Positions 1 through 64,000 of a stretch of DNA of 64,000 bases are shown here, piece after piece. How positions within the stretch are numbered: position 1 is the first letter of the stretch; each line of letters begins with the position of its first letter. This DNA is from a virus. Taxonomy: Duplodnaviria > Caudoviricetes. The notes under the pieces are model-generated. The model did no database searches. It saw only the letters and a program-made list of their open reading frames with translations, and was not told the DNA's origin. The position numbers were made by a program, and so were the translations under genes. Where the stretch lies: IMG/VR virus record IMGVR_UViG_2718218393_000006, positions 32,001 through 96,000 of that record; one strand, given 5' to 3'.

Positions 1-95
1 CCCACGTAGCGGTCCATGCTGGCGGCCATGGCGCGCGGCGCGGCTTCAAACGCCTTGCGCACCAGCGCGTCGTCCACCACCACCCAGCCTTTCAT
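1..95 (-). CDS. Partial phage virion morphogenesis protein (MKGWVVVDDALVRKAFEAAP...), runs off window
   Basis: ATG at 95 overlaps the TGA of the upstream gene (ATGA); position after head genes. Confidence 0.55.
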   Translation of the reverse strand, partial: MKGWVVVDDALVRKAFEAAPRAMAASMDRYV

Positions 96-718
96 TGGCA
101 CACCCTCCGCTCAAACTCTTCCATCAGCACGGTGTGCAGATAGGACGGCGTGCCGTTGCGCGGGGTGGCGCTGATGCCGTCGCGCACCTGATAGGGCTTG
201 ATGGTGTTGGAGATGGACAGCTCGCGCATGGCCTCGGCCTGGGCGCGCAGCAGCACCAGCGGCGCGTCCCCGGCCGGGAGGGTGCCGCCCTGCTCGTCCA
301 GCGTGTGGCGCGCGCGGTAGCGGTAGCTGGCGGCGCTGCCCAGCAGGCCGATCTGGCGCGCGGACGGCGCCGGCATCAGGTACAGCACGCGGCGGTCGCC
401 GTCGCGGCTGACGCGCATGTCCGGCAGGCGGCCCGGCCAGCCGTCCGCCCACACCGGCAGGCGCGCCTTGTCCGCCCGGCCCCAGTCAAACGCCTGCACC
501 GCCACCAGATCCGCCGGGCAGTCGTACACAATGCGCTCGGCCTCCAGCTGCAGGCGGCCCAGCACGATCAGCGGCCGGCGGCGGCTGTAGTCGTCCAGCG
601 CCACCTGCAGCAGGCGCTGGAACTGCGCCAGGCTGCCCCGCTCCGGTTCGCGGTCGAACTCCTCCGCGGCGCCCAGCAGGCTGTCGCGCAAGGCCGTGGC
701 CAGGGCGGACAGGGTCAT
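92..718 (-). CDS. Phage head-completion/neck protein (putative)
   Basis: 208 aa ORF, translationally coupled, two genes downstream of capsid. Confidence 0.55.
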   Translation of the reverse strand: MTLSALATALRDSLLGAAEEFDREPERGSLAQFQRLLQVALDDYSRRRPLIVLGRLQLEAERIVYDCPADLVAVQAFDWGRADKARLPVWADGWPGRLPDMRVSRDGDRRVLYLMPAPSARQIGLLGSAASYRYRARHTLDEQGGTLPAGDAPLVLLRAQAEAMRELSISNTIKPYQVRDGISATPRNGTPSYLHTVLMEEFERRVCQ

Positions 719-1146
719 TTCTTCTTGCCCTTGGCCGCGGCGGTTTCGGCGGCGTCCGCGCCTGCGGCCTGGAGCTCGCCGCTGAGCTCGTCGTCCTGTT
801 CGTCCGAGCGCGCGCCGGGCAGGCCCAGCGCCTCGCTGGCCGCGGTGAGCAGGCGCTCGGACACGGCGGACAGCACGTCCTTGCGGCGGCCTTCGGCCTG
901 TTCGCGTTCGCCCAGCAGTTCCAGATCCTCGCGCGCCAGCACGGGGATGGCGGACAGCAGCTCATGCAGCGAGCCGGCCAGCAGCGAGTCCACGATGTGC
1001 ACGGGAGCGACGTCGTCCAGCGCCAGCTCCGCCGCGGCGTAGCCGGGCAGCATGGTGGCGTCCACCTCGCGGGTTTCGCCGGGCGGAATCAGCTGGGTGC
1101 CGACGGTTTTGTAGTGTTCGCTGTCGTTGTAGAAGGGGATTTTCAT
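715..1146 (-). CDS. Phage hypothetical protein downstream of capsid
   Basis: MKIPFYND... ORF coupled to the next gene; acidic/Ala-rich. Confidence 0.6.
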   Translation of the reverse strand: MKIPFYNDSEHYKTVGTQLIPPGETREVDATMLPGYAAAELALDDVAPVHIVDSLLAGSLHELLSAIPVLAREDLELLGEREQAEGRRKDVLSAVSERLLTAASEALGLPGARSDEQDDELSGELQAAGADAAETAAAKGKKK

Positions 1147-1191
1147 CTGTCGCATCCGGTGATGCGGCCCGCCGGCGGCGGGCCGGCTGGG

Positions 1192-3759
1192 TTACAGGGC
1201 CGCGCGGGCGGCGCTGGAGTACACGATTACGCTGGTGAAGCGGTTGCGCACCACGCGCGGCACGGCGATGGCGTTGTATTCCTCGCCGTAGGCCTGCTTC
1301 TGGCCAATGGGGTGGCCGTCCGCGCCCACCATTTCGAACGGCTCGCCGGTGACGAAGGGCTTGGCGATGGTGTAGCCCAGCACGTTGCGCTGGCCCATCA
1401 GGATGCGCTCGTCGCCCAGGTCCACGCCCGGCGCGTTGGTGCCGAAGGCCGGCAGGTCTTTGATGCGGGCCAGATCGCCCTGGCTGTTGGTGTCGCTGCC
1501 GTCGCGCTTCTGGCTCACCACAAACTGCTCGGCGTTGGTGGCGGTGTCGTTCAGCGTGGGCGACATCAGCAGGAAGTCCGGCGCGATATAACGCTGGCCG
1601 CGCATCATGGCCTTGCGGTTGCCCACCTTCTGCAGCAGGCCGTTCAGCCATTTCTCTTGCGACACGCCGCCTTGCGGGTCCAGGTCGAACTTGGTGACGT
1701 TGGTGGCCACCGAGTAGCTGATGGCGTTGGTGCCGGTGGCGGCCGGGGCCACGGGCTGGCCGGCCTGGTCCACAAACTGCAGCGTGCCCAGGTTGAAGCT
1801 GAGCACCCGCCAGTAAGTGCCGGCCGGCTGCTTGCCGCTGCCGTCCCACTGCTTGATCTGCACGCTGTTCAGCGTGACGGTGATGGGGTTTTCCGGCAGG
1901 CCCACCGCGGCGCCCTGCAGGTCTCGCGCCTGGAAGGGGCGCACCACCGGCCACTGCGCCAGCTTGATCAGCGATTTGCCGCTGCCCAGCTGGGCAGCGA
2001 TGTTTTCGTTGCTCACCGACACGGCCAGATAGCTGTCCGCCGAGCGCTGCAGCTCGTTGCAGATGCGGCGCGCCACCAGCTCGCGCAGCACGCGGGCGTT
2101 GCTCTCGATGTTGCGGCCCAGCGCGTCCCAGTTCAGCGCGGAAGCGCGGGTGAAGAACTGCACTTCGTTGGTGATGGACAGCGCCAGCTTCATCGGGGTG
2201 ATGGACACGGTTTCCATCGCCTGGCGGATGCCGGCGTAAGGGATGGACTGGCCTTCGTAGACGATGCCTTCGTTCACCACCTGGCTGACGTCGCGCATCT
2301 CGTAAGGAATTTGCGTGGTGGCGGCGCCGGAAAAGTCGGTCAGCGTCTGCACCAGGGACAACACGTTGAGGTCGGACAACGCCTCGCGAATCACCTCGCG
2401 CTGTACGCCCAGCGGCAGCGCGGTGTTGCCCATGTCCACCGTGCCCTGCCCTTGCGCCAGCGCGCGGTATTCGGTTTCCAGCTGCGGCGCGTACATCCTG
2501 TCCAGCTGCGCCAACACCTTCTGGCAAAACGGCGGCAGTGTCTGCTTGGCGTCCAGGTGCAGCTGGCCGGCGGCGGACGACTTGGCCAGGTTCTCGCGGT
2601 AGAACTCAGACAGCTTCTTCACGCCGTCGGCGATCACCGTGATCTGCGGCGAGCCGGCCGGGGCGTAGCCCAGCGCAGACAGCTGGCGGGCGGCGGCCAG
2701 CTCGTTGGCGTGCTGGATCTGCATCTGCGCCAGCGCGCGCACCTGGTCGTCGGTGGTGTCGGCGGTGATCACGCCGGCGGCGGCCTCGGCAAGCGCCTTC
2801 TTGGCGGCATCGTCCAGGCCGGTGGCGGCATTGATGGTTTCCGCCAGCAGCTTGCGCTTGCCTTCGGTGATTTCGGCCAGCTGCTTGGCGGCGGTGTCCC
2901 GCTCGGCCAGCGCCTTGGCCACGGCCGCGCCGACGTCGGCCTGGTTCACGCTACCGCCGACGGACAGCTGGATCACCGGCGCCGGGCCGTTCGCCGGCAG
3001 CTTGGCCAGCTGCTCGGACAGCTGGATAGCCGCCTGCTCCAGCTGCTCGCACAGCTGCTTGGCCTGGGCTTCGTCGGTGATGCCTTCCAGCTGGGCCTCG
3101 GCCAGCGTTTTGACGGCGGCCACCGCCTGCTCGGACAGTTTGCGCGCGGCCAGGGCCTCCAGCAGCGCCTTCAGATACTTGTTCATCGTGGTTTTCGCCT
3201 CGGAAAGGAGAGTTCGCGCCAGCTCCGGGTGGAGCAGCAATGGGATGTCCGCGCCGGAATCGCACGACAGCGTGACGGGGTCCAGGCGCTTGATCACCGG
3301 ACGCACGGTGAGGCCTGCACCCAACAGGACGGGGCCGTGGAGCCGGCCCTGTTCGTTGTCCTGCCAGTTTTCGGAGAATTCAGCGGAGAGATAACGGAAG
3401 CCGCGGGCCTTGACCGCGTCGCGGCCAAAGTCGGTCCACTCCACCAGCGCGCGCAGCCGGCCGCCCTCCACCGCCAGCTTGCAGATCTTGGCGGCGGCGC
3501 CGTCACCGGGCTGGTGGTTCACGTCCAGGAAGATGTCCGTGCCCACCACGCCAGCGTCAAAGTTGCGGACCATGGCCAGCAGCATGTCGCGGGAGATCTC
3601 GAAGCGCCCATAGCGCGGATCGGAAAACGAGCCCTCCCGGGTGAGCGTCACCCAGCTGGTGGGTTTGGCGTCCGGCACATCGGCCATGCCGGCCAGCAAC
3701 CGGACCACTTGGCCCGGCTGGGGGTTTTCAGAGAGTTGGAAGTGTCGGGGTGCTTGCAT
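1192..3759 (-). CDS. Fused prohead protease (Mu gpI-like) / scaffold / major capsid protein
   Basis: 855 aa. N-terminal Mu-I-like motifs (IFLDVNH, VEWTDFG, FRYLSAEF, LLGAGLTVRP), Ala/Gln-rich helical middle, capsid-like C-terminal half. Confidence 0.8.
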   Translation of the reverse strand: MQAPRHFQLSENPQPGQVVRLLAGMADVPDAKPTSWVTLTREGSFSDPRYGRFEISRDMLLAMVRNFDAGVVGTDIFLDVNHQPGDGAAAKICKLAVEGGRLRALVEWTDFGRDAVKARGFRYLSAEFSENWQDNEQGRLHGPVLLGAGLTVRPVIKRLDPVTLSCDSGADIPLLLHPELARTLLSEAKTTMNKYLKALLEALAARKLSEQAVAAVKTLAEAQLEGITDEAQAKQLCEQLEQAAIQLSEQLAKLPANGPAPVIQLSVGGSVNQADVGAAVAKALAERDTAAKQLAEITEGKRKLLAETINAATGLDDAAKKALAEAAAGVITADTTDDQVRALAQMQIQHANELAAARQLSALGYAPAGSPQITVIADGVKKLSEFYRENLAKSSAAGQLHLDAKQTLPPFCQKVLAQLDRMYAPQLETEYRALAQGQGTVDMGNTALPLGVQREVIREALSDLNVLSLVQTLTDFSGAATTQIPYEMRDVSQVVNEGIVYEGQSIPYAGIRQAMETVSITPMKLALSITNEVQFFTRASALNWDALGRNIESNARVLRELVARRICNELQRSADSYLAVSVSNENIAAQLGSGKSLIKLAQWPVVRPFQARDLQGAAVGLPENPITVTLNSVQIKQWDGSGKQPAGTYWRVLSFNLGTLQFVDQAGQPVAPAATGTNAISYSVATNVTKFDLDPQGGVSQEKWLNGLLQKVGNRKAMMRGQRYIAPDFLLMSPTLNDTATNAEQFVVSQKRDGSDTNSQGDLARIKDLPAFGTNAPGVDLGDERILMGQRNVLGYTIAKPFVTGEPFEMVGADGHPIGQKQAYGEEYNAIAVPRVVRNRFTSVIVYSSAARAAL

Positions 3760-3805
3760 CGCCTACCTGCCAGAAACGCGCGGATGCGCGGTTTCTAGCA
3801 GGGTA

Positions 3806-3836
3806 AGCATGGGGGGATGGTGGGATAAGGGGGGGA
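3806..3836 (-). promoter_or_regulatory. Putative late promoter copy 1 (activator motif + CATGCT -10)
   Basis: GGTGGGATAAGGGGGGGA at 3819-3836 is identical to 11872-11889; on the minus strand both copies are followed by CATGCT. Confidence 0.6.
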
Positions 3837-3887
3837 ATTGGACGGAAATGGCTGGAGCACCAACGACATATCCGCCCTACTCTGGAG

Positions 3888-4832
3888 TCAATTTACGCTA
3901 TCCGGCTTTTCTTCTAACACAGCAGGGGCAATCTCACCTGAGTTATGAACTGAATTAGAGACACTATATCGACGCCTACTCAATGCCATCCCCCACATTG
4001 CACCAATAGCTTTAGCCTGGCTCGGCTCGAAACTTTCATCTGCCGGATATGATTTGGGATGCTTTCGCTTTTCCACCCACTTAAAAATATAGTACACAGC
4101 AAACATAAGCGGGATTACAATACCAAAAGCCAACATTCTCTTCAGCGCCTCAGGTACTTCACCGGGGTTTACAAACAATGTATCCCACGAATAATCCCTC
4201 AACAGCCAAACAACCCCTACAATAAGCGATATAGGGCAAAGAATCAGCATCGCCAACAAGAAAATTATTCCAATCCACTCACCAATGGGAAGCACTCCAT
4301 CATCGATATAAAAAGAAAAATCCTTATCCTGGCCAAAAATCCTTCCGCCAGCAGACAACTTCTTCTTGGGATAACCCTCTACAAAGAAGCCAATCTCCGC
4401 CCACTCACCTGCATTCACGCATTCGAAATCCAATTCAAATTTATTATTTTCCCTGGCAGAAACAGCAAGCCCAATTTCGCACCCATCCTTAAAAAAAACA
4501 GGTTCTCCCAACACTCCAACCTCGTCAGGAATCTTAATAAACAAAGGAGACTCCTTACTTATATCCTGCCTTACAACACAATCCTTCCCTCTATTCCAAA
4601 TTCTGACGCATATAAAATAAACATCACTAAGCTTCCTACCCGTTCTGTCTAAAACGTCAAATGGGCAAGCAGTGGCCGCCTCAATAATTATTCCGCGATT
4701 CATTACCTCAGCAACTAATTCTTTCTTCCTCTCCGTTTGCTTGGCTACAATCAAACTTGCCAAATAGCCAAGAAGTGCTCCCACAAACAAAAAAATGATA
4801 TCCCTTGTAAGTAAGCTCAGAATCCATTTCAT
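3888..4832 (-). CDS. Low-GC membrane protein (N-terminal TM, beta-rich domain, two C-terminal TMs); moron
   Basis: 314 aa, hydrophobic segments, AT-rich relative to flanks. Confidence 0.75.
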   Translation of the reverse strand: MKWILSLLTRDIIFLFVGALLGYLASLIVAKQTERKKELVAEVMNRGIIIEAATACPFDVLDRTGRKLSDVYFICVRIWNRGKDCVVRQDISKESPLFIKIPDEVGVLGEPVFFKDGCEIGLAVSARENNKFELDFECVNAGEWAEIGFFVEGYPKKKLSAGGRIFGQDKDFSFYIDDGVLPIGEWIGIIFLLAMLILCPISLIVGVVWLLRDYSWDTLFVNPGEVPEALKRMLAFGIVIPLMFAVYYIFKWVEKRKHPKSYPADESFEPSQAKAIGAMWGMALSRRRYSVSNSVHNSGEIAPAVLEEKPDSVN

Positions 4833-4935
4833 ACGCTCTCCACCAACTTATATAATTAAAAACTATTAAACAAGTCTTTCTGCTATCGGCTTCGTGCTTA
4901 GCCTTATCAAATGTCAAGAAGCATCTATTACGCGA

Positions 4936-6714
4936 CTACCAAAGCATTCGCCCACATGCCCTCTTAAAGTTCTCCAAAAACAAATCCAGTTTCCTACTAT
5001 GGCCATCAGCAAATTCAGCCGACAATATCTGCGCCCTCCACCCATCAGCCTCCAACGCCTTAATTAAGCCATTATGAACAGTACCATTCCATCCAACACG
5101 CCCAAGAGGCATCCCCGCAAAGATTTGGCCATTTGATTTTTGATAGGCGCTTTCCAACTCAAGCAATTCATTCTCTTCAAAATAAGCTAGAGAACCCAGC
5201 ATTTCAAACCTGCCAAACAATACCTCAAAATTCAAATCAACCCCAACAAGTCCATTTTTCCAGGAGGAAAATAAATCATACAAATGATCGCTCAATGGCG
5301 TTCTTCGCTTCTCAAGCCCTTCCAACTCACGCCACAAGCCAGTGTTATTGTTCCAAGCCTCTAGAAATAACGACCTAACAACGAGCTGCGCATCCCTGCC
5401 ATCAAAAACAACCTTCTCACGAAAAAGCTTGTGAAGCTCACCCCACTTTTCAGCCCGAACCAATCCCAGCCCATAACCATAAAAAAACAGCACCGCCGGA
5501 TAAAGCCTTAAGTTCAACCAAACTGTATTCCCACCGTTATTCTTTGACCCTGTAGAAACCAAATTTTTCAATATTTCCAGCGCCCACAATCGATGCTCAT
5601 CACGCCCCCACCTCCCGAGCATCAAACCAATCTTCACAACTCCTTCTGCAGAAGACTCGTAAAATGAAACTCGCCTATTAAACTCTTCTTTACTCCATGC
5701 CTGCATAGCTGAAAGATCACTTGAATTAATATTATTCGACAGGTGCCCCAGCTCACCGGATACAATATCGTCAAGTTGAATAAAACTATCTTGCTTTGGA
5801 AGAGCTCTCTTAACCATATCAATCAGCAGATTGATCTTTATTGGATTTTCTTGCCTGGAAAGATTGAGAATCTCCACTTTCTTTGCAATGCTGCCAAAAA
5901 ACTCATCTGCCCCATCAATTTGAATCTCTATTGCTCTTCTATGGTTTATTAGCTCTTTAGCACCATCACCGACTCTTCCCCTAGACGCCCAAAAAACTGG
6001 GTAGCGTCTAGCTGGCACTCTGAGGATCGCCGCACGTAAAGCATGATCCCATTCACCAGACCAGCCACAGACAATCAAACCATGTTCGTCAAAAATCCTA
6101 TTAAGGAGCACACCATACTCTTCAGGGTAAGCACTCAATTCTTCATCTGTATTTAGAATGCGTGCATCTTTATAGTCCCCATGAATCTTGAGCAGATAAC
6201 AACGAGAGTGCGTTAGAGGCTCCGCTCCTGCAAGCGCATCCACTGAAGAAATAACCGTTGGTTCAACCCCCTTCTCACGCAGTGCATTCTCCATTAACCG
6301 GTCAAAATTGGTTGTGATGATGACTCGAACATGCCCAGACTTCACCAAATCGGCAATGGCAAGGTGTGCCGCAGTGGGCACTTTCAGGCCATCCTGTGCT
6401 TCTTGCTCTGTGGGCTCAATGTAAGAATGCAGAATCGAACGGCGTTCCTCAGGTGAAATAGCTATATCAGCCAGGAGGTCTGAATAATTCGGTTCTTTTC
6501 CTGTTTTTTCTCGATACCACTGCGCCCAATCGTCTTGCTCTTCTTCCCCTTGTGCCAAACCGATTCGCCTAACTAGATCAAGTGTGATTTCCCACCCAGT
6601 AGGGATGCTGGCAGTTCGGGAAATTCCTGAACCGATCATGACTGCATACACACCTTTGTTCTCATACAAAGAAAACGCCAGCTGGGTACGAGGATCGCTT
6701 CCAATTAGTGACAT
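4936..6714 (-). CDS. SIR2-family protein with long helical C-terminal region; candidate anti-phage NADase
   Basis: Motifs GSGISRTASIPTG, IITTNFDRLME, LLKIHGDY, IVCGWSGEWD; low GC. Confidence 0.85.
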   Translation of the reverse strand: MSLIGSDPRTQLAFSLYENKGVYAVMIGSGISRTASIPTGWEITLDLVRRIGLAQGEEEQDDWAQWYREKTGKEPNYSDLLADIAISPEERRSILHSYIEPTEQEAQDGLKVPTAAHLAIADLVKSGHVRVIITTNFDRLMENALREKGVEPTVISSVDALAGAEPLTHSRCYLLKIHGDYKDARILNTDEELSAYPEEYGVLLNRIFDEHGLIVCGWSGEWDHALRAAILRVPARRYPVFWASRGRVGDGAKELINHRRAIEIQIDGADEFFGSIAKKVEILNLSRQENPIKINLLIDMVKRALPKQDSFIQLDDIVSGELGHLSNNINSSDLSAMQAWSKEEFNRRVSFYESSAEGVVKIGLMLGRWGRDEHRLWALEILKNLVSTGSKNNGGNTVWLNLRLYPAVLFFYGYGLGLVRAEKWGELHKLFREKVVFDGRDAQLVVRSLFLEAWNNNTGLWRELEGLEKRRTPLSDHLYDLFSSWKNGLVGVDLNFEVLFGRFEMLGSLAYFEENELLELESAYQKSNGQIFAGMPLGRVGWNGTVHNGLIKALEADGWRAQILSAEFADGHSRKLDLFLENFKRACGRMLW

Positions 6715-6776
6715 ATTTAGCCTCAACTCTCATGCAATAGTCATTCGACAGGAAAATCATGCCACAAAATCTGTCA

Positions 6777-7673
6777 TCACCCTGGAGAAAATACGACTTC
6801 GACATAACTAAGTGTGTTCGGATGCGCCGGCCACGGGCAGGCCTCGCGGCTGGGATACACGCCTGGGCCTAGCCCGTAGCGGTCGGCGGTGGCATGGATG
6901 TCGCACACATCGCGGACGCGATGGTTAGGCGACAGCCGAAACCTCACCCCCACCACCCCATCGGTCTGAAACGCCGCGCCCATATAGGCCTCGCCGTGGG
7001 CGCGGTTGATCTCGGTGCGGAACACCCGCTCCGCCTGGTACACCACCCCCTTGCTGTTCACCGGATCCGCCTCGCCCGTCATCAGGCTGCGCACCCGCCG
7101 GCCCAGATTGCCACCGCGGGCGCCGTTGTAGGCGCTGGCGATGTCGGCCGGCACCCCCTCGCCGCGGCCCATGCTGTGCAGCATGGCCTGGTGGGCGCTC
7201 TCGCCATTGATTACGGCGAACTGGACATGGTCGGTCAGCACCTGGGCGGCGTTGCGGTTCAGTCGCCACAGGCGATCAGACAGCTGCAGGCCATCGGCAG
7301 CGGTGAAGGAACGGACGAATGCGACGGCGGAATGGTTGACTGCGAACAGGGTGGATTCCGGCAGCGCGCCGGCGAACACGCAGGCACCCAAGCGGGCGGA
7401 CTGCTCAATCTGGCGGTACAGCTGGCCGTCCCGCCGCTCTTGCAGTCGGCGCAGCTCCTCGCGGACATGGGACAGCACGTTCTGCAGCCGCTCCAGCCCC
7501 ACCCTGTCGTCCTGGCCGGCCGCGCGCTGGATATGTTCCGCGATGGCCTTGGCCGCTTCGCCGTAGGTGTCCAGCAGGTCTTGCGCGGACTGGTCGCCCA
7601 GCTGGTTGCGCTGTTCCACCGCGGCCAGGGTGGCGGCGCGGATCAGCGCGGCGCGATCGCGGTTAGCGGCCAT
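6777..7673 (-). CDS. Head morphogenesis protein (Mu gpF / SPP1 gp7-like)
   Basis: RVFRTEINRAH...CDIHA...PAHPNTLS motif; follows portal. Confidence 0.75.
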   Translation of the reverse strand: MAANRDRAALIRAATLAAVEQRNQLGDQSAQDLLDTYGEAAKAIAEHIQRAAGQDDRVGLERLQNVLSHVREELRRLQERRDGQLYRQIEQSARLGACVFAGALPESTLFAVNHSAVAFVRSFTAADGLQLSDRLWRLNRNAAQVLTDHVQFAVINGESAHQAMLHSMGRGEGVPADIASAYNGARGGNLGRRVRSLMTGEADPVNSKGVVYQAERVFRTEINRAHGEAYMGAAFQTDGVVGVRFRLSPNHRVRDVCDIHATADRYGLGPGVYPSREACPWPAHPNTLSYVEVVFSPG

Positions 7674-9021
7674 GGCCAATGTCCGTCGCGCTTTCGCCCT
7701 TGCGGCCGTTGCCCGGCGTGACTTTGACGGTGGGCGCGGCGGCGGCCGGCTCGGGGTATGGGTCATAATGCTTGGCGTCGCTGTCGCGGCGGGCCTCCAC
7801 CGTTGCCGGGTTGTAGCCCACCTCCTCCCACACCATGGAGTGCGGCAGGCCCAGGGCTTGCAGCTTGAGAGCGCGGTCTACCGTTTGGGTGGCGGTTTCG
7901 GTGCGGCGCTCGGCGAAGGTGACTTTGAATTCTTCCGCATCCGGGTTGATGCCCTTGAGCAGCAGCTGCAGGCGGAAGCCGAACTCGTACACCCAGGCCA
8001 GGGTGTCTTGCAGCTGGTCCACCTCGTCGTAATAGTCCCGTTTGAGGTCTTCCAGGATGTCCCGCGCCATGCCGTCGGTGTAGCCCATCAGCCCCTTGGG
8101 CAGCGGGGTGCCGGCGAAGAAACTATCCAGCAGGTAGAGCACGTCCTGGATCTCGCCCAAGGCGGCGTCGCCTTGCACCGCCGTCACCGCGCCTTTCTTG
8201 TTCAGGTAGAAATCGGTCTGAATCAGCTCGGCATTGGCTTCCACGCGGTCCTGGTAGGCCTGCAGCTCTACCTCTGTGGCGCCCTCCAGCACGTGGGACA
8301 GCCGCAGCGGCGCGCGGTGTTTGCGGCGGATCACCAGGTCGGTGTCGGTCATGCGCAGCTTGCGCCAGATCTCGCGGCTGGCGTCCAGGAACGGCCGGCC
8401 CAACGCGCCCATGTCGTCGAAGTTTTCCGGGTCCAGCCGCGCCAGGGTGAGCTGCCACAGCGGAAAGCTGGCCAGCTCCAGGCCGTTGCTCAAGTCCATC
8501 TGGGTGTAGGCGGCGCGCGGGTCGAGAAACTGGCCGTTGACGCCGACATTGGGCCGCATGGTTTCGGTGGGCATGCGCACGGCGGAGACGACATTGCCGG
8601 CGACGTCCAACACCCACTGCATCGGCAAGTTGCCTTCCTTCAACAGGCCGCGAGCGTCGCTTTTCAGCTTCTCCGCCCGATCCAGCTGCAGCCGGCGGAC
8701 GAATCGGTCCCACTCGGCGCGCAGCGGGCTGGCCGGGTCGGTTTGCAACAGCACCAGGCCGCCGCGGGTAACGTCCCGAGCCACGCGGGCATGGATGCGT
8801 TTCACCCGGCCGTCCGCCTGGTCCATCTGGCGGATGTCCAGGATGGTGGCGCGCAGGTCGTAGTCCACATGGAATTGCCGGTACATGGCGCGGATCTGGT
8901 TCTCCGGCGTGGAGCGGCGGCCGGTTTCGCTGGTGGGGCCGATGGTTTCGCCGGGGAGCGCGGGCGCCGCCGCGGACTTTTTCAGGCCCAGCCGGGCCAA
9001 CAGGGTTTCAAGCATCGCCAT
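7663..9021 (-). CDS. Portal protein
   Basis: 452 aa between terminase and head morphogenesis genes. Confidence 0.7.
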   Translation of the reverse strand: MAMLETLLARLGLKKSAAAPALPGETIGPTSETGRRSTPENQIRAMYRQFHVDYDLRATILDIRQMDQADGRVKRIHARVARDVTRGGLVLLQTDPASPLRAEWDRFVRRLQLDRAEKLKSDARGLLKEGNLPMQWVLDVAGNVVSAVRMPTETMRPNVGVNGQFLDPRAAYTQMDLSNGLELASFPLWQLTLARLDPENFDDMGALGRPFLDASREIWRKLRMTDTDLVIRRKHRAPLRLSHVLEGATEVELQAYQDRVEANAELIQTDFYLNKKGAVTAVQGDAALGEIQDVLYLLDSFFAGTPLPKGLMGYTDGMARDILEDLKRDYYDEVDQLQDTLAWVYEFGFRLQLLLKGINPDAEEFKVTFAERRTETATQTVDRALKLQALGLPHSMVWEEVGYNPATVEARRDSDAKHYDPYPEPAAAAPTVKVTPGNGRKGESATDIGHGR

Positions 9022-9235
9022 GGGGTGCGTCCTCGATCGGGGTTACGGACATCACATTGCGCCAGCCGTGAATCATGCCGGCGTCCAGCAGGTCGCGGAT
9101 CAGTTGGTCGTCGCCAAACGCCTCGCGCCAGGCGTCGCGCATTTGGGCGGCGCGCTGGCGCTGCGCCGGGGTGAGCGGCGGAGGCGGCGGCAGGGTTTCG
9201 TCCAGATGGGCGCGCTTGTATTTGCCGTAGCTCAT
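9008..9235 (-). CDS. Phage hypothetical protein
   Basis: 75 aa ORF overlapping both neighbours. Confidence 0.55.
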   Translation of the reverse strand: MSYGKYKRAHLDETLPPPPPLTPAQRQRAAQMRDAWREAFGDDQLIRDLLDAGMIHGWRNVMSVTPIEDAPHGDA

Positions 9236-10890
9236 CGCATGCCCAGCAGTTGGTCGGTGGTCATGCCGCGGCTAGCGATCACCGTGGGGGTGTAGCTGGC
9301 CACGCCGCGGGTGAGCAGCGCCCAGACGCCGGCGCTGGCGGCGTCGAACAGGTCGTCGCCGATTTTCGGGTTGGCCATTTTGTAGCTGTTGTAGCTGGCG
9401 CCCTGCACCGCCTTGGACTTGATATTGCCCAGCTGACGGATGAACTTGCCCCAGTCGCTGGCGTCGGCCTGCACCTGGTCCAGCGCGGACGGGCCCCAGT
9501 TGGTGTTGGCGTGGTTCTTGGCGCGCAGCGCGTCGGTGCCGTCGTCCACATAGGGAATGGCGGCCTGGCCGTTGTGGAAGGCGGCGCGCAGCGCGCTGGC
9601 CATGCTGTGCTTGGTCATGCCCTCGAATCGGATCGGTGCGAACGGCCAGTGCTGCCAGGTGCTGGCGGTGGATTGGCCATCGCCTATGCTGCGGCGGTCT
9701 ACCTCGGTCAGACCCTGGGCGAACAGCTTGTCGTTGAGGCTGGTGAGCATGCCCAAGCCGTAGGCGTCGCCCATTGCATAGTCCGGCCTGAAATATTCCC
9801 ACAGGCCCAGCAGATCGCGCTCCACCACGGCGTCGTCGGTGCCGGCCGGCCAGGTTTTCACATAGGGGAAGGTAATGAAGTTGCCCACCTGCTCGCACAC
9901 CACAAGCGCGGAGCAAGAGGCGTGCGCGCTCTCGCCGTGGCCGGAATGGTCATAGCCGAAGGACAGCAGGCCGCGCTTGCGGTAGCGCTGGCCTGGCAGC
10001 GGTCCGGCGGCCTGCAGGCCGGCTTGCAGCCCCACCGCCATGGCGCGGCGGATGTATTTCTCCCAAATCCAGTTTTGCGCGGCGGCGTTGATGCAGAGGA
10101 ACTGGCGGATGTATTCCGCCTCCGGCAACTGGGACTGCATCTCCAGCACGAACGCCTCGTTCAGGATGCCCAGCTCGATGCCCATGTACACGTCCACCGG
10201 CGGCAGGATGTGGTAGCCGCCGGTTTCGATCAGGTGGCTGAGCACGTCCGCGCCCTTGTGAACGCCGGTAATGCGGATTTGCGGCTTGAAGCTGACGCCC
10301 TGGTCAACGCCCAGCCGGCGCGCGGAGCCCAGCATGGGCAGGAAACGGGAAAACAGCCGGTCGGCCGGCATGTCGTCTGTCTCTTCCAGGCTGGCGAAGC
10401 TGATGCCGTCACCGTCGATCTGGCTCATGATGCCGTAGCAGCTGGCCTTGCTGCCGTTGGCGAACTGGTATTTCAAGTCTGCAATCTGGCGCCGGCCGCT
10501 CTTGTAGGCCACCCAGCCGGTCAGGATCTCGGAACGGCGGATGGCGTCGAGGTGGTAGGTGATGTTGGTCTGGCTCTGCTGCAGCCGCGGCGCGACGATG
10601 CCCTCTTCCTGAAACGGCGTAGTGGCGAGGAATTCCAGCGCGTACATCTCTTTGACGGCCGTCTTGCCCGTCCGCCGGCAGCTGAAGTCCACCGTATTGG
10701 GGTTGGCGTCCATCTCCAGCATTTTCAGCACCTGCATGGGGTCCAGGTCCACGTTGTGAACGTGCTTGGCCCATAGCGCATGGGGCCGAATGCCGGTGGC
10801 CGGGTCCGGCCGGGCGTAGCGCATCACCTCGGTTTCTGCGCGGTGCTGGATCTTGATGCGCTGGGCGGCGCCGATGCGCTCGCCGCTCAC
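9232..10890 (-). CDS. Terminase large subunit
   Basis: Walker A-like SCRRTGKT, Walker B-like LEETDD, RNase H-like FGYDHS and GDDLFDA. Confidence 0.8.
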   Translation of the reverse strand: MSGERIGAAQRIKIQHRAETEVMRYARPDPATGIRPHALWAKHVHNVDLDPMQVLKMLEMDANPNTVDFSCRRTGKTAVKEMYALEFLATTPFQEEGIVAPRLQQSQTNITYHLDAIRRSEILTGWVAYKSGRRQIADLKYQFANGSKASCYGIMSQIDGDGISFASLEETDDMPADRLFSRFLPMLGSARRLGVDQGVSFKPQIRITGVHKGADVLSHLIETGGYHILPPVDVYMGIELGILNEAFVLEMQSQLPEAEYIRQFLCINAAAQNWIWEKYIRRAMAVGLQAGLQAAGPLPGQRYRKRGLLSFGYDHSGHGESAHASCSALVVCEQVGNFITFPYVKTWPAGTDDAVVERDLLGLWEYFRPDYAMGDAYGLGMLTSLNDKLFAQGLTEVDRRSIGDGQSTASTWQHWPFAPIRFEGMTKHSMASALRAAFHNGQAAIPYVDDGTDALRAKNHANTNWGPSALDQVQADASDWGKFIRQLGNIKSKAVQGASYNSYKMANPKIGDDLFDAASAGVWALLTRGVASYTPTVIASRGMTTDQLLGMR

Positions 10891-11846
10891 TGCTCGCCCC
10901 CGTTCTGCTGCTGGTATTCGATCAGCACCGGGTCGCGCTGCTTGCGGGCGTTGGCGCGGTCGGCCAAGGCTTTGAGGGCGGCCATGGACTCGGCCTGCTT
11001 GGCGGCGTAGTCCTCCAAGGACAGCGTGCGCGGGCCGTCGCCGGCCGGCGCCAGGCGGCCCATCTGCTGTTCTTCTTGCTCGATCGCCTTCGGCGTCATG
11101 CCCATGTCGGACAGCGCCAGGTTGTTGCGGGACAGAAATTCCTGCAGCGGCTTGAGCAGCGGGTGCGCCTTCGTCTCCATGATGATGCGCTTCTCGCCGG
11201 TCTCGAAATCAGCGTACTCGCCGATCACGATGTCGCCCTCGCGCGTCACCGCCCAAGCCGGATGCTCGAGCTTCACGCCGTCGGCGATGATGGTCTGCAG
11301 GATCTGCTGGATGATGGCGGTGATGCTGGCCTGGATGGACGAATAGATGGGCGTCAGGTGCTTGGGGTTGCGCTGTTCGAAGGCGGCATGGTGGACCATG
11401 AAGAGCTGGGTCTGCTTGATGCAGGCCGGCTGTTTGGCGCAGTAGCCGGGGTCTACGTCGCAGCTGCTGCAGGCGGGATATTTGCCTGGCCGGGCCGGGA
11501 AGTACTGTGCCGTCTCCGCCGTCATGCCATGCTTCAGGGCGTTGAAGCGGGTGCGCAGCGCCTCCTCCGGCGTAGGGTGGCCTTCCAGGTTCTTGGCGCT
11601 GGCGGCTTTGCCAGCCGCCGTGCGCGGCCCGGTGGCGCTCGCCCAGGCCTTCACCAGCGATTTGTGGAACGGCGCCTGCGCCGCCTCCTCGCCGCAGCGG
11701 GTACAGTCCGCGAAATAGGCGAAGGGGTGGTGTTCGAGCTCGGGGGCATCCTCAACCCGCCCCGGCGCGGCGTCAAACGTGTTCGCGCACGCCGTGCAGC
11801 GGAAGGTAAGTGATTCGAGCTGTTTGGAAAGGTCGCGCTTGGCCAT
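10887..11846 (-). CDS. Putative terminase small subunit (Cys-rich)
   Basis: CxxC pairs, STGPRT..GKA...N and NALKHG motifs; directly upstream of TerL. Confidence 0.6.
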   Translation of the reverse strand: MAKRDLSKQLESLTFRCTACANTFDAAPGRVEDAPELEHHPFAYFADCTRCGEEAAQAPFHKSLVKAWASATGPRTAAGKAASAKNLEGHPTPEEALRTRFNALKHGMTAETAQYFPARPGKYPACSSCDVDPGYCAKQPACIKQTQLFMVHHAAFEQRNPKHLTPIYSSIQASITAIIQQILQTIIADGVKLEHPAWAVTREGDIVIGEYADFETGEKRIIMETKAHPLLKPLQEFLSRNNLALSDMGMTPKAIEQEEQQMGRLAPAGDGPRTLSLEDYAAKQAESMAALKALADRANARKQRDPVLIEYQQQNGGEQ

Positions 11847-11859
11847 GCTGGTATTTCAC

Positions 11860-11889
11860 AGCATGGCCGGGGGTGGGATAAGGGGGGGA
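11860..11889 (-). promoter_or_regulatory. Putative late promoter copy 2
   Basis: Same 18-bp motif and CATGCT as at 3806-3836. Confidence 0.6.
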
Positions 11890-11928
11890 TTTGGTTTAAG
11901 AAGAAGGGATAACGACAGAACATCCTGT

Positions 11929-12855
11929 TCATGGTTTGGTCTTTACCAAACTCATCAGCGCAGACAAGAGTTCCTTTTCATTTTGCTGAGACTGACGAAG
12001 CCGCTCAATATCTTGAGTGGTTTCACCTTTTTTCAAAATACCATTTCGCTCTGTAAGAGATAGTGAGATTAATATCTTTGCAGTCGAGGTTTTATCCTTC
12101 AACTCTACCGCCTTATTGAGCGCAATAAATTTTGCCTCAAGATTCGTCAATTCATTCTGATAATATTTAATATCTTGCAGACCAGCACTGTAAAGCTTCA
12201 AAAAGAAAAATGAAAAAATCTCAATAAAAACACTCAACATAACACGAGGAGCATAGTGGGCAAGTACCTCTGCCATTGTTGAAGATCCACCATTATCCCA
12301 AAGAACCACATACACCAAAAGCCCAACTGCAACAGCACTTGTACCCACCCCAATCATTAGGTTTAAATTTCCTCTTCGACTTAACGACGAAATCTCATCT
12401 TTTATCCTCACCTGAATGGAGTAAAAACTTTCCTCAACGCTCCAATTAAAAACATCGTCTGAATCGGCAGGTGGAGTTGGCGCATCAATCCGCTCAATCA
12501 ATGCATCATCGACAAAATCTTTGTTTTCTTTTTTGTGAAACGGATTCACTCCCATAAGATATTGATACACAAATAACAACACAAATAAAAAACCAGAAGC
12601 AATCCCCAGAAATGCAATCCAATCACTTTTAAACTTAATCGAAGTCAAACTCAGATAAGCAAGTGACAACGCCGAAACCGATAAAAAAACAAAGAGATAA
12701 GCAACTGCACTCCGCCTTCTTTTCTCATACTCAGCAGCAGCAACCTCTGCCTTCCTGTACTCCATCTCCTTACGTATTCCTTTTATAGACTCATCATGAA
12801 TATCACCCAGCGCCACGGATCTCTTCAATGATTCTGGCATTCCATCTTGCCCCAT
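11929..12855 (-). CDS. Low-GC four-TM membrane protein with helical C-terminus; moron
   Basis: 308 aa, two pairs of hydrophobic helices, AT-rich. Confidence 0.75.
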   Translation of the reverse strand: MGQDGMPESLKRSVALGDIHDESIKGIRKEMEYRKAEVAAAEYEKRRRSAVAYLFVFLSVSALSLAYLSLTSIKFKSDWIAFLGIASGFLFVLLFVYQYLMGVNPFHKKENKDFVDDALIERIDAPTPPADSDDVFNWSVEESFYSIQVRIKDEISSLSRRGNLNLMIGVGTSAVAVGLLVYVVLWDNGGSSTMAEVLAHYAPRVMLSVFIEIFSFFFLKLYSAGLQDIKYYQNELTNLEAKFIALNKAVELKDKTSTAKILISLSLTERNGILKKGETTQDIERLRQSQQNEKELLSALMSLVKTKP

Positions 12856-12920
12856 ACTCCCCTCCTATAATAATTAACACTTGCCGAAATTAAATATTTT
12901 CACTTTGCACATAAAACCCA

Positions 12921-13415
12921 TCAGATGTGAATTTCAATAATTTCCTTCACTCGCTTCGTCTCTAAAACAACATCTAACGCCTCAGACAGCCTAATGCGAA
13001 CGGCATTGAATGATAACCCTTGACCTGCTAGCTGTCGAATATAAGTATCGCGCTGATAATGTTCATAACTACGATAACGACGCAGCGTCAGCTCCAACCC
13101 TCCCTTGGGATGCCGCCACTGTTCCTCAGCATCTAAAATGCGCCACATAGCCAGAAAGGCATCCATTCCGATCTCCGCCGCCACCTTCTGCCAACAGTGG
13201 TGCATGCCCATCGCGCGCAGCTCATCCAGCCGCGGATCCCGCGCGCGATTTTTTTTGGCTCCATCGTGAAGTTCGGGCGGATTGCAGACATCCAGGTACC
13301 CGCCCCCCCTGGCCGGACCGGCCGTGAGCCCTTGCCTACCCCCCACCCCATAAACAGTCCTACTCGCAACAGAGTCAGACTGTGCAATTCCTGTGGTTTG
13401 ACTTCGCTTTTCCAT
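12921..13415 (-). CDS. Putative late-gene transcription activator (Mor/C-like)
   Basis: KVAAEIGMDAFLAMWR and RDTYIRQLAGQG segments resemble Mor-family N-terminal and HTH regions. Confidence 0.45.
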   Translation of the reverse strand: MEKRSQTTGIAQSDSVASRTVYGVGGRQGLTAGPARGGGYLDVCNPPELHDGAKKNRARDPRLDELRAMGMHHCWQKVAAEIGMDAFLAMWRILDAEEQWRHPKGGLELTLRRYRSYEHYQRDTYIRQLAGQGLSFNAVRIRLSEALDVVLETKRVKEIIEIHI

Positions 13416-13628
13416 ATCGCCGCACCCTCCAGACACCCCGTGTTGCCGTCCAGCCACTTCGCTTTTTGTTAGAAGGCGAAGTGGCAGCCCCTGGACAGCA
13501 ACAACGCTTTGATTTCGATTTAGCCCGTTTTGAAGCCTACTTTGAGAATCTGCTGCAACCCTCTCGGCACGGCACTCTCACCTCACAGCCAGTTACCGCC
13601 ACGGTGACTTGTAAGAAACAAAGCCACC

Positions 13629-14645
13629 TCAACGCGCGCCCGTTGGTTTGCGCGTCATCTCCCCCAGCAGCTGGCTAACCGGAGTGGAGACCTTGCTCAA
13701 CGGATTCGCTTTGTCCACGCTGCCCGTCAGCTTACGGATTGCCAGGTGGGTGTAGATGCTGGTGGACTTCGGGTCCGCGTGCCCCATCAGCTGCTGACGC
13801 TCCAGGACGTCCACCGCCTCCTCCGCTAACTCGGTGCCGTAGAGGTGGCGCAGGGCATGAGGGTGCAGCTGCGCCGCGGGAATCCCCGCCGCCATGCCAT
13901 GGCGCCGCAACATGGCAAATGCCCCCCGCGTGGAAAAGCGGCGGCGCTCGCCGTAGTACTCATGCGCCGGGCAGCGTCGGTTCCGGGTAGTCACGAACAG
14001 CACCTGGTCGCCATCCTCGGTGCCGCGATCGATCTCGGCCAGGCCAGGGTGCTCCAGGTACACGCGCAGCAGCAGATCCGCCTCCCGCGGGACTGGAATC
14101 AGGCGTTCCTTGTCGCCCTTCTCGATCGGCCGGATCGCCATCCGGGTTTCACCGTCGATGGTCTGCGTGGTCAGGTGCCCCTCATTCAGCCGAACCAGGC
14201 CGCTGATACGGACGCCGCAGCCGATCAGCACCGCCAGCATGGCCGCATCGCGCACGCCCTCAAAACGGTTGAAATCCGGGGCCCACATCAACCGTTCCGC
14301 GTTGCTCAACTCCATGGCGGTGGGCAACTTGCGCGGCTTGCGCGGATACGGGATCGAGGCGGCCGGGTCTCGCGGGATCGCCTTGCGCACAGACCAGAGA
14401 TATCGATACAGCTCGCGGATGCAGGCAACGTATGGCGTGCGGCTCACCGGCGCCAGGTGCAGCGCCTTGTGCAGGTATGGACCCGTGAAGGCCAGCAGCT
14501 GGTCCCCGTCTATGATCAGCGGATCTCGCCCATCCAGCCAGTCCTCAAACCTCTGCAGGATGTCGCGGTATGCCCGAATGGACCGATCCGCAAGTCCCTT
14601 GTTATCAGCTTTGAAGAGGAGAAACTCTTCCATCAGTCGATTCAT
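13629..14645 (-). CDS. Tyrosine recombinase / integrase (XerC/D-like)
   Basis: Catalytic R (GVRISG), K (EKGDKER), HxxR (HALRH), H (MGH), Y (SIYT); SAM-like N-terminus. Confidence 0.92.
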   Translation of the reverse strand: MNRLMEEFLLFKADNKGLADRSIRAYRDILQRFEDWLDGRDPLIIDGDQLLAFTGPYLHKALHLAPVSRTPYVACIRELYRYLWSVRKAIPRDPAASIPYPRKPRKLPTAMELSNAERLMWAPDFNRFEGVRDAAMLAVLIGCGVRISGLVRLNEGHLTTQTIDGETRMAIRPIEKGDKERLIPVPREADLLLRVYLEHPGLAEIDRGTEDGDQVLFVTTRNRRCPAHEYYGERRRFSTRGAFAMLRRHGMAAGIPAAQLHPHALRHLYGTELAEEAVDVLERQQLMGHADPKSTSIYTHLAIRKLTGSVDKANPLSKVSTPVSQLLGEMTRKPTGAR

Positions 14646-14680
14646 CACGGCTCCAAAAAAGGGACCCACTAGCAAAATAA

Positions 14681-15041
14681 CCTGTGGAATTGTGGATTGC
14701 CGCCGAAACCCGGCTAAAACCCTGCCCAATCAACATTTTACCATTCCACAAAATCCACCAAAACAGGGTTTTCTGGGTTTTGAAACTGTGGGTCAAAAAA
14801 TAGGCAGCACTCCGAAACCGTGGATTGCCCTCACCTCCTTTTTTCTCCGCTTTCTTTCTCTTTCTCTTTGATTTTTTAAAAGAAAAAAGAAAGAAAACCA
14901 AGGGGCGACTGAAATCGCGCTGTGGAGAAATCGGCAATTCCGTGGAATAGAAAATGAAACCGTGGATTAAAAAACGAAACCGTGGGCATGCTTTTCAGCA
15001 AAATCAATGACTTGCAACGGACCAGCGTTCAAATCCACGGG
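14681..15041. repeat. Cluster of (GAAA)CCGTGGA-like repeats around an AT-rich tract; iteron/origin or recombinase binding sites
   Basis: GAAACCGTGG at 14814, 14956, 14976; GAAACTGTGG 14782; CCGTGGA 14940; inverted TCCACGG 15034; T-/A-rich tract about 14838-14900. Confidence 0.55.
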
Positions 15042-15323
15042 ATTTTCTTGATTGCATGCCATGGGTTTTGCTTGAGCAAGCCAGCCGGCCTGTCCGTCGC
15101 CTTCTGGAGCTGGCAGACGGTTAGGCAGACGGTAATTGATGCAGTAGCAAAGGGGCAGAAACGGCAGAAAGGGATTGTGAAAAGCGAAGTCATAGAGCCG
15201 GGAAATCATTTCCGCATCGGGAAATACGATGCAGCTGTGACAATGGTTACAGAGGGCCATAAAATGTGACATGCGGAAATGAATACTTGATAATTCATTG
15301 ATATCATTGATTTGTCGCGTAGA

Positions 15324-15381
15324 CTTGAAAACCGTCGTGGGTGCGAGCCCACCGTGAGTTCGAATCTCACCGCTTCCGCCA
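15324..15381 (+). tRNA. 3' fragment of tRNA-Ser(UGA) (anticodon loop to CCA) = att core between the two prophages
   Basis: CTTGAAA anticodon loop, long variable arm GTGGGTGCGAGCCCAC, T-arm GTGAGTTCGAATCTCAC, ends CCA; 5' half absent. Confidence 0.88.
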
Positions 15382-15497
15382 AATTCTAAGCCGTCCATAC
15401 CCGTGCAAATCAGCGTATAACGCTTATCTGGCAAGGGCTTGGGCGGCTTTTCATTTTCTCGCCTTGCGCTGCTTTGCGCCGCTTTACGTGGTTCCTA

Positions 15498-15517
15498 GCG
15501 CCCCAAATGCGCCCCAA
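15498..15517 (+). repeat. Direct repeat GCGCCCCAA x2, probable integrase arm-type sites
   Basis: 9-bp repeats 11 bp apart, about 120 bp from the att core. Confidence 0.5.
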
Positions 15518-15523
15518 GTTTTC

Positions 15524-15546
15524 AACCCGCCCATGGCGGGTTTTTT
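15524..15546 (+). terminator. Intrinsic terminator
   Basis: AACCCGCC-CAT-GGCGGGTT + T-tract. Confidence 0.65.
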
Positions 15547-15562
15547 CATGCCTGGAGAAAAC

Positions 15563-16180
15563 GTGAAAACCATCGCCACATTCTCGCAAAAAGGCGGCTC
15601 GGGTAAGTCTACCCTGGCCGTTCACCTGGGCGTCGCCGCGGAAGAGGACAGCTGCAAAGTCATCATCTTGGACCGCGACGATGCACAGGCCTCAAGTTCG
15701 CGCTGGGCCGCGTGCCGCGCAGCTGCAGCTCCCATCGTCCTCAAGACACCTCCGTCGAAGCTCCAGGGCGCACTCGATGCCGCCAGGACCAAGGCCTTCG
15801 GCCTGGCCATCATCGACGGGCCTCCGCACTCCTCGCCGGATGCCGCTGCAATCGCGCGGATCGCCGACATCATCCTGATTCCCGTCCGGCCGACGGCATT
15901 CGACCTGGCCGCGGTCGGCAATGCAGTGAAGATTGTCACCGCCGCGGGCAAGCAGCCGCTGTTCGTGCTGTCCGCCTGCCCTTCTCGCGTGCCGGAGGTA
16001 GCCGACGCACGCCAGGCACTGGCCGACTTTGGTGACGTGGCGCCGGTGGAGATCGGCGAACGCATTGCATTTTCACGCGCCATCGCCACCGGCCGATCGG
16101 TGACGGAGTTCGACTCTCGCGGCAAGGCTGCGGCCGAGATTCGTGCGTTGTGGCAGTGGATCAAGGAGAGGGCGAAATGA
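15563..16180 (+). CDS. parA: ParA/ParF-type partition ATPase
   Basis: QKGGSGKST deviant Walker A, LDRDDAQ, IIDGPP; GGAG RBS before GTG. Confidence 0.9.
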   Translation: MKTIATFSQKGGSGKSTLAVHLGVAAEEDSCKVIILDRDDAQASSSRWAACRAAAAPIVLKTPPSKLQGALDAARTKAFGLAIIDGPPHSSPDAAAIARIADIILIPVRPTAFDLAAVGNAVKIVTAAGKQPLFVLSACPSRVPEVADARQALADFGDVAPVEIGERIAFSRAIATGRSVTEFDSRGKAAAEIRALWQWIKERAK

Positions 16181-16422
16181 GTAAGACCAGCCTGAAGGAT
16201 TTCTTGGGCGCCGGCGAGGCGGAGCTGCCCGCCAAGGAAGGGAAGCCGCTGCCGGAATACGTGTCGATCAAGGTGAAGGTCCACCCCGACGACCATCGCC
16301 GGCTCTCGGACCTAGCCAAGGCGGAACGGCCGTCCAGCCTGCAAGACCTTGGCGTGGAAGGCTTCAATCGCGTGCTTGCAGAGCGCGGTCTGCCGCCGCT
16401 GCGCCCCTACAAAGATGGGTAA
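16177..16422 (+). CDS. Small ParG-like (ribbon-helix-helix) centromere-binding protein
   Basis: 81 aa coupled to parA; strand VSIKVKV followed by two helices. Confidence 0.65.
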   Translation: MSKTSLKDFLGAGEAELPAKEGKPLPEYVSIKVKVHPDDHRRLSDLAKAERPSSLQDLGVEGFNRVLAERGLPPLRPYKDG

Positions 16423-16423
16423 A

Positions 16424-16495
16424 TGCCCATTTGGGCAGTTGCCCACTTGCTCACCTGCTCATTTACCCATTTGCGCACATGCGCAATTGCCCACG
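16424..16495. repeat. Centromere-like array of degenerate 8-bp repeats TGC(C/T/G)CA(T/C)N
   Basis: tgcccatt, tgggcagt, tgcccact, tgctcacc, tgctcatt, tacccatt, tgcgcaca, tgcgcaat, tgcccacg in exact 8-bp phase. Confidence 0.7.
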
Positions 16496-16510
16496 GAATT
16501 GGAGAGTTAA

Positions 16511-16627
16511 ATGATCGACATCGACGCCATCATCGATGGCATGGGCTGGTCGCTGGATGCCAGCGAGCGTGCAGATATGCGCCGGCTGTATCAGGCCATG
16601 CTCGCTGCCGCGCCGTCGCCCAATTGA
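16511..16627 (+). CDS. Small hypothetical protein (38 aa, MIDIDAIIDGMGWSLD...)
   Basis: GGAGAG RBS; below the ORF-track cutoff. Confidence 0.4.
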   Translation: MIDIDAIIDGMGWSLDASERADMRRLYQAMLAAAPSPN

Positions 16628-16712
16628 CACACAATCCGCGCATCATCCGCTGTAAATTTGCGTAATTAACGCACCCTTGCCATGCTGATTGCAAATCTAG
16701 GAGCAATCCGCC

Positions 16713-16916
16713 ATGCGCCTCTACCTATCCCCCGACCGCTACTACGCTATCGCCATCCAGCTGGATCTGTTCGACAGGCCGGTGATCGTGCGCGCCTGGG
16801 GCGGCCGCGGGAGCAGGCGCGGAGGCATGGCAACGGAACCATTCAGCACGGCGCGACTCAAGGACATTGACCGTCGCCGGCGACGGCATGGCTACCAACT
16901 ACACAGGCCCAACTGA
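16713..16916 (+). CDS. WGR-domain protein
   Basis: RYYAIAIQLDLF...VRAWGGRG motif. Confidence 0.75.
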   Translation: MRLYLSPDRYYAIAIQLDLFDRPVIVRAWGGRGSRRGGMATEPFSTARLKDIDRRRRRHGYQLHRPN

Positions 16917-17446
16917 TGAAACTCTCCGCCCTGCTCCTCGTCGGCGCTCTTGCAGCGCCGTTTTCTATTGCTGCGCCGCTGCCGGCCGGCGCCGACTATG
17001 AGGTCGGGTTCTCGCCCAATGCCGGCGGCCTAGTACTGGTCTTGCAGGGCATCGACGGCGCGAAGTCGTCGATTCTGGTCGCGGCCTACTCATTCACCAG
17101 CAAGCCCATTGCCGAGTCGCTGCTGAATGCCCACAAGCGCGGCGTGAAGGTGCAAGTCGTCGCCGACGAAAAGAGCAACCGCAAGGGTTATAGCGCCGCA
17201 CAGTTCCTGGCCAATCAAGGCGTGCCGGTCCGGCTCAATGGCAACTATGCCATCTTCCACCACAAATTCATGGTGATCGACGGCCAGAACGTCGAGACCG
17301 GCTCGTTCAACTACAGCGCGGCGGCTGCCAATCGAAATGCCGAGAATGTGCTCCTGCTGCGCAACGTGAAGCCGCTGGCGAACAAGTACGCGGCTGAGTG
17401 GACAAGACTGTGGGACGAGGCCACCCCCTTGCCGAAGGCATACTGA
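16916..17446 (+). CDS. nuc: Exported phospholipase-D-family endonuclease (Nuc-like)
   Basis: Signal peptide; HHKFMVIDG...ETGSFNYS HKD motif. Confidence 0.88.
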   Translation: MKLSALLLVGALAAPFSIAAPLPAGADYEVGFSPNAGGLVLVLQGIDGAKSSILVAAYSFTSKPIAESLLNAHKRGVKVQVVADEKSNRKGYSAAQFLANQGVPVRLNGNYAIFHHKFMVIDGQNVETGSFNYSAAAANRNAENVLLLRNVKPLANKYAAEWTRLWDEATPLPKAY

Positions 17447-17470
17447 AATCCGTTTTGATATTCCCTCACC

Positions 17471-17513
17471 TGTGGTGTAATTTGAATTTGTACGAATTCA
17501 TAATTTCACCACA
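17471..17513. promoter_or_regulatory. Long imperfect palindrome over the umuD promoter
   Basis: tgtggtgtaatttgaatttgt / acgaattcataatttcaccaca; contains CATAAT and ends at the ATG. Confidence 0.55.
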
Positions 17514-17939
17514 ATGGCCTCCATCCCCCACTTGATCCCGCAACCCGGCGGCCAGCCGGTGTCGCTCGTTCTGGCCCCGGTTCGTGCCGGGTTTCCGTCA
17601 CCAGCTGACGACTACCTCGACGACAGCATCAACCTGCATGAGTACCTGGTGGAGGATCCGCCGGCGACGTTCATCGTCCGTGTGCGCGGTGACTCCATGA
17701 TCGGCGCCGGCATCGACAACGGCGACCTGCTAGTGGTGGACAAAGGGCTGACCGCAAACCATGGGGACATAGTGATCGCCGTGCTAGACGGCGAGTTCAC
17801 CGTCAAGCGTCTGCACCGCATACGCGGTCACTGCGCGCTGATCGCCGAGAACCCGGCCTACCCTCCTATCCGGCTGGCCGATGGTCAAGAACTGGAGGTC
17901 TGGGGCGTGGTGCGCGGCTGCGTGAAACGGTTCCGCTGA
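17514..17939 (+). CDS. umuD: DNA polymerase V subunit UmuD (S24 peptidase)
   Basis: AGFPSPA cleavage site, GDSM serine, TVKRL lysine. Confidence 0.93.
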
Positions 17940-19195
17940 TGTTCGCCCTGGTCGACGGCAACAGCTTCTATGCGTCCTGCGAGCGGGTATTCCGGCCCGA
18001 TCTCGCCGGCAGGCCCATCGTGGTGCTGAGTAATAACGACGGATGCGTCGTCGCCGCCAGCGCCGAGGCCAAGGCCTTGGGCCTGAAAATGTTCGGCCCC
18101 TTCTTCGAAATCGCCGGGCTCTGCCGGCGGCACAAGGTGGCGGTGTTCTCAAGCAATTACGCGCTTTACGGCGACATGAGCCACCGCATGATGCGCGTAC
18201 TGTCCGAGTTCGCGGTGGACCAAGAGGTCTATTCCATCGATGAATCCTTCCTGGAGATGGAGGGCATGCCCGATCTGGACAGCCACGGCCACCGCATCCG
18301 GCAAGCCGTTCTACAACGGGTAGGAATCCCAACATGTGTCGGGTTTGGCACATCGAAGACTCTTGCCAAGCTGGCCAACCGCGTAGCGAAGAAGCGCAGC
18401 GAATGGGGTGGCGTGTTCGCATGGGACTGGCTGACCGCGGCCGAGGCCGACGCTCTGATGGGGCGAATTCCCGTCGGGGATGTGTGGGGCATCGGCGGCC
18501 GACTAACCGAAAAGCTGGGCGCGATGGGCATCACCACCGCGCTGCAGCTCAAACGCATCGACCCGCGCCGGATCAAGCGTGCTTTTTCGGTCGTGGTGGA
18601 GCGCACAGTGCAGGAGCTGAACGGGGTATCCTGCCTGGCCCTGGAAGACGTGGCGCCGGCGAAACAGCAAATCATCGCGAGCAGATCATTCAGCGAAAAA
18701 GTCACCGACCTGGCCACCCTCGCCGCATCCGTCGCCCACCACGCCGCGCGCGGCGCCGAGAAGCTGCGCCAGCAGCGCAGCGCGGCCAAGTTGGTAGCGG
18801 TCCAAATTATGACCAGCCCGTTTTCCGATGAACCGCAATACCGACCCTATATCGTGGTGCCGCTTGTTCAGCCCAGCAACGACACGCTGCTGATCACCCG
18901 CGCGGCGTTGGCAGGCTTACGCCACGTTTACCGGCCAGGCTTCCGCTATCACAAGGCAGGCATCATGCTGCTTGAGATCGGCGACCAGGCCATACAGCAA
19001 TCGGACCTGTTCGCTGCGCCGCCTGATCCGCGCCGCGCGCGGCTGATGGCTGCGATGGACAAGATCAATCGGAACTGGGGACGTGGCACGCTGCGTACCG
19101 CCGCCGAGCAACTGACCGAGGGATGGCACATGCGGCAGGATCTGCGCTCGCCGTGCTACTCGACGCGGATTGACCAGCTATTGAGCGTCGGCTGA
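17939..19195 (+). CDS. umuC: Y-family DNA polymerase V catalytic subunit UmuC
   Basis: [28 protein letters not shown]-terminal SPCYST. Confidence 0.95.
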
Positions 19196-19810
19196 TTTTG
19201 CCAGCGCCGGAGCCGCTTGCATCAGCTCGGCCGTGAACGGTGCCAGCATCGCCCTGGCCAGCTCCGGCTCGCGGCACGCCAGCCAGTCGCCGTAACGCTC
19301 GCGCGGCAGGATCACCAGCGAGCGTTTTTCATCGCCCAGCTTGTGCATGCGCTTCATCAGCGGGTGCTCGTCGGCGTTGATTGTGATCTGCGTGAACGCA
19401 TGCGAGACGCCCCCCTCCGGCTCTTGCCACTCCCGCCACATGCCGGCGACGGCGAAGGGCTCGCCATCGGCCCGGCCGATCCTTGTTCGCACTGCTTTGC
19501 CAGTCTCGTAGCAGGGCTCGAAAAATGCCTGCATCGGTACCAGGCACAACTGACATTTGCGCCACGTGGCCTTGTACGTGGGTTTCTCACCAATCGTCTC
19601 AGCGCGTGCGTTCATGGTCGTAATGCGCACGCCAGGCGGCTGATGGCGCTTTGGCACGAAACCATAGGTCGCCAGCCTCAGGCCGTCGCGAGTGATGATC
19701 GGCGCAGCGTAGTCCTGCCAGCAATCAGGCTTCCAAAGGCCGTCTTCGACCTCATAACCAAAGTGCAGGCGAATCTGCTGCGCCGAGGGTGGTGTGAAGT
19801 TGACGCACAT
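19178..19810 (-). CDS. SOS response-associated peptidase (SRAP/YedK/HMCES family)
   Basis: N-terminal MC, NARAET, FFEP, conserved H; typical umuDC neighbour. Confidence 0.88.
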
Positions 19811-19857
19811 GCATACAGCATAGCAAAATCGCCAAACTATATTTAAAGATTGAAGAA

Positions 19858-20277
19858 ATGCTGAAAAGGCTTGCGGTGGTAGTTTGGTGGATAGGACTTT
19901 TCACACTTGCGATTGCTGCTTTTGCACAGCTTGGTATCGCATATGATGCATATGAGTGCAGACGCACGCACTCTGCACAGCTGGAAGCTGCCAAACATGA
20001 ATACGAAAAATTAAAACGGCTCCCCACCCTGCCTCACAAGAGTCCATCTTCGTCCAATCCGCTCATGAATGACCCTGCACTAGACAAGAGTCTACAAGAA
20101 TTCTCAGCAATGGTTGCCATGCAAAAGGAAGAGCAGGGGCTGAATGCCTGTATTCACGACCACCTTGGATTTTCATTAGGGGCAGTGATATTTGCCATTA
20201 TTGTGGCAGCCTGTTTCTGGAGCATAAGTTTTGTGTTGGGCGGATTTTTCCTCCGCCCACCTAGAACTCCGCAATAG
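19858..20277 (+). CDS. Two-TM membrane protein; moron
   Basis: Hydrophobic termini, lower GC, opposite to the late operon. Confidence 0.65.
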   Translation: MLKRLAVVVWWIGLFTLAIAAFAQLGIAYDAYECRRTHSAQLEAAKHEYEKLKRLPTLPHKSPSSSNPLMNDPALDKSLQEFSAMVAMQKEEQGLNACIHDHLGFSLGAVIFAIIVAACFWSISFVLGGFFLRPPRTPQ

Positions 20278-20285
20278 AATGCTTG

Positions 20286-20765
20286 TTACGGTTGCCGATC
20301 GGACTGAATCAACGCCTGACAGGCAGCGAGCTGCCTGGCGACGTCATCGGCTTCGCCGGCGAGCCGTAGAGCATCTTCTCCATGCGCGGCAAGAAAGTCG
20401 CCTCCCGCGGCACCATCACGCTGGCCGGCGCCGGCGGCAACTGCGGGCAGATCGCCGCGCTCGGCGGCAGGTTGCTGCTGGCGCAGCCGGAGAGCAGCAG
20501 CATGGCGAGCCAGAGCGGCTTGCAGTTCGAGTTGTCCATTTTCCAATTCCTTTTCGTAGGCGAGCGCCGTGGCCGCATCATCTGCTGCCGCCTGGTGCTC
20601 GCGCGCCCGGGCTGCCTGAGTGGCAGCTACCTGCTGCTGGGCCTGGCTGGCGCGCGCCACTGCGACGTCACGCTGGGCGATCACGGCCCGCATCTCCCAG
20701 CCCAGAAATGCCAAGGCCGCCAGAGCGGCGGCCAGTCCAATTTCCCTCCACGGCATCATCATCAT
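20286..20765 (-). CDS. i-spanin (Rz-like)
   Basis: N-terminal TM + coiled coil, ends LAACQALI. Confidence 0.8.
   Translation of the reverse strand: MMMMPWREIGLAAALAALAFLGWEMRAVIAQRDVAVARASQAQQQVAATQAARAREHQAAADDAATALAYEKELENGQLELQAALARHAAALRLRQQQPAAERGDLPAVAAGAGQRDGAAGGDFLAAHGEDALRLAGEADDVARQLAACQALIQSDRQP
20309..20539 (-). CDS. o-spanin (Rz1-like) lipoprotein embedded in Rz
   Basis: Lipobox LLLSGC, Pro-rich, nested in another frame. Confidence 0.75.
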   Translation of the reverse strand: MDNSNCKPLWLAMLLLSGCASSNLPPSAAICPQLPPAPASVMVPREATFLPRMEKMLYGSPAKPMTSPGSSLPVRR

Positions 20766-21016
20766 CCACCTCCTTTTGCCTTAGCCAGTACAACAATGCC
20801 GGCCCAGATCGCTCCCAGCAGACCGATCACAATGCCACCGGCCAGTGCCCGCAGCACGGCATCCGCCACCCCATCCACCCGCTTGGCCAGCTTCACCGCC
20901 TCACTCACTCCAGATTCATCGAGTGCTTGGCGAGCGCCAGCCTTCGCTGCAGCCTCCAGCAGTGCCCGGAACTCTTCTCGCGGCAGCACGACTTCATCAC
21001 CCATTTCATTCTCCAA
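20762..21016 (-). CDS. Small lysis-region membrane protein
   Basis: 84 aa, C-terminal TM. Confidence 0.6.
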   Translation of the reverse strand: MENEMGDEVVLPREEFRALLEAAAKAGARQALDESGVSEAVKLAKRVDGVADAVLRALAGGIVIGLLGAIWAGIVVLAKAKGGG

Positions 21017-21620
21017 AATAGGCCCGATACTTCGGGCGCCGAACGACCATCACGTTGCGGACATGCGTATTGGTGATATCGGCGAAGGACTGCCCATAAC
21101 CGGCCTGCTTGCGCCGGGACTGGCCGCTGGCCTTGTCCAGCCCGCCGAACCAACGCGCCGGATCGCAACCCGCCATATTGGCGCACAAGCGGCGTCGTTG
21201 CAGCACCGAGCCGAAGCCGGAATTGTAGGCCGCGTCCATCATCGCCAGCCTGTCCTCTCCCTCGGCCCAGCGGATCAACCGGTAGTTGTCCCGGTTCTTC
21301 AGCACCATCGCCGTCAGCTGGCAGTGCGGATCAAAGGCGTTCACCCAGCCCCAGCCCCGCAGCTCTGGATGGCGCGCCGCCATCTCCTGGATCGCGTCGA
21401 AGCGCACGCTGCCGTCCGCCCGATACGCCTTGGTGAACTGGCCGAGCCCGGCGCCGTACTCGCGGGAAGTCTTCAGGACCGCCCACTCGCGCCATCCGCT
21501 CTCCTGCTCCACCTGGGCCGCCAGCACGGAACGCGACGGCATGTCAGGCCAATGCTGTGTCGCGGCGGCATTCAACAGCGGCAGCAAGGCCAACGCGCCG
21601 GCGCTCAGCCCCGCAGCCAC
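21006..21620 (-). CDS. Endolysin, lytic transglycosylase (SLT) family
   Basis: QVEQESGW, GLGQF, AAYNSG motifs. Confidence 0.85.
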   Translation of the reverse strand: MAAGLSAGALALLPLLNAAATQHWPDMPSRSVLAAQVEQESGWREWAVLKTSREYGAGLGQFTKAYRADGSVRFDAIQEMAARHPELRGWGWVNAFDPHCQLTAMVLKNRDNYRLIRWAEGEDRLAMMDAAYNSGFGSVLQRRRLCANMAGCDPARWFGGLDKASGQSRRKQAGYGQSFADITNTHVRNVMVVRRPKYRAYFGE

Positions 21621-21895
21621 AGCACACCGCCGATCACCACGGCCGCCATGAACAGCCGGTCGGCCAGCACCACCAGCGCGGCGCCGGTAGGAGCATGCAG
21701 GGCGATGTCAGCAGCCTCAGACACGTCGACATGGAACAACGCCTTGCGCAGCAGCAGCGCCACGCCCACCAGCACCGGCAGGGCCAAGCCGAGTTGAAGC
21801 CAGGTGACGGCGACGACGCGGTCAATCCAGAGCAGCGCCAGCGCCGCCGGCAGGATGAGGGCGTAGATTCGATAGTCGTGTAGTTTTTTCAGCAT
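21605..21895 (-). CDS. Putative holin
   Basis: 96 aa, three hydrophobic segments, directly upstream of the endolysin. Confidence 0.7.
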   Translation of the reverse strand: MLKKLHDYRIYALILPAALALLWIDRVVAVTWLQLGLALPVLVGVALLLRKALFHVDVSEAADIALHAPTGAALVVLADRLFMAAVVIGGVLWLRG

Positions 21896-21912
21896 GATTG
21901 CTCCCAAATGAA

Positions 21913-22203
21913 TCAGGGCCGGTTTTGCCGGCCCTGGTGGATTGCTCTTGCGTTGTTGATCAGCACCGCGGTGTAAATCACCGCAAGGATGGCGTATGCC
22001 GGCCATGGCGGCCGCAGCCACCAGCACGCGGCCAGCAGCGCCAACTTGGTCAGCAGCAGCGCTGCCTGGACGCCGACCCGGCGCATGATGCGCGCCAGCC
22101 AGCCGTTGGCCTCGCGTCCGATCCCGGTGCGCAGCGCGTACCAGGTGCTGGCAATGTCCAGTAGTTGCTGGATGGCCACGATGAACATCAGCAGGCGCAT
22201 CAC
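21913..22203 (-). CDS. Small membrane protein (DUF5658-like)
   Basis: LLDIASTWYAL...GREANG motif, hydrophobic. Confidence 0.6.
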   Translation of the reverse strand: MMRLLMFIVAIQQLLDIASTWYALRTGIGREANGWLARIMRRVGVQAALLLTKLALLAACWWLRPPWPAYAILAVIYTAVLINNARAIHQGRQNRP

Positions 22204-22511
22204 AACGCACTCACCGTCGTGGCATTCGCGAGTTGTGCGCGCAGATCCGCGATTTCCGCGTCGCGCGCCTTCAGTTGCTGCTGCAGCGCCTCAACCTCGG
22301 CCAGCGCGTTGAGGTTGAGCGCGGCGGCGATGTCGCCCAGCGGCTCGCCGGCGGCGCCGGCCACCAGCGCCACTGGCTGGGCCATGCCGGTTTCCGCTCT
22401 GGACTCACCGGTCAATGCGTTTTTGGCCTCGGCGGCGTAGATCACATGCGCGCCGGCGATGCCGGCCGCCGTGCCGCGCACCAGGAATTCATACAAATAG
22501 GGTTCGCTCAT
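22200..22511 (-). CDS. Phage hypothetical protein with C-terminal coiled coil
   Basis: 103 aa after the tail fibre. Confidence 0.6.
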   Translation of the reverse strand: MSEPYLYEFLVRGTAAGIAGAHVIYAAEAKNALTGESRAETGMAQPVALVAGAAGEPLGDIAAALNLNALAEVEALQQQLKARDAEIADLRAQLANATTVSAL

Positions 22512-22518
22512 ATAGCCC

Positions 22519-23421
22519 TCAGAGGTCTGTCATGGTTGGAATTCGCCATTTCTGGCCGTTGCTGAAAACGTGCGTTGGCCCATTCGGACCGTCCGTGATG
22601 TATGCGATGCCGGATGGCGACGAGTTGGCGGCCGGCAGCGTCGCCCGGGTGAAATACCCGACATTGACAACCCCCGCCGTCACCATGTTGCCGTTTCGGG
22701 TATCGACGAACCACCGCCATGGCGCCGCGCTCCACCCGCCAACGCCAAAAATCCCGTCGTTTCGCAGCGCGAGCTTTGTGCCGTAGACGCCCGTACATTC
22801 AAACGAGATGGCTGCCACGCTCGAGTCACCCGTGCCGCCTGCATTTCGCACCCGCAGCGCGGCCGAACTATCACCGCCCACCATCACGCAGTTCACCGCT
22901 GCCGACAGCGGCCGGCCGTCTGCATCCGTCGCCGCAGGGGTGATGTTGCCGGAGTGCCAGACGCGATACTCATTACCAGACGCCTCCATCAGCATCAGGG
23001 TGTCGGCGCCATAGCCCTTATGCACTAACGCCACTCCGCTCTTGCCAGGGCGATGCAGGCCCAGGGACGGATAGTCGGTTCCTGTTGCCCCGGCAGAACT
23101 CAATGTCAGCGTGCCGCCGCTGTATGCGTTTGAATCGTATGTTGTAGGTGTGGTTTTCCGGATACTGGCGGTGTAGGGGCTATCAAGAGCAATCGCGACG
23201 ACGCCGTAGCCGGTCAGCGTCGTCGCCTTGTCGGCTTTGCCGCCGAGGGCGCCGGAAATGGCCCGCCACGATGGCACCTGCCGCGTGCTGCCGTCCTCCG
23301 CGACGATCGTCGCCGTGTCCGAGTTCTGGTCGAACACGCTCCAGTAGCTGCGCGCGGCGACATACCACGCCTGCTGCATTTTCCCCAGCCCCGCGGCGAG
23401 ACCTGCCCAATCATCCGCCAT
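22519..23421 (-). CDS. Tail fibre / receptor-binding protein
   Basis: KATTLTGYG and VWHSGN fibre motifs; Gly/Ser-rich. Confidence 0.75.
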   Translation of the reverse strand: MADDWAGLAAGLGKMQQAWYVAARSYWSVFDQNSDTATIVAEDGSTRQVPSWRAISGALGGKADKATTLTGYGVVAIALDSPYTASIRKTTPTTYDSNAYSGGTLTLSSAGATGTDYPSLGLHRPGKSGVALVHKGYGADTLMLMEASGNEYRVWHSGNITPAATDADGRPLSAAVNCVMVGGDSSAALRVRNAGGTGDSSVAAISFECTGVYGTKLALRNDGIFGVGGWSAAPWRWFVDTRNGNMVTAGVVNVGYFTRATLPAANSSPSGIAYITDGPNGPTHVFSNGQKWRIPTMTDL

Positions 23422-23650
23422 TTTCTGCCCCCTCCAAAGAATCAGCCCCGCCGGTTTGATCCTGGCGGGGCTTCGGGAAATTTGTTTTTACGGCCCGGAT
23501 TCTGTCCAGCATCTGCCGCATCTCGTCGTTGAGCAGCTCCGGCGGCAGGCTGGCAACCCAGCGCCACAGCACGTCCCATTGGTCGCCCAGGGGCGGGTAC
23601 TGCGATTTGCGTGCGGCGCGGTGATCGCCGTGGTGATGGATCTGCATCAT
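23411..23650 (-). CDS. Tail-associated protein
   Basis: RKSQYPPLGDQWDVLW...IRAVKTNFPKP motif common beside phage fibres. Confidence 0.6.
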   Translation of the reverse strand: MMQIHHHGDHRAARKSQYPPLGDQWDVLWRWVASLPPELLNDEMRQMLDRIRAVKTNFPKPRQDQTGGADSLEGAENGG

Positions 23651-24012
23651 GTCGTCACCTCGAACACCGCGGACTGCATCGGCCATGCCTCAATCTGGAT
23701 GTGATGCCGCCCGGGCAGCGAGAACGACAGCTCGCACTCGCCGTCGTCGCAGCCATACGACGTGCCGTCCAGAACCAGCAAGCACGGCGCCGGCAGATCG
23801 CGCAGCACCATGCCGTCCAGCCGGGCCGGGTTCAGCGGCCGCACCTCGATCACCCCGTCGCTGCGGATATACTGCGTCAGCGGGTCAGCCTCGCCCTGCA
23901 ACAGTAGTTTGCCGCTGGCGAACTCCACCTCGACGTTTTCGAGCGAGGCGACGCCCGTCTGCAGAATACGGCCGGTTTCCTCCTCATACTCAATGATGCT
24001 GATTTTCTCCAT
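23647..24012 (-). CDS. Tail-associated protein
   Basis: 121 aa between J and fibre. Confidence 0.6.
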   Translation of the reverse strand: MEKISIIEYEEETGRILQTGVASLENVEVEFASGKLLLQGEADPLTQYIRSDGVIEVRPLNPARLDGMVLRDLPAPCLLVLDGTSYGCDDGECELSFSLPGRHHIQIEAWPMQSAVFEVTT

Positions 24013-24017
24013 GTCCC

Positions 24018-27000
24018 CTATCTCCTGTACAACACCGCGCCGTAGCGGATCTGGCCATTTGCGCTGTAACCGCCGATGCTCTCAACTCCGACGGCAACAG
24101 TCTCGCCAGCCGATACATCCAGTACCAGGACCCCGCTACCATTGCTGATCCCCACTGCGCGGCCACGGGCTCGCAGCGTGATGCTGGGAAACGGCGCATC
24201 GCCGAACACTAGCAGGGTGCCTCTGTCTGAGCAGTAGAATGGGAAATTGAAATTCCAACCTGCTGCCTGCCAGCCGCTCAGTGTCACGGTCCTCGTATCG
24301 TTTTTACTGACTGCCTCGCCTCGGATCTGAACGGTGTCGACCATCAGATTACGGATGTATGTCGCGTCTACGCCGTTGGCGTCGACCACGACATTGCCGT
24401 TCTGCGTGATCCGCAGGCTCTCGGTATCGATCTGGCCGACGCTCAACTTCCCTTTGATGTACGCCGCACCGATCCCCGTCATGTCGACCACGACATTTCC
24501 GGCCGCGTCCCTGATCGTCAGTCCCCGGGTGTTGATCTGCGCGGCGTCGATTGAGCCGTCGACAATGACCCGGCGGCCGATGATTGAGCCGTCGGAGATC
24601 ATGTCGCCGGCAATCGCCAGCGCCGGGCGCCCGTTGATGCTGGCGACGATGAACACCTGGCGCGAGCCATTGCCGTCTGGCTGCGACACAACAAACCGGT
24701 CAGCCAGAAAATCCACCGCGCTGCCGTTTTGATCGGTCCTCAAACCTATGCCGGCAATTTTTCCGGAGGCGTTCAGCTTGATGATCTTCTCAGCCATCAC
24801 GCCGTCCACCGTCCGGCCGACCTCCTGCAGGGAGGCCGTGTGGTTGCCGACCGTGGTCTGCATCGTCACAACCTGGTCTGTCAGCGCCGAGTCCGCCGCA
24901 ACGCGGGCTTTGGACTCCTCGATGATGCCGGCGGCGTTGTCTTTTACTTTGGCGGCCAGCAGCGCCCTCTCGTTGGCCTCCTGCGAAATGGCATCACCCA
25001 ACGTCGATAGTTGCCGCTTGGCGAAAGCGTAGTGGTTGCCCTGTGTGCCGCGGATCTCGTCCGCTGTCAGCATCTGCTGCATCTGCGCCTGGATCAGCGA
25101 GTTCACGCTGCCCTGGACGCCAACAGCTTGCTCGATCGGCGTCCGTAGCGACTCTTGAAGCTGCGCAGACGTGAGGCTGTCCTTGAGCTGGTCAAGCAGC
25201 GCCCCGGGATCTTTGACCGTTTGCGCCTGGGCTTGAGCAAAAGCGCTGACATTCCCCCAGGTGTCGTACACGCGCAGCCAGAAGTAATAAGTCACCCCAA
25301 GCTGAAGGCCCTGCCAGCTGAACGTAGAGGTCGGAAAAGCCAAGTCGGCCAACTTGACCGGGCTGGCATCTCCAGAGGTTGTGCTGTAGAAAAGCTCAGC
25401 CCTCGCGATGTCTGGCCGCCCCGCGGGATACGTCCACGCCAGGTCGATCTTCATCGCCCCGCCCACCGCCGTCAGCGTCGGCGCCGGCGGCGGCGTCACC
25501 TGCCCTTGCGTCTGCTGGTTGCCGGCAACAGGGATGCTGACGACGCCGGTTACCGATACCGTCGACACCCGGACATCGTAACTGCCGGGCACCACATCCG
25601 TGATTTCGGCGTGGTTGCTGACCTGATCCGGGAGCACTACCCAGTTTCCGCCATTCTGCCGATAGGTCACCCGATATCCACGTAGGTAAGGGTGCACAAC
25701 CGCCGGCCAGTCCACCAACAGCTTCACCTTTCGGCTACCGTCTGGCGCCAGACTGGGCTGCTCCTGCAGCTGGACAGCCAGGACTGGCGGCATCGCGCCA
25801 GGGTCGGGCAGATTGCTGGTTGGCGCCGGGTCGAAGCGAAGACCAGTCTCGATGGCAGTCCATTTGTTCGCGTCGTACTGCAGGCCCGAGATTTCGAACT
25901 CTCCGTTGTCCACCGACTTGATGGAAACGCAGGTCCATAGGTCTGGCTGCAGGTTGGTCGCGATCAACACCCAGGTGGCGCCGGCGACTGGCTGGGCCGG
26001 ATACTGCGAAACGATGGTCAGGGTATCGGTCGTGCCGGGCGATGCGACAACACCACGGCGAACTGGCACGCCATCGGGGCCGGACACCTCAAGCGTGTAA
26101 GTCACGCCTGATTGAAGCGTTACCGGCGCATCCAATTTGACCACCGTGCCAACGACCGACACCACCCGACCGCCCATCCGCGCGCCGGCCACATGGAAGT
26201 CGGACGTCGCGAACAGATCGCCCGGCTGCAAATCCGCGCAATAGGCCGCAGCCTTGAAAGCCACCATTTCGGTACTGCGCTGCGCAGTCTCCAAGATGTA
26301 CCGGCCGCAGCGTCGCGCCTGGCCGCGCGTAACAGCCCCCATCGCCACCGCGGAGGTCTGCTGCAGCCCATAGGTCAGCAGCCCTTGGCCGTGTTCAGCG
26401 TACTCCACCGCGCGCCGGTAGCGGTCGCTAGGATCCGTCCAGGCCACCGCCGCCGCGGTGAAGCGCCCATTCTTCGGCGTGGACGAATAGGTGAATTTGC
26501 CGTCGATAACATTGGTGGCGTTGAAGTGCTTGACCGGCTGCTTGCCAGGCATATCTGCGACGATCCGAATGCCTCCGGCCGACCAGTATGCCTGGCCGCA
26601 GAAGCTGCTCACGATGTCGGACACGACCTTCCAAGCATCCTGCGTGTCCTGCTGAAAATTGTGGAACTGGAACCGCGGCTCGAACCCGCCGTACCCATCG
26701 GGGACAGACTGGTCGCACCACTGGGCTATCGCATACATCCCCCACCGGTCCATGTTGGCGGCGGGAATGTTGATGCCGAAGCGATTGTCCGTGCAGTAGG
26801 TCCAAAGATACCAGACGGGATTGCTGGTCACCGCCGGCTTGAAGTTGCCATCCCACGGTCCGGTGTACGTGCGCGCGACCGGGTCGTAATTGCTGGGTAC
26901 TTGGCACTTCAGCTGCTGCCACAGCACCGACACTGTGGGCATCCGGCTGAACTGCCGCGCGTCGAACTTCAGCGCTAGCACCGACAGGTTCGGGTAGCGC

Positions 27001-27674
27001 AGCTGCGCGTCGATGATGCTGGTGAAGGATGTGAAGACGGTCTGATTGGCAAGGTACTGCGTCGTGCTGTCGGGCGTGATCCGGCGAACGCGAACCAACC
27101 ACGGGCCAGCGCCGGTCAGCGGCAGCCGAGTGCTGCGCTGATAGTTGGCCGTGGTCTTGTCGGAAATGGTGACAATGGCCGCCTGGGCAAATTTGCCATT
27201 TGTCGGCGCCAGATCGATGGCGTACTGCACCGACGCGCCGCCGGTGTCACCGGTCTTAGAATCGGTGGAGCGCAGGCCGGCGGGCAGCGAGACCGTCACC
27301 CGGATGGCGGTGGCGTTCACATCCGCCACAGTTTGTGTGATCGGATTCGTCGACTTCACCTCCAGGCCCACGCCGATCTCGGTTTCGACAGCCGGGAACC
27401 CCGGAATCGCTGGCTGCGTTTGGGTGCCTGTGCGATACGAAACCTGCATGTTCTGGAAGTTAAACGAACCGTCAGGATTCTGGATCGGCGTGTCGTCCAG
27501 GTAAATGCTTTTCAGCGGATTGGCCGGGTCGGCTGGACCGCCGGTTTCTCCATGGCCCAGCAGCACCATCATGCGGCCGTAGCTGATCGACTGCGCGGTA
27601 TCAGGCGACTCTACCGGGGTGTGCTGGCTGCCTCCGCCGCCGCCCTTGGCGCCAAAGATTGCATCGTCGGACAT
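24018..27674 (-). CDS. Tail tip / host-specificity protein J
   Basis: 1218 aa; GAKGGGG start, VPSNYDP...SNPVW, FN3 domains, coiled coil, FLADRF. Confidence 0.92.
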   Translation of the reverse strand: MSDDAIFGAKGGGGGSQHTPVESPDTAQSISYGRMMVLLGHGETGGPADPANPLKSIYLDDTPIQNPDGSFNFQNMQVSYRTGTQTQPAIPGFPAVETEIGVGLEVKSTNPITQTVADVNATAIRVTVSLPAGLRSTDSKTGDTGGASVQYAIDLAPTNGKFAQAAIVTISDKTTANYQRSTRLPLTGAGPWLVRVRRITPDSTTQYLANQTVFTSFTSIIDAQLRYPNLSVLALKFDARQFSRMPTVSVLWQQLKCQVPSNYDPVARTYTGPWDGNFKPAVTSNPVWYLWTYCTDNRFGINIPAANMDRWGMYAIAQWCDQSVPDGYGGFEPRFQFHNFQQDTQDAWKVVSDIVSSFCGQAYWSAGGIRIVADMPGKQPVKHFNATNVIDGKFTYSSTPKNGRFTAAAVAWTDPSDRYRRAVEYAEHGQGLLTYGLQQTSAVAMGAVTRGQARRCGRYILETAQRSTEMVAFKAAAYCADLQPGDLFATSDFHVAGARMGGRVVSVVGTVVKLDAPVTLQSGVTYTLEVSGPDGVPVRRGVVASPGTTDTLTIVSQYPAQPVAGATWVLIATNLQPDLWTCVSIKSVDNGEFEISGLQYDANKWTAIETGLRFDPAPTSNLPDPGAMPPVLAVQLQEQPSLAPDGSRKVKLLVDWPAVVHPYLRGYRVTYRQNGGNWVVLPDQVSNHAEITDVVPGSYDVRVSTVSVTGVVSIPVAGNQQTQGQVTPPPAPTLTAVGGAMKIDLAWTYPAGRPDIARAELFYSTTSGDASPVKLADLAFPTSTFSWQGLQLGVTYYFWLRVYDTWGNVSAFAQAQAQTVKDPGALLDQLKDSLTSAQLQESLRTPIEQAVGVQGSVNSLIQAQMQQMLTADEIRGTQGNHYAFAKRQLSTLGDAISQEANERALLAAKVKDNAAGIIEESKARVAADSALTDQVVTMQTTVGNHTASLQEVGRTVDGVMAEKIIKLNASGKIAGIGLRTDQNGSAVDFLADRFVVSQPDGNGSRQVFIVASINGRPALAIAGDMISDGSIIGRRVIVDGSIDAAQINTRGLTIRDAAGNVVVDMTGIGAAYIKGKLSVGQIDTESLRITQNGNVVVDANGVDATYIRNLMVDTVQIRGEAVSKNDTRTVTLSGWQAAGWNFNFPFYCSDRGTLLVFGDAPFPSITLRARGRAVGISNGSGVLVLDVSAGETVAVGVESIGGYSANGQIRYGAVLYRR

Positions 27675-27711
27675 TCATGCTCCAAAAACAGAAGAGCCCG
27701 CGCGCAGCGGG

Positions 27712-28323
27712 CTATACAAGTACGGGTGAGTTGGTGGGCAGCGCCCCGGTGCCGATGTCCTCGACGCTGACGCCGGCAGAGATCACCGTGCCGGCAATCA
27801 GCATGGTGCCGGTGCCGATCGGGATCGGCAGACCCTGAGCGCTGGTCTGCTGGGCACCGTTGAACCAGTAGTTCGGCTTGCCGTCCTTGGCCTGCCAGTC
27901 TGGCTGCTTGGGGATGGGGGTGAGCAGCTGGATTGCCCCTCCGATCATCATGCTTGCACCAACGCCATAGCCAGCAGTCACTGCGGCAGCACTCCAACCA
28001 AGAGGGTTCCACCACGCCAGAGCGATAATGGCCGCACCTGCAACAATCCGAAGCCCAGCGCTGGCGCCCACCACTACCGGCATGATGAGGATGTCCCCCT
28101 TGCTCACCAGTACGATCTCGTCTTCCTCTACGTCGCGGCCGGCCACCGTGATGCGGTAGCCAACCGTCTCCGGATCGCTCTCGCGCAAGTGCTGGGCAAA
28201 CCCTGGCCAATTGGCCTCCAGCATCCGTACGGCCTCGCCGACGCTGTCGACATAGGCGGCAAATTCCCTCACGAACTTCTCGCCCAGCTCTCCGCCGAGG
28301 CGGACGGTTCTTTTTTCACTCAT
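27712..28323 (-). CDS. Tail assembly protein I
   Basis: VRLGGELGEKF start, GLPIPIGTG. Confidence 0.85.
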   Translation of the reverse strand: MSEKRTVRLGGELGEKFVREFAAYVDSVGEAVRMLEANWPGFAQHLRESDPETVGYRITVAGRDVEEDEIVLVSKGDILIMPVVVGASAGLRIVAGAAIIALAWWNPLGWSAAAVTAGYGVGASMMIGGAIQLLTPIPKQPDWQAKDGKPNYWFNGAQQTSAQGLPIPIGTGTMLIAGTVISAGVSVEDIGTGALPTNSPVLV

Positions 28324-28999
28324 GGCGTGGTCTCACAACGGTTACGGTGCAGCGACGCCACCAGCCGCCATAAATGCCGATCTGGCTTGGCTGGTTGTAG
28401 AGCTGGTGAAGGATCCGGCTGTCGCCGAGATAGACGGCAACGTGGTTGACCACGTTGGCCTCGCACATCATGAAGATCAGATCGCCGCGCTGGATTTCGT
28501 CTGTTACGACGTCCACCGGCGCCGAAGCCAACCAGGCGGCAAACGGATTCTCGCCATGTCGCCAGAAGTCCTCTCTGGCCTCGGCGCGGGGCAGCCTGAT
28601 GCCGGTTTCGCACCGGTGCCAGTCCTGCGCCAGGCTGAAGCAGTCAAACATTCCCCAGCAGAATGGCCGGCCCTCGTAAGGCGCCTGCCAGCCGCCCGGA
28701 TCGGTCAGCGTGTGCTCGCCGTTCGGCCAGCTGACGATGTGCCAGGGCAGTCCGGTCCGCTCGCACATCACACGATCCACAAGCGACGGCTCAGCAGTGT
28801 CGTCGGGGTGGCTGTGCCAGATGCCGACGACTCGGCCCAATTGCTCCGCGGCGGCGTAATCTACCGGGTCGAGCTCGAACTGCGAGCGGGGATCGCCGGC
28901 GATGTTCCTGCACGGGTAGACGCGCCCGGAGTCCAGCAGCACTCCGCAGGCCTCCTGCGGGTGCGCCAGCTCCGCCAGGTGAAGCATTTCGTTGATCAT
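28316..28999 (-). CDS. Tail assembly protein K (JAB + NlpC/P60)
   Basis: PQEACG, WHSHP, DCFSL, NHVAVYLG. Confidence 0.88.
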   Translation of the reverse strand: MINEMLHLAELAHPQEACGVLLDSGRVYPCRNIAGDPRSQFELDPVDYAAAEQLGRVVGIWHSHPDDTAEPSLVDRVMCERTGLPWHIVSWPNGEHTLTDPGGWQAPYEGRPFCWGMFDCFSLAQDWHRCETGIRLPRAEAREDFWRHGENPFAAWLASAPVDVVTDEIQRGDLIFMMCEANVVNHVAVYLGDSRILHQLYNQPSQIGIYGGWWRRCTVTVVRPRHE

Positions 29000-29057
29000 C
29001 AGGGTTCCAGGAACGAAGAAACCCGCCGAAGCGGGTTGTTGGTTGTATTGAGGTCGT

Positions 29058-29756
29058 TCAGCCGTAGCGACGCAGCCCCAGCAGCCCGGGGAAGTTGGTC
29101 TGGTTCCCACGGCACTGGCAGTCGCTATAGCGCTTGCCGCACGCATCCTTGTTGGTATCACTCGTCGGCTTGCCGTCGACGTCGAACATGGCCGCGCTGG
29201 CATAGCCGCACGCCGCGCTCCGATACTGTGTCTGAGCAGGGCAATAGACGCTGGCCATTGTGTTTGGAACCGTCTTGCCCTCCAGATCCAGCGCGCTCAC
29301 CAGCTCAAACTGCAGAACCGTGCCGTCATCCTGGGTACGCCGGTTCACGAACCAGATTTCCTGCTGGTGGAACTCGGGCGAGCCCGCCAGCGCGCCGCCG
29401 TCCAGGAACTTGGCGTAGGTGACCATGCGCGTCACCCTCCAACCGGCCAGGCCTTTGAACTGACGCACCAGCTGGGTGAAGATGCCGTAGATCGGGCCAT
29501 TGGCGCCCATCACCGCGTTCGCAATGGACAGTGTGGGCCGCGGCGCGCTGCCCTGGACGGACTTTTCGAATCCCTCGGCCTGGATTGCCCAGGGCTGATA
29601 CTGCTGCCCCATGAAGCTGATCGGGTTGGTGCTGGCGTCTGTGCCGGCCGGCGTGAAGTACTGCGTCGGGTACTGCGTGCCTGGCGGCGGGGCCAATTGA
29701 AAAAGCTCCACCCTTGCATCAAGGGTGAAGCCTTGGACGTCTTGCTGGATTTGCAT
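29058..29756 (-). CDS. Minor tail protein L
   Basis: PRPTLSIAN; four C-terminal Cys. Confidence 0.88.
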   Translation of the reverse strand: MQIQQDVQGFTLDARVELFQLAPPPGTQYPTQYFTPAGTDASTNPISFMGQQYQPWAIQAEGFEKSVQGSAPRPTLSIANAVMGANGPIYGIFTQLVRQFKGLAGWRVTRMVTYAKFLDGGALAGSPEFHQQEIWFVNRRTQDDGTVLQFELVSALDLEGKTVPNTMASVYCPAQTQYRSAACGYASAAMFDVDGKPTSDTNKDACGKRYSDCQCRGNQTNFPGLLGLRRYG

Positions 29757-29770
29757 ATTAAAACTCTAGG

Positions 29771-30442
29771 TTATTTACTAGCAGACGCTGCTGCCAGAGC
29801 AGGTGCAGATGCATCAGTCTTTTTTTTAGGATCGGCCCCATTGACTGGCTTATGGTTGTCAACTGGCAAATCAGCAACCTTCTGAAGGAGATCCGAATCA
29901 ACTTTGGAAGAACCCATTGCGCAGTCTGCCGCCATCATTATTGATCCGAATACAATTTTCTTATTCGAGTCCGCACCGGCACTCTCGCTTTCTTTAAGAA
30001 TGACCGAAACATCTTGCACATACGCCTGATTGACCGCACTCATTCTTTTGTAAGACAAAATGCTTGAAAAAGTTTTATCCATTGTGCCCTGTATACCATT
30101 TGCTGCTCCAGACATTCCAGCCCAACCTTTTGCAGCAGTCCCCTTTGCGACCACAGACAACACTGAGCCAGAAAGAACACCCACCGACCCGACTAAAAGC
30201 TTAGAGCCATCATCAAGCGCGCCGCCAGCTTCATAGTAATTCAAAACCTGTCGACAGAATGTAGTTGCCTTAATATAAGTGGAAATCGCATCTTCAGATG
30301 TGCAGAACTCAGAATTTTTCTTCAAACAAGGGAAATTGTTTTCATCTTGCCAAGGCCATTGCGCACGAAACGCAACACAGCCAGACTCCAAAACAAGAAT
30401 AGCACTCAAAAAAGCCAATTTAGCCGCATCCATATCATCCAC
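29771..30442 (-). CDS. Low-GC putative lipoprotein/exported moron between M and L
   Basis: Hydrophobic N-terminus ending ESGC; AT-rich with its own upstream region. Confidence 0.65.
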   Translation of the reverse strand: MDDMDAAKLAFLSAILVLESGCVAFRAQWPWQDENNFPCLKKNSEFCTSEDAISTYIKATTFCRQVLNYYEAGGALDDGSKLLVGSVGVLSGSVLSVVAKGTAAKGWAGMSGAANGIQGTMDKTFSSILSYKRMSAVNQAYVQDVSVILKESESAGADSNKKIVFGSIMMAADCAMGSSKVDSDLLQKVADLPVDNHKPVNGADPKKKTDASAPALAAASASK

Positions 30443-30564
30443 CTAACCGATTCACTTTTTCTATTTAGCTCCTTATTCCCAGGAATATTATTAGAGGTAT
30501 TACTTACCAATCAAAATTCCAACATCATTTTCATCAACGTTTAATATCCCACTCCTCTTTAAAT

Positions 30565-30909
30565 CTAATTTGCATCAAAAACTTGCTCGAAAATACAAAT
30601 GAGACTAACTACGCCCATCACTGGATCCGTACGTTTCCAAGGCTTCTGGCAAACAACTTTGACCTTATTGCCATCCGCCCCCGTGAACCAGAACCAGGAC
30701 ACGCCGCGTTGTTTTGTCAGAAAAACATCAATCGCAGCAATTTCAACCGGTGACCGGTTGTTGAAAGCCAATGTGAATGTGTCGGCCAGATTGTTGATCC
30801 CGGCCGGCGCCCGCTGGCTGTAGCCATCACCAAACTTGGAAACCGTCACCGCTGGCGCGGTTTCGGTCTCCATGTTCACGGATGGCGTCCAAGTGAATGT
30901 ATCCGCCAC
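30565..30909 (-). CDS. Minor tail protein M
   Basis: KFGDGYSQR..GIN, FEQVF. Confidence 0.9.
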   Translation of the reverse strand: MADTFTWTPSVNMETETAPAVTVSKFGDGYSQRAPAGINNLADTFTLAFNNRSPVEIAAIDVFLTKQRGVSWFWFTGADGNKVKVVCQKPWKRTDPVMGVVSLICIFEQVFDAN

Positions 30910-33782
30910 TATGCGTTCCTCGCGCCGTAAAGCATGCCGCCCTGCCGCAACTCTGCGGCGATGCCCTGTTTCACCATGGCCTTCATTGCCTCGGCCATGC
31001 CAGCCATCATCGCGCTGCCCTGGGCATCCCCTTGCGTCTGCTTGCCGCCGGCATCTTGATAAATCACCGTCTGGTTGATCACCACGTCGCCACCGCCTGC
31101 GCCTCCGGACGCTCGCACGCCCAGCCGACCATCAGCGCCGCGCGTCAGTGGCATTACTGCCTCCGGCCCGGCCTCGCCCAATACTCCCAGCCCTCCGGCA
31201 TGCGCGAACCCGGTAGGCCTGTCGAACACGCCTCCATTTGCGAAGAACTGCACGCCGCGCGACCATGCCCCACCATCTGCCTGCGCGGTCCATGTCGGAG
31301 TGCCGACCTCCACCGGCGCCGCCGCCTGGGTCGGCACCATGCCGGAAATGAAGCCCACCGCCTGCGTTAACAGGCCGGCAGCAGCCTTCGCCACCATGAT
31401 CTTCTCGATCTCCTGCAGGATCGCCGCGGCGAAGCTCTTCCAGCCAAGCTTGCCGGTCTCGAAGAATTGGGTGAGCGTGGACTCCATGCTGTGCGTCATG
31501 GAATTGAAGACTCCGCTGGCAGCGCGCGCATTGTTGTTGGCAATGTCCTGATACGATGCCCAGGCATCCGCCCAGCCAGTGGACCACCGCTGCTGAAGCT
31601 CAATCTCTTGCTGGATGGCCGGGATTTCCTGCTCCCGCCGGACTTTTGCCCCCTGGCGCAGTTGCTCAACGACTTGCGGGTATTGGGCGATAAACTCCTG
31701 GTCCGTCAGGTTGACCTTGCTGGCCGCGGTGGAGATGGCGGCCCGCAGATCCTGCTCGATCTTCAGCTGCGCAGCGTAGAGTTTGCGTGCCTGCGTCGAT
31801 GCGCCGACCAGATCACGCTCTTGCTGCAACTGAGCCAGTTGCTGAGCGGTGGCACCGCGCCACTTGTTGCCAGCATCCAGCGCGGACTTGCTCGCCAGTT
31901 CCTGGTTGTGAGCGGCCAGCCGATCCTCCATGTACTTGCGCTGCAACGGGATCACCTGCTGGTACTCGGCAATCGCGTTCTTGATCTGGCCGTCGCTCAT
32001 CTGCCCCAAGCGGAACTGCTGCGGCATGTTGAGCTGCGTGCGCAGCTCGGTGATCCGCTTCTCCGCAGCGGTCAGCTTCGCTAGCCGGCTATCGTCGCCG
32101 TCGGCCAGCATGCCGATCTGCGCCCTAGCCTCCGCCAGCATCGCCTGGGCGCGCGCCATCTCCTGATCAGTCTGGCGGGCGGCGTGGTCGATCTTGGTGC
32201 GCGGCGGCTTCTTGTCCTTGTATTTCTCGTTGATCGCAGCGATGGCGTTATTGCGCATCTTTGGCGTGACCTGATCGCCTGCCATGATCATTGCGTCGAA
32301 GTCGCGCATGCGTTCCGCGATTTCCTTCTGGCGCTTCTCTGCCGGGCTGGCAAACTCAGTTTGGAAGCGGTCGTATCGAGCGCGGGCTGCAATTCCTTCT
32401 TGGTTGACTTGCTCGACTTGGGCCTTCAATTGAGCGGCACTGGTTTCCTTCGCCAGATCGGCCTGGAGCTTTGCATTTCTCGCTCTTAATGCGTCAGCTC
32501 GCGCCTTATTGCCCGCGCCATACCCCGAGTTTGTCGGCGCCGCCATCAGACTGGCGATTTCCGCTTTGTTTGCCGCAATCTCCTCAGCCTTGGACTCCTC
32601 CCTCCCCCACCCCTTCATTGCATCCCACGCTTTGCGGACGCCCATAGCGACGCCCTCCCAAGCCATGGCGATATAGCTTAGATTCGGCCCACTGACATTC
32701 TTCAGGTGGTCGTCCAGGGCCTTGGACAGGGCCAGCTGGGCACCTTGCACATCTCCCGACCTCTGAAGAGCCACGATCTGCTCGTACTGGGCCAGCGTCA
32801 GGAAATGCATCTGGTTGTTGAGCTCGACAGCACTCTTGGAAGGGTCGCTTAGTGCCTTGGCAAACTTGGTCGCGGCATCTGCGGCATCGCCGCCGGTAAG
32901 CTTGGCATAGCGCTGCGCCGCATCGGTAATCAGCTCAATCTGCTTACCGCCCACCTGGCCAGTCTGGATCATCTGATCCATCAACTCGCGCATGGATCCG
33001 GCGCTGACGTGGTTGGCGTCCGCCAGCCGCTGGGCCATGGTCTCAAACGACGACGAGGTCATCCCGACATAGTTGCCGGTCAACGCTATGGCGTTGTTGA
33101 AGGCCTTGGCCTCTTGAGTGCCTTGGTAAAAAGCTACCGCAATGGCACCAACCGAGGCCACGCCGGCAGTGGCCATCAGGCCGAACGGAGAAACCAGCGC
33201 ACCCAGCATTTCATGCAGGCCGCCGGCGCGCTCCATCAGCACCATGAACGAGCCGGGCATGCGGCTGAAGTTGCCAGTCATGGCCTCGTGGGCCAGGACA
33301 ATCAGCTCTCGGGTCGAGCCCGCATTGGCGAAGGTCAGCGCCTTGAATCCCTCGGCGGACGCGACGGCAGTACGGCCGGCAAGCTCCTCCGCCTTCGCGG
33401 CGGCCTTGGCGGCCTCCTCCTCCCGGTGCCAGGCATCGATCTTCTTGCCGATGTCGTAGGCCTGCTGCTGGATCTGCTGGCTGAAGCCACTGTACTGGGC
33501 CTGCAGAGCAGCTTGCTCAGCCTTGTTCTTGCCCAGCATATCCAGCTGCTTCTGCAGCGACTGGATATAGGCATTGGCGGCGCGCTCACTTCGCTGGATG
33601 GCTTCAACCGTCGCATCAACACCGGGCACATAGTCGTGCGCCATCTTGCGGCCGGCGCCGCCGGCGGAGATCGTTGCCTGCTCCGTGCGGCCGGCCGCAT
33701 CCGTCACTCTGTCCAGCGCCTTGGTCGCCTCATCCAGTTGGCTGGTATCGACCGAAAACCCAAGCTCTGCGTTGTCAGCCAT
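30909..33782 (-). CDS. Tail tape measure protein
   Basis: 957 aa Ala-rich helical protein; FANGG and GEAGPEAVMPL. Confidence 0.92.
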   Translation of the reverse strand: MADNAELGFSVDTSQLDEATKALDRVTDAAGRTEQATISAGGAGRKMAHDYVPGVDATVEAIQRSERAANAYIQSLQKQLDMLGKNKAEQAALQAQYSGFSQQIQQQAYDIGKKIDAWHREEEAAKAAAKAEELAGRTAVASAEGFKALTFANAGSTRELIVLAHEAMTGNFSRMPGSFMVLMERAGGLHEMLGALVSPFGLMATAGVASVGAIAVAFYQGTQEAKAFNNAIALTGNYVGMTSSSFETMAQRLADANHVSAGSMRELMDQMIQTGQVGGKQIELITDAAQRYAKLTGGDAADAATKFAKALSDPSKSAVELNNQMHFLTLAQYEQIVALQRSGDVQGAQLALSKALDDHLKNVSGPNLSYIAMAWEGVAMGVRKAWDAMKGWGREESKAEEIAANKAEIASLMAAPTNSGYGAGNKARADALRARNAKLQADLAKETSAAQLKAQVEQVNQEGIAARARYDRFQTEFASPAEKRQKEIAERMRDFDAMIMAGDQVTPKMRNNAIAAINEKYKDKKPPRTKIDHAARQTDQEMARAQAMLAEARAQIGMLADGDDSRLAKLTAAEKRITELRTQLNMPQQFRLGQMSDGQIKNAIAEYQQVIPLQRKYMEDRLAAHNQELASKSALDAGNKWRGATAQQLAQLQQERDLVGASTQARKLYAAQLKIEQDLRAAISTAASKVNLTDQEFIAQYPQVVEQLRQGAKVRREQEIPAIQQEIELQQRWSTGWADAWASYQDIANNNARAASGVFNSMTHSMESTLTQFFETGKLGWKSFAAAILQEIEKIMVAKAAAGLLTQAVGFISGMVPTQAAAPVEVGTPTWTAQADGGAWSRGVQFFANGGVFDRPTGFAHAGGLGVLGEAGPEAVMPLTRGADGRLGVRASGGAGGGDVVINQTVIYQDAGGKQTQGDAQGSAMMAGMAEAMKAMVKQGIAAELRQGGMLYGARNA

Positions 33783-34137
33783 TGCTGCTCCTCGATTCGA
33801 AATACACCATGTCCAACTGCATGATCAGCTCCACCTCGCGCGGCGACGGATTCGTCTGGGTCATGGCATTCCATGCCGCCATATCAGCCCAGCCGATGGG
33901 CAGAGGCCCAAACTCCGACTGCCCGCGGCGAACGGAGAGCTCACCGAACCAGCGCCAAACGCCGGAGAGCAACTCAGGAAATGCGCAAGGCGGGTCAAGA
34001 TCAGCCGGCCGGATGCCGGTGGCCTTCCAGATGGATTGCAGGTGCCGCGCCGGCGCTACGCCGTCGGCGCCTGGTCGGTGGAGTCGGAAGTAGTGCTTTG
34101 CCCAGTCGAGGAGTCGCCGGGCTTGCTCCCGAAAAAA
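33775..34137 (-). CDS. Tail assembly chaperone T part, reached by -1 frameshift
   Basis: The -1 frame is open from the slippery site (FREQARRLLDWAKHYF...) into LSGVWRWFGEL... Confidence 0.75.
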   Translation of the reverse strand, partial: FFREQARRLLDWAKHYFRLHRPGADGVAPARHLQSIWKATGIRPADLDPPCAFPELLSGVWRWFGELSVRRGQSEFGPLPIGWADMAAWNAMTQTNPSPREVELIMQLDMVYFESRSSNG

Positions 34138-34529
34138 CTCTCGTCGTCCAGATGGGCACGCTGCACCTGACGCTGTATCCAGGCGTGGCGGCGCATCAGC
34201 TGCAGCACAACCTCGGGGCTGTATGCCACCGGCTGGCCATTGTCGGTCAGGCCGGCGAGCCCTACGACTACAGCCGCCGCGCGCCGAGCCTCCAAATCGT
34301 CCTTCTCGGCATCGGTCAGCGGCAGATTCTCGCGCCCCTCCTTGAAGGCAGCGGCGGCGCGCTGGAACAGCTCAGCCTCTATCTGGCGGTCGTGGTGACG
34401 CACGCGCGCCGACTCGCGGCCGACGATGTCCAGCACCAGGCCATTCGGTCGCAGCGTCAGCGGATCGAGGATTTTCAGCGGTTGAGCGACATCGGCCAGA
34501 TCGGCCAGGCTCGGGGAGGAAAGGTCCAT
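34056..34529 (-). CDS. Tail assembly chaperone G
   Basis: Between tail tube and tape measure; slippery GAGTTTTTTC at 34131-34140. Confidence 0.8.
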   Translation of the reverse strand: MDLSSPSLADLADVAQPLKILDPLTLRPNGLVLDIVGRESARVRHHDRQIEAELFQRAAAAFKEGRENLPLTDAEKDDLEARRAAAVVVGLAGLTDNGQPVAYSPEVVLQLMRRHAWIQRQVQRAHLDDESFFGSKPGDSSTGQSTTSDSTDQAPTA

Positions 34530-34589
34530 GCAATGGCTCCAGAAATGAGAAAACCCCGCCGTAGCGGGGTTCTGCTGTGTATTTGCGGC

Positions 34590-34916
34590 TTATCGCAATA
34601 GCCGGCTGATTGCCGCCTGCGCTTCAATAAGCCCGGTTACCGTGAACGGCAAGTGCTGCGCCTCGTTGTGAAGCGAGTCCAGTATCCGCTGCGCCTCCTC
34701 GGCGTGATAGCCACGAATCGCCCCGACATTGGCCTGGGCGTGCTGGATGTGCTCGGTGATGGCGATCATGTGCGACTGCGCCACGCGCTCCGGCGTGTCC
34801 TCGCCGCGATGCAGCGGAATCACTGCATCCGGCGGGGTGTAGCCGACCTGCCGTACGCGCGGGCGCGCCAGCAGCAGGATCAGCAGGAATGAGGTGATGG
34901 CGAGGAAGATTCCCAT
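34590..34916 (-). CDS. Small membrane-anchored moron
   Basis: N-terminal TM; followed by terminator hairpin 34550-34572. Confidence 0.6.
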   Translation of the reverse strand: MGIFLAITSFLLILLLARPRVRQVGYTPPDAVIPLHRGEDTPERVAQSHMIAITEHIQHAQANVGAIRGYHAEEAQRILDSLHNEAQHLPFTVTGLIEAQAAISRLLR

Positions 34917-34930
34917 GCCATCATTCTACA

Positions 34931-36148
34931 TCAGGCGGAGTTGCTCCGCTGGATCAGCAGGTTCGTACCGTACTGCGTGCCGGTCTGCGCTGCCGTGCCC
35001 GGATCGGCCAGCGCCTGTGCCTTGATGTTCAGCAGCACGCCGGCGTTCAGCTTGATATCTTCGTCGGCGGACAGGATCTTCACGTTCCCCATCCGCAGCT
35101 TGATGAAGTCCACGCCATTGACGTCGAAGAACGGCAGATCAATCGCCACGTTGGTCTCATTGCGGAAGGCCTGCACCAGCGCCTGATCGCTGAAGTAGGC
35201 CGTGAAGTCGATGGTGACCTCATTGGTGCCCTCGATGATGGCCGGCGCCACCTTGGAACCCAGCACGCCGTCCGCGGCTTTCCGGCCATTCTGCAGGTTC
35301 AGCGTCATGCTGGTGATGTTGCCGACCGGCTGGCCGCCGATATACAGCGGCGCGCTGAACGCATCCATCGGCGCATTGGTTGGCGCGGCCGGATAGGTGG
35401 CGCCGTTGGCGACAGTGCCCTGCACCGAGTTTAGACCGACGAAATCGAAGCTCACCTTCACCATCTCATTCGGCTTGGCCGTGATGGTCATCTTGTCGAC
35501 GCACATGCCGGTGAACAGCTCGTATACGCCATTGCCCGGGATGTAGTGCTCGATGGCCATCGAGCCGGGCAGCGATGTGGCCAGGCCAACGGCCAAGTAC
35601 TTGCCGATCACCGACACGGATCGACCAGCAGCGGCGGCCTCGTCGACCAACGCACTGCCAGCAGGCGAGATGACGGTCAGCGTCAGCGCCTGGGCCGTCA
35701 CCGCGTTGATCTGTGCAATGGCTACGTTATTGGCTCCTGCGGTGAAGCCTGCCAGCTTCACCCACACGCCGGCCATGAAGCCGTCGGCGATCCAGGATCC
35801 GGCCGAGCGGGTGACCGTGCCGGCGGCGCCGGCAATCGCTACCGACCCGGTGAAGGCCGGCCCGCTCACCCAAGAGTTGTCCATCGCGCAGGCCAACTCA
35901 TCGTCCCAGCCGCCCAGCAGCAGGTTGCCGTCGAACTGGTAGTTCGCCTTGTACATGCCCAGGCGCATGGACAGCACCTGGCGCGATACATTCAGCTCAT
36001 CGGACTTCAGGGCATCGCGCTGGAACTGCGGCTTCAGGCTGGTGATTCGCTTCACCTTGAATGCCGGGCTTGCCGGCAGCACGCCCTGCGCAGTTTCTAC
36101 GCAGGTCGCTAGCCGGACACCAGAGCCGGCGGGGATATTCATTGCCAT
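34931..36148 (-). CDS. Major tail tube protein
   Basis: 405 aa beta-rich; SDELNVSRQ, FTAYFSD; follows the tail terminator gene. Confidence 0.8.
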   Translation of the reverse strand: MAMNIPAGSGVRLATCVETAQGVLPASPAFKVKRITSLKPQFQRDALKSDELNVSRQVLSMRLGMYKANYQFDGNLLLGGWDDELACAMDNSWVSGPAFTGSVAIAGAAGTVTRSAGSWIADGFMAGVWVKLAGFTAGANNVAIAQINAVTAQALTLTVISPAGSALVDEAAAAGRSVSVIGKYLAVGLATSLPGSMAIEHYIPGNGVYELFTGMCVDKMTITAKPNEMVKVSFDFVGLNSVQGTVANGATYPAAPTNAPMDAFSAPLYIGGQPVGNITSMTLNLQNGRKAADGVLGSKVAPAIIEGTNEVTIDFTAYFSDQALVQAFRNETNVAIDLPFFDVNGVDFIKLRMGNVKILSADEDIKLNAGVLLNIKAQALADPGTAAQTGTQYGTNLLIQRSNSA

Positions 36149-36163
36149 AGTGGCCTCGTGTGG

Positions 36164-36571
36164 TTATGGATTGCAGTAGCCGTAGTAACTGATGCTGATC
36201 GGCAGATAGGACCATGTGTCGGTGTGGATCGCCCGACCGCGGCTGGGCGGCTTGTCGACCCGGACGAAGCCGTCGCTGGCCGGCAACGCCAGCCCACGAC
36301 GGAATAGAGCTTCCACCTGGTCCGCCATCTGGCCGGCCAGCCCGGTGCCCTCGCCCGTCGCCGTGCACGCCATCACCTGAAAGATGCCAGCGGCGCGGTT
36401 CATCGCATCCTCACCAATGCCGGCAGCAACGCTGCCCGCCGGCAGGTTGTCCACTCGCAGGTATGGCCGCGCCAGATCCGGTGTAAACGTCACGTCCTCC
36501 CAGGCGATGGGATAGGCGGTGAGCTGTGCCAAGTGCGCGCACAGCGCCGCCTCCATGTCGGATGGGGTCAT
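36164..36571 (-). CDS. Tail terminator-like protein (DUF4128-like)
   Basis: IAWEDVTFTP, GIFQV, ADQVEALFRRG. Confidence 0.7.
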   Translation of the reverse strand: MTPSDMEAALCAHLAQLTAYPIAWEDVTFTPDLARPYLRVDNLPAGSVAAGIGEDAMNRAAGIFQVMACTATGEGTGLAGQMADQVEALFRRGLALPASDGFVRVDKPPSRGRAIHTDTWSYLPISISYYGYCNP

Positions 36572-37176
36572 TTGTTGCTCCGATTGATCTGGTTTTGCAG
36601 AATGCGCGGCTCATGCACCCTGCCATAGTCGGCGATGTAGGAGGTTTGGCTGGTGCTGGTATTGGTGAGCCTGCTGGCGAGGCCGGGCGCGTTGTAGCTG
36701 GCCGCCTCCGTCAGGTTCATGGTCTTGCCGATAGCATCGAAGACGAATCCCTTCCACTTGACGCACGACACGCGGAACATGCCCTGCGGCGCCTGCGTGG
36801 AGTAACCGTTCACAGTTCGCTCCGTCTGCCTGTCGAACCCCTTCAGCAGGCGATACAGCCCGTATTCCAGAATCGGGCCATACGGCGCTGAGTTGGTCAG
36901 ATAGAACACGTCGCCCAGCTTCAGCTCGTCGACCACGGCGCGAATCCGCATCGCGGTTGGCACGCCATCCGTATCGGTGTCCATGGTCCATGTCGTGTCG
37001 GGCGCGTTCAGGCTGGCCCGCATGTTGGCCATGAACTGGCCGGTGTCGATTGGCGTCGCGGCGCCCTGCAGCACCTCGTCGACCAGCTCGACTATCGCCA
37101 CCTTCGCGACATTCTCCATACGGAGCCGCTGGTGGTCCGCCATAGCCCGGACCTGGGCTTGAAATGAAATGCCCAT
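36568..37176 (-). CDS. HK97 gp10-like tail completion protein
   Basis: TPIDTGQF, NSAPYGPILEYG, STQAPQGM. Confidence 0.75.
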   Translation of the reverse strand: MGISFQAQVRAMADHQRLRMENVAKVAIVELVDEVLQGAATPIDTGQFMANMRASLNAPDTTWTMDTDTDGVPTAMRIRAVVDELKLGDVFYLTNSAPYGPILEYGLYRLLKGFDRQTERTVNGYSTQAPQGMFRVSCVKWKGFVFDAIGKTMNLTEAASYNAPGLASRLTNTSTSQTSYIADYGRVHEPRILQNQINRSNK

Positions 37177-37194
37177 TTGCCCACCTGCTCACTT
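37170..37194. repeat. Second short copy of the 8-bp centromere-like array
   Basis: tgcccatt tgcccacc tgctcact t at a gene junction. Confidence 0.5.
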
Positions 37195-37551
37195 GCGAAT
37201 CAGCAGTTCATGGGTAACAGCCACGCCTTGAGCGGACTCCGTAGCCACATGGGACACATTCCAGATTGCGCCATCCACGACCACAGAGTCATTTGGCGAT
37301 GGCACAAAGGGAACAACAATGGCAGCCACAATCAATCGACGGTCTCCGGCTTGTATCGACGTGCCGTTCACCTCTCCAGCGCCGATTTTTTGCGATACCC
37401 CTTTGCCCGTGTACTTAGCCACGACCGGTGAGGTGCGCCTCGATACTGGGTCAAATTGGCCTGAGCCAGTCGCATGACTAAGCGTTATCGGTGCTCCGTA
37501 TTTTTCGATCTGATCGGCAGCAATCTTGGCCATTCTCTGCCCAAGCGACAT
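37189..37551 (-). CDS. Head closure / head-tail joining protein
   Basis: GTSIQAGDRRL motif; synteny. Confidence 0.7.
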   Translation of the reverse strand: MSLGQRMAKIAADQIEKYGAPITLSHATGSGQFDPVSRRTSPVVAKYTGKGVSQKIGAGEVNGTSIQAGDRRLIVAAIVVPFVPSPNDSVVVDGAIWNVSHVATESAQGVAVTHELLIRK

Positions 37552-37552
37552 G

Positions 37553-38044
37553 TCAGCACCTCACCAGCTTGGAGCCGAACCCATTCAGCCAATGGCTGAT
37601 CTTGTTCATGATGATGTCCGGCAATTCGCGTTGGATTCGCCCCGGCCGATAATTCACCTGAAGCGAGCCGATGCGCACCATTGAAAGCCCGAGCGCGCCC
37701 TCGTCCTCGGTGCGGTCTTCCTTCAGCAGCATGCCAGCAAGCTCTGCAGTGCAATCCAGCAGAACCCGCGGCATCTGGTTCTGAAGGATGTAGATGCCGT
37801 CGCGGTCGAACATCCCCGCGCGCGGCCAGCGCAACGACTGGCCGATCCGGATGCGCTGCCCCTTCCAGGGCAACTCATCCAGCAGTCGGGTCGCCATCAC
37901 CAGCGCCGCTGCTTTCTGGTCTGCGGTTGCCCCGGTCCAGGCATCGGCATAGAGCCTGGTCTGCCAGAAGGCATCTGCATAGGCGACATCGCAGTAGCTA
38001 TTGGAAGTCGGGCCGCCGACAGTCGTATCAAGCAGGAGCGCCAT
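37553..38044 (-). CDS. Head-tail connector (family often annotated DnaT-like)
   Basis: NSYCDVAYADAF, QSLRWPR. Confidence 0.7.
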   Translation of the reverse strand: MALLLDTTVGGPTSNSYCDVAYADAFWQTRLYADAWTGATADQKAAALVMATRLLDELPWKGQRIRIGQSLRWPRAGMFDRDGIYILQNQMPRVLLDCTAELAGMLLKEDRTEDEGALGLSMVRIGSLQVNYRPGRIQRELPDIIMNKISHWLNGFGSKLVRC

Positions 38045-38249
38045 CGCCTTCACCGCCTTGAGTCTGGCCGTCCGTGTCATCGGCCCTCTTTTTCGGCTTG
38101 GCCTTTTCGCTGTACGGCTTATGCAGCTTCGGGTCGAAGTCTTCCTTGTTGATCACCACAAAGCCGTCAACGACGTCCGAGTTCACGACCTGAACGGTCG
38201 ACTGCGAGTAGTCATAGTTCGGCACGGTGCCAATAACGAGCGGGTCCAT
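38028..38249 (-). CDS. Small phage protein after capsid
   Basis: VVINKEDFDPKLH motif; AGGAG RBS. Confidence 0.6.
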   Translation of the reverse strand: MDPLVIGTVPNYDYSQSTVQVVNSDVVDGFVVINKEDFDPKLHKPYSEKAKPKKRADDTDGQTQGGEGDGAPA

Positions 38250-38296
38250 ACTTTCTCCTGAAGTGGGAATGGCGAGGAGAAGCCCTCGCCATTGGT

Positions 38297-39460
38297 TTAG
38301 CCTGCGATGCGAACGCCCAATTCGGGGCGGACAAGGCCAACGCCCCACAGCGAGTCGAACGCCAGGCGGGTACGATGGAACTCTTCGCGATAGGAGAGGC
38401 GCAGCGTCAGACCGGATACCGGGTCCGCCACCTGGAAGGTTTCATCCACCTCCTTAGTCAGGGACTCATTGCCAAGCTGACGGGAGGCAAACGCGAAAGC
38501 ATCGCGATGAAACGCCAGGTTCACAACGTGGGGAGCGGCCACCTGCACGACCTCGCCGCCGCTTTTCGGCACGCGCAGCGCCGGGGCGGTGTTCACCGTA
38601 ACGGTGGACGAACCGCCGGCGGACACCGGCGACAAGACGACATAGGTCTGCTTGTCGCCCGCGTAGGTCAGGATGTCACCCTGGACCAAATTGATGGCTG
38701 CGCCGGCAGCGGTCGCCAGCGTGATAACGCCGGTCGCGCCGCCATCCATCGAGCCATTGCCAGGTTGTTGTGCGCCGCTGACGGTCACAGTGCCAGTGAT
38801 CGAGCCGGCGTTGTGGGTCGGGATCTGCTGATCCATCGCCCAATCGAAACCCAGCTTGCGACCGATGATGCCTTCGCGGATCACGCCATCGTCGGCTGCG
38901 GCCATGGCGTTGGTGAACTGCGGCAGACCCAGCGCATTCGCTTCGCCATCCGGCGACAGCACGATGCGGCGGTTTTGCGTCGGAGCCTTCTGGATACCCA
39001 GCACCTTGCGCGCCTGGGTCGAGGCGGACAAGTCGGAGGCAAACGGGGTCGTGCCCGGCGTGCCAACGAAGCCATAGACGCCCTTGTAGCAGTTCAGGAT
39101 CGAGGCGTTGATCGTGGTGGCCAGCGACTCGATGGCGCTGGACAGTTGGATCGGTACGACGCCATCGACGATCTGCGCCAGCTCTTTCTCGGTCAGGTAG
39201 AAAGGCGCTTCCTTCCAGTTGTTCAGCGGGATGCTGACCTTGCCCGGCGAGACCCCTTGCGGATCGGGCGCCACCGGGCCCGGCACGACGTCTTGTACCG
39301 GCACCATGGACGGCACTGGCACCTGAATGGTGTCGCCCTTCTCCTTCACTTCCGTGCCGAAGTCACTGTTCACCAGCGACGGCATCACGCAGTTGGAGCG
39401 CAGAGCCTTCAGACCCTGGGCGAAAATGGTCGGGACGAGTCCCTGCAAATTGTTCGGCAT
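38297..39460 (-). CDS. Major capsid protein (P22 coat-like)
   Basis: KGDTIQVPVP, NLAFHRDAFAFASR, FDSLWGVGLVRPE. Confidence 0.88.
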   Translation of the reverse strand: MPNNLQGLVPTIFAQGLKALRSNCVMPSLVNSDFGTEVKEKGDTIQVPVPSMVPVQDVVPGPVAPDPQGVSPGKVSIPLNNWKEAPFYLTEKELAQIVDGVVPIQLSSAIESLATTINASILNCYKGVYGFVGTPGTTPFASDLSASTQARKVLGIQKAPTQNRRIVLSPDGEANALGLPQFTNAMAAADDGVIREGIIGRKLGFDWAMDQQIPTHNAGSITGTVTVSGAQQPGNGSMDGGATGVITLATAAGAAINLVQGDILTYAGDKQTYVVLSPVSAGGSSTVTVNTAPALRVPKSGGEVVQVAAPHVVNLAFHRDAFAFASRQLGNESLTKEVDETFQVADPVSGLTLRLSYREEFHRTRLAFDSLWGVGLVRPELGVRIAG

Positions 39461-39570
39461 TGATTACTCCAGCGGTTATGGACTGCCAGCCCCGCTGGCA
39501 TTCGATCTGCGCGGTTTGCGCAAAAGAAAAAGGCCCGCCGGGTGACAGGCCTGATTTGGTTGAAACTTGT

Positions 39571-40308
39571 TTAGACGACCTTGGTCTTGCCGGAGGCGAT
39601 GGCGTCGAGGTTGGCCAGGAAGCCGGCCGAATCGTTGCGGGCCACTTTGCCGGCGCCGACGTTGACGGCTTGGCTGCCAGCCTTCGGCGCGCCAGTGCCG
39701 CTCGACGGCTCAAACAGATGAGGCGCGGACTCGGTCAGGCCGGAGACCCATTCGGAGATTCCCAGCGGCGAGCCATCTTTGCCGAATTGCGGCGCATCGC
39801 CATTCATGGCGGTGGCCTTACCCTCCACCAAGCGGAACATTGCACGACCGCGCAGCATTACGTCGTCGACGGCGGTCGAGCGTACGCCGGTCTTCGCAGC
39901 CGCATCGCGGATGGCGCTATCGATCAGCAACCCTTCCAACTGGCCCGAGAGCTTAGTTTTTTCGTCGCCGGCCGCCTTGATCTGCTTTTCGAAGTCGGCC
40001 TTCATGGCGGCAGTTCGCTCGGACAGCAGTTGCTCGAACTGGCCCGCGTCGATCAGCTTCTTGTCGCGCTCTTTCTGGTCGCGGTCCAGCAGTTCGCGGT
40101 ACTTGTCGATGTCGACATCCTTGAACTTGGCGTCTCGCTCTTCCAGTTGACGCTTCAGATTGACGTTGTTGTCGCGGAATTCATCCAGCTTGTCCTTGCC
40201 TACCATGCCCTCCACCGACAGGACGAACTCGCCGCTCTGCTCGGTGTAAAAGCTTTGCAGTGCCTCCGGCACTTCGGACAGGGACTTAATGCGGGCTTTG
40301 AGACTCAT
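39571..40308 (-). CDS. Capsid scaffolding protein
   Basis: Charged coiled coil, APHLFEPSSGTG; upstream of capsid. Confidence 0.78.
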   Translation of the reverse strand: MSLKARIKSLSEVPEALQSFYTEQSGEFVLSVEGMVGKDKLDEFRDNNVNLKRQLEERDAKFKDVDIDKYRELLDRDQKERDKKLIDAGQFEQLLSERTAAMKADFEKQIKAAGDEKTKLSGQLEGLLIDSAIRDAAAKTGVRSTAVDDVMLRGRAMFRLVEGKATAMNGDAPQFGKDGSPLGISEWVSGLTESAPHLFEPSSGTGAPKAGSQAVNVGAGKVARNDSAGFLANLDAIASGKTKVV

Positions 40309-40385
40309 TTGCTTTGACCTCCCAGGTCAGAAAAGAAAAAAGCCCCATCCACCGGATGAGGCTTGAGATTGAGGTAATGCGTTGC

Positions 40386-40646
40386 TTACGCGGCCAGCTC
40401 GTATTTGGCGTTGAACGCAGCCGCAGGGATGGCGGAGACGCCCCGCTCATCGTTGACGATGAAGTCGCCGGGGTTGATCACCACGGTGCCGCCGTGGGTT
40501 TGCAGCAACCCGCGCCCGGCCATATTGCGCAGGGCGTAAACGTGCTTGATTTCATGGGCAAGCGGATTGCGCACAGCCGGGTGGTCGCCGGCGGCATTCC
40601 ATTGCACCGCATCCACAATGGCTGATTTCAGCCTGTACTTAGCCAT
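40386..40646 (-). CDS. Phage hypothetical protein
   Basis: VDAVQW...PGDFIV...FNAKYE, a common phage small family. Confidence 0.65.
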   Translation of the reverse strand: MAKYRLKSAIVDAVQWNAAGDHPAVRNPLAHEIKHVYALRNMAGRGLLQTHGGTVVINPGDFIVNDERGVSAIPAAAFNAKYELAA

Positions 40647-41610
40647 ATCGGCTCCTCATTTCGTCGAGAGTAATCGGATTGCCTCGCTGGTCCAGCGCAT
40701 CGGCCGGACTGAGAGCGCCGCGACGCCACATGTCGTATCGGCCACGCAGGATGTCGCGCTGCCTGGCTTCGGGCCTGCTGTTTAGCCAATCTTCGAAAGT
40801 GATATCTGATGGCATCACGCCATTCACCAGCGGCAGGATGATGGACCTGCAGCCCCAGTGCCGCGGCGTGCCACCATCGAAAGGTAGTTGATTGCCCAAG
40901 ATCGGCGCGCCGTCCAGATCCCAGGTGGCGCCGTTGTAGCGCCGGCAGATGGCTGTCGTTCTGCTGTCCATCACGCTGACTTGCACCAGGCCGTTGATGG
41001 TATCGGCGTTGCTGCGGTAAACCGCCATCGCCGAGGATGCCGCCACTTCCTGGACAAACGACCTGATCAGCGCATCTGCGTTTGCCTCTGCCGACACCTG
41101 GATCCCGCGAAGCGCCGCGATCACGTCATCAAGGCTCATGCTTCTGGCGATGGCGTTTTGCAGTGCAAGCCGCGCGCGCCACAGCAAATCCTGAGCTTGG
41201 CGCTCGTACCACGTTTTGAGCGTCGCTCCGAAAAGCATCAGGTCGGCCACGTCAAACGGCGGCTTACGCCGGCGCCGGTCATCCTGCTGATCGCCCAGCG
41301 CCCGGCCGAGTGCCTGATCCATGGCGGCCGTCTGGATATCGGCCAGATCGCCGGAGTCGATCAGCGCCTCATCCGCCATGGCAGCATATGCTTCGCGCAC
41401 CTGGCTACCCATGTCACCAAGCAGCGCTTCAAGTCGCCGCTGGCGCGCGTAGAGCATCGTCACCGCCCAGGGATTACGCATCAGGACTAGGGCGACGATG
41501 GTCTCGATGATCTGCTTGACCCTATCCCGCCGCTCGCGCGCCGTCTCGGCTTCATAGCGGATGACGTCCATCTGGTTGTCGAGGATGTCATCCCTGAGGC
41601 GGTCTATCAT
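40639..41610 (-). CDS. Head morphogenesis protein (Mu gpF-like)
   Basis: MDSRTTAICR, PRHWGCRS. Confidence 0.82.
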   Translation of the reverse strand: MIDRLRDDILDNQMDVIRYEAETARERRDRVKQIIETIVALVLMRNPWAVTMLYARQRRLEALLGDMGSQVREAYAAMADEALIDSGDLADIQTAAMDQALGRALGDQQDDRRRRKPPFDVADLMLFGATLKTWYERQAQDLLWRARLALQNAIARSMSLDDVIAALRGIQVSAEANADALIRSFVQEVAASSAMAVYRSNADTINGLVQVSVMDSRTTAICRRYNGATWDLDGAPILGNQLPFDGGTPRHWGCRSIILPLVNGVMPSDITFEDWLNSRPEARQRDILRGRYDMWRRGALSPADALDQRGNPITLDEMRSRYG

Positions 41611-42946
41611 TTGTGGTCACCATGGGTGGGACAGCGCCGGCGGCGCGGATCAGCTCCTTCTCGTCGTCGATAGTGCGATCCGGCGGCAGCATCTCAGCCT
41701 CTTGCATGTTGAAGATGAACGTGTCGAGGGACATCGAGCCGGCTTGGTAAGCCTGCACCAGGCCTTGAAGCTGCTGCGGGCCGAGCTGGGTATCCACAAA
41801 ATCGCGATTGATGGTGATTTTGATGTCGCCTGAGACGCCCATCCAGTCGGCCGCACACTGCAGGACGGCGACGATGACACTTTCAGTCGCCGTTACCGTC
41901 CCCATCAGCAGCGAAGTCTCGCCACTGGTGCGGATGCGCGCCGTCTCAGCTGCCTCAACGCCGCGGCGCTGGTCGGCGAACACGGCAGCGCCAAGCACCG
42001 CCATCATGTGTTCCTTGCTTTCGAGCGCCTTCTCCAGGCTACCTAGGCCGGTGCCGTGAAACTCGGCATACTCCACGCGGCCCTGCGGATTGGGGATTTT
42101 CAGCAGCGTCGCCGACCCGATCATGATCGGCTGCTCGTTGTCATCAAGACCAGACACCCACAGCGTCGGCAGCCCGGTGAAGTGCCGTCCGTGCTCAAGG
42201 TCGGCGCTGCTGCGGTAATGCGACAGCGCGACGTTGGCCAGGCCCAGCAAGGGCGGCTTGCTGATGGCCTGCGTCCCCCCTTGCGGAGACAGCCAGAAGA
42301 ACGGGATGCTGCTGAGCGCCGCGCCGCGCTTGGTCGGCGTCAGTTCCTCGACAATGGCCCACTCGCCGCGCCCGGTGGCGTCGGCCTTCTGCCGCCAGAT
42401 ACGAGCCTTGTACGTCGAGCCATCGAGCATCAGCTCGCGACACTGGGTCACTTCATTTTGCTTGTACGGGTCTTTCGGATCGGGGATGCATACCGACTCA
42501 GTCAGCACCAGCCAATTCGCGCCCCAGTTGATGATGTTCTCGGCGCGGTAGATCCGCAGATAGGCGCGAGCGCCATCGTGGTCCACTAGGATGCCAAGCC
42601 GGCCTTCGAGCAGGTTTTCACTGCACAAGTTCTTGATGAACTCCTGCAGGTTCACGCCATCGGCAGTTGCATCTTGCCCCAGCGCAGCCAGACCATCTGG
42701 CAGCTCGATGATGGTCGGCTTCCTGGCGATGGCGCCGACGAAACCGTCCACCGAACGGCCCATGGCCTCGTAATACAGAGCGCGCAGCTTATAAGCCTCG
42801 TACTCCTCGCCGGTCTGGCCGCCCAGCTTCGGCAAATATTTGGTGTTCGCGGCCTTGACTGCGTCCTCGCCGTCGTAGGCGTCCCGGCACCGCTGCCACT
42901 TGTCGATGTTGGCATCGTAATCGGGATGCGTGCTGTTGATCGGCAT
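41588..42946 (-). CDS. Portal protein (DUF4055-like)
   Basis: YLPKL, NVALSHYRSSAD; follows TerL. Confidence 0.82.
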   Translation of the reverse strand: MPINSTHPDYDANIDKWQRCRDAYDGEDAVKAANTKYLPKLGGQTGEEYEAYKLRALYYEAMGRSVDGFVGAIARKPTIIELPDGLAALGQDATADGVNLQEFIKNLCSENLLEGRLGILVDHDGARAYLRIYRAENIINWGANWLVLTESVCIPDPKDPYKQNEVTQCRELMLDGSTYKARIWRQKADATGRGEWAIVEELTPTKRGAALSSIPFFWLSPQGGTQAISKPPLLGLANVALSHYRSSADLEHGRHFTGLPTLWVSGLDDNEQPIMIGSATLLKIPNPQGRVEYAEFHGTGLGSLEKALESKEHMMAVLGAAVFADQRRGVEAAETARIRTSGETSLLMGTVTATESVIVAVLQCAADWMGVSGDIKITINRDFVDTQLGPQQLQGLVQAYQAGSMSLDTFIFNMQEAEMLPPDRTIDDEKELIRAAGAVPPMVTTNDRPPQG

Positions 42947-42948
42947 GG

Positions 42949-44226
42949 TTAATATCCAGTTGGTTTGCTCACCGTCGCAGTTCGCTTGGCGATAGGCCAC
43001 AGTCTGACGATGGGATAGGTCCCGGCATCGTTCACGTGGTCGACGCCGCTCTTCTTGTCCGGCTCGCCGTTGGCGTCATACGCCTGCTGCTCCAGTCCCT
43101 CGGTGAATTTGGGGCAGCGGCGAGTGTTCACCTTCAGGCGCCGCTCGCCGTTCGCATTCAGCAGCATGGCGTTCGTCGACAACACCCGGTCTTTCACGGC
43201 AGGGTTGGCAGATCCGACGCTGATCGTGAAGCCGGCCTGCCGCAGGATGGTCAAGTCGGACTGACTGGCGCTTTTGCTGCTCGTGTTCTGCCCGCTGGCG
43301 TCCGGATAAACCGTGATCGAGTGGTTTTTCGACTTCCAGCGCTCAACGATCATTCGCGCCATCTCCGGCGTGTCCCGCACATCCACCAGCTCGTCAACGG
43401 CAATCGGATTGCCATCGCGGATCACATAAACCACCGCGGCCATCTTCAGCACGTTGAAGTCCATGCCGACGTGCAGCGGCTCATAGGGCTGCATCTCGGC
43501 GTCGGAGTGATTGAGCTTCCGGTCAAAACAGGGGTAGACGCTGCCGCTTGCCAAGTTGCAGAACTGCCCTTTCAGATAGGCGTCAATCAGCTGCGGCGGG
43601 TAGGTCAGGAACAGCGAGTCGATGTAGTCGTCCGGCAGGTTCGCCTCGTTGTCGTAGGTCGACGCCTGGATCAGCCCATACAGCGCGGACAGCCCTGGCT
43701 TGGCGGCGACCTGCTTCACGAACTGCTCGTAGACGAACTTGAAGCCCTCCGGCGTCGTGGTGACGTCTACGCCATTCTTGAGGTTGTCCACCTTGTAGCG
43801 CATCCGGGCAATGATCTTGCGCCAGGCCGCGCGCCCCTTCTCCGCCTTCATGACGTCCAGCTCGTCGCAGAGCGCTTTGCCGATCTTGAAGCCGATGATA
43901 GTCTCGGGCTTCTCCATCGACCTGCAGATGGTCGTGCCGCGGTACTTGCGCCCCTCGTAGACGTGGACTTCCTTGTTCGACTCGTTGATTTTAACCTTTA
44001 GGCCCCAATCGAACGCCACCTCCTCCACAGTTGGGTAGAAGATGTCGCGGATCTGGGCATAGGTCGGGGCGAAATACCCGGCGTTGATCAGCGGGTACTG
44101 CCAGAAGTGCTGCATCAGGCCGCCGCAGCCCACCCAGGTCTTGCCGGAACCGAAGCCGGCGACGTAGGCGCGGAACTTGTGATCCATGGCCAGGAAACGC
44201 GATTGCGGGACGTTGAGGCTAGGCAT
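42949..44226 (-). CDS. Terminase large subunit
   Basis: AGFGSGKT, CDELD, GMDFN, DHVNDA. Confidence 0.92.
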   Translation of the reverse strand: MPSLNVPQSRFLAMDHKFRAYVAGFGSGKTWVGCGGLMQHFWQYPLINAGYFAPTYAQIRDIFYPTVEEVAFDWGLKVKINESNKEVHVYEGRKYRGTTICRSMEKPETIIGFKIGKALCDELDVMKAEKGRAAWRKIIARMRYKVDNLKNGVDVTTTPEGFKFVYEQFVKQVAAKPGLSALYGLIQASTYDNEANLPDDYIDSLFLTYPPQLIDAYLKGQFCNLASGSVYPCFDRKLNHSDAEMQPYEPLHVGMDFNVLKMAAVVYVIRDGNPIAVDELVDVRDTPEMARMIVERWKSKNHSITVYPDASGQNTSSKSASQSDLTILRQAGFTISVGSANPAVKDRVLSTNAMLLNANGERRLKVNTRRCPKFTEGLEQQAYDANGEPDKKSGVDHVNDAGTYPIVRLWPIAKRTATVSKPTGY

Positions 44227-45007
44227 CGTCGCCCCGCTTTCTGGCGTCCTTCACCTCAACCACGATTTGGACTGGCGTCGGCTTATCGTCATCGCCATCG
44301 TCCAGGTCGCGGCGAATCTTGTCTGTCGCGGCTTGCTTTGCCGCTAGCTCCGCACGGTGCATCTCCTCGGCCCTGCGCATTGCTGCAGCGTCGCGGAATA
44401 AACCGATGTGCTCGGCCACCTTGTTCAGTGCAGCCAGCTGGTCGTGCATCTTTAGCTCCAGGCCGTCTTTGCCCTGCTTCACGCCCGCATAGAGCAGCCT
44501 GGCGGCGCCCTTCACTCGGCGCGTGTCGGTGACGAATATCTTGCCGCGACCTTCGCCGGCGCATTCGGGGCATTCCGGGTGAGGATCACGGGTGGCGATG
44601 AATCCAAAGCCGCCAGCGATATCCGGCTGGTCGTCGCCCTTCTCTTTCGCCTCACGCTGGGCCTGTTCGAACTCTGCCTCGGTCCATTGGTACTGGTGGC
44701 CGGCGCCCCAGCAGTGCCGGCAGTTGTCGCGACGGTATTGCACCAGATCGTTCGGGTCGGCGGTAGCGATTTGCCAGAGGCGATCCAGCACTTTGTCGGC
44801 GGTGATCTCGGTCCGATAGGAGCGTGCTTGCATCGCCTCTTCGATAGCGCGCGCCACCCTATCATTTCTTATCAGCCTTGCCGCATTCGATTCTGCTGCC
44901 GGCCCCTTCGACTTATAACCGGCCCGCAGGTACGCGGCAGTTGCGTTCAGATCCTTGAGGTACTCCAGGACAAACAACTTCTGCTGCTTGGATATCTCTT
45001 TTGCCAT
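44219..45007 (-). CDS. Terminase small subunit
   Basis: FVLEYLKDLNATAAYLRAGY; CRHC/CPEC zinc motif. Confidence 0.9.
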   Translation of the reverse strand: MAKEISKQQKLFVLEYLKDLNATAAYLRAGYKSKGPAAESNAARLIRNDRVARAIEEAMQARSYRTEITADKVLDRLWQIATADPNDLVQYRRDNCRHCWGAGHQYQWTEAEFEQAQREAKEKGDDQPDIAGGFGFIATRDPHPECPECAGEGRGKIFVTDTRRVKGAARLLYAGVKQGKDGLELKMHDQLAALNKVAEHIGLFRDAAAMRRAEEMHRAELAAKQAATDKIRRDLDDGDDDKPTPVQIVVEVKDARKRGDDA

Positions 45008-45154
45008 GAGGCTCTCGCCTCCTCGGCGTTGTTGTTGCCCAGATCACCTCCTGTCGAGGTGGCTGGGCGGAGATTGGTCTGTCCTGCTGGACGGGTACGG
45101 ATTCGGTGGTATGCGGCAAATGCTAGGCTCTCGCTATCGACTGGGAGCCCTGTC

Positions 45155-45382
45155 ATGGAACCGATCAACGTCTGGCCGTTTATCTCCCCGCTCATCCGCG
45201 TCGCCGCGCTGCTGCTGATGGCGCTGATCGTCGGCATGTTCGCTGCTGCCTACGTCAACCACAGGATGCTGCTGATGGACTATCCGTATCAGCAGCGGCG
45301 GAAATGGCGCACGCTGGCTTTCGAGGCGTGCTCCGTGGCCATTGTGGCGCTGGGCTCTCTCATGTTGTTCCTGCCGGCATGA
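45155..45382 (+). CDS. Small two-TM membrane protein
   Basis: GGAG RBS; hydrophobic 75 aa. Confidence 0.55.
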   Translation: MEPINVWPFISPLIRVAALLLMALIVGMFAAAYVNHRMLLMDYPYQQRRKWRTLAFEACSVAIVALGSLMLFLPA

Positions 45383-45524
45383 TTGGTTACTCCCAGGCCA
45401 TCAGCACGCGATGGACTTCACGCAGATGGCAAAGGTCGGGGGATGCCATCAAATATCCAGCATGCATTATCAGTGCATAGCGGTTAAACTACACCTTCTG
45501 CGACTAGAGCGATTGGGCCGAAGA

Positions 45525-45740
45525 ATGAAGTGGATTTATTTTGTTTTCTTGATAGTCGGACTTACTGCTGCCTGGGGAGTATGGAAGAAGAACTTCGATC
45601 ATGGCATCACCGCGGCAGATTGCATGCAAAAAGGTCTCGAGCTGAGCTCAGATGGTTCATGCAAGGACAACAAGGCTGTAGCCAGTGATGCCAAGATGCA
45701 AAGCAGCAATCCAAAGGGGCAACCCAATAACGCCAAATAA
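45525..45740 (+). CDS. Small membrane-anchored protein
   Basis: MKWIYFVFLIVGL N-terminal TM. Confidence 0.5.
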   Translation: MKWIYFVFLIVGLTAAWGVWKKNFDHGITAADCMQKGLELSSDGSCKDNKAVASDAKMQSSNPKGQPNNAK

Positions 45741-45744
45741 AAAA

Positions 45745-45772
45745 CCCGAACTCTATACATAGTTCGGGCTGC
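45745..45772. terminator. Hairpin CCCGAACTCT-N6-AGTTCGGGCTGC, copy 1
   Basis: Inverted repeat with adjacent A-tract; repeated at 46781. Confidence 0.65.
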
Positions 45773-45791
45773 AATATCTATTCGTCAAAAT

Positions 45792-46637
45792 CTAATTGGA
45801 AGGATTCTGTATTGCCCTCCCTGCCGTCCAATTAGACTGATCCAGTGGTTTGAGATACAGAGGATCGTAGTCATAGTTATCTACACTGACCCAAGCGTGG
45901 AAGTTACACTCCCACTTCCCAGATTCGGCATCGACGTGAGGGTCGGCACCTTCTGCAATTTGCATTCTTTCCGCTGGCAGAGCAACCGGATTTGTCGTCA
46001 TGAAAACTTTAACGTCAGCCCCGGGTTTTAATGTATTTGCAACAATTTGCACAAGTTGGGCGATGGTTTTGCAATCACCTTTAAGCATCCCATCTTGCTG
46101 GCAGGTTGATATGCCAGTAGAGGTGGAATTGTAATGAAATTGATTTGCAATTTGTCTTGATATTTCCTCTACCAATACTTTCCCTGGCATGTCTCTCGGT
46201 TTTTCAATATTTATTTTGCTACAAATTCTTTTCAGATCATCATTGAATTTTGCCGTGAGAAGGCTTGCAACACCCCGATTGGCTACACCCCTGCCATTAT
46301 CATTAGCAAAGGCGCGCCAGCTAGGAACGACTTCTTGACCATAAGCTTGCCTGGAATTCAACTCTTCGCTTAGCGCCGTGGAGAAATGCCCTGAGTGGGG
46401 CTGCACAAGACACCTAGTGAGTGGATTTTCGCGCTCCCAGTCACGCTTGACTACAATCTTCCCGTTTTCTGTTCGAATATTATATTGCTTGTCATTTATG
46501 GTCCATGACTTATCTCTTGTGTCAAGTCCATTTTTTATCTTTTCGAATGTCTCAGCAGAAAGCCCAACCTTTCCTTCGCCTCTATTCCAATCTATTGAAA
46601 TTGAGGAAGGTGCAGTACTGGATGATGATTGGATCAT
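45792..46637 (-). CDS. Candidate type III secretion effector with Cys-His-Asp (transglutaminase/papain-like) triad
   Basis: Ser-rich N-terminus; GDCKTIA, FHAWV, YDPLY; low GC; upstream MxiE/InvF-like box. Confidence 0.55.
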   Translation of the reverse strand: MIQSSSSTAPSSISIDWNRGEGKVGLSAETFEKIKNGLDTRDKSWTINDKQYNIRTENGKIVVKRDWERENPLTRCLVQPHSGHFSTALSEELNSRQAYGQEVVPSWRAFANDNGRGVANRGVASLLTAKFNDDLKRICSKINIEKPRDMPGKVLVEEISRQIANQFHYNSTSTGISTCQQDGMLKGDCKTIAQLVQIVANTLKPGADVKVFMTTNPVALPAERMQIAEGADPHVDAESGKWECNFHAWVSVDNYDYDPLYLKPLDQSNWTAGRAIQNPSN

Positions 46638-46720
46638 GATTTTTTCATCTCATTTATAAGGCCAAAATAAATTGCGACCTAGTGCATGAAATTACTTTTA
46701 TCATATGAGCCCAACAAAAG

Positions 46721-46738
46721 CTTTCAAAAAACGCTCAC
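46721..46738 (-). promoter_or_regulatory. MxiE/InvF-like box GTGAGCGTTTTTTGAAAG
   Basis: Resembles the MxiE box GTATCGTTTTTTTAnAG; AT-rich -10 candidates 16-21 bp downstream. Confidence 0.4.
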
Positions 46739-46780
46739 CCTAGAGAAGAGTTCACACTGCGGAAGGAAGCTTTAAAACAG

Positions 46781-46808
46781 CCCGAACTCTGGATGCAGTT
46801 CGGGCTGC
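46781..46808. terminator. Hairpin copy 2
   Basis: Same 22 conserved bases and spacing as 45745-45772. Confidence 0.65.
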
Positions 46809-46868
46809 TAAAATTTTCACAGTTGCATCAGACTGTCATGGCCAGCCACGCAACCTCAAAACCAAATC

Positions 46869-47258
46869 TTAATCAACCATCTTCACTTCACACTTATAGG
46901 TGTCTGAACCTACGGTGAACTGGCCATGGCCAGACCAGTCTGCATCGAGGGCAAAACTGGCGATAAATGGGGCAAGATAGGTGCCGATCGCTGGAGGTGG
47001 CACAGATACCGCGGCTTCGCCATGAACGGCGCCAACCTTGGTTATCTTTCCATAGCCAGTGCTATGCATTGCACCCGTGACAGGAGCGGTGAAGACCGGC
47101 GGGTGCTGCGTCCCCTCATGGATGACTCCAGCGGCTTGGCCATGCAATGCGCCGGAGGAGGCATTGACCGTTACTGCAAGCACCATGCGGCCTGCGCCAA
47201 CCATGCCACCTTCAGGGGTAAAGCTCAGCTTAAGCAAATACAGGCCTTCTTGTGCCAT
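46869..47258 (-). CDS. DUF1842-like protein; moron
   Basis: GLYLLKL...GAGRMVLAVTV...DWSGHGQF pattern; GGAG RBS. Confidence 0.6.
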   Translation of the reverse strand: MAQEGLYLLKLSFTPEGGMVGAGRMVLAVTVNASSGALHGQAAGVIHEGTQHPPVFTAPVTGAMHSTGYGKITKVGAVHGEAAVSVPPPAIGTYLAPFIASFALDADWSGHGQFTVGSDTYKCEVKMVD

Positions 47259-47334
47259 AAGAAAATCTCCAGTGGATATATCGCAGATGGAATGACGACC
47301 TATCGTCTCCCCAACATCGGCAGGATGCATACCC

Positions 47335-47378
47335 ACTCTAGGCGATGGCTCAGCTTATGGCCTTGCCCTTAAGGATAG
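47335..47378 (-). promoter_or_regulatory. Putative LuxR/CviR-activated promoter of the DUF1842-like gene
   Basis: CTATCCTTAAGGGCAA (8/10 to CTGNCCNNNNGGNCAG) centred at -42.5 relative to the -10 TAGAGT at 47340-47335. Confidence 0.5.
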
Positions 47379-47503
47379 GAACAAGACTATCGCAAACAAT
47401 TACAGAATCCACTCAGCGCCATGGCTCACCAGTTAGTATTTTGTCGGCGTGAAAATAGAAAAAGGCCGCGGTTGCGGCCTCCACAATTCCTCGAGATGAT
47501 CCC

Positions 47504-48001
47504 TTAGAAAATCTCCATGCAACCCTTCGGCTGCGGCTTCCCAATGCCAACCTGCATCAGCGGACTTTCGTAAATCCCCAAAGCTGCCATTTGCATCAGG
47601 GTTTCAATTGCTGACGGCGCTTTGAATTGATGGCGTGAAAAAGTCCCATGCGAATCACCCAGCCAACCATCTTTATTGATCCAGGCCTTATAAACAGACA
47701 CATCCTGATCATCGCCAGCGTGAACAAAGTCCAGCAGCAGAGCAATGTCGCCGATTTCACCGCCGTATGCAACCGTTTTAGTCCTAAGCTCCACCTGCCA
47801 CCCAAAAATCTCGAGCACGATCCCCGTTTCGGATGATTTGCGTTTCTTGACGATTCCGGAAATTCCCGATCCAGACATGGCCGTAAACCATGTCGTCAAG
47901 GCGTCCTCGAAAATTATCTTATAGCCAGTAAGTCGGTCACAAAGCTCTACCGATTCGTACTGGAGCTGGGTGGCTTTCCTCAATCTCTCTTGCATATTCA
48001 C
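47504..48001 (-). CDS. Hypothetical protein; moron
   Basis: 165 aa, GGAG RBS, downstream terminator about 47460-47481. Confidence 0.65.
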   Translation of the reverse strand: MNMQERLRKATQLQYESVELCDRLTGYKIIFEDALTTWFTAMSGSGISGIVKKRKSSETGIVLEIFGWQVELRTKTVAYGGEIGDIALLLDFVHAGDDQDVSVYKAWINKDGWLGDSHGTFSRHQFKAPSAIETLMQMAALGIYESPLMQVGIGKPQPKGCMEIF

Positions 48002-48052
48002 AATACTCCATAGTCATGGAGCAACATTATGCCATCCGGAAGACGCATTCAG

Positions 48053-48487
48053 CTACAAGACAGCTGTTCGTATGTGTCCGCCGCTGTACACATCCATGCT
48101 GATCGCCACCTCCACAGCACGGGGAGCATCGGCACCTGCGCGCATAGCCGCCAGCGCGGGGATCTTGCCAGAGCCAATGGCCATGGGTGCCGGCCAGGAC
48201 TCGGGGGCAAGGCACTCATCGCTCACCATGGCCAGCCGCTCGCCATCCCACACCAAAGCGGCGAAGTCGGCGTTTTCGCCAGGCTGATCAGCGCGGCCTT
48301 CAATCCATGCCAGCGCGTCAGGTACGCTGCGAGTGACTCCTGCCATTCCGATGATGACCGGGCGCCCACTCCAGCGGTTGGTTTCCAGTCGGTGCAATTT
48401 CTGCAGGTCGTCAGCCAGGATGACTTCCTCGGCCGTAGCGCGGCCGTCCGCGGCCATGGTGATGCCGTCGAATGCGATGGTAGTCAT
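48053..48487 (-). CDS. HslV/proteasome-beta-like NTN hydrolase
   Basis: MTTIAFDG..AADG, AIGSG, DVYSGG. Confidence 0.75.
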   Translation of the reverse strand: MTTIAFDGITMAADGRATAEEVILADDLQKLHRLETNRWSGRPVIIGMAGVTRSVPDALAWIEGRADQPGENADFAALVWDGERLAMVSDECLAPESWPAPMAIGSGKIPALAAMRAGADAPRAVEVAISMDVYSGGHIRTAVL

Positions 48488-48847
48488 GTGCCATCTCGGA
48501 GGTGGTCGTTAATACCACTTTGCCGTTTTGATGCGTTTTTGCCAGGTGAATACCTGGCCCTGTTAATACCAGTAGCGTTTTCAACCCGCGCATGGGGTTA
48601 AACCCGCATAGTTACGGCGGCACCCTGCTACAATCCACCCAATTGACATGAATGGAGGTTAAGATGCCACTCCGTATGATTTATATCGTTGCGCTGCTGG
48701 TAGGGCTGCCGACTGTGGCCGGCATACTGTTGACCAATGTCGTAGCAGACACTGCCGGCTGGAAATGCGCTGAGAAGGGCTACCAGATGCGGGATGGCAA
48801 GTGCCCCGCTCCGGAAAGCCGTGGTGGCTAATTTAAGGTGAGCAAAC

Positions 48848-49141
48848 ATGGAAGCATTCCGCATTCGCATCAAAGACGGCAGGACGATCGCTGGCATTGC
48901 ATACAACCATAGCCGGATAGACATCCTCCCCGGAGAGTACGAAGCGCACTTTGCTGAAATCACCGTCAGAATTGGTGGGGCGGAGAGAAAAGAATTGGCA
49001 TTGACTGTCATGGACGTCCATCCAGACCCAACCGCGCCCGACAAGTCCCTTACTATCATGTCCAGCGAGTTCCCTCATGACCTGGATGGCTTTCCGAACA
49101 CAAGTAGGACCAGCTCTATTGAAGTGTTGGAGCGCCTCTAG
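48848..49141 (+). CDS. Hypothetical protein
   Basis: AAGGTGAG RBS; 97 aa. Confidence 0.55.
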   Translation: MEAFRIRIKDGRTIAGIAYNHSRIDILPGEYEAHFAEITVRIGGAERKELALTVMDVHPDPTAPDKSLTIMSSEFPHDLDGFPNTSRTSSIEVLERL

Positions 49142-49331
49142 CCTCCCGGCGCAGCTCCGGCACGATCTTCACGTCCATACACTCCATCGCAATGTCCACC
49201 GCGCGACGTTGGATCACCTCCATCCGGTGCGGACTGATCGACTGGCCGTCGTACTCGGCCACCAAGGACTTGATCCGTTCCTCGGCGGTCGCGCTGTCGA
49301 ACTGGACGCGGGCGGTGATGTGCTGGGTCAT
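49116..49331 (-). CDS. Phage hypothetical protein
   Basis: GGAG RBS; 71 aa. Confidence 0.5.
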   Translation of the reverse strand: MTQHITARVQFDSATAEERIKSLVAEYDGQSISPHRMEVIQRRAVDIAMECMDVKIVPELRREARGAPTLQ

Positions 49332-49333
49332 GG

Positions 49334-49525
49334 CTATCTCCGTACCAGTTTGATGAGTGCGCGGCGGGTGAACGTGGCGTGCTGCCGGTTACGGTGAAAT
49401 CGCACCGTGATCTCGTCGGCGTCTCGGCAGATGACTCGGCAGCGCGTGCCGGTGATCAGCACCAACTCGGCGCCGCGGCCCCAGGGCGCAGCCTCGTAGA
49501 CGATGGTTGTGTGACGTAGCCGCAT
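49334..49525 (-). CDS. Phage hypothetical protein
   Basis: GAGG RBS; 63 aa. Confidence 0.45.
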   Translation of the reverse strand: MRLRHTTIVYEAAPWGRGAELVLITGTRCRVICRDADEITVRFHRNRQHATFTRRALIKLVRR

Positions 49526-49633
49526 GCGGGCCTCGGAAATGAAAAGCCCTTCCTATGGAAGGGCTTGAAATGGAACTGGCAATTAGTCCAGTGATATCAA
49601 CATGACAACAGGGAGTAAAAAGCTGTTTCCGCG

Positions 49634-50215
49634 ATGAAATATGGAAACGACATGAATAAAATTGCTATAATTGCATTCGGCATGGCATTCAGCACCCTTG
49701 CAATGGCTGAAAACGGAGCAAATACGACCTACCCTGCAGTAATCTTCAATCAAGACTTATCGCAGAAGCTGATCAAGCTCTTGCCAAAGACGGCTCCGGT
49801 GTACAAGCTTGGTGAAATAACTACGCTTATGGCACCAGCTCCGGCACTAAAAAGCATGAGGGTAATAGCTGTAGACTCTGATCGAGCAGGCCTTGAGACA
49901 TACAATACGGAAAATCTCCCTCCGTATGAGACTCAAAAGCAGCACGCTGGCGGCGCACGGCTCAATGTAGTAACGGTGGAAGTAGGTTTTGGCAGGGCCT
50001 ACGCGAAATACAATGGAGCAAACCTTTCATCTACCGATACGGCTATTTGCCAAGACTGGTCTGGGATATGGAGACCTTGCCAGAACGGTGAATTAGTCGG
50101 TGGTTGGATGCGAACCTGGAATGCAGCAGGCCGCGGGGCAGGTCAGTTTGAATCTTGGTCTACTTCATTGAATATGCCGACCAACACATATCACGCAAAT
50201 ATTAAGGTCCATTAA
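49634..50215 (+). CDS. Secreted protein (YolA/DUF4879-like); moron
   Basis: Signal peptide; APAPAL...HAG..L.VVTVEVGFG pattern. Confidence 0.6.
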   Translation: MKYGNDMNKIAIIAFGMAFSTLAMAENGANTTYPAVIFNQDLSQKLIKLLPKTAPVYKLGEITTLMAPAPALKSMRVIAVDSDRAGLETYNTENLPPYETQKQHAGGARLNVVTVEVGFGRAYAKYNGANLSSTDTAICQDWSGIWRPCQNGELVGGWMRTWNAAGRGAGQFESWSTSLNMPTNTYHANIKVH

Positions 50216-50240
50216 ACCTTATTACACTGACGAGGCTTAT

Positions 50241-50666
50241 ATGCTAATCCTTTCGACTTCCGAACAGAAGTTAGCCGCCACACAACGTGTGGTTGCTAAT
50301 GGACAAGCATCCAACTTCTCGCAGTTTTTGGAGAAGGCAAAGTCTGACGCATCGGCGTCCGCTCAAGTCTCGTCAGTGCCCAGCTCACCAAACCTGGAAA
50401 ATCTCACCACTAATGAAGCATATGACGTGCTATCGGGTCTGGCCAAGTCAGGAAAATTGACGCCTGAAGAATATCAAACCATGGCGCCAACGGTTTATTT
50501 AAGGGCCTTGAATGAAGGGCAAGGGAGCCCGCAGCCCGAGCGATTCGACTTGCTTTCTGGCGTACAAAGCCTTATCGAAAACAGCAAGATGATTGGTAGG
50601 TATGATCAGGTCCGCGCGCAAACTCACGGTCTTGAACTTTTAAAGGCATATCAGACAAATTCATGA
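50241..50666 (+). CDS. Hypothetical protein; moron
   Basis: GAGG RBS; followed by bidirectional terminator 50666-50694. Confidence 0.6.
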   Translation: MLILSTSEQKLAATQRVVANGQASNFSQFLEKAKSDASASAQVSSVPSSPNLENLTTNEAYDVLSGLAKSGKLTPEEYQTMAPTVYLRALNEGQGSPQPERFDLLSGVQSLIENSKMIGRYDQVRAQTHGLELLKAYQTNS

Positions 50667-50836
50667 AGAAGGGCGGCATCAGCCGCCCTTCTTTCTTGGC
50701 CCTGCTAATCATTTACTAACGGCGGGGCCATTTCATTTCCGCCGGACGCGACAAGCCACCCGCAAGGGTGGCATCTCAAACCGTTCGACGGTCAATCAAA
50801 TTATATATGTGATGTTATATCGTTTCATTTAACTGG

Positions 50837-51328
50837 TCAAGCTCTCAGGTTTCGCTTGGCGCGATTCCAGACCTCTTGTGTCAGCCTCGCCACAATCGCG
50901 TCGTACTGCGCAGCGTGCATGCCCAGCCGGTCGCGCTTGAATCGCAGGTCTGGCAGCTTGAAAGTGCCGGCAGCGTCGATCTTGCCGCGGTAGTGGTTCA
51001 GCAGGATGTCGCGCTCGTTCACGCTGCAGCCATTCGTCACCCGGGCCCGGCCGCCGCCCATCGACACTCGCATAGTGCCGTAGCTGATGGCGCGCTCCAC
51101 GGCCAGCACCTGGCGCAGGTCCAGCACCTCGCCGGCACCCTTGAGATATCTGCAGGACTCGCACGGATCGTCGTCCTCGAAACAAGCCGGGCAACGGTTC
51201 GCGCGGAACTTGCCTTCCAATCCGGGAGAGCGGTCCTTGCCATTACCCTGGCGTTGCCATTTCCCCCACTGTTCCAGCGCACATAGCGCCTTCAGCTTGT
51301 CGTCGTGTTCCAGTTCGTTCATCACCAT
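50837..51328 (-). CDS. Putative late antiterminator Q-like protein
   Basis: LEQWGKW start, zinc motif, last gene of the nin region. Confidence 0.6.
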   Translation of the reverse strand: MVMNELEHDDKLKALCALEQWGKWQRQGNGKDRSPGLEGKFRANRCPACFEDDDPCESCRYLKGAGEVLDLRQVLAVERAISYGTMRVSMGGGRARVTNGCSVNERDILLNHYRGKIDAAGTFKLPDLRFKRDRLGMHAAQYDAIVARLTQEVWNRAKRNLRA

Positions 51329-51341
51329 TGCACCGCCCCTT

Positions 51342-51797
51342 TCACATGCCAAACCGACCAATCAGCGCGGCCTCAGCGCGACCATCGTCTTTCACCCTGG
51401 CGAACAGGCAGGCCTGGGCCGGGAACAGCTCCGCGGCGCGAGCCCGGCTGCCGTCCTTGCCATCCTTGCGGCCCGCCCGCTTCTGCCACTGCTGAGGCGT
51501 GACGAACGATACCGGCAGGCCCAGGCCCGCGCAGACGCCCTCCACGATGCCGGCGCTTTTACCAAAGTTGAACATGCTGGTAACGCCCTGGCCGCTCATC
51601 GCCCCGACTTTCTCGATCACCACATGCGCGCTGGCGTGCTGCCTGAGCAGGCTGGCCAGCAGCGCCGGCGACACACTCCGCTTGGTGGTCTTGCCGCTCT
51701 TCAGCTCTACAACCGGCATGTCGTAGACGTCCAGCAGCTGATCTCCGTCCAGCACCGCGATGGCGCCGTTGATGCCCGGGTCGATTCCTAGCCTCAT
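51342..51797 (-). CDS. RuvC-like Holliday junction resolvase
   Basis: LGIDPGINGA, VVIEKV, PQQWQK, DGRAEAALI. Confidence 0.8.
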   Translation of the reverse strand: MRLGIDPGINGAIAVLDGDQLLDVYDMPVVELKSGKTTKRSVSPALLASLLRQHASAHVVIEKVGAMSGQGVTSMFNFGKSAGIVEGVCAGLGLPVSFVTPQQWQKRAGRKDGKDGSRARAAELFPAQACLFARVKDDGRAEAALIGRFGM

Positions 51798-52156
51798 GCG
51801 GCCTCCCTCCTGAGTGCTTCTTTGTTCACGATCACCAGTCCGCCGGCCGCCAGCTTTTCCAACGTCAGCACGATGGCCCTGTTCATCTCCGCGCGCCGCT
51901 CGTCGCGCGAAAGCTTGTTGCCGTTGCCCAGCTCGTGATGGCAGCCCGGGCAGAGCGCAGCAGTCAGCGCATCGGCCGACTTCATGCCCATGCCTTTCCC
52001 TTCGTCGCGGTGCGCGACCTGGATGCCGTATGCGCCGCAAAGGACGCAGAACTTGAGCGAACCCACGGCGGCCAACCAGTCGGCGTTCTTCGTCGTGTCA
52101 CGCCGGCCGGTGCCAGGCGTGGAGCCAGGGCGAGGAACGATTTTGCTTGGCTTCAT
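51794..52156 (-). CDS. Nin-region zinc-binding putative nuclease (DUF968/DUF1364-like)
   Basis: CVLCG...AH...GKGMGMK...LCPGCH. Confidence 0.65.
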   Translation of the reverse strand: MKPSKIVPRPGSTPGTGRRDTTKNADWLAAVGSLKFCVLCGAYGIQVAHRDEGKGMGMKSADALTAALCPGCHHELGNGNKLSRDERRAEMNRAIVLTLEKLAAGGLVIVNKEALRREAA

Positions 52157-52590
52157 GCCGCCTTCTTCCCGTACGCTGAGCCCAGCCCGAATTTCACGCC
52201 CTTCTCCGCGCCGAACGCATGGATCAGCTCCAGCAACTCGCCCATCTCGCGGATGCTCATGTCGCTGGTGCGCTGGCCCAAGATCACGAAGCCCGTGCCA
52301 TCGATGTTCGGCACCACCTTGGTCCGACGCAGGCTGGCGGTCAGCAGGTCTTTCCATTCCTCCGCCGTCAGATTGTTGCCGTACCAGTCCAGTTGCTCGC
52401 TGATGTCCGTCAGCGCGGCCCACATGGCAGCGTTCTGGCTCAAGTTGCGGATGCTGGCGGTTTGGATCGTGACCTTTAAACCTCTGCCATCGGCGGCCTC
52501 GTCCAGCATCTGGCACGCCAGCTGATATGCGCGGGCCATGCGCGGCCGGAGATCGGCGCCGGTCTGGATGGTGAGCGCTTCCCGGCTCAT
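52153..52590 (-). CDS. ninB: NinB/Orf recombination protein
   Basis: RNLSQNAAMWAALTDISEQ, EEWKDL, RTSDMS, FGAEKGV. Confidence 0.88.
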   Translation of the reverse strand: MSREALTIQTGADLRPRMARAYQLACQMLDEAADGRGLKVTIQTASIRNLSQNAAMWAALTDISEQLDWYGNNLTAEEWKDLLTASLRRTKVVPNIDGTGFVILGQRTSDMSIREMGELLELIHAFGAEKGVKFGLGSAYGKKAA

Positions 52591-53261
52591 GCAGCCTCCC
52601 GCGGAGACGCTGAGCGCTGGTCGACCAGCTTCAGGATCTTGTCCGCTTGCTCCGCCCCCATCTCGTTCCGCTCCAACAGCGGTCGCGAGGAGCCGGCCAG
52701 CATGACAGTCTTGGCAATCGCAGGGCTGCCCAGCAGCATGGGTGGCTCGCAGCGCAACCTAGCCTTGCGGTTATCGGCTTCGAACTGGCCGATCATCACC
52801 GGCGGATACTCCGGCACCTCTTGCCGGCCGGCGAATGCACGGTAGCGGCTTTCGAAATCGCGTGCCACGAACGGCCAATCGTCCTCGGTTTTCGTGCCAA
52901 GTGCGATCCAGCCCCCCATCTCCGCCAGCGCGCGGTGGATCAGCGGGTCGTCGAACACGACACTGCGGTAGGTGCCGACGTGGCGCAGGGCCTTGTCGAC
53001 CTTGTGCCAGGCTTGCAGGGCCTTGTCCTGGCTGGAGCCGGCAGTCATGCGGATCAGGTCGGCCGGCTTGGGCATGAACTGGCCGTTGTCGGGGCTGGTG
53101 ACGTGGCGGTTCATGGCCTCACGGAACACGGCCAGGTCCAGATGCTTCAGGGCGTTCCAGTAGATCGTGATCGCGGGCGTCGTCAGCGGCTTGCCGTAAA
53201 GCTCGGCGACCGCCTGGAGCAGGCTGACGAATGTGTCGTAGTCGTTCTGTTGCATGGTCAT
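52587..53261 (-). CDS. Replication-associated protein (DUF6475-like, helicase-loader position)
   Basis: FMPKPADLI, SVVFDDPLIH...MGGW. Confidence 0.7.
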   Translation of the reverse strand: MTMQQNDYDTFVSLLQAVAELYGKPLTTPAITIYWNALKHLDLAVFREAMNRHVTSPDNGQFMPKPADLIRMTAGSSQDKALQAWHKVDKALRHVGTYRSVVFDDPLIHRALAEMGGWIALGTKTEDDWPFVARDFESRYRAFAGRQEVPEYPPVMIGQFEADNRKARLRCEPPMLLGSPAIAKTVMLAGSSRPLLERNEMGAEQADKILKLVDQRSASPREAA

Positions 53262-54064
53262 GCATCCGTAGGTTCGTCGCCAAAGAGCATCCGCTTAGCC
53301 TCTTCAGCAGCGGCACGGTTCTGTTCGGCAAGGGTTGGCTTGCCACCGGATGGGCGGCTGGATTGAGGGGTGTCACGGTGCAGCCATTCGGCCTTGAAGC
53401 CCTGCCAACCGCGCTCGGCGGAAATTTGGATCGCCTGGGCCAACGTCAGGCCGGCAATTGCGGCTTCGCGCTCGATGCCGGCAAGGGCGGTGGCAGTCAG
53501 CGGTGCGCGCTTGGCCTTGCGGATGAGCAAGAAGTCGGCGGCATGCAGAGGATCAACTCCCCTCAGTTTCAGGTCTTTGGCTGTAAGGGGCTTGCTATTT
53601 TCGTCGTCCGCGGACGCGGGCGGAGTACTGTTTTTACTACCATCTGTGTAACTATCTGGTAAGCCATCTGGTATAGGTTCGCCCTTCTGGGCGTTTCGTT
53701 TCGCCCGTTTGGGCGCTTCCATTTGCCCATTTGGGCAGATGAGATGCCCGTTCAGGAAAATGGATTCGTCCACGAAGGCATACCACAAAGTCCGGTCGTA
53801 GCCCTGGTCGTTGTAGTTGCCCTTCATGATCACGCCGTGGCGGACAAGGCTGTCTAAAACGCGGCGAATTTGCTTCTCAGACAGGTACGGGAACAGCTCG
53901 CCAAAGGCCTTGATGCTGTTGTATGTCCAAGTCCGTCCGTCGTAGAGGTGGCGCCCATTAGCCTTGTTCTTGGCAATCCAGAACGCCATGTTGTTGATGA
54001 ACACTGCCTCCTCTACGCCATACATGGCGGCATGGGCGATATCGAACGAGTGAACTACGCTCAT
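53258..54064 (-). CDS. Phage replication initiator (O-like)
   Basis: N-terminal winged helix (DGRTWTYNS...FPYLS), C-terminal WQGFKAEW; internal iterons. Confidence 0.8.
   Translation of the reverse strand: MSVVHSFDIAHAAMYGVEEAVFINNMAFWIAKNKANGRHLYDGRTWTYNSIKAFGELFPYLSEKQIRRVLDSLVRHGVIMKGNYNDQGYDRTLWYAFVDESIFLNGHLICPNGQMEAPKRAKRNAQKGEPIPDGLPDSYTDGSKNSTPPASADDENSKPLTAKDLKLRGVDPLHAADFLLIRKAKRAPLTATALAGIEREAAIAGLTLAQAIQISAERGWQGFKAEWLHRDTPQSSRPSGGKPTLAEQNRAAAEEAKRMLFGDEPTDA
53681..53757. repeat. Replication origin iterons GCCCnTTTGGGC-like x4
   Basis: Palindromic units start at 53681, 53703, 53725, 53746 (22, 22, 21 bp spacing) inside the initiator gene. Confidence 0.72.
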
Positions 54065-54226
54065 TCCCGCTTGCCTCCATCGGTATTCGTTGCCATAATT
54101 TCTCCTGATCTTGATTAACCCCCGCGAGGCCCGGCCAGGCCGTTGACCGGGGGTTTTTCTTTTCCTGCAAGACTGCGAGACCTGCCCTCTGATATGCTTA
54201 AATCCCATTTGCATACAGGAGGCTGT

Positions 54227-54454
54227 ATGAAGACCTTCATCAACAAAATCAGATACGACCACTCGAACGGATATGCAGCAGTGGAGTTAATGATTCCTGC
54301 CGATAACGACGAGCTCGGATCGGTGGTCACCATTGATGTAGAAATCCCCATCAACAAGGCCTATGAGTCGAGCTACGGCGTCCTCATGGAGATGGCTATC
54401 CGCGAGGCTTGTCGCCACCACGCTTGGCTCGATAAAGCGCTCCGCCCGGCCTAA
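54227..54454 (+). CDS. Hypothetical protein
   Basis: AGGAGG RBS; 75 aa. Confidence 0.55.
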   Translation: MKTFINKIRYDHSNGYAAVELMIPADNDELGSVVTIDVEIPINKAYESSYGVLMEMAIREACRHHAWLDKALRPA

Positions 54455-54602
54455 GCTCATCCGCAATCGCGGCCTTGATCGCTTGCGGCAGCTGCGCGCT
54501 CAGTTCGCAAAGCTGCTGCTGCGTCGCCCCTAAGTCCGCCCGTAAGCCAGTCACCACGCTGCTCAGCGCATTGATCTGCTGCTGCAACTGTTCGATGTCC
54601 AT
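54396..54602 (-). CDS. Small coiled-coil phage protein
   Basis: MDIEQLQQQINAL...; coupled to the methylase. Confidence 0.5.
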   Translation of the reverse strand: MDIEQLQQQINALSSVVTGLRADLGATQQQLCELSAQLPQAIKAAIADELRPGGALYRAKRGGDKPRG

Positions 54603-55114
54603 CACTCCCCTCCCTTGATCTCGTGCGCCCGGCCGCCAGCGCCCGGCACCTTGTACGCGCTCAACTTGCATTGCCCGTTCTCGCCCGGCTTGTAGACCAC
54701 CAGCACGGCCGGGAACGGCGCCTTCGCCTTTGCCCCATCGAACCGCAGCCGCTTGTCCAGCGCGCGGATCTCCGCGGCCTTCAGCGCGTGGCGATGGAAC
54801 CAACGGGTATCCGTCCGCGCCGGCACCAGGCAGACCACCAGCGCGCCATCGATGCTGGAGCAGTAGGCCTTGGCCATCCACAGCTTGATCTGGTGGCCGA
54901 ACGGCGGGTTCATCCAGACGACGTCCCTGCCCCAGTCCTGGGCCAATCCATCCTGCTCGCGCGTGAAAAATCTCTCGCACTTGGCGTTCTCCGGCGTCGC
55001 GCAGACGTCCAGCGTGAACCCGAACTCCGCGTGCAGCTGGTCGAACAGCTCCTGCGGTGTCGGCCACTCGTCCGTTTTGCTGCTGAAATGCACCTGCTCG
55101 CTCAGATCCGCCAT
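54602..55114 (-). CDS. Phage DNA N6-adenine methyltransferase
   Basis: WPTPQ, FTLDVCA, WMNPPF, VPARTDT. Confidence 0.88.
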   Translation of the reverse strand: MADLSEQVHFSSKTDEWPTPQELFDQLHAEFGFTLDVCATPENAKCERFFTREQDGLAQDWGRDVVWMNPPFGHQIKLWMAKAYCSSIDGALVVCLVPARTDTRWFHRHALKAAEIRALDKRLRFDGAKAKAPFPAVLVVYKPGENGQCKLSAYKVPGAGGRAHEIKGGE

Positions 55115-55383
55115 CAGGCGGCCTCCGCGAGCGCATAGTCGTTGGCGGCTTCGCGAGGCAGGAACGGGGCGAGGCGCTCATCGCCAGTGAGTTCGTACAG
55201 CCTGGCGCGTTCCGCAACAGAAAAACGCGCCGGGCAGTGCGAAACCTTATCCCGGTTTATCTTTCTCCTCAGCGAATTGGGGTTTATGCCCAGCTCGTCC
55301 GCCAAGTGCTTCAACTTCAGCCCCGTCCGATCCTTCCAGTCGGCAACGACCTGGTAGATCACCACATCGATCTCAGAAAACAT
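55114..55383 (-). CDS. CII-like HTH regulator
   Basis: LADELGINPNSLRRKIN; position upstream of replication genes. Confidence 0.65.
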   Translation of the reverse strand: MFSEIDVVIYQVVADWKDRTGLKLKHLADELGINPNSLRRKINRDKVSHCPARFSVAERARLYELTGDERLAPFLPREAANDYALAEAA

Positions 55384-55638
55384 GGTTCGCAACATTTCCT
55401 TGAAAAGTGATCATTTTCAAAGGTTTAGTGCTTTGCCATACTTCACTCAGCACCAAGCCAGACCCGCTACAGCGCCTCGACCGGCTACCACCTTGGAGCG
55501 CGATGCGGGAGTTCTTTGACAACTGGATAAAACGCAAAGGAAATCCATAAATGCATGCACAAAGAAGTGGCGCCAGGCTGTCATACACACCGCAATCGTT
55601 GCAGCTATCGCAGGGAGCGAGTAAAGACGCACACGCAG

Positions 55639-55707
55639 AAAGAATAACAATTTGTTATTCTTTTAGCAATAACATTTTGGGAGTTCCAGGCAATAACAAT
55701 TTGCTGT
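55639..55707. promoter_or_regulatory. OR-like operator cluster (AATAACA-N3-TGTTATT)
   Basis: Perfect palindrome AAAGAATAACAA-T-TTGTTATTCTTT 55639-55663 plus degenerate copies at about 55668 and 55692. Confidence 0.75.
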
Positions 55708-55718
55708 CAAATCGCAGC

Positions 55719-56084
55719 ATGGAAAGTAAAGAATTTCGTCGTGCCAACTTGCTTGCCTTGATCGAGCAATATGGAACAATCAGGCACCTAGCCGAAAAGG
55801 TTGATGTGGCCCCAAACCATCTGAGCCTTGTGAAAAACCATGTAAGAAACATGGGGGATAAGCTTGCGCGTCGCATCGAGGAGGCTGTAGGAAAGCCAGT
55901 GGGCTGGATGGACTTGCCTCACGATGGTGGCGACTTGGACCTAGCCCAAGATGTGGCATCAGTTACGATCACAGCTCAGTCTGAAGAGGAGCTCGTGAAG
56001 CTCCTGCGCGAAAAGGGCGAAGCCTACGCGTTCGAACTGCTCCGCAAGGCATTCATGGAGCAGGAAAACAAAAAGGGCGACTGA
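55719..56084 (+). CDS. CI-like HTH repressor without S24 peptidase domain
   Basis: RRANLLAL...RNMGDKLARRIE...GWMD; divergent from the replication operon. Confidence 0.8.
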   Translation: MESKEFRRANLLALIEQYGTIRHLAEKVDVAPNHLSLVKNHVRNMGDKLARRIEEAVGKPVGWMDLPHDGGDLDLAQDVASVTITAQSEEELVKLLREKGEAYAFELLRKAFMEQENKKGD

Positions 56085-56103
56085 TGTCGCCCCACTCTAC
56101 CCT

Positions 56104-56301
56104 CTAGGCCGCAAACCTGGCCTGGGTCAAATCTAGACTACTCACATCCCCGCTCCGCACAAACTCCAAGGAGCCATCTTGGTAGCGCCTGAGCGCCACT
56201 TCGGCGACAACCGGGCCGCGCGCGTCGAAACCAGCTCTGTGGTGATGACAGTTTGCCGCATGCACACATGGCGCATGAGCGGTATTGCAATTGCTCTGCA
56301 T
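56104..56301 (-). CDS. Small ORF (65 aa), candidate LuxR-controlled antirepressor
   Basis: GGAG/AGGA RBS; TACGAT -10 at 56331-56326; palindromes upstream. Confidence 0.5.
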   Translation of the reverse strand: MQSNCNTAHAPCVHAANCHHHRAGFDARGPVVAEVALRRYQDGSLEFVRSGDVSSLDLTQARFAA

Positions 56302-56386
56302 TCCTAACTCCGTTTCAGGTGCTCAATCGTAGCCGTCTGTCATATGTCACTACTGACATCTTCTTGTTTTATTGCCACATTGTCCC

Positions 56387-56404
56387 ACCTGACATCTGTC
56401 AGGT
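56387..56404. promoter_or_regulatory. lux/tra-box-like palindrome ACCTGACATCTGTCAGGT
   Basis: Perfect 8-bp arms with ACCTG...CAGGT ends, next to the luxR gene. Confidence 0.6.
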
Positions 56405-56480
56405 CATTACTAGAAATAGTAAGAAAATCTGTACACAGTAAAAATACGTATTTATAAATACATGGTTTAAATGCCATGTA

Positions 56481-57233
56481 TTATTCGCATGCCCCGATCT
56501 TGTACATCAGCTGCTCTACAGTTGACGCCTCGTAAGTCTCCATCAGGCGTCCGATGTGGTAATCGATTGTGTAGACACTCTTGCCTAAAGCTGATGCCAC
56601 CTCTGCTCTTTTAAACCCTCGCTTACAATACAGATCGATTACGGTTTGCTGGATTTTGCTCGTTTTAGCAATTCGTGCGTTTGAGGCAAAAACTCTATGC
56701 GCGACCTCGGCCAGATCGGGAAGCAGCATTTCGAGCAAATCACGCAGCGCGCGGTCGTCTTCCACCTGGCGCCCAATCATCGACAGCACGTATCGAACAC
56801 CGCCGCCCTTATCGGCAATGTAGGTCAGGCCATGCGTTAGCTTGTGGTGCTCGCAATCAGAGACGAACCTCCGCTGCGCCTGGGTCAGGCCCTGGGCGTA
56901 GAGCCGCGTCGACCACACAACCGGCTCACCTGCGGACGCCCTCACAATGGGGTCAACCTTCACGTAACCACGCTCTACGTACCGCAGCAACCAATCCTCA
57001 GACCAGCCGTGATTTATGTACAGCGATGGCACCTTGGTCCCGTAGAACGTCGCCAACAGCGTCGGCGCACCGCCGGCTACCGTGCACACCAGAGCCAGGG
57101 CCGCGTCAAGATCATCGCGCGTCCGAGCACGCACCAGCATGCTGCGCAGCGCTGCAGCAGCGCAGATTGCTGCATTGATTCTGTTATTGGATATCGCCGC
57201 GACTTCCGGCAGCTGATCGATAGCTGTCGTCAT
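56481..57233 (-). CDS. LuxR-family AHL-binding transcriptional regulator (LuxR solo)
   Basis: W-xxx-Y (WLLRY), DP, W (VVWS) and G (THGL) of the autoinducer-binding domain; C-terminal LuxR HTH. Confidence 0.88.
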   Translation of the reverse strand: MTTAIDQLPEVAAISNNRINAAICAAAALRSMLVRARTRDDLDAALALVCTVAGGAPTLLATFYGTKVPSLYINHGWSEDWLLRYVERGYVKVDPIVRASAGEPVVWSTRLYAQGLTQAQRRFVSDCEHHKLTHGLTYIADKGGGVRYVLSMIGRQVEDDRALRDLLEMLLPDLAEVAHRVFASNARIAKTSKIQQTVIDLYCKRGFKRAEVASALGKSVYTIDYHIGRLMETYEASTVEQLMYKIGACE

Positions 57234-57297
57234 GAGTCCTCCCCGTCTATTCAAGGTAGGACATTTCAACGACGCAGAAAACCGCGCCGCCGATTTC

Positions 57298-57633
57298 TCA
57301 GCGTGCGGTGGTCAGTAGCCGCTGCACCAGGCGCCAGACTTCGTCCGGCCCTTTGCTCAGCATTTGCTCAGCTACATCTTCCAGCGAGTCCGCAGAGACG
57401 TAAGGGGCCTCCGTGCTCGCCAAGGGCGTCTTACGCCCCTTGCCTGTCTCCAGCCATGTCAGCGAGACCCCCAGCGCCTTCGCAATGCCCGGCAGCTTGG
57501 CAGACTCGCGATTGCGACCATTCTCCAGGTCAGCAACTATCGACCGACTGCAACCGGCCCGCCGGCCAAGATCTTCCTGGCGCCAGCCGCGGCGCATGCG
57601 CTCGGCCCTGATTCGATCACCTCTTACATTCAT
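57298..57633 (-). CDS. XRE-family HTH regulator
   Basis: GDRIRAER...QEDLG...LENG...IAKALGVSLTWLETG. Confidence 0.85.
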   Translation of the reverse strand: MNVRGDRIRAERMRRGWRQEDLGRRAGCSRSIVADLENGRNRESAKLPGIAKALGVSLTWLETGKGRKTPLASTEAPYVSADSLEDVAEQMLSKGPDEVWRLVQRLLTTAR

Positions 57634-57652
57634 GCCGCATTGTCGATTACGG

Positions 57653-57685
57653 CAGAGATGCCATGGCACCATTCAGAGATGGCAT
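57653..57685. promoter_or_regulatory. Putative operator of the xre-luxR operon
   Basis: CAGAGATG(C/G)CAT repeated 21 bp apart. Confidence 0.4.
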
Positions 57686-57703
57686 TACATCACAATCGGG
57701 CGC

Positions 57704-57728
57704 AAAAAAGCCCGCGTGAGCGGGCTTG
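57704..57728 (-). terminator. Intrinsic terminator downstream of the ParA-like gene
   Basis: AAGCCCGC-loop-GCGGGCTT + T-tract on the minus strand. Confidence 0.7.
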
Positions 57729-57890
57729 TTGCGGGCGCCAGGTGTTTTTATCTGAACGGGTGGGCTCAGCCTGGGCTTGAGGTGAGTCTGCCGGTGGTGG
57801 CCGGCGCGGTCAAGACAAAGGAAAACCCGCCGGAGCGGGTTAGGGAAATTGGCAAGTATATTTTGCCGCTTCAAGCGGAAGGATTGTAAA

Positions 57891-58928
57891 TTACAACACA
57901 CTAACTAAATAGGCCAACTCTCTCTGGTAGCGGGTAACAGACGAATTTACTTGAAGCCTCTTCCCTTCCACAGTATGAAAACCACCTATTTGAAGCTTTG
58001 AAATAGGGATGCTTTTTGCACCACTAATTCGACCTGAAGAAACGAAATCATCAGTTAGAACAAATGCATCCGCAGGATCTGACACATCAAAAGCATGATA
58101 AAATTTTTCTGCAATTGAAAGCGCACGCTCGACATACATTTTTGATGCTCTATCAGGCGTGGAACGTATTCGACTTTTCGAACCTACCATTGTCATGACA
58201 ATTGCAGCTACTTTAGGCACTGACAATCCCCCAGCACGTTCATTCCATACCGCAAAATCTCGCTTATTATTATGAAGCATATCCAACGTAAGCTCCAGCG
58301 ACTCAATAGAGTGCTCGTCTACTCGCACAGGTATAACCAATGCGTCTGCAGCACACCATGCAAGATGGGTTCCGCCCGCATAAAATGGGCTTGTATCGAT
58401 GAGAACGCCTTCAGCTTTTTTTTCTTTTGCCTCTTCCGCTAGAACATTTTTCAAGCTCTCCAGCAAAGACTTCACAGCTTTGGGATTGCTTTGCGAGTGC
58501 GCCAGCTGCAGCTGCTGATAAAGTGTCGAAGGAAATGCAAACATTTCAGCATCTCCAGGAACAACATAGCTCGGCTTTGTTGTTTTAAAAGCACCACAAT
58601 ATTGAGAAACTCTATATGAAAGATCAGATGGCTTTTCACCAAATGCAGGACCAAGCAGTACAGGCTGCAAGCCCTTTAGAATAGTCACCTCTGGAGTTTC
58701 ATCACGCATTAGAGTTTCACTCAGATTGCACTGAGGGCAAACATCTGCGACAAGCATTGGCCTTCTGATACTCATTTCAAATGCCAAATTGAAGCTAAGC
58801 GTGGACTTGCCGACACCACCTCGTAGTGTAGTGACGGCATAGTTTTTGTATTTTAAATCTCCCGCTCTGACGAAGCCTTCTTCCACGACTTTTCGATGCG
58901 TTTCAAAGATTTTATCCAGGCCACCCAT
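57891..58928 (-). CDS. Orphan ParA/MinD-family ATPase (345 aa), low GC
   Basis: LRGGVGKST, ADVCPQCNLS, LIDTSP, ADALVIPV; no ParB partner. Confidence 0.85.
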   Translation of the reverse strand: MGGLDKIFETHRKVVEEGFVRAGDLKYKNYAVTTLRGGVGKSTLSFNLAFEMSIRRPMLVADVCPQCNLSETLMRDETPEVTILKGLQPVLLGPAFGEKPSDLSYRVSQYCGAFKTTKPSYVVPGDAEMFAFPSTLYQQLQLAHSQSNPKAVKSLLESLKNVLAEEAKEKKAEGVLIDTSPFYAGGTHLAWCAADALVIPVRVDEHSIESLELTLDMLHNNKRDFAVWNERAGGLSVPKVAAIVMTMVGSKSRIRSTPDRASKMYVERALSIAEKFYHAFDVSDPADAFVLTDDFVSSGRISGAKSIPISKLQIGGFHTVEGKRLQVNSSVTRYQRELAYLVSVL

Positions 58929-58970
58929 TTTAGCTTCCCCAAATGTTGAGTTTGTACGGCAGACGAGTTG

Positions 58971-58999
58971 AGCATAGCATGCAGGTGGTGCAGGTGCAA
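58971..58999 (-). promoter_or_regulatory. Sigma70-type promoter of the ParA-like gene, embedded in the proximal repeat
   Basis: TTGCAC-17 bp-TATGCT with extended TGn. Confidence 0.6.
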
Positions 59000-59134
59000 C
59001 GAAGAAGTGCAGGTGGTGCAGGTGAAACGAAGAAGTGCAGGTGGTGCAGGTGCAACGAATAAGTGCAGGTGATGCAGGTGAAACGAAGAAGTGCAGGTGG
59101 CGCAGGTGCAACGAAGAAGTGCAGGTGGTGCAGG
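58980..59134. repeat. Tandem array of 5.5 x 28 bp: TGCAGGTGGTGCAGGTG(C/A)AACGAAGAAG
   Basis: Units start at 58980, 59008, 59036, 59064, 59092, 59120. Confidence 0.95.
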
Positions 59135-59232
59135 AGTTGACGGTAAAAATAAAGAGAGCACTCAACTGCGCCAAGCCTCGGCCGGTTCATCACCATTCAA
59201 GTGGCGGGGCAGAGATTGGGCTCCGACACCTG

Positions 59233-59427
59233 CTATATGGACACATACCGCCAAGTCTTGAGCCCCATCTTGAGTGCGGCAAACTTGGCGGATTCCTTGT
59301 TGCCCCATAGCGGGGTAGCGCTCAGATCCAGGGCTTCGGCCAGTGTGTGGCCGGCCTCGGGCTTGTCGCGCTGGTACACGTACCACTTCACCTTATCGCC
59401 AGTCGTTGCCAGTACGTAGGTCGCCAT
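59233..59427 (-). CDS. Hypothetical protein (64 aa)
   Basis: MATYVLATTGDKVKW...; AAGGG RBS. Confidence 0.55.
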   Translation of the reverse strand: MATYVLATTGDKVKWYVYQRDKPEAGHTLAEALDLSATPLWGNKESAKFAALKMGLKTWRYVSI

Positions 59428-59489
59428 GTTGAGCCCTTTAACTGTCGGCATCTCCGCAGCACGCACTCGTCCACCGTTTGCGGCTGTCT

Positions 59490-59903
59490 TTATTTCTTCT
59501 CAAGCCAATAATGCATCCGACTGTCCGGGTCCTCCATCAAGGATTTGCACATGTCGGAATACTGGAAGAGCAGTCCATCAAAACCTTCGTTTGCTAAGGC
59601 TTTTGACTCGATCTGGGTGTGTAGCAGGAGCTTTGATCGAGCGTATTCCGGCGGCTGCCCCTCCATCAGCACTTCAAGCATCTGCATCGCATGGAGAGCA
59701 GATGTCTTACTTGCCTTTGCAGCTGCCTTCCATTTGCTGTCCGTCCGCCCTGATTCTTCTGAGACCGTTGAAACAATTGTGTAGTAAGCGGCGCATGCAG
59801 CCATGTCGTCCGCGAGATTTGCAATGGCCGTTGGTGTGTCATATGCCTTTGCAGGGCTGGTAGCCAACAGGCCAATGCTGGCCGCCAATACACACACCTT
59901 CAT
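59490..59903 (-). CDS. Exported hypothetical protein
   Basis: Signal peptide ending AKA; CAAYY...C. Confidence 0.6.
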   Translation of the reverse strand: MKVCVLAASIGLLATSPAKAYDTPTAIANLADDMAACAAYYTIVSTVSEESGRTDSKWKAAAKASKTSALHAMQMLEVLMEGQPPEYARSKLLLHTQIESKALANEGFDGLLFQYSDMCKSLMEDPDSRMHYWLEKK

Positions 59904-59979
59904 CTCTGTCCCATCAGATGCGGCAGACGCCTCTGTCGCAACTCCGTGAACACAGACTTTTCGTCGAAGCCGCCGGACA

Positions 59980-60375
59980 TCAGCATCCCAGCCATGGCGC
60001 AATATCCGACTTGTTCTGCACCGCATCCGCCCAGGTACTCATCGGAGTAGCTTTGCCGTTCTTAATCGTCCAGCGCATCAAAAACTCTCTGTAGTAGCGA
60101 GCATCATCCGGTGTTGGTGGCGGCGCCGCGGCGATGATGTGCAGCAGCTGATTTTTAGGGTCGCCTCCAGTGTTCGTCAGCTCCGAAAATCTCTTGTCGA
60201 TCTTGAAGCGGCAGGCCTTAAAGGCGTCCCACGCCGTGCCGTGCGCCGCGCTAGGGATCGCCTTCAGCGCAGCCTCAATCCGTGTCATCGAATCGGCGTA
60301 AGTTGCGGTCGGCACCAGAGCCAGGATGCAAGCGAATACCCATACCTTCACAACCCTCTCCTTTACCCGCATCAA
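59980..60375 (-). CDS. Exported hypothetical protein
   Basis: Signal peptide ending TYA. Confidence 0.55.
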   Translation of the reverse strand: MMRVKERVVKVWVFACILALVPTATYADSMTRIEAALKAIPSAAHGTAWDAFKACRFKIDKRFSELTNTGGDPKNQLLHIIAAAPPPTPDDARYYREFLMRWTIKNGKATPMSTWADAVQNKSDIAPWLGC

Positions 60376-60408
60376 AGGGCGGCTCGGTCACTTACCCCTG
60401 CCAGAGCC

Positions 60409-60831
60409 TCAGTCTGTAGCCGTCTGTACAACTGACATAGAGGCTGACTGGTCGATCAGCACTCGGAAGCGAGCCTCCTGCTCGGCCCCCGCCACGCCGG
60501 CCACCTCCTTCAGATTGCCACCACAAAACGCTCCGTTCGGTTCAGCGCCAATCACTACCGATCCCGGGTTGCTCCTCAATCTGACAACCTCGCCAGCCCC
60601 TAGGAGGGCGCGCAACTTTCCATTCACGTAGATGCGGGTATCACAGGCTGAGCCGACCATTCCAGCGTCACGCTTCACCAGTATCTGCGCACTCCCTTCA
60701 CCAATATCCATGACTTTGCTCGGCTCTACCGGCCTTGCTTTTGCAAAAGAAACTGGCTGCGTCGCGCAGGCGCTCAGGACAAGTGAAAAAGCAATGCACA
60801 TTGAAATTTTCCACATGTGAAGCAAACCCAA
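60409..60831 (-). CDS. Lipoprotein
   Basis: Lipobox LSAC; KRDAGMVGSAC motif. Confidence 0.75.
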   Translation of the reverse strand: MGLLHMWKISMCIAFSLVLSACATQPVSFAKARPVEPSKVMDIGEGSAQILVKRDAGMVGSACDTRIYVNGKLRALLGAGEVVRLRSNPGSVVIGAEPNGAFCGGNLKEVAGVAGAEQEARFRVLIDQSASMSVVQTATD

Positions 60832-60898
60832 TGGTTGACATTGGCATCTTACACTTGGCTACAAGCCAAGCCAATCTGCATTACTTTATCGGGATCGA

Positions 60899-61504
60899 TC
60901 ATGCCAAAAGTAGTTTGATGAAACTCAGCACCGCCAATGGACCCCGGTGCCTAATTTCCTCTGCCAGCTTCTCGTCAGACAACTTGGGCAGCATGCCTAC
61001 CGTGGCATGATTATTGTCCAGCCACGCGTTCGGAAGGCCAGCAGCCACTTCGATCTTCCTGGCGATCTCATCACCGCAGCGCCGCTCCCCTGACTTGACG
61101 GTGCTTAAGTAAGAGGGCGATGTCCCTACCTCGCTGGCAAGCTTTGCCGCCATGCCACGAATTGCCAAAATGGACATAAGGTTATCTCGGCGAATTCCAT
61201 ATACGTCCTTCAGCTCGCCAAGGGGTTCTACGGGAACGTCTGCATCCCCGCCTCCAGGGAAGTCCATCCAGCCTCTCGGCTTACCAACAGCGGCCTCAAT
61301 CTTTCTGGCCAGCAATTCCCCCACCCTCTTCTTGTCGTTCTTCACCTGACTTAAGTAATTCGGCTTGATCCCAAGCTTGCTCGCCAGCTCGGCCGTTGCC
61401 CCTCGGCGTGCCACAAGTGAAAACAGCTTCTCCTTGCGCACTTCGAAAACGTCGGCAAATCCGTGCCCCTCTTCACGCTGCGTCTCTTCGTCATCATCGC
61501 TCAT
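60899..61504 (-). CDS. Repressor-like protein with two tandem CI-type HTH domains
   Basis: Two repeats of LAS..G..P.YLS.VK...R..G...ARKIE.A.G.P..W.D; GGAGG RBS. Confidence 0.8.
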   Translation of the reverse strand: MSDDDEETQREEGHGFADVFEVRKEKLFSLVARRGATAELASKLGIKPNYLSQVKNDKKRVGELLARKIEAAVGKPRGWMDFPGGGDADVPVEPLGELKDVYGIRRDNLMSILAIRGMAAKLASEVGTSPSYLSTVKSGERRCGDEIARKIEVAAGLPNAWLDNNHATVGMLPKLSDEKLAEEIRHRGPLAVLSFIKLLLA

Positions 61505-61562
61505 TCCAACCTCCCGTCTCCAATGCCAGCATCTTACAGCCATGGGTTGGGCGGCGTGGCGG

Positions 61563-61649
61563 GCAATTACACAATGTAATTGCATTAAAGCAACACAACC
61601 AATTGGAAATATCATTTTGTTATTGATTGATGAATATCTGTTTGTTATT
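61563..61649. promoter_or_regulatory. OL-like operators plus a second palindrome
   Basis: AATATCATTTTGTTATT 61608-61624 and AATATCTGTTTGTTATT 61633-61649 match the OR motif; GCAATTACA-CAA-TGTAATTGC 61563-61583. Confidence 0.65.
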
Positions 61650-61680
61650 GTTACCCCATCAGCACAGCAACACAGTGCAC

Positions 61681-62090
61681 CGATCTCTAACAACCAGCAG
61701 CGATACGGCACAGCCCAGGGCGCGCAGCAAGGCACCCCCTGTCAGGTCTCAGACCTGAGGAAGCGATGGCCAAGTCATGCAGAAGCACCTGCATGTCGCG
61801 CAAGAGGTTCGCAAGGAGCGGACCAATGACAGCGCAAGCGCCCACCCCACCGTGGCGAGTAACGGGGGAGTGAAGTAGAAGGCCGCTTTGAGAGAGGCGG
61901 CACACTGGATGGGATCGCGCACTGGACATGCGCAAGCGGCGGCAACCGCGAGGCCCAAGCTGGAAAGTAGGTGTCTGCCAGCCTCATCCAGTGTGAGCGG
62001 TAAACAGGCGAGAGCGGCCTGAGTAAAACGGCTTATGCGACTGGCCCGGTCGTTAAACGGGCACCCACACGCCTGGGTCCTTTGGCTGGA
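61681..62090 (+). ncRNA. Putative large structured RNA in the early (pL-like) leader, after a boxA-like sequence
   Basis: Nested stems, long-range CACACTGGATG/CATCCAGTGTG, several GNRA-like loops, no convincing ORF. Confidence 0.5.
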
Positions 62091-62148
62091 CAGCGCCAAG
62101 AGCGGGCCTCCTCAGTTCCCAGCCGTGTAGGTCAACGCCAGGAGAAGC

Positions 62149-62292
62149 ATGGATATATTTTTGCTCTGGCTTTGGATTCTGATTGGTTGGCGCCCGCGAG
62201 AGCGACTTTCCTCGCGCGGCAAGGAAGTCAGATCCACTACGGCAGTAGCATCGCCACCACCTCAGATGGCCTGCGCGAAGGGCGCGCAGTAG
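62149..62292 (+). CDS. Small hydrophobic peptide (47 aa, MDIFLLWLWILIGWRPRER...)
   Basis: AGGAG RBS; below the ORF-track cutoff. Confidence 0.35.
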   Translation: MDIFLLWLWILIGWRPRERLSSRGKEVRSTTAVASPPPQMACAKGAQ

Positions 62293-62351
62293 CCATCGCC
62301 AACCTGAGAGACGGGCCGCTTCGGCGGCCGAGACAACTGAAAGGACATCGC

Positions 62352-62531
62352 ATGAGCGAACAGGGTTTCACGAAGGGCCAGGCGGTCAGCTTCACCACCA
62401 TCCACGGCCGCGAAGGTAAAGGCAAGATCATCGACATCACCAAGGGCGCCAAGGGCGACTTCATCAAAGTGCAGGAAGACGGCAGCGACAAGGTGACATC
62501 CTGCCGCCCGAAGCAGCTGAAGGCCGCCTAA
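62352..62531 (+). CDS. Small SH3/Tudor-like beta protein (59 aa)
   Basis: AAGGA RBS; FTKGQAVSF...GKGKII. Confidence 0.65.
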   Translation: MSEQGFTKGQAVSFTTIHGREGKGKIIDITKGAKGDFIKVQEDGSDKVTSCRPKQLKAA

Positions 62532-62948
62532 GCCGCCGCCGGCGACAGCCGGCTGCATTGCTGAACGCCTTGTGCGAGCAAGTGTAGCGCTGGCCGCGCT
62601 TACCGGGCGCCACCCGGGCAGGAGCCACAAGACGTTCAGCAATGCAGTGTAGACCCCCGTACTGTGCCGGGGCCGCTTCGGCGGGACACCTTCCGGTTGC
62701 GCACCCCAACCGACTGCGCAGATGGGTGGGTCACAGAACACCGTAGACCCTTGCAGCAGCGCCGGCAGCCTTCACAGGTAGTCTGATGCCGGTAGGACCG
62801 CTGATTTCAGCGGTGGGGCCGAGGGCCACGCCCTCCCCGGCTGGATGATGGATCATGCCAGTCGCCCCACCCCTGCGATTCGCAGGTTTCTCCTCAGTTT
62901 TCCTTAATTTACCCGGCCCTCGCGCCGGGTTTCTTTTTGGAGTTCGCC

Positions 62949-63128
62949 ATGCACACCTTCACCGTCGAATTCGTGCCGCGCGCCAAGACCAAGGGTGCCA
63001 CCCTCCGCATCGAGGGTGTGCAGGCATCAGACAGACACTCCGCCATCATCCGCGCCGCCAGCCAGGAGCGAATCAACGCTGCCAACTACAAGCCGCGCGC
63101 CACCCTTCAGCGAAAGGAAGCAGCATGA
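62949..63128 (+). CDS. Early phage hypothetical protein
   Basis: GGAG RBS; coupled chain of small ORFs. Confidence 0.55.
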   Translation: MHTFTVEFVPRAKTKGATLRIEGVQASDRHSAIIRAASQERINAANYKPRATLQRKEAA

Positions 63129-63373
63129 TCGCCAACGCTACCGCGACGCCGGCCGCCGCGCAGATCAACGTCGACTGTCGCAAACTGCAGGCCGCCAACT
63201 CCGGCTGCTATGCAGTGCATGCGATGTCCGGGTTTCGCGTCCACTTCCAGTATCCACGCACCCGCCGCCGCATCGACAACCTGATCGTGCTGGCCCGCAG
63301 CAAGGGCGAGGCGCTGGATCGCGCCGGCGCCATGCTGCCCGATTACCTCCCCACTGGAATGTCGCGGCTATGA
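63125..63373 (+). CDS. Early phage hypothetical protein
   Basis: ATGA-coupled; AAGGAAG RBS. Confidence 0.5.
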   Translation: MIANATATPAAAQINVDCRKLQAANSGCYAVHAMSGFRVHFQYPRTRRRIDNLIVLARSKGEALDRAGAMLPDYLPTGMSRL

Positions 63374-63468
63374 AGGCGCGGATCAAATACGCCCTGGGCG
63401 GGCTCGTCGCCACCTCCCTCTTCTTCGCCGCAGTCACTTTGGCTCAGGCCGTGGAGCAACTCCAATGA
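63370..63468 (+). CDS. Small hydrophobic early protein
   Basis: ATGA-coupled on both sides. Confidence 0.4.
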   Translation: MKARIKYALGGLVATSLFFAAVTLAQAVEQLQ

Positions 63469-63734
63469 CCGCACGTCAGTTCCTCCCTATTCAAGGTGCC
63501 ATCGCCCGCCACATTTACGGCGAACGCCTTGCCGCAACTCAGCCACTCGACTGTCCGCCGGCGCAGAGCGACTGGTCCGACGCAGACAGTTGCGAGGCCA
63601 CCATGGCGATGGCCGCGCAGGTGCTGTCGCTTGTCAACGCGATGCCGGACGGGCCGGCACGGCGCCAAACAGTTCGATTGCTGGAGTCGGCTCGTGCGAG
63701 CTACGCCCAGGCAGTGACGAGGGATGCCGCGTGA
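63465..63734 (+). CDS. Early phage hypothetical protein
   Basis: GGAG RBS; coupled. Confidence 0.5.
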   Translation: MTARQFLPIQGAIARHIYGERLAATQPLDCPPAQSDWSDADSCEATMAMAAQVLSLVNAMPDGPARRQTVRLLESARASYAQAVTRDAA

Positions 63735-63946
63735 TCCGCACCATCCCTCTCGATCGGATGCACAACACCTTGAAGTCGCGCCAGATCCAGCAAGGCGGAT
63801 CGTTGAAAGACACCCCGCCGCACGCCAGGCGCGCCGCCAAAAAACAGCGCGAGCGCCATGTGATCGAGGACATCCTCTTTCAGCTCAACGCGCCTTTAAC
63901 GAATAGGAGCAACAAGGATGATCGCAAACCTCTCAGGCGCGTCTGA
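63731..63946 (+). CDS. Early phage hypothetical basic protein
   Basis: GTGA-coupled. Confidence 0.4.
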   Translation: MIRTIPLDRMHNTLKSRQIQQGGSLKDTPPHARRAAKKQRERHVIEDILFQLNAPLTNRSNKDDRKPLRRV

Positions 63947-64000
63947 GCTGATCAGCGCCGCCAACCTGCTGGCCGAGTTTGTTGCCCGGGTGAACAGCTA

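What the first reader, a model, noticed from the sequence alone, without database searches (positions are those of the whole stretch)
55719..57685. Candidate AHL quorum-sensing lysis/lysogeny switch in an integrated lambdoid prophage: xre-luxR operon, lux-box-like palindrome and small ORF facing the repressor
Seen: a LuxR solo (56481-57233) sits in the immunity region with no luxI in the window. It keeps residues matching the six classic AHL-pocket positions (TraR W57, Y61, D70, P71, W85, G113). Just downstream is a perfect 18-bp palindrome ACCTGACATCTGTCAGGT (56387-56404) and a second TGACA-based palindrome ATGTCA-CTAC-TGACAT (56344-56359). A TACGAT -10 and a 65-aa ORF with a good RBS follow, converging on a CI-like repressor that has no RecA-cleavable domain. 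Known: phage VP882 uses a LuxR-type receptor (VqmA-phage) to switch on a small antirepressor (Qtip). Inference: this prophage senses host or competitor acyl-homoserine lactones and uses the small ORF as an antirepressor in place of SOS induction. Caveats: the CTG-CAG spacing is N8, not the N10 of the lux box, and the box lies near -76 rather than -42.5.
Basis: partly seen in the sequence, partly recalled or inferred. Interest (0 to 1): 0.88.

Follow-up and report, generated by a model that had tools for sequence, protein, structure and literature searches.

The report
Quorum-sensing switch module in Chromobacterium prophage
A Chromobacterium prophage carries, inside its immunity region, a LuxR-type homoserine-lactone receptor followed by a conserved 65-residue gene that abuts the phage repressor; it most likely lets the phage read its host's quorum signal when deciding to leave lysogeny, a variant of a mechanism shown so far only in two Aeromonas phages.

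Summary
The features are real. On the minus strand lie xre (57298-57633), a luxR solo (56481-57233), a 179-bp repeat-rich spacer, a 65-aa ORF (56104-56301) and a terminator. They converge on a 121-aa repressor with no peptidase domain.

The host is Chromobacterium; all 20 species genomes searched encode an AHL synthase. The small ORF is a real gene (pN/pS about 0.1). LuxR, small ORF and convergent repressor recur at 8 loci in 5 species and in 5 related proviruses, with LuxR identity down to 31%. In five further loci a small HTH protein replaces LuxR, while xre, the small ORF and the repressor stay. The repressor's N-terminal domain is homologous to SPC32H Rep, which an antirepressor inactivates.

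Two details need correction:
- The "lux box" is an 8+2+8 repeat, not a perfect palindrome.
- On the promoter conserved across relatives it lies in the -35/-10 spacer. A different dyad (56407-56422) sits at -42.5.

The closest precedent is the XRE-LuxR-smORF module of Aeromonas phages Apop and ARM81ld (Silpe 2023), not VP882. I rate it a new variant of a known kind: integrated lambdoid prophage, co-oriented small ORF, no sequence homology to the Aeromonas parts.

The parts
57298..57633 (-). xre: 111-aa HTH_3 protein, first gene of the xre-luxR operon. Its C-terminal 35 residues resemble the repressor's C-terminal helices.
   Evidence: Pfam HTH_3 1.4e-10. The start was revised because the upstream ATG frame has an in-frame stop in relatives. 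93-97% identical in five related proviruses and 51% in C. subtsugae.
56481..57233 (-). luxR solo: 250-aa LuxR-type receptor with an autoinducer-binding domain and a C-terminal HTH.
   Evidence: Autoind_bind 1.7e-15. CviR is the best solved relative, aligned over residues 72-236. All six canonical pocket residues are invariant in the clade. A GGGGAGG RBS precedes the ATG.
56302..56480 (-). Regulatory spacer between luxR and the small ORF. It is dense in inverted repeats and nearly invariant over its promoter-proximal 150 bp.
   Evidence: Alignment of six proviruses. 8 perfect repeats against 0.36 in shuffles.
56407..56422 (-). IR0: a 6+4+6 dyad centred at -42.5 of the conserved promoter. It is the best positional candidate for the LuxR activation site.
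   Evidence: Anchored alignment. Relatives show T..A, T..C and G..C states at the paired positions. Dyads at -42 to -43.5 in the paralogous modules change with the LuxR recognition helix.
56387..56404 (-). It spans -32 to -15 of the conserved promoter, an operator-like position in the spacer. What binds it is unassigned.
   Evidence: Invariant in all six window-type proviruses.
56379..56407 (-). Inferred small-ORF promoter: -35 ATGACC (56402-56407), 17-bp spacer, extended -10 TGGGACAAT (56379-56387). Predicted start near 56372.
   Evidence: The -35 and extended -10 are conserved in all ten subfamily-A sequences, including modules with 40-44% LuxR identity. It is below the threshold of the consensus scan. 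Inference only.
56344..56359 (-). IR2: a 6+4+6 dyad at about +14 to +29 of the inferred transcript, followed by TGACA direct repeats. Role unknown (downstream operator or leader hairpin).
   Evidence: Variation is confined to the central 4 nt. The leader fold is not significant, z -1.1.
56104..56301 (-). Small ORF (65 aa), the candidate antirepressor. It has an N-terminal Cys/His cluster and a confidently predicted beta-hairpin at residues 33-51.
   Evidence: pN/pS about 0.1. Homologs occur only in Chromobacterium. AF2 pLDDT is above 90 for the hairpin. No Pfam, PHROG or NCBIfam hit.
56074..56093 (-). Intrinsic terminator of the small-ORF transcript. It overlaps the 3' end of the repressor gene.
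   Evidence: 8-bp stem with 6 GC pairs and a T-run on the minus strand.
55719..56084 (+). CI-like repressor (121 aa): HTH domain 3-65, disordered linker, two-helix C-terminal domain 89-119 (encoded by 55962-56084). No peptidase domain.
   Evidence: PHROG transcriptional repressor families. AF2 model. The N-terminal domain is homologous to SPC32H Rep: Foldseek 7.5e-4, profile 1.7e-9. The last 40 residues are identical bar one E/D in proviruses whose N-terminal domains are clearly diverged (whole-protein identity 56-60%).
55643..55708 (.). OR-type operators of the repressor between cI and the cII-like gene. Related copies at 61608-61649 bracket a 6-kb immunity region that contains the module.
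   Evidence: 6 matches against 0.03 expected.

Best explanation
This is a quorum-sensing input to the prophage's lysis-lysogeny switch, built as a transcription-factor/small-ORF module inside the immunity region.

Proposed steps, all inferred:
1. xre and luxR are co-transcribed.
2. LuxR binds an acyl-homoserine lactone made by the Chromobacterium host.
3. LuxR, possibly together with XRE, acts on the promoter in the 179-bp spacer. The most likely site is the dyad centred at -42.5 (56407-56422). The 8+2+8 repeat in the -35/-10 spacer would be a second control site.
4. This switches on the 65-aa gene.
5. Its product, a small beta-hairpin protein, binds the non-cleavable CI-like repressor and inactivates it without proteolysis. 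The target is most likely the conserved two-helix C-terminal domain.
6. The early promoters are derepressed.

Shown here: gene content, coding status, conservation, synteny, change of the dyads together with the LuxR helix, repressor class, and AHL synthases in the hosts. Not shown: ligand binding, activation, and antirepression.
For: 1. LuxR has the AHL-binding domain, and all six canonical pocket residues are invariant across a clade of 31-88% identity.
2. All 20 Chromobacterium species genomes have an AHL synthase. The provirus has none.
3. The small ORF is protein-coding under purifying selection, with its own RBS and terminator.
4. luxR, a small ORF of the same family, a convergent repressor and a divergent early gene (cro-like or cII-like) recur at 8 loci in 5 species and in 5 IMG/VR proviruses.
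5. In the four subfamily-B modules a dyad is centred about -43.5 from a good TATAGT. In subfamily A, dyads lie at -42 to -43 from a conserved extended -10. Four dyad types go with four LuxR recognition-helix types.
6. Five further loci keep xre, the small ORF and the convergent repressor, but an HTH_3 protein replaces LuxR. The small ORF plus repressor is therefore the constant output and the regulator is an exchangeable input.
7. The conserved DNA block (57830-55967) ends inside the repressor gene. It keeps the repressor's C-terminal domain with the module while the DNA-binding domain and operators are swapped. Every repressor convergent on a LuxR-linked small ORF carries the same type of C-terminal motif, even where the HTH domains differ.
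8. The repressor's N-terminal domain is homologous to SPC32H Rep, solved in complex with its antirepressor. PMC7380047 summarises the mechanism.
9. The same logic, an xre-luxR operon with an AHL-dependent small ORF that inactivates cI, was demonstrated for Aeromonas phages Apop and ARM81ld (PMC10432266).
Against: - There are no functional data.
- The small ORF has no homology to any known antirepressor.
- It lies downstream of luxR and co-oriented with it, unlike the counter-oriented small ORFs of the Aeromonas modules.
- Physical linkage alone could explain why the repressor's C-terminal domain travels with the module.
- The promoter is inferred from conservation only and does not pass a consensus scan.
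- The perfectly conserved 8+2+8 repeat sits where a repressor would bind, so the sign of regulation is uncertain.
- The Pfam GerE model does not reach threshold on the LuxR C-terminus.
- The same C-terminal motif is also on XRE and on a second repressor at 60899-61735, so it may simply be a general oligomerisation domain.
Confidence: 0.55

Rival explanations
1. LuxR does control the small ORF, but the small protein is not an antirepressor of the adjacent CI. It could be a density-dependent accessory function such as superinfection exclusion, interference with host quorum sensing or with XRE, or a metal-binding regulator acting elsewhere.
For: No similarity to known antirepressors. The Cys/His cluster suggests another biochemistry. 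The module lies among variable cargo genes, such as the ParA-like gene, between the two operator sets.
Against: The gene is always placed against the 3' end of the repressor gene, in 13 loci with two different regulators. The Cys/His cluster is missing in subfamily B, so it is not the core. The repressor belongs to a class controlled by antirepressors.
Confidence: 0.15
2. The regulatory sign is the opposite or mixed. One version: apo-LuxR, or XRE, represses the small-ORF promoter by binding the 8+2+8 repeat in the -35/-10 spacer, and AHL relieves it (EsaR-like). Another version: AHL-LuxR represses, so that high density stabilises lysogeny.
For: On the conserved promoter the repeat spans -32 to -15, a classical operator position. 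It is perfectly conserved. An imperfect counterpart exists in a module with a different LuxR helix and no xre (L020).
Against: Subfamily B has only the -43.5 dyad and no spacer repeat, which fits simple activation. In the Aeromonas precedent the AHL-bound receptor activates. Part of the repeat's conservation may come from overlap with the core promoter.
Confidence: 0.15
3. The receptor does not sense an acyl-homoserine lactone. It responds to another ligand or is ligand-independent, and the module reports some other cue.
For: Only 25% identity to the host CviR-type receptor. Many substitutions between close relatives fall in residues 96-131 of the ligand domain. LuxR solos that bind other ligands are known (general knowledge).
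Against: All six residues typical of AHL binders are invariant, whereas solos that bind non-AHL ligands usually lack some of them (the contrast is general knowledge). Every host genome searched makes AHL.
Confidence: 0.1
4. The output is RNA-level. Convergent transcription from the small-ORF promoter interferes with repressor expression, by antisense pairing or polymerase collision, and the peptide is incidental.
For: The two genes converge with only 19 bp between their stop codons, and the terminator overlaps the repressor's 3' end.
Against: Strong purifying selection on the peptide. A peptide motif is conserved across 18-95% identity. A strong terminator lies before the repressor's coding body.
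Confidence: 0.05

Closest known systems
XRE-LuxR-smORF modules of Aeromonas linear plasmid-like phages Apop and ARM81ld (Silpe et al., Nature 2023, PMC10432266; Silpe & Bassler, mBio 2019, PMC6456758)
   Same: An xre-luxR operon in a phage, with a LuxR carrying an AHL-binding domain. A small unannotated ORF without homologs lies beside it, next to a cI-type repressor. Sister modules use a different regulator in place of LuxR. The host makes the AHL.
   Different: Here the phage is an integrated lambdoid prophage with an integrase, in a betaproteobacterium. The small ORF is downstream of luxR and co-oriented, convergent on cI, not counter-oriented upstream of xre. xre is absent from most paralogous LuxR modules. 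No sequence similarity to deposited phage LuxRs. The repressor has no cleavable domain. Function is untested.
VqmA(Phage)-Qtip of vibriophage VP882
   Same: A phage-encoded copy of a host quorum-sensing receptor switches on a small antirepressor of cI.
   Different: VqmA is not a LuxR-type AHL receptor; it senses DPO. VP882 is a plasmid-like phage. There is no homology of any part. This is a more distant analogy than the Aeromonas modules.
Rep-Ant of Salmonella phage SPC32H and the Gifsy/Fels antirepressor systems (PDB 5D50; PMC7380047)
   Same: The repressor's N-terminal domain is homologous (profile E 1.7e-9). The repressor is non-cleavable and is inactivated by a small protein rather than by RecA.
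   Different: Those antirepressors are LexA-controlled and report DNA damage. Here there is no LexA box and a LuxR-type regulator sits upstream. The repressor here is shorter (121 against 199 aa) with a different C-terminal domain. The small protein is unrelated to Ant.
CviI/CviR quorum sensing of Chromobacterium
   Same: CviR is the nearest solved relative of the phage receptor. The host system supplies the presumed ligand.
   Different: Only about 25% identity, and no synthase partner. The CviR box is CTG-N10-CAG (PMC12114271), whereas the dyads here have other sequences and spacings.

Membership tests
LuxR-type AHL receptors | N-terminal autoinducer-binding domain (PF03472) | tested here: met
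   E 1.7e-15, 57 bits against a cut-off of 23.
LuxR-type AHL receptors | Six conserved residues (TraR W57, Y61, D70, P71, W85, G113) | tested here: met
   W81, Y85, D94, P95, W107 and G135, by alignment to CviR. Invariant in 9 clade members.
LuxR-type AHL receptors | C-terminal LuxR/GerE-type HTH | tested here: inconclusive
   The Pfam GerE model gives no hit at E 0.01 or better. The phmmer alignment to full-length CviR does run through its DNA-binding domain to residue 236.
LuxR-type AHL receptors | Binds an acyl-homoserine lactone | not testable with these tools
   Needs binding or reporter assays.
LuxR solo | No cognate luxI nearby | tested here: met
   PF00765 is absent from the 110-kb record. 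The same search finds it in all 20 Chromobacterium genomes.
Phage TF-smORF induction modules (Silpe 2023) | Phage-encoded regulator next to a small ORF without homologs, beside the cI repressor | tested here: met
Phage TF-smORF induction modules (Silpe 2023) | Regulator slot varies between related phages while the small ORF and cI stay | tested here: met
   LuxR in 8 loci, an HTH_3 protein in 5 loci.
Phage TF-smORF induction modules (Silpe 2023) | Small ORF counter-oriented to the regulator operon | tested here: not met
   It is downstream and co-oriented, convergent on cI.
Phage TF-smORF induction modules (Silpe 2023) | Linear plasmid-like phage backbone (telN/repA or par locus) | tested here: not met
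   Integrase at 13629-14729 and a lambda-O-like replication gene. IMG/VR classes the record as a provirus. Only an orphan ParA-like gene is adjacent, and it is absent from relatives.
Phage TF-smORF induction modules (Silpe 2023) | Small protein inactivates cI without cleavage; regulator activates its promoter | not testable with these tools
   Needs genetics and biochemistry.
lux-box operators | 18-20-bp dyad with CTG-N10-CAG, centred near -42.5 | tested here: not met
   The 18-mer at 56387-56404 is CTG-N8-CAG. It is centred at -23.5 on the conserved promoter, or at -76.5 with TACGAT as -10. A different 16-bp dyad (56407-56422) is the one at -42.5.
Antirepressor-controlled non-cleavable phage repressors (SPC32H Rep type) | Homologous HTH domain and no S24 autoproteolysis domain | tested here: met
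   Profile E 1.7e-9 to 5D50 Rep and Foldseek 7.5e-4. No S24 domain.
Antirepressor-controlled non-cleavable phage repressors (SPC32H Rep type) | Antirepressor gene under LexA control | tested here: not met
   No CTGT-N8-ACAG anywhere in the window. The only two one-mismatch sites in 55000-62500 are at 55185 and 57958, not in the small-ORF promoter spacer.

The most novel reading that the evidence does not exclude
Chromobacterium prophages may share a plug-in induction system. One family of small beta-hairpin proteins would target a common two-helix C-terminal 'socket' on repressors whose DNA-binding domains differ. Interchangeable sensors would drive it: AHL-type LuxRs of at least four DNA specificities, or a small HTH protein. 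The socket is identical across different immunity types, and similar motifs also sit on XRE and on the second repressor of this prophage. One quorum signal could therefore induce, or cross-induce, several co-resident prophages of different immunity. That would be density-dependent crosstalk in polylysogens.
Probability: 0.25. Interest if true: 0.8.

Novelty: new variant of a known kind. Interest (0 to 1): 0.6.

Why it matters
Phage eavesdropping on AHL quorum sensing through a LuxR-plus-small-antirepressor module has been demonstrated only in two Aeromonas plasmid-like phages. If this module works as proposed, it extends the mechanism in several ways.

- It would apply to ordinary integrated lambdoid prophages, and to a betaproteobacterial genus that is the classic AHL model and biosensor organism.
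- It would apply to repressors that cannot be cleaved by RecA.
- The set of at least 13 paralogous modules offers natural swaps of sensor, operator and repressor DNA-binding domain. These can be used to dissect how the small protein recognises its target.
- They also allow a test of whether quorum signals coordinate induction among co-resident prophages.

All the proposed steps can be tested with standard reporters and lysogen assays.

Tried and rejected
The contexts of the database homologs P0001-P0005 could therefore not be fetched directly. The genome search and the search for related loci were used instead.
- LuxR peptide-pattern scan of genome contigs: no relatives. The divergent LuxR alignment was too variable for a viral-contig scan.
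- LuxR against deposited phages by tblastn: nothing at 1e-5. Only two weak SdiA-like hits in Acinetobacter records at E 1e-4. There is therefore no detectable link to the Aeromonas phage receptors.
- LexA control: no CTGT-N8-ACAG in the window. One match in the record lies 3 kb beyond the window and was not followed up.
- The 18-mer as a CviR box or LexA box: rejected on spacing, N8 against N10.
- A sigma-54 reading of the TGGGAC...GC stretch: the spacing is off by one and it is not conserved in L016, judged by eye.
- Leader RNA structure for 56290-56374: z -1.1, not significant.
- Rfam on 54000-64000: nothing near the module.
- Small ORF against Pfam, PHROGs, NCBIfam and the ESM Atlas: no hits. 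A 2783-aa protein with weak repeat matches was not pursued.
- Consensus promoter scan of 55000-58200: no site passes. The promoter proposed here rests on conservation alone.
- XRE against CI by BLAST: E 0.09 over the C-terminal halves only. This is suggestive but not proof of a shared domain.
Full report
**What is there**

The window is part of a 110-kb IMG/VR provirus record. The nearest database copies of its LuxR are annotated in Chromobacterium piscinae (96%) and C. violaceum (91%).

Read on the minus strand, the region contains the following features:
- a ParA-like gene (59174-57891) with its terminator;
- xre (57633-57298, HTH_3);
- luxR (57233-56481), 64 bp after xre;
- a 179-bp spacer;
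- a 65-codon ORF (56301-56104);
- an intrinsic terminator (56093-56074).

On the plus strand a 121-aa repressor (55719-56084) converges on that ORF. Beyond the repressor lie operator repeats. After them, on the minus strand, come a cII-like gene, a methyltransferase, a lambda-O-like replication gene and the rest of an early-right operon.

An integrase lies at 13629-14729. Copies of the repressor's operator occur at 55643-55708 and again at 61608-61649, next to a two-HTH repressor (60899-61735). The module therefore sits inside a 6-kb immunity region bracketed by operator sets.

**Check of the observation**

- The LuxR has the autoinducer-binding domain.
- Its best solved relative is CviR, the Chromobacterium receptor. 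The alignment covers both the ligand domain and the DNA-binding domain.
- The residues equivalent to TraR W57, Y61, D70, P71, W85 and G113 are W81, Y85, D94, P95, W107 and G135. They are invariant in nine members of the phage clade.
- No AHL synthase domain is found in the whole record. The same search finds one or two in each of 20 Chromobacterium species genomes.
- The 18-mer at 56387-56404 exists but is an 8+2+8 inverted repeat, not a perfect palindrome. The 6+4+6 repeat at 56344-56359 is as described.
- An 8-bp arm occurs in 1.75% of shuffles. The spacer as a whole holds 8 perfect repeats against 0.36 expected.
- xre begins at the ATG at 57633. The longer frame is closed by a stop in relatives.

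**The small ORF is a gene**

Five related IMG/VR proviruses carry the same block. Across the six sequences, 20 of 29 variable columns in the ORF are third codon positions, and pN/pS is 0.05-0.18. Synonymous divergence reaches 0.18-0.32. In contrast, the 150 bp of spacer upstream of the ORF are almost invariant, which indicates constraint on non-coding sequence.

An exhaustive profile search of 1.8 billion representatives found relatives only in Chromobacterium. AlphaFold2 on an 11-row alignment gives a confident beta-hairpin at residues 33-51 (pLDDT above 90). The N-terminal Cys/His cluster has low confidence.

**Comparative anatomy**

Searching the genus with the LuxR found 8 loci in 5 of 20 species genomes, at 88-31% identity. 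A family-wide profile search of 68 genomes found no other members. The next hits are far weaker and belong to another arrangement.

Every one of the 8 loci has luxR, then a small ORF of 53-76 codons, then a convergent repressor. In most, a divergent cro-like gene follows; the window itself has a cII-like gene there instead. The small ORFs align as one family around the hairpin motif. Subfamily A adds the Cys/His cluster and subfamily B lacks it. xre precedes luxR only in the window type, in L015 and in the C. subtsugae locus.

Searching the genus with the small-ORF profile found 13 solid loci. In five of them (L039, L040, L042, L044, L052) the same xre and the same small-ORF-plus-repressor arrangement are kept, but a 107-111-aa HTH_3 protein stands where luxR would be. 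So the small ORF and the repressor are the constant part, and the regulator is an exchangeable input.

**The promoter and the 'lux box'**

In subfamily B the spacer is short, with a good TATAGT. A 14-16-bp dyad is centred about -43.5, the geometry of class II LuxR-type activation.

In subfamily A, all ten sequences share a -35 of the form [AG]TGAC[CAT], a 17-18-bp spacer and an extended -10, TGGGA[CA]AAT. This includes modules with only 40-44% LuxR identity. In the window these are 56402-56407 and 56379-56387.

On this promoter:
- The dyads of L016 and L017 are centred at -43 and -42.
- In the window the dyad at that position is a different one, 56407-56422, centred at -42.5. Its paired positions show T..A, T..C and G..C states among close relatives.
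- The second palindrome falls at about +14 to +29.
- TACGAT lies in a block that is conserved together with the RBS.

The dyad types track the LuxR recognition helix. Window and L015 share one helix and one set of dyads. L016 and L017 share another. L018, L019 and L021 share a third. L022 has a fourth. This is the best evidence that LuxR acts on this promoter. It favours the -42.5 dyad as the activation site. The binder of the 18-mer remains unassigned: it could be LuxR at a second site, XRE, or partly core-promoter constraint.

The promoter is inferred from conservation. It does not pass the consensus scan.

**The repressor**

It has no peptidase domain. The model shows an HTH domain, a disordered linker and a two-helix C-terminal hairpin. 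The N-terminal domain is homologous to Rep of Salmonella phage SPC32H, solved in complex with its antirepressor (Foldseek E 7.5e-4; profile E 1.7e-9). In that class, induction works through an antirepressor and not through RecA cleavage (PMC7380047).

Between the window and the five related proviruses, the repressor's N-terminal DNA-binding domain is clearly diverged (whole-protein identity 56-60%) and the operators differ. The last 40 residues are identical apart from one E/D change. At the DNA level the conserved block runs from 57830 to 55967, ending inside the repressor gene.

All repressors convergent on LuxR-linked small ORFs carry the same kind of C-terminal motif, even where the HTH domains differ. 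A similar motif ends XRE and the second repressor. This fits a model in which the small protein targets the C-terminal domain. Linkage, or a general oligomerisation role, could explain it as well.

**Mechanism and its limits**

The best-supported reading is an AHL-responsive regulator/small-ORF induction module. It is equivalent in logic to the XRE-LuxR-smORF modules of Aeromonas phages Apop and ARM81ld. There, AHL-bound LuxR together with XRE activates a small ORF whose product inactivates cI without cleavage (PMC10432266).

No similarity to those proteins is detectable. The receptor is only about 25% identical to a host CviR-type receptor, so it is an old, separate lineage.

Differences from the precedent:
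- an integrated lambdoid prophage;
- a small ORF that is co-oriented and convergent on cI;
- xre is optional;
- a non-cleavable repressor.

'In place of SOS' is not established. The window has no LexA box, but the prophage extends beyond the window. One such motif lies 3 kb further on.

**Literature**

Full-text searches found no description of a LuxR-type receptor in a Chromobacterium prophage. One transcriptome paper lists prophage proteins among quorum-controlled genes of C. subtsugae and gives the CviR-type box (PMC12114271).

**Verdict**

The cis-element assignment needs revision, and the mechanism has not been tested. I rate it a new variant of a known kind.

Noticed in passing
L002 (own record G000:C1:9644-10366, about 22 kb before the window start); L026-L031: A second, unrelated family of LuxR solos (240 aa, 27% identical to the one studied). 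It sits directly after tail-fibre and tail-fibre-assembly genes. Next to it, on the opposite strand, are a secreted protein and one or two tandem xre genes. The arrangement recurs in several Chromobacteriaceae genomes. No small ORF of the family studied here lies beside it.
   Followed up: partly
window 57700-57835 (-): A conserved element of about 130 nt just upstream of the xre promoter. It has a TTGACC promoter-like hexamer, two stems and a strong terminator. It is kept even in the C. subtsugae module (51% XRE identity), although the genes upstream differ. It is a candidate small RNA or leader. There is no Rfam hit, and 2 of 29 predicted pairs show compensatory change.
   Followed up: partly
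L039, L040, L042, L044, L052: Sister modules in five Chromobacterium loci (five species genomes). xre, then a 107-111-aa HTH_3 protein in place of luxR, then a small ORF of the same family, then a convergent repressor. A dyad overlaps the stop codon of the HTH gene, with a compensatory T/A change in the arms in L042.
   Followed up: partly
window 57891-59174 (-): An orphan ParA-like ATPase (PHROG 164, E 2.7e-36) in a low-GC stretch beside the module. It is absent from the five related proviruses, which keep only its upstream flank, so it is variable cargo here.
   Followed up: partly
window 55643-55708 and 61608-61649; 60899-61735 (-): The repressor's operator motif occurs at both ends of a 6-kb stretch. 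The far set adjoins a repressor with two HTH domains of the same family and the same kind of C-terminal motif. This looks like a split immunity region with two related repressors.
   Followed up: partly
own record G000:C1:99115-99130 (window coordinate about 67115, outside the window; L035): The only exact CTGT-N8-ACAG motif in the 110-kb record. It lies within the 137-aa HTH-type ORF at L035 1270-1683, downstream of an SSB-like gene. It could be a LexA site or a half CviR-type box.
   Followed up: no
window 56442-56453 and 56429-56439: Two further palindromes in the luxR-proximal part of the spacer: a 12-bp one built around TACGTA, and a CTGT-GT-ACAG type. The TACGTA core recurs at the same relative place in modules of both subfamilies. 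No binder is assigned.
   Followed up: no
LuxR residues 96-131 (window 56841-56948): Most amino-acid differences between the window's LuxR and its 88-92% relatives cluster in this part of the ligand-binding domain. This could reflect different acyl-chain preference, or drift.
   Followed up: no

Follow-up and report, generated by a model that had tools for sequence, protein, structure and literature searches.

The current picture of ParA-type ATPases is that of machines with two parts, in which the ATPase depends on a ParB-like adaptor to find its cargo. In type Ib and type II partition (par) loci, the centromere-operator iterons span the promoter, as in parC-parMR of R1, parH-parFG of TP228 and the omega heptads upstream of delta in pSM19035. 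Type Ia ParA proteins, such as P1 ParA and F SopA, bind the operator and repress their own operon, using an N-terminal winged-HTH operator-binding domain of about 100 aa. BcsQ (YhjQ), a MinD/ParA-class protein of cellulose secretion, carries an Arg at the position of the signature Lys. Type III toxin-antitoxin loci consist of a transcribed repeat array, a terminator and a gene for a ToxN-like endoRNase.

The locus described here lies in an integrated provirus, within a stretch of 64,000 nt that was analysed as a whole and is called the window below. The ATPase gene of this locus is of the segregation type and, as in type Ib and type II par loci, its promoter is overlaid by phased short direct repeats, through which autoregulation is likely; Foldseek matches of the ATPase include Soj as well as the delta protein (2oze). 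Unlike those loci, this cassette has no separate centromere-binding protein, it occupies prophage accessory slots and IS1 elements rather than plasmids, and the signature Lys of its ATPase is an Arg. The ATPase resembles type Ia ParA in one proposed property, specific binding of a site at the promoter of its own gene. However, its Walker A motif begins at residue 36 after a single helix (residues 3-17 in the AF2 model, ahead of the first strand and the P-loop), the N-terminal HTH domain is missing, there is no ParB, and the NCBIfam type Ia models give scores of 19.8 (SopA, cut-off 725) and 23.7 (RepA, cut-off 348). The Arg is shared with BcsQ, which is also the JGI product name of several family members, but the ATPase scores 29.9 on TIGR03371 against a cut-off of 157.85, BcsQ chains rank just 45-47 in its Foldseek list, and bcs genes were not found near the window locus. 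The slot directly after cI in several prophages recalls lambda rexAB, and the self-contained transcription unit of foreign G+C recalls prophage accessory genes expressed in the lysogen, but the ATPase shares neither sequence nor fold with RexA or RexB.

The ATPase gene and its upstream array

The gene (P0001; 57891..58928, minus strand) encodes a ParA/Soj-fold ATPase of 345 aa, as judged from its translation, profile matches, an AF2 model and alignments. Pfam AAA_31 (46.9 bits, cut-off 27) and CbiA match the protein, as does PHROG 164, 'ParA-like partition protein' (E 1.6e-36). The top Foldseek matches of the AF2 model (pLDDT 94.6) are Soj (2bek), HpSoj-DNA (6iub), ParA (8ray) and McdA, at probability 1.0 and with a TM-score by target of ~0.8 for the best matches; the ESM Atlas returned generic ParA names only. 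Neither a separate DNA-binding domain (Foldseek) nor an effector domain beyond the ATPase (Pfam and Foldseek) was found. In the Walker A motif, LRGGVGKST, R36 replaces the signature Lys of ParA/MinD ATPases (KGGxxGK[ST]). This Arg is invariant across a 12-sequence alignment of the CCTGC clade (named after its upstream repeat, see below), and in distant members the position is R, C, S, E or K. The P-loop Lys (K41), the Walker A' Asp (D62) and the Walker B Asp (D178) do not vary across 35 diverse members. Residues 317-328 form a conserved beta-hairpin towards the C-terminus, FHxVEGKRLQVN, with R324, Q326 and N328, which are invariant in the 12-sequence alignment and changed in other clades; on this pattern they are candidates for residues that might contact the upstream boxes.

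The first-pass annotation had described a low-GC, stand-alone ParA-like gene with this Walker A motif and no ParB, and both points hold. The gene has a G+C content of 44% (41-46% along its length) and a GC3 of 0.35, against roughly 60% G+C in the flanks and the provirus. Neither a ParB-like nor an RHH-type centromere-binding gene was found adjacent to it at the window locus, and no ParB gene is conserved beside homologues. Nucleotide similarity to homologous loci comprises the array and the gene only, and stops at, or within ~25 nt of, the stop codon. The consensus scan placed terminator-like hairpins at both ends of this unit. One of them, a hairpin with a T run upstream of the array (59157..59172, minus strand), was found by that scan only and in the sequence itself, and would insulate the cassette against transcription from upstream. 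The other (57824..57841, minus strand) marks the downstream end, ~50 nt past the stop codon.

The array (58980..59134, minus strand) was recovered by Tandem Repeats Finder with 5.5 copies at period 28 (score 275, 92% matches) and by a second repeat search, which gave six copies at 28-nt spacing. On the gene strand it holds 12 CCTGC boxes, 11 of which read CACCTGC, as had been counted before, and the distance from box to box alternates 9, 19, 9, 19 nt. The pattern CCTGCANNNCCTGCA is unique to the array within the 110-kb provirus record. The units alternate visibly between cgttG and cgttT, which corresponds to the C/A alternation previously noted at unit position 18 of the plus strand; the 56-bp higher-order repeat that had been derived from it is imperfect, because further differences between units break the strict order. 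An in-frame, TTG-started ORF runs through the array (57891-59174). We prefer to regard it as a chance reading, since a 28-nt period is not divisible by 3 and such extensions are generally missing from homologues.

A putative promoter (58971..58999, minus strand) can be read at the proximal end of the array, and its layout recurs in homologues. It has the -35 element TTGCAC (58999-58994), a 17-nt spacer and the -10 element TATGCT (58976-58971), with a TG at 58979-58978 preceding the latter. These elements are present as first reported, but they match 7/12 consensus positions, and a consensus promoter scanner called no site by its criteria in the array/gene region; by consensus, the predicted promoter is weak. 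The two proximal boxes fall within the 17-nt spacer, and the overlap is limited to this pair, with the bulk of the array lying upstream of the predicted promoter.

The array in the wider family

When the regions upstream of homologues were compared for co-occurrence and covariation of arrays, the outcome was clearly positive. In the clade at ≥57% identity, the gene is preceded by at least three sense-strand CCTGC boxes at every one of the 134 loci, and this class makes up 134 of the 162 loci overall. Among the first 84 loci with enough upstream DNA, 84 have at least three such boxes within 200 nt, with a mean of 6.0 boxes per 200 nt on the sense strand, against 0.36 in the background and 0.45 on the antisense strand. 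In the IMG/VR sample (79 loci), likewise, every member at ≥57% identity has at least three CCTGC boxes. The spacings are quantised across the family (9 nt, 121 times; 19 nt, 196 times; 28 nt, 36 times), and some clades have pure 19-bp arrays. The 119 distinct upstream regions have between 3 and 12 boxes each; the window array is at the maximum of 12, against 5 in the nearest relative (82% identity). Of 101 upstream regions that were scored, 87 place one or more boxes between the -35 and -10 elements of the best promoter-like site, and the recurrent layout is TTGnnCCTGCannnCCTGCaTGnTAnnnT. The conserved part of the box is CCTGC(A), the CA that completes the CACCTGC heptamer being present in about half of the boxes. 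The non-coding boxes are retained despite saturation of synonymous sites in the ATPase genes (pS 0.80-0.95, with pN 0.13-0.25).

More distant clades carry other repeats: TAGACA-N4-GTCG at a 28-bp period upstream of the divergent loci L162, L165 and L167, and AGTTCCAC/GGAACT in a clade at 34-35% identity and on Aeromonas plasmids. The cis-site thus changes with the protein clade. Mapped on the protein tree, the CCTGC label requires 2 changes against a mean of 14.2 after shuffling, with none of 500 shuffles as low, and the TAGACA clade has 99% support. The upstream repeat type therefore covaries with the ATPase clade, in a small sample of about 28 divergent loci in 3-4 clades drawn from IMG/VR, and spacing architecture tracks the protein clades in the same way. 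A scan of viral contigs with the divergent representative P0141 gave no match. This co-occurrence and joint change speak for the earlier suggestion that the array is an operator or centromere-like site of the ATPase. As a separate observation, the left end of Acidovorax phage ACF1 bears 19 copies of GTGCAGGTG; a search of this phage for a homologue of the ATPase found none.

Carriers and genomic contexts

In the window, a CI-like regulator (55551-56084, plus strand) and a replication initiator (53258-54262, minus strand) lie near the ATPase gene. Its placement in the immunity region, as first annotated, is therefore roughly right, but the ATPase gene and the CI-like gene converge and are not co-transcribed. 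The neighbours encode an HTH_3 protein and a protein with an autoinducer-binding domain (Autoind_bind). The downstream HTH_3 gene (57298-57672) was considered as a partner and rejected, as it is not conserved beside homologues. A convergent ORF (57413-57889, plus strand), which overlaps this real HTH_3 gene, is unrelated to the small basic protein found at other loci. There, a gene for a basic protein of ~75 aa follows the ATPase gene directly and convergently (29 of 93 loci), while an IS1 transposase with an HTH is encoded divergently to it in 24 of 59. The neighbour survey found no universal partner gene among homologous loci.

In ~40% of the metagenome loci the cassette lies inside an IS1-family element. 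At L029, L030 and L080, inverted repeats of 24-28 bp (GGTAGTG...TTTGAAAT) enclose the DDE_Tnp_IS1 transposase gene, the array, the ATPase gene and ~500 nt, and in IS1 loci divergent promoters flank the array. No transposase was found within 2.5 kb of the window locus. In prophages, the cassette stands directly 3' of a cI-like repressor gene (E. coli CP027766, L106, L109, L126), after the antiterminator gene Q (L107), after the tail chaperone gene (L133), or beside the integrase gene or attP (L150 and phage RsoM1USA); a distant homologue in phage phi297 likewise follows a cI-like repressor directly. A relative of the window ATPase from an E. coli prophage has the accession WP_021568301. The cassette is also cargo on small plasmids. 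Plasmid records with a family member number 5 of 72,556, all of them in a distant clade at 34% identity, and the three examined each have a separate canonical parA plus a small gene. The hosts include Pseudomonadota, Acidobacteriota, Verrucomicrobia and Peptococcaceae. A literature search found no published description of the cassette; in the paper on RsoM1USA the homologue has the bare annotation 'ParA family protein' (PMC6389784).

Autoregulation and possible roles

Taken together, the iteron array, the promoter and the gene for the ParA/Soj-fold ATPase form a self-contained one-gene cassette that moves horizontally, and we consider it probable that the ATPase binds the boxes and represses its own promoter. 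According to this model, the array would serve as an operator or centromere-like iteron array, and the ATP-bound dimer would itself recognise the CCTGCA boxes, with one dimer per 28-bp unit contacting two half-sites 9 bp apart. Cooperative assembly of dimers along the array would then give a nucleoprotein filament of helical form, in which each step of 28 bp would turn by about -120 degrees, so that three units would make eight helical turns. By covering the -35 and -10 elements, the filament would shut off its own promoter. The 5.5 units in the window probably represent a local amplification of the basic family unit, which would raise the cooperativity or the amount of ATPase held on the DNA, and it is plausible from the sequences that array size tunes expression through gain or loss of units. 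As a more specific and tentative possibility, the cassette may be a one-protein, sequence-reading ParA system, in which the C-terminal beta-hairpin (R-x-Q-x-N) reads the iterons, the 28-bp pitch is kept even by clades with another motif, and the DNA-anchored ATPase filament acts as a new kind of exclusion or DNA-tethering device that prophages and transposons have carried into many phyla. Direct repeats are not the expected target of a two-fold symmetric ParA dimer; the TGCA core of the box is a palindrome. The pure 19-bp arrays of some clades do not fit a simple model of one dimer per 28 bp.

The array might instead be bound by another factor, namely the small basic protein, the IS1 transposase or a host protein, with the ATPase as regulated cargo only. 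The ATPase has no recognisable DNA-reading domain, and the small protein could be the binder in those loci where it occurs. Nevertheless, the boxes persist in the window, in RsoM1USA and in the E. coli prophage, from which both proteins are missing, a host factor would have to be common to all the host groups named above, and ATPase clade and repeat type change together, all of which makes this explanation quite unlikely. Readings of the array as the source of a repeat RNA keeping a toxic ATPase in check, as in type III toxin-antitoxin loci, or as a decoy or sensor for AarI-type restriction-modification, are highly improbable, even though a single gene is preceded by tandem repeats and the array heptamer CACCTGC is the AarI/PaqCI site. 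Both had been raised at first, and the data run against both. Conservation is limited to the shorter CCTGC(A) core and does not extend to the heptamer; the bulk of the array precedes the predicted promoter; divergent promoters flank the array in IS1 loci; as RNA it folds more poorly than shuffled sequences (z +1.46); and, unlike ToxN, the protein is a Soj-fold ATPase and not an RNase.

As to function, the contexts suggest a gene that is expressed from the resident element in an accessory role. One candidate is minimal partition or tethering, in which the array is a centromere that the ATPase binds and bridges to the nucleoid, as a one-protein type I par system stabilising or positioning the prophage or transposon while it is excised or replicating. 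Type Ib and type II par loci share this arrangement of iterons over the promoter of a ParA-type gene, the fold is nearest to Soj and ParA, the PHROG 164 annotation is that of a partition protein, and the 28-bp pitch common to clades with different motifs suggests a structural assembly. Partition is nonetheless unlikely, as plasmids are nearly free of the family, its carriers are integrase-bearing integrated prophages and IS1-type elements that have no need of it, and a conserved ParB or ATPase-stimulating adaptor was not found at the family's loci. Alternatively, the gene may act in the lysogen in exclusion or anti-phage defence, the array-bound ATPase forming a poised reservoir or a sensor against superinfecting phages or plasmids, triggered, for example, when incoming DNA titrates it off the array. 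The classical accessory-gene slots, the cassette's own promoter, its terminator-like hairpins on both flanks and its low G+C fit such a role, as does its carriage as an IS passenger and small-plasmid cargo, and an anti-phage role of some kind is plausible on these grounds. But the ATPase matched none of the 5027 PADLOC-DB 2.0 models at E up to 1, and a defence role is thus without direct support; the protein has no further effector domain, context alone does not reveal function, and we know of no ParA-type defence protein. The reading with a poised, array-bound ATPase is doubtful; of the two candidate roles, exclusion or defence against incoming DNA has a slight edge in likelihood over tethering or segregating the DNA of the element itself.

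With autoregulation through the array as our preferred reading, this ATPase family apparently dispenses with a ParB-like adaptor and brings along its own conserved and precisely phased DNA site. If the ATPase reads the repeats, the cassette would offer a compact model of sequence-specific ParA-DNA assembly; should it act in exclusion or defence, prophage-encoded immunity would gain a new class of protein. The cassette has spread, as a single gene in prophage slots and IS1-type transposons, through five or more phyla and is subject to strong purifying selection, which argues for a general, selectable function. A version in E. coli lambdoid prophages occupies the rexAB position, which makes the question directly testable in a standard laboratory system.

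The repeat array and its gene in the window

The ParA-like gene of the window (57891-58928, minus strand; 345 aa, with the motif LRGGVGKST) has a G+C content of 44% and a GC3 of 35% in surroundings of about 60%. It is preceded by the single outstanding tandem array of the window (58980-59134, minus strand; Tandem Repeats Finder: period 28, 5.5 copies, 92% matches, score 275). On the minus strand each 28-bp unit reads CACCTGC-ac-CACCTGC-acttcttcgtt(g/t), and the array contains 12 sense-strand CCTGC words (hereafter boxes), 11 of them as CACCTGC, at spacings of 9, 19, 9, 19 and so on. This paired-box pattern has no second occurrence in the 110,355 bases of the IMG/VR provirus record, whose positions 32001-96000 make up the window. 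The first-pass annotation described a g/t alternation between units that gives a 56-bp higher-order repeat; the alternation is present, while the 56-bp order is imperfect, with further differences between the units.

Two terminator-like hairpins on the minus strand flank the array and gene, one (59172-59157) a short way upstream of the array and the other (57841-57824) some 50 nt past the ParA-like stop codon. A putative promoter, TTGCAC-17 nt-TATGCT with a TG before the -10, can be read on the minus strand in the proximal unit; it matches the consensus at only 7 of 12 positions and was not called by the promoter scanner. An ORF of 427 aa starting with TTG (57891-59174, minus strand) runs in frame through the entire array into the ParA-like gene, probably by chance.

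The array, promoter and gene, which we term the cassette, lie beside the switch region, near a replication initiator (53258-54262, minus strand) and a CI-like regulator (55551-56084, plus strand), and are convergent with the gene of the latter. A 262-aa prophage protein encoded at 56481-57269 (minus strand) has as its sole Pfam match a LuxR-type autoinducer-binding domain (E 1.8e-15) and may be a phage-encoded quorum-signal receptor; its gene adjoins that of an HTH_3 regulator (57298-57672, minus strand).

Arrays upstream of homologous genes

Homologous loci were fetched from genomes and IMG/VR (10), from metagenomes (80) and again from IMG/VR (79 further loci). In the first sets, all 84 loci with sufficient upstream DNA had at least three sense-strand boxes within 200 nt upstream of the gene, bearing out the earlier proposal that arrays should accompany the homologues. 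Boxes averaged 6.0 per 200 nt upstream, versus 0.36 elsewhere in the loci and 0.45 for the antisense strand, and successive boxes lie at quantised distances of 9, 19 and 28 nt (121, 196 and 36 times, respectively). The conserved core, CCTGC, has an A after it in 68% of boxes. Proximal boxes usually occur inside the best promoter-like site, with at least one box between the -35 and the -10 in 87 of 101 scored upstream regions, and the layout TTGnnCCTGCannnCCTGCaTGnTAnnnT recurs in homologues.

The number of boxes varies between 3 and 12 across 119 distinct upstream regions, with the maximum in the window and 5 in its nearest relative (L005, 82% identity), so that the near-identical units of the window appear to be a local amplification. 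Synonymous sites are saturated when the window gene is compared with its homologues (pS 0.80-0.95; pN 0.13-0.25), indicating that the non-coding boxes have been kept by selection.

A second instance of the 56-bp higher-order repeat occurs within the 180 nt preceding the gene in two loci (L020 and L021), where 28-bp units with and without a TTGACC -35-like word alternate, comparable to the cgttG and cgttT units of the window. The record of Acidovorax phage ACF1 (MZ547449), in which the search for the ParA-like gene returned no homologue, opens (1-175) with 19.4 tandem copies of GTGCAGGTG, whose heptamer and 9-bp pitch equal those of the window box pairs; these copies lie inside an annotated hypothetical CDS.

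CCTGC arrays are present in all IMG/VR members with at least 57% identity and absent from more distant clades. Three members with 40-45% identity (L162, L165, L167) have, within 110 nt upstream, TAGACA-N4-GTCG repeats in place of CCTGC with the 28-bp period kept; a clade at 34-35%, with relatives on Aeromonas plasmids, has AGTTCCAC/GGAACT-type elements; and L153-L160 show AACTG-type words with a weak signal. About 28 divergent loci underlie this covariation. Repeat type tracks a quick maximum-likelihood tree built from 83 non-redundant proteins: the CCTGC label requires 2 changes, versus a shuffled mean of 14.2 (none of 500 shuffles was as low), with the divergent set split off by a branch of 100% support and the TAGACA clade supported at 99%. 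Spacing also tracks the clades: 9 and 19 alternate in the 36-row clade of the window, and pure 19 spacing is found in the E. coli-type clade and one other viral clade.

The ATPase and its possible recognition of the array

The window ATPase matches Pfam AAA_31 and CbiA and PHROG 164 'ParA-like partition protein' (E 1.6e-36), with no match in PADLOC. It belongs to a compact, divergent ParA branch: phmmer returned only 437 proteins at E <=1e-3 from 1.84 billion representatives, and a word-indexed search returned 988 clusters at E <=1e-10, the best 120 of which show at least 70% identity, come from several phyla and are without exception full-length (344-393 aa, mostly 345). The AF2 model (pLDDT 94.6, pTM 0.93) matched Soj (2bek), HpSoj including its DNA complex, ParA (8ray) and McdA in Foldseek, all with probability 1.0, and the approximately 95 extra residues form insertions and no separate domain.

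Across 35 diverse members K41, D62 and D178 never vary, and the ATPase is therefore probably active. Arg (R36) stands in for the signature Lys in 12 of 12 CCTGC-clade members aligned; the position varies among distant members, with Lys kept in phi297-type proteins. R324, Q326 and N328, which occupy every second position on a C-terminal beta-hairpin (FHxVEGKRLQVN, residues 317-328), do not vary in the 12-sequence CCTGC-clade alignment and differ in clades with other repeats, making the hairpin a candidate DNA reader. Its likeness to the base-reading beta-strands of ribbon-helix-helix proteins is taken only as a lead.

Two other readings of the array had been put forward in the first-pass annotation. 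A type III toxin-antitoxin locus, in which a repeat RNA restrains a toxic ATPase, fails because the array RNA is less structured than its shuffles (z +1.46) and the predicted promoter lies downstream of most of the array. A role as AarI/PaqCI site or decoy fails because the heptamer CACCTGC is not conserved, the completing CA being present in only about half of the boxes. The data are best fitted by a model in which the ATPase recognises its own iterons and acts as repressor of its own promoter. According to this model, one dimer would occupy each 28-bp unit through half-sites at a distance of 9 bp; by helical arithmetic each 28-bp step would rotate by about -120 degrees, and dimers assembling along the array would thus form a left-handed filament. 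The model is weakened by the direct orientation of the repeats, which is unexpected for a symmetric dimer, by the pure 19-bp arrays of some clades, and by an ATPase without a recognisable DNA-binding domain.

Genomic settings and role of the cassette

The gene is found directly after a cI-type repressor, the position of rexAB in lambda, in E. coli CP027766 (5 boxes at 19 bp), in L106, L109 and L126 and, as a distant homologue, in phage phi297. It also occurs after antiterminator Q (L107), after a tail assembly chaperone (L133), and next to an integrase or attP (L150 and Ralstonia phage RsoM1USA). Among 5,426 complete E. coli genomes, five contain the cassette. In RsoM1USA a TATAAT is surrounded by five CCTGC boxes, three being CACCTGC, and the gene is called just a ParA family protein in the phage's paper (PMC6389784); we found no published description of the gene and CCTGC array as a cassette. 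A DUF3800 gene (348-1118, minus strand) adjoins the ParA-like gene of RsoM1USA in the interval from attP to the genome end, making this a two-gene accessory region.

When all ORFs within 2.5 kb of the ParA-like gene were clustered, two neighbours recurred. One is a divergent IS1-family transposase (Pfam DDE_Tnp_IS1 and HTH), in 24 of the 59 loci with at least 1.3 kb upstream. The other is a basic protein of about 75 aa (MPKGPRG...KGGKARA..LTPEQRSEIAKKAAxxRW; no Pfam match), present in 29 of 93 loci (for example L020 4035-4274, minus; L030 4035-4265, minus; L084 2620-2847, plus) and mostly convergent directly after the ParA-like gene, with adjacent stop codons. Terminal inverted repeats of 24-28 bp (GGTAGTG...TTTGAAAT) bracket the transposase gene, array and ATPase gene, with some 500 nt more, in L029, L030 and L080. 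The cassette in these loci is a passenger, together with the small basic protein gene, of an IS1-type element of about 2.7 kb (L029 3-2719; L030 1913-4585; L080 1866-4549). Both neighbours are absent from the window, RsoM1USA and the E. coli prophage. At the nucleotide level the window resembles other loci in the gene alone, plus the array in a few (L003, L011, L006), and the resemblance stops at the stop codon or no more than about 25 nt from it. Only the array and the ATPase gene are constant.

Given the slots that the gene occupies, its autonomous transcription unit, its foreign G+C content and its carriage on IS elements, we favour an accessory function for the cassette, such as exclusion or defence. 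The main alternative is a partition-like tethering role, against which stands the near absence of the family from plasmids: members occur in 5 of 72,556 plasmid records, all five of the distant clade, and the three member-bearing records examined have their own canonical parA with a small gene.
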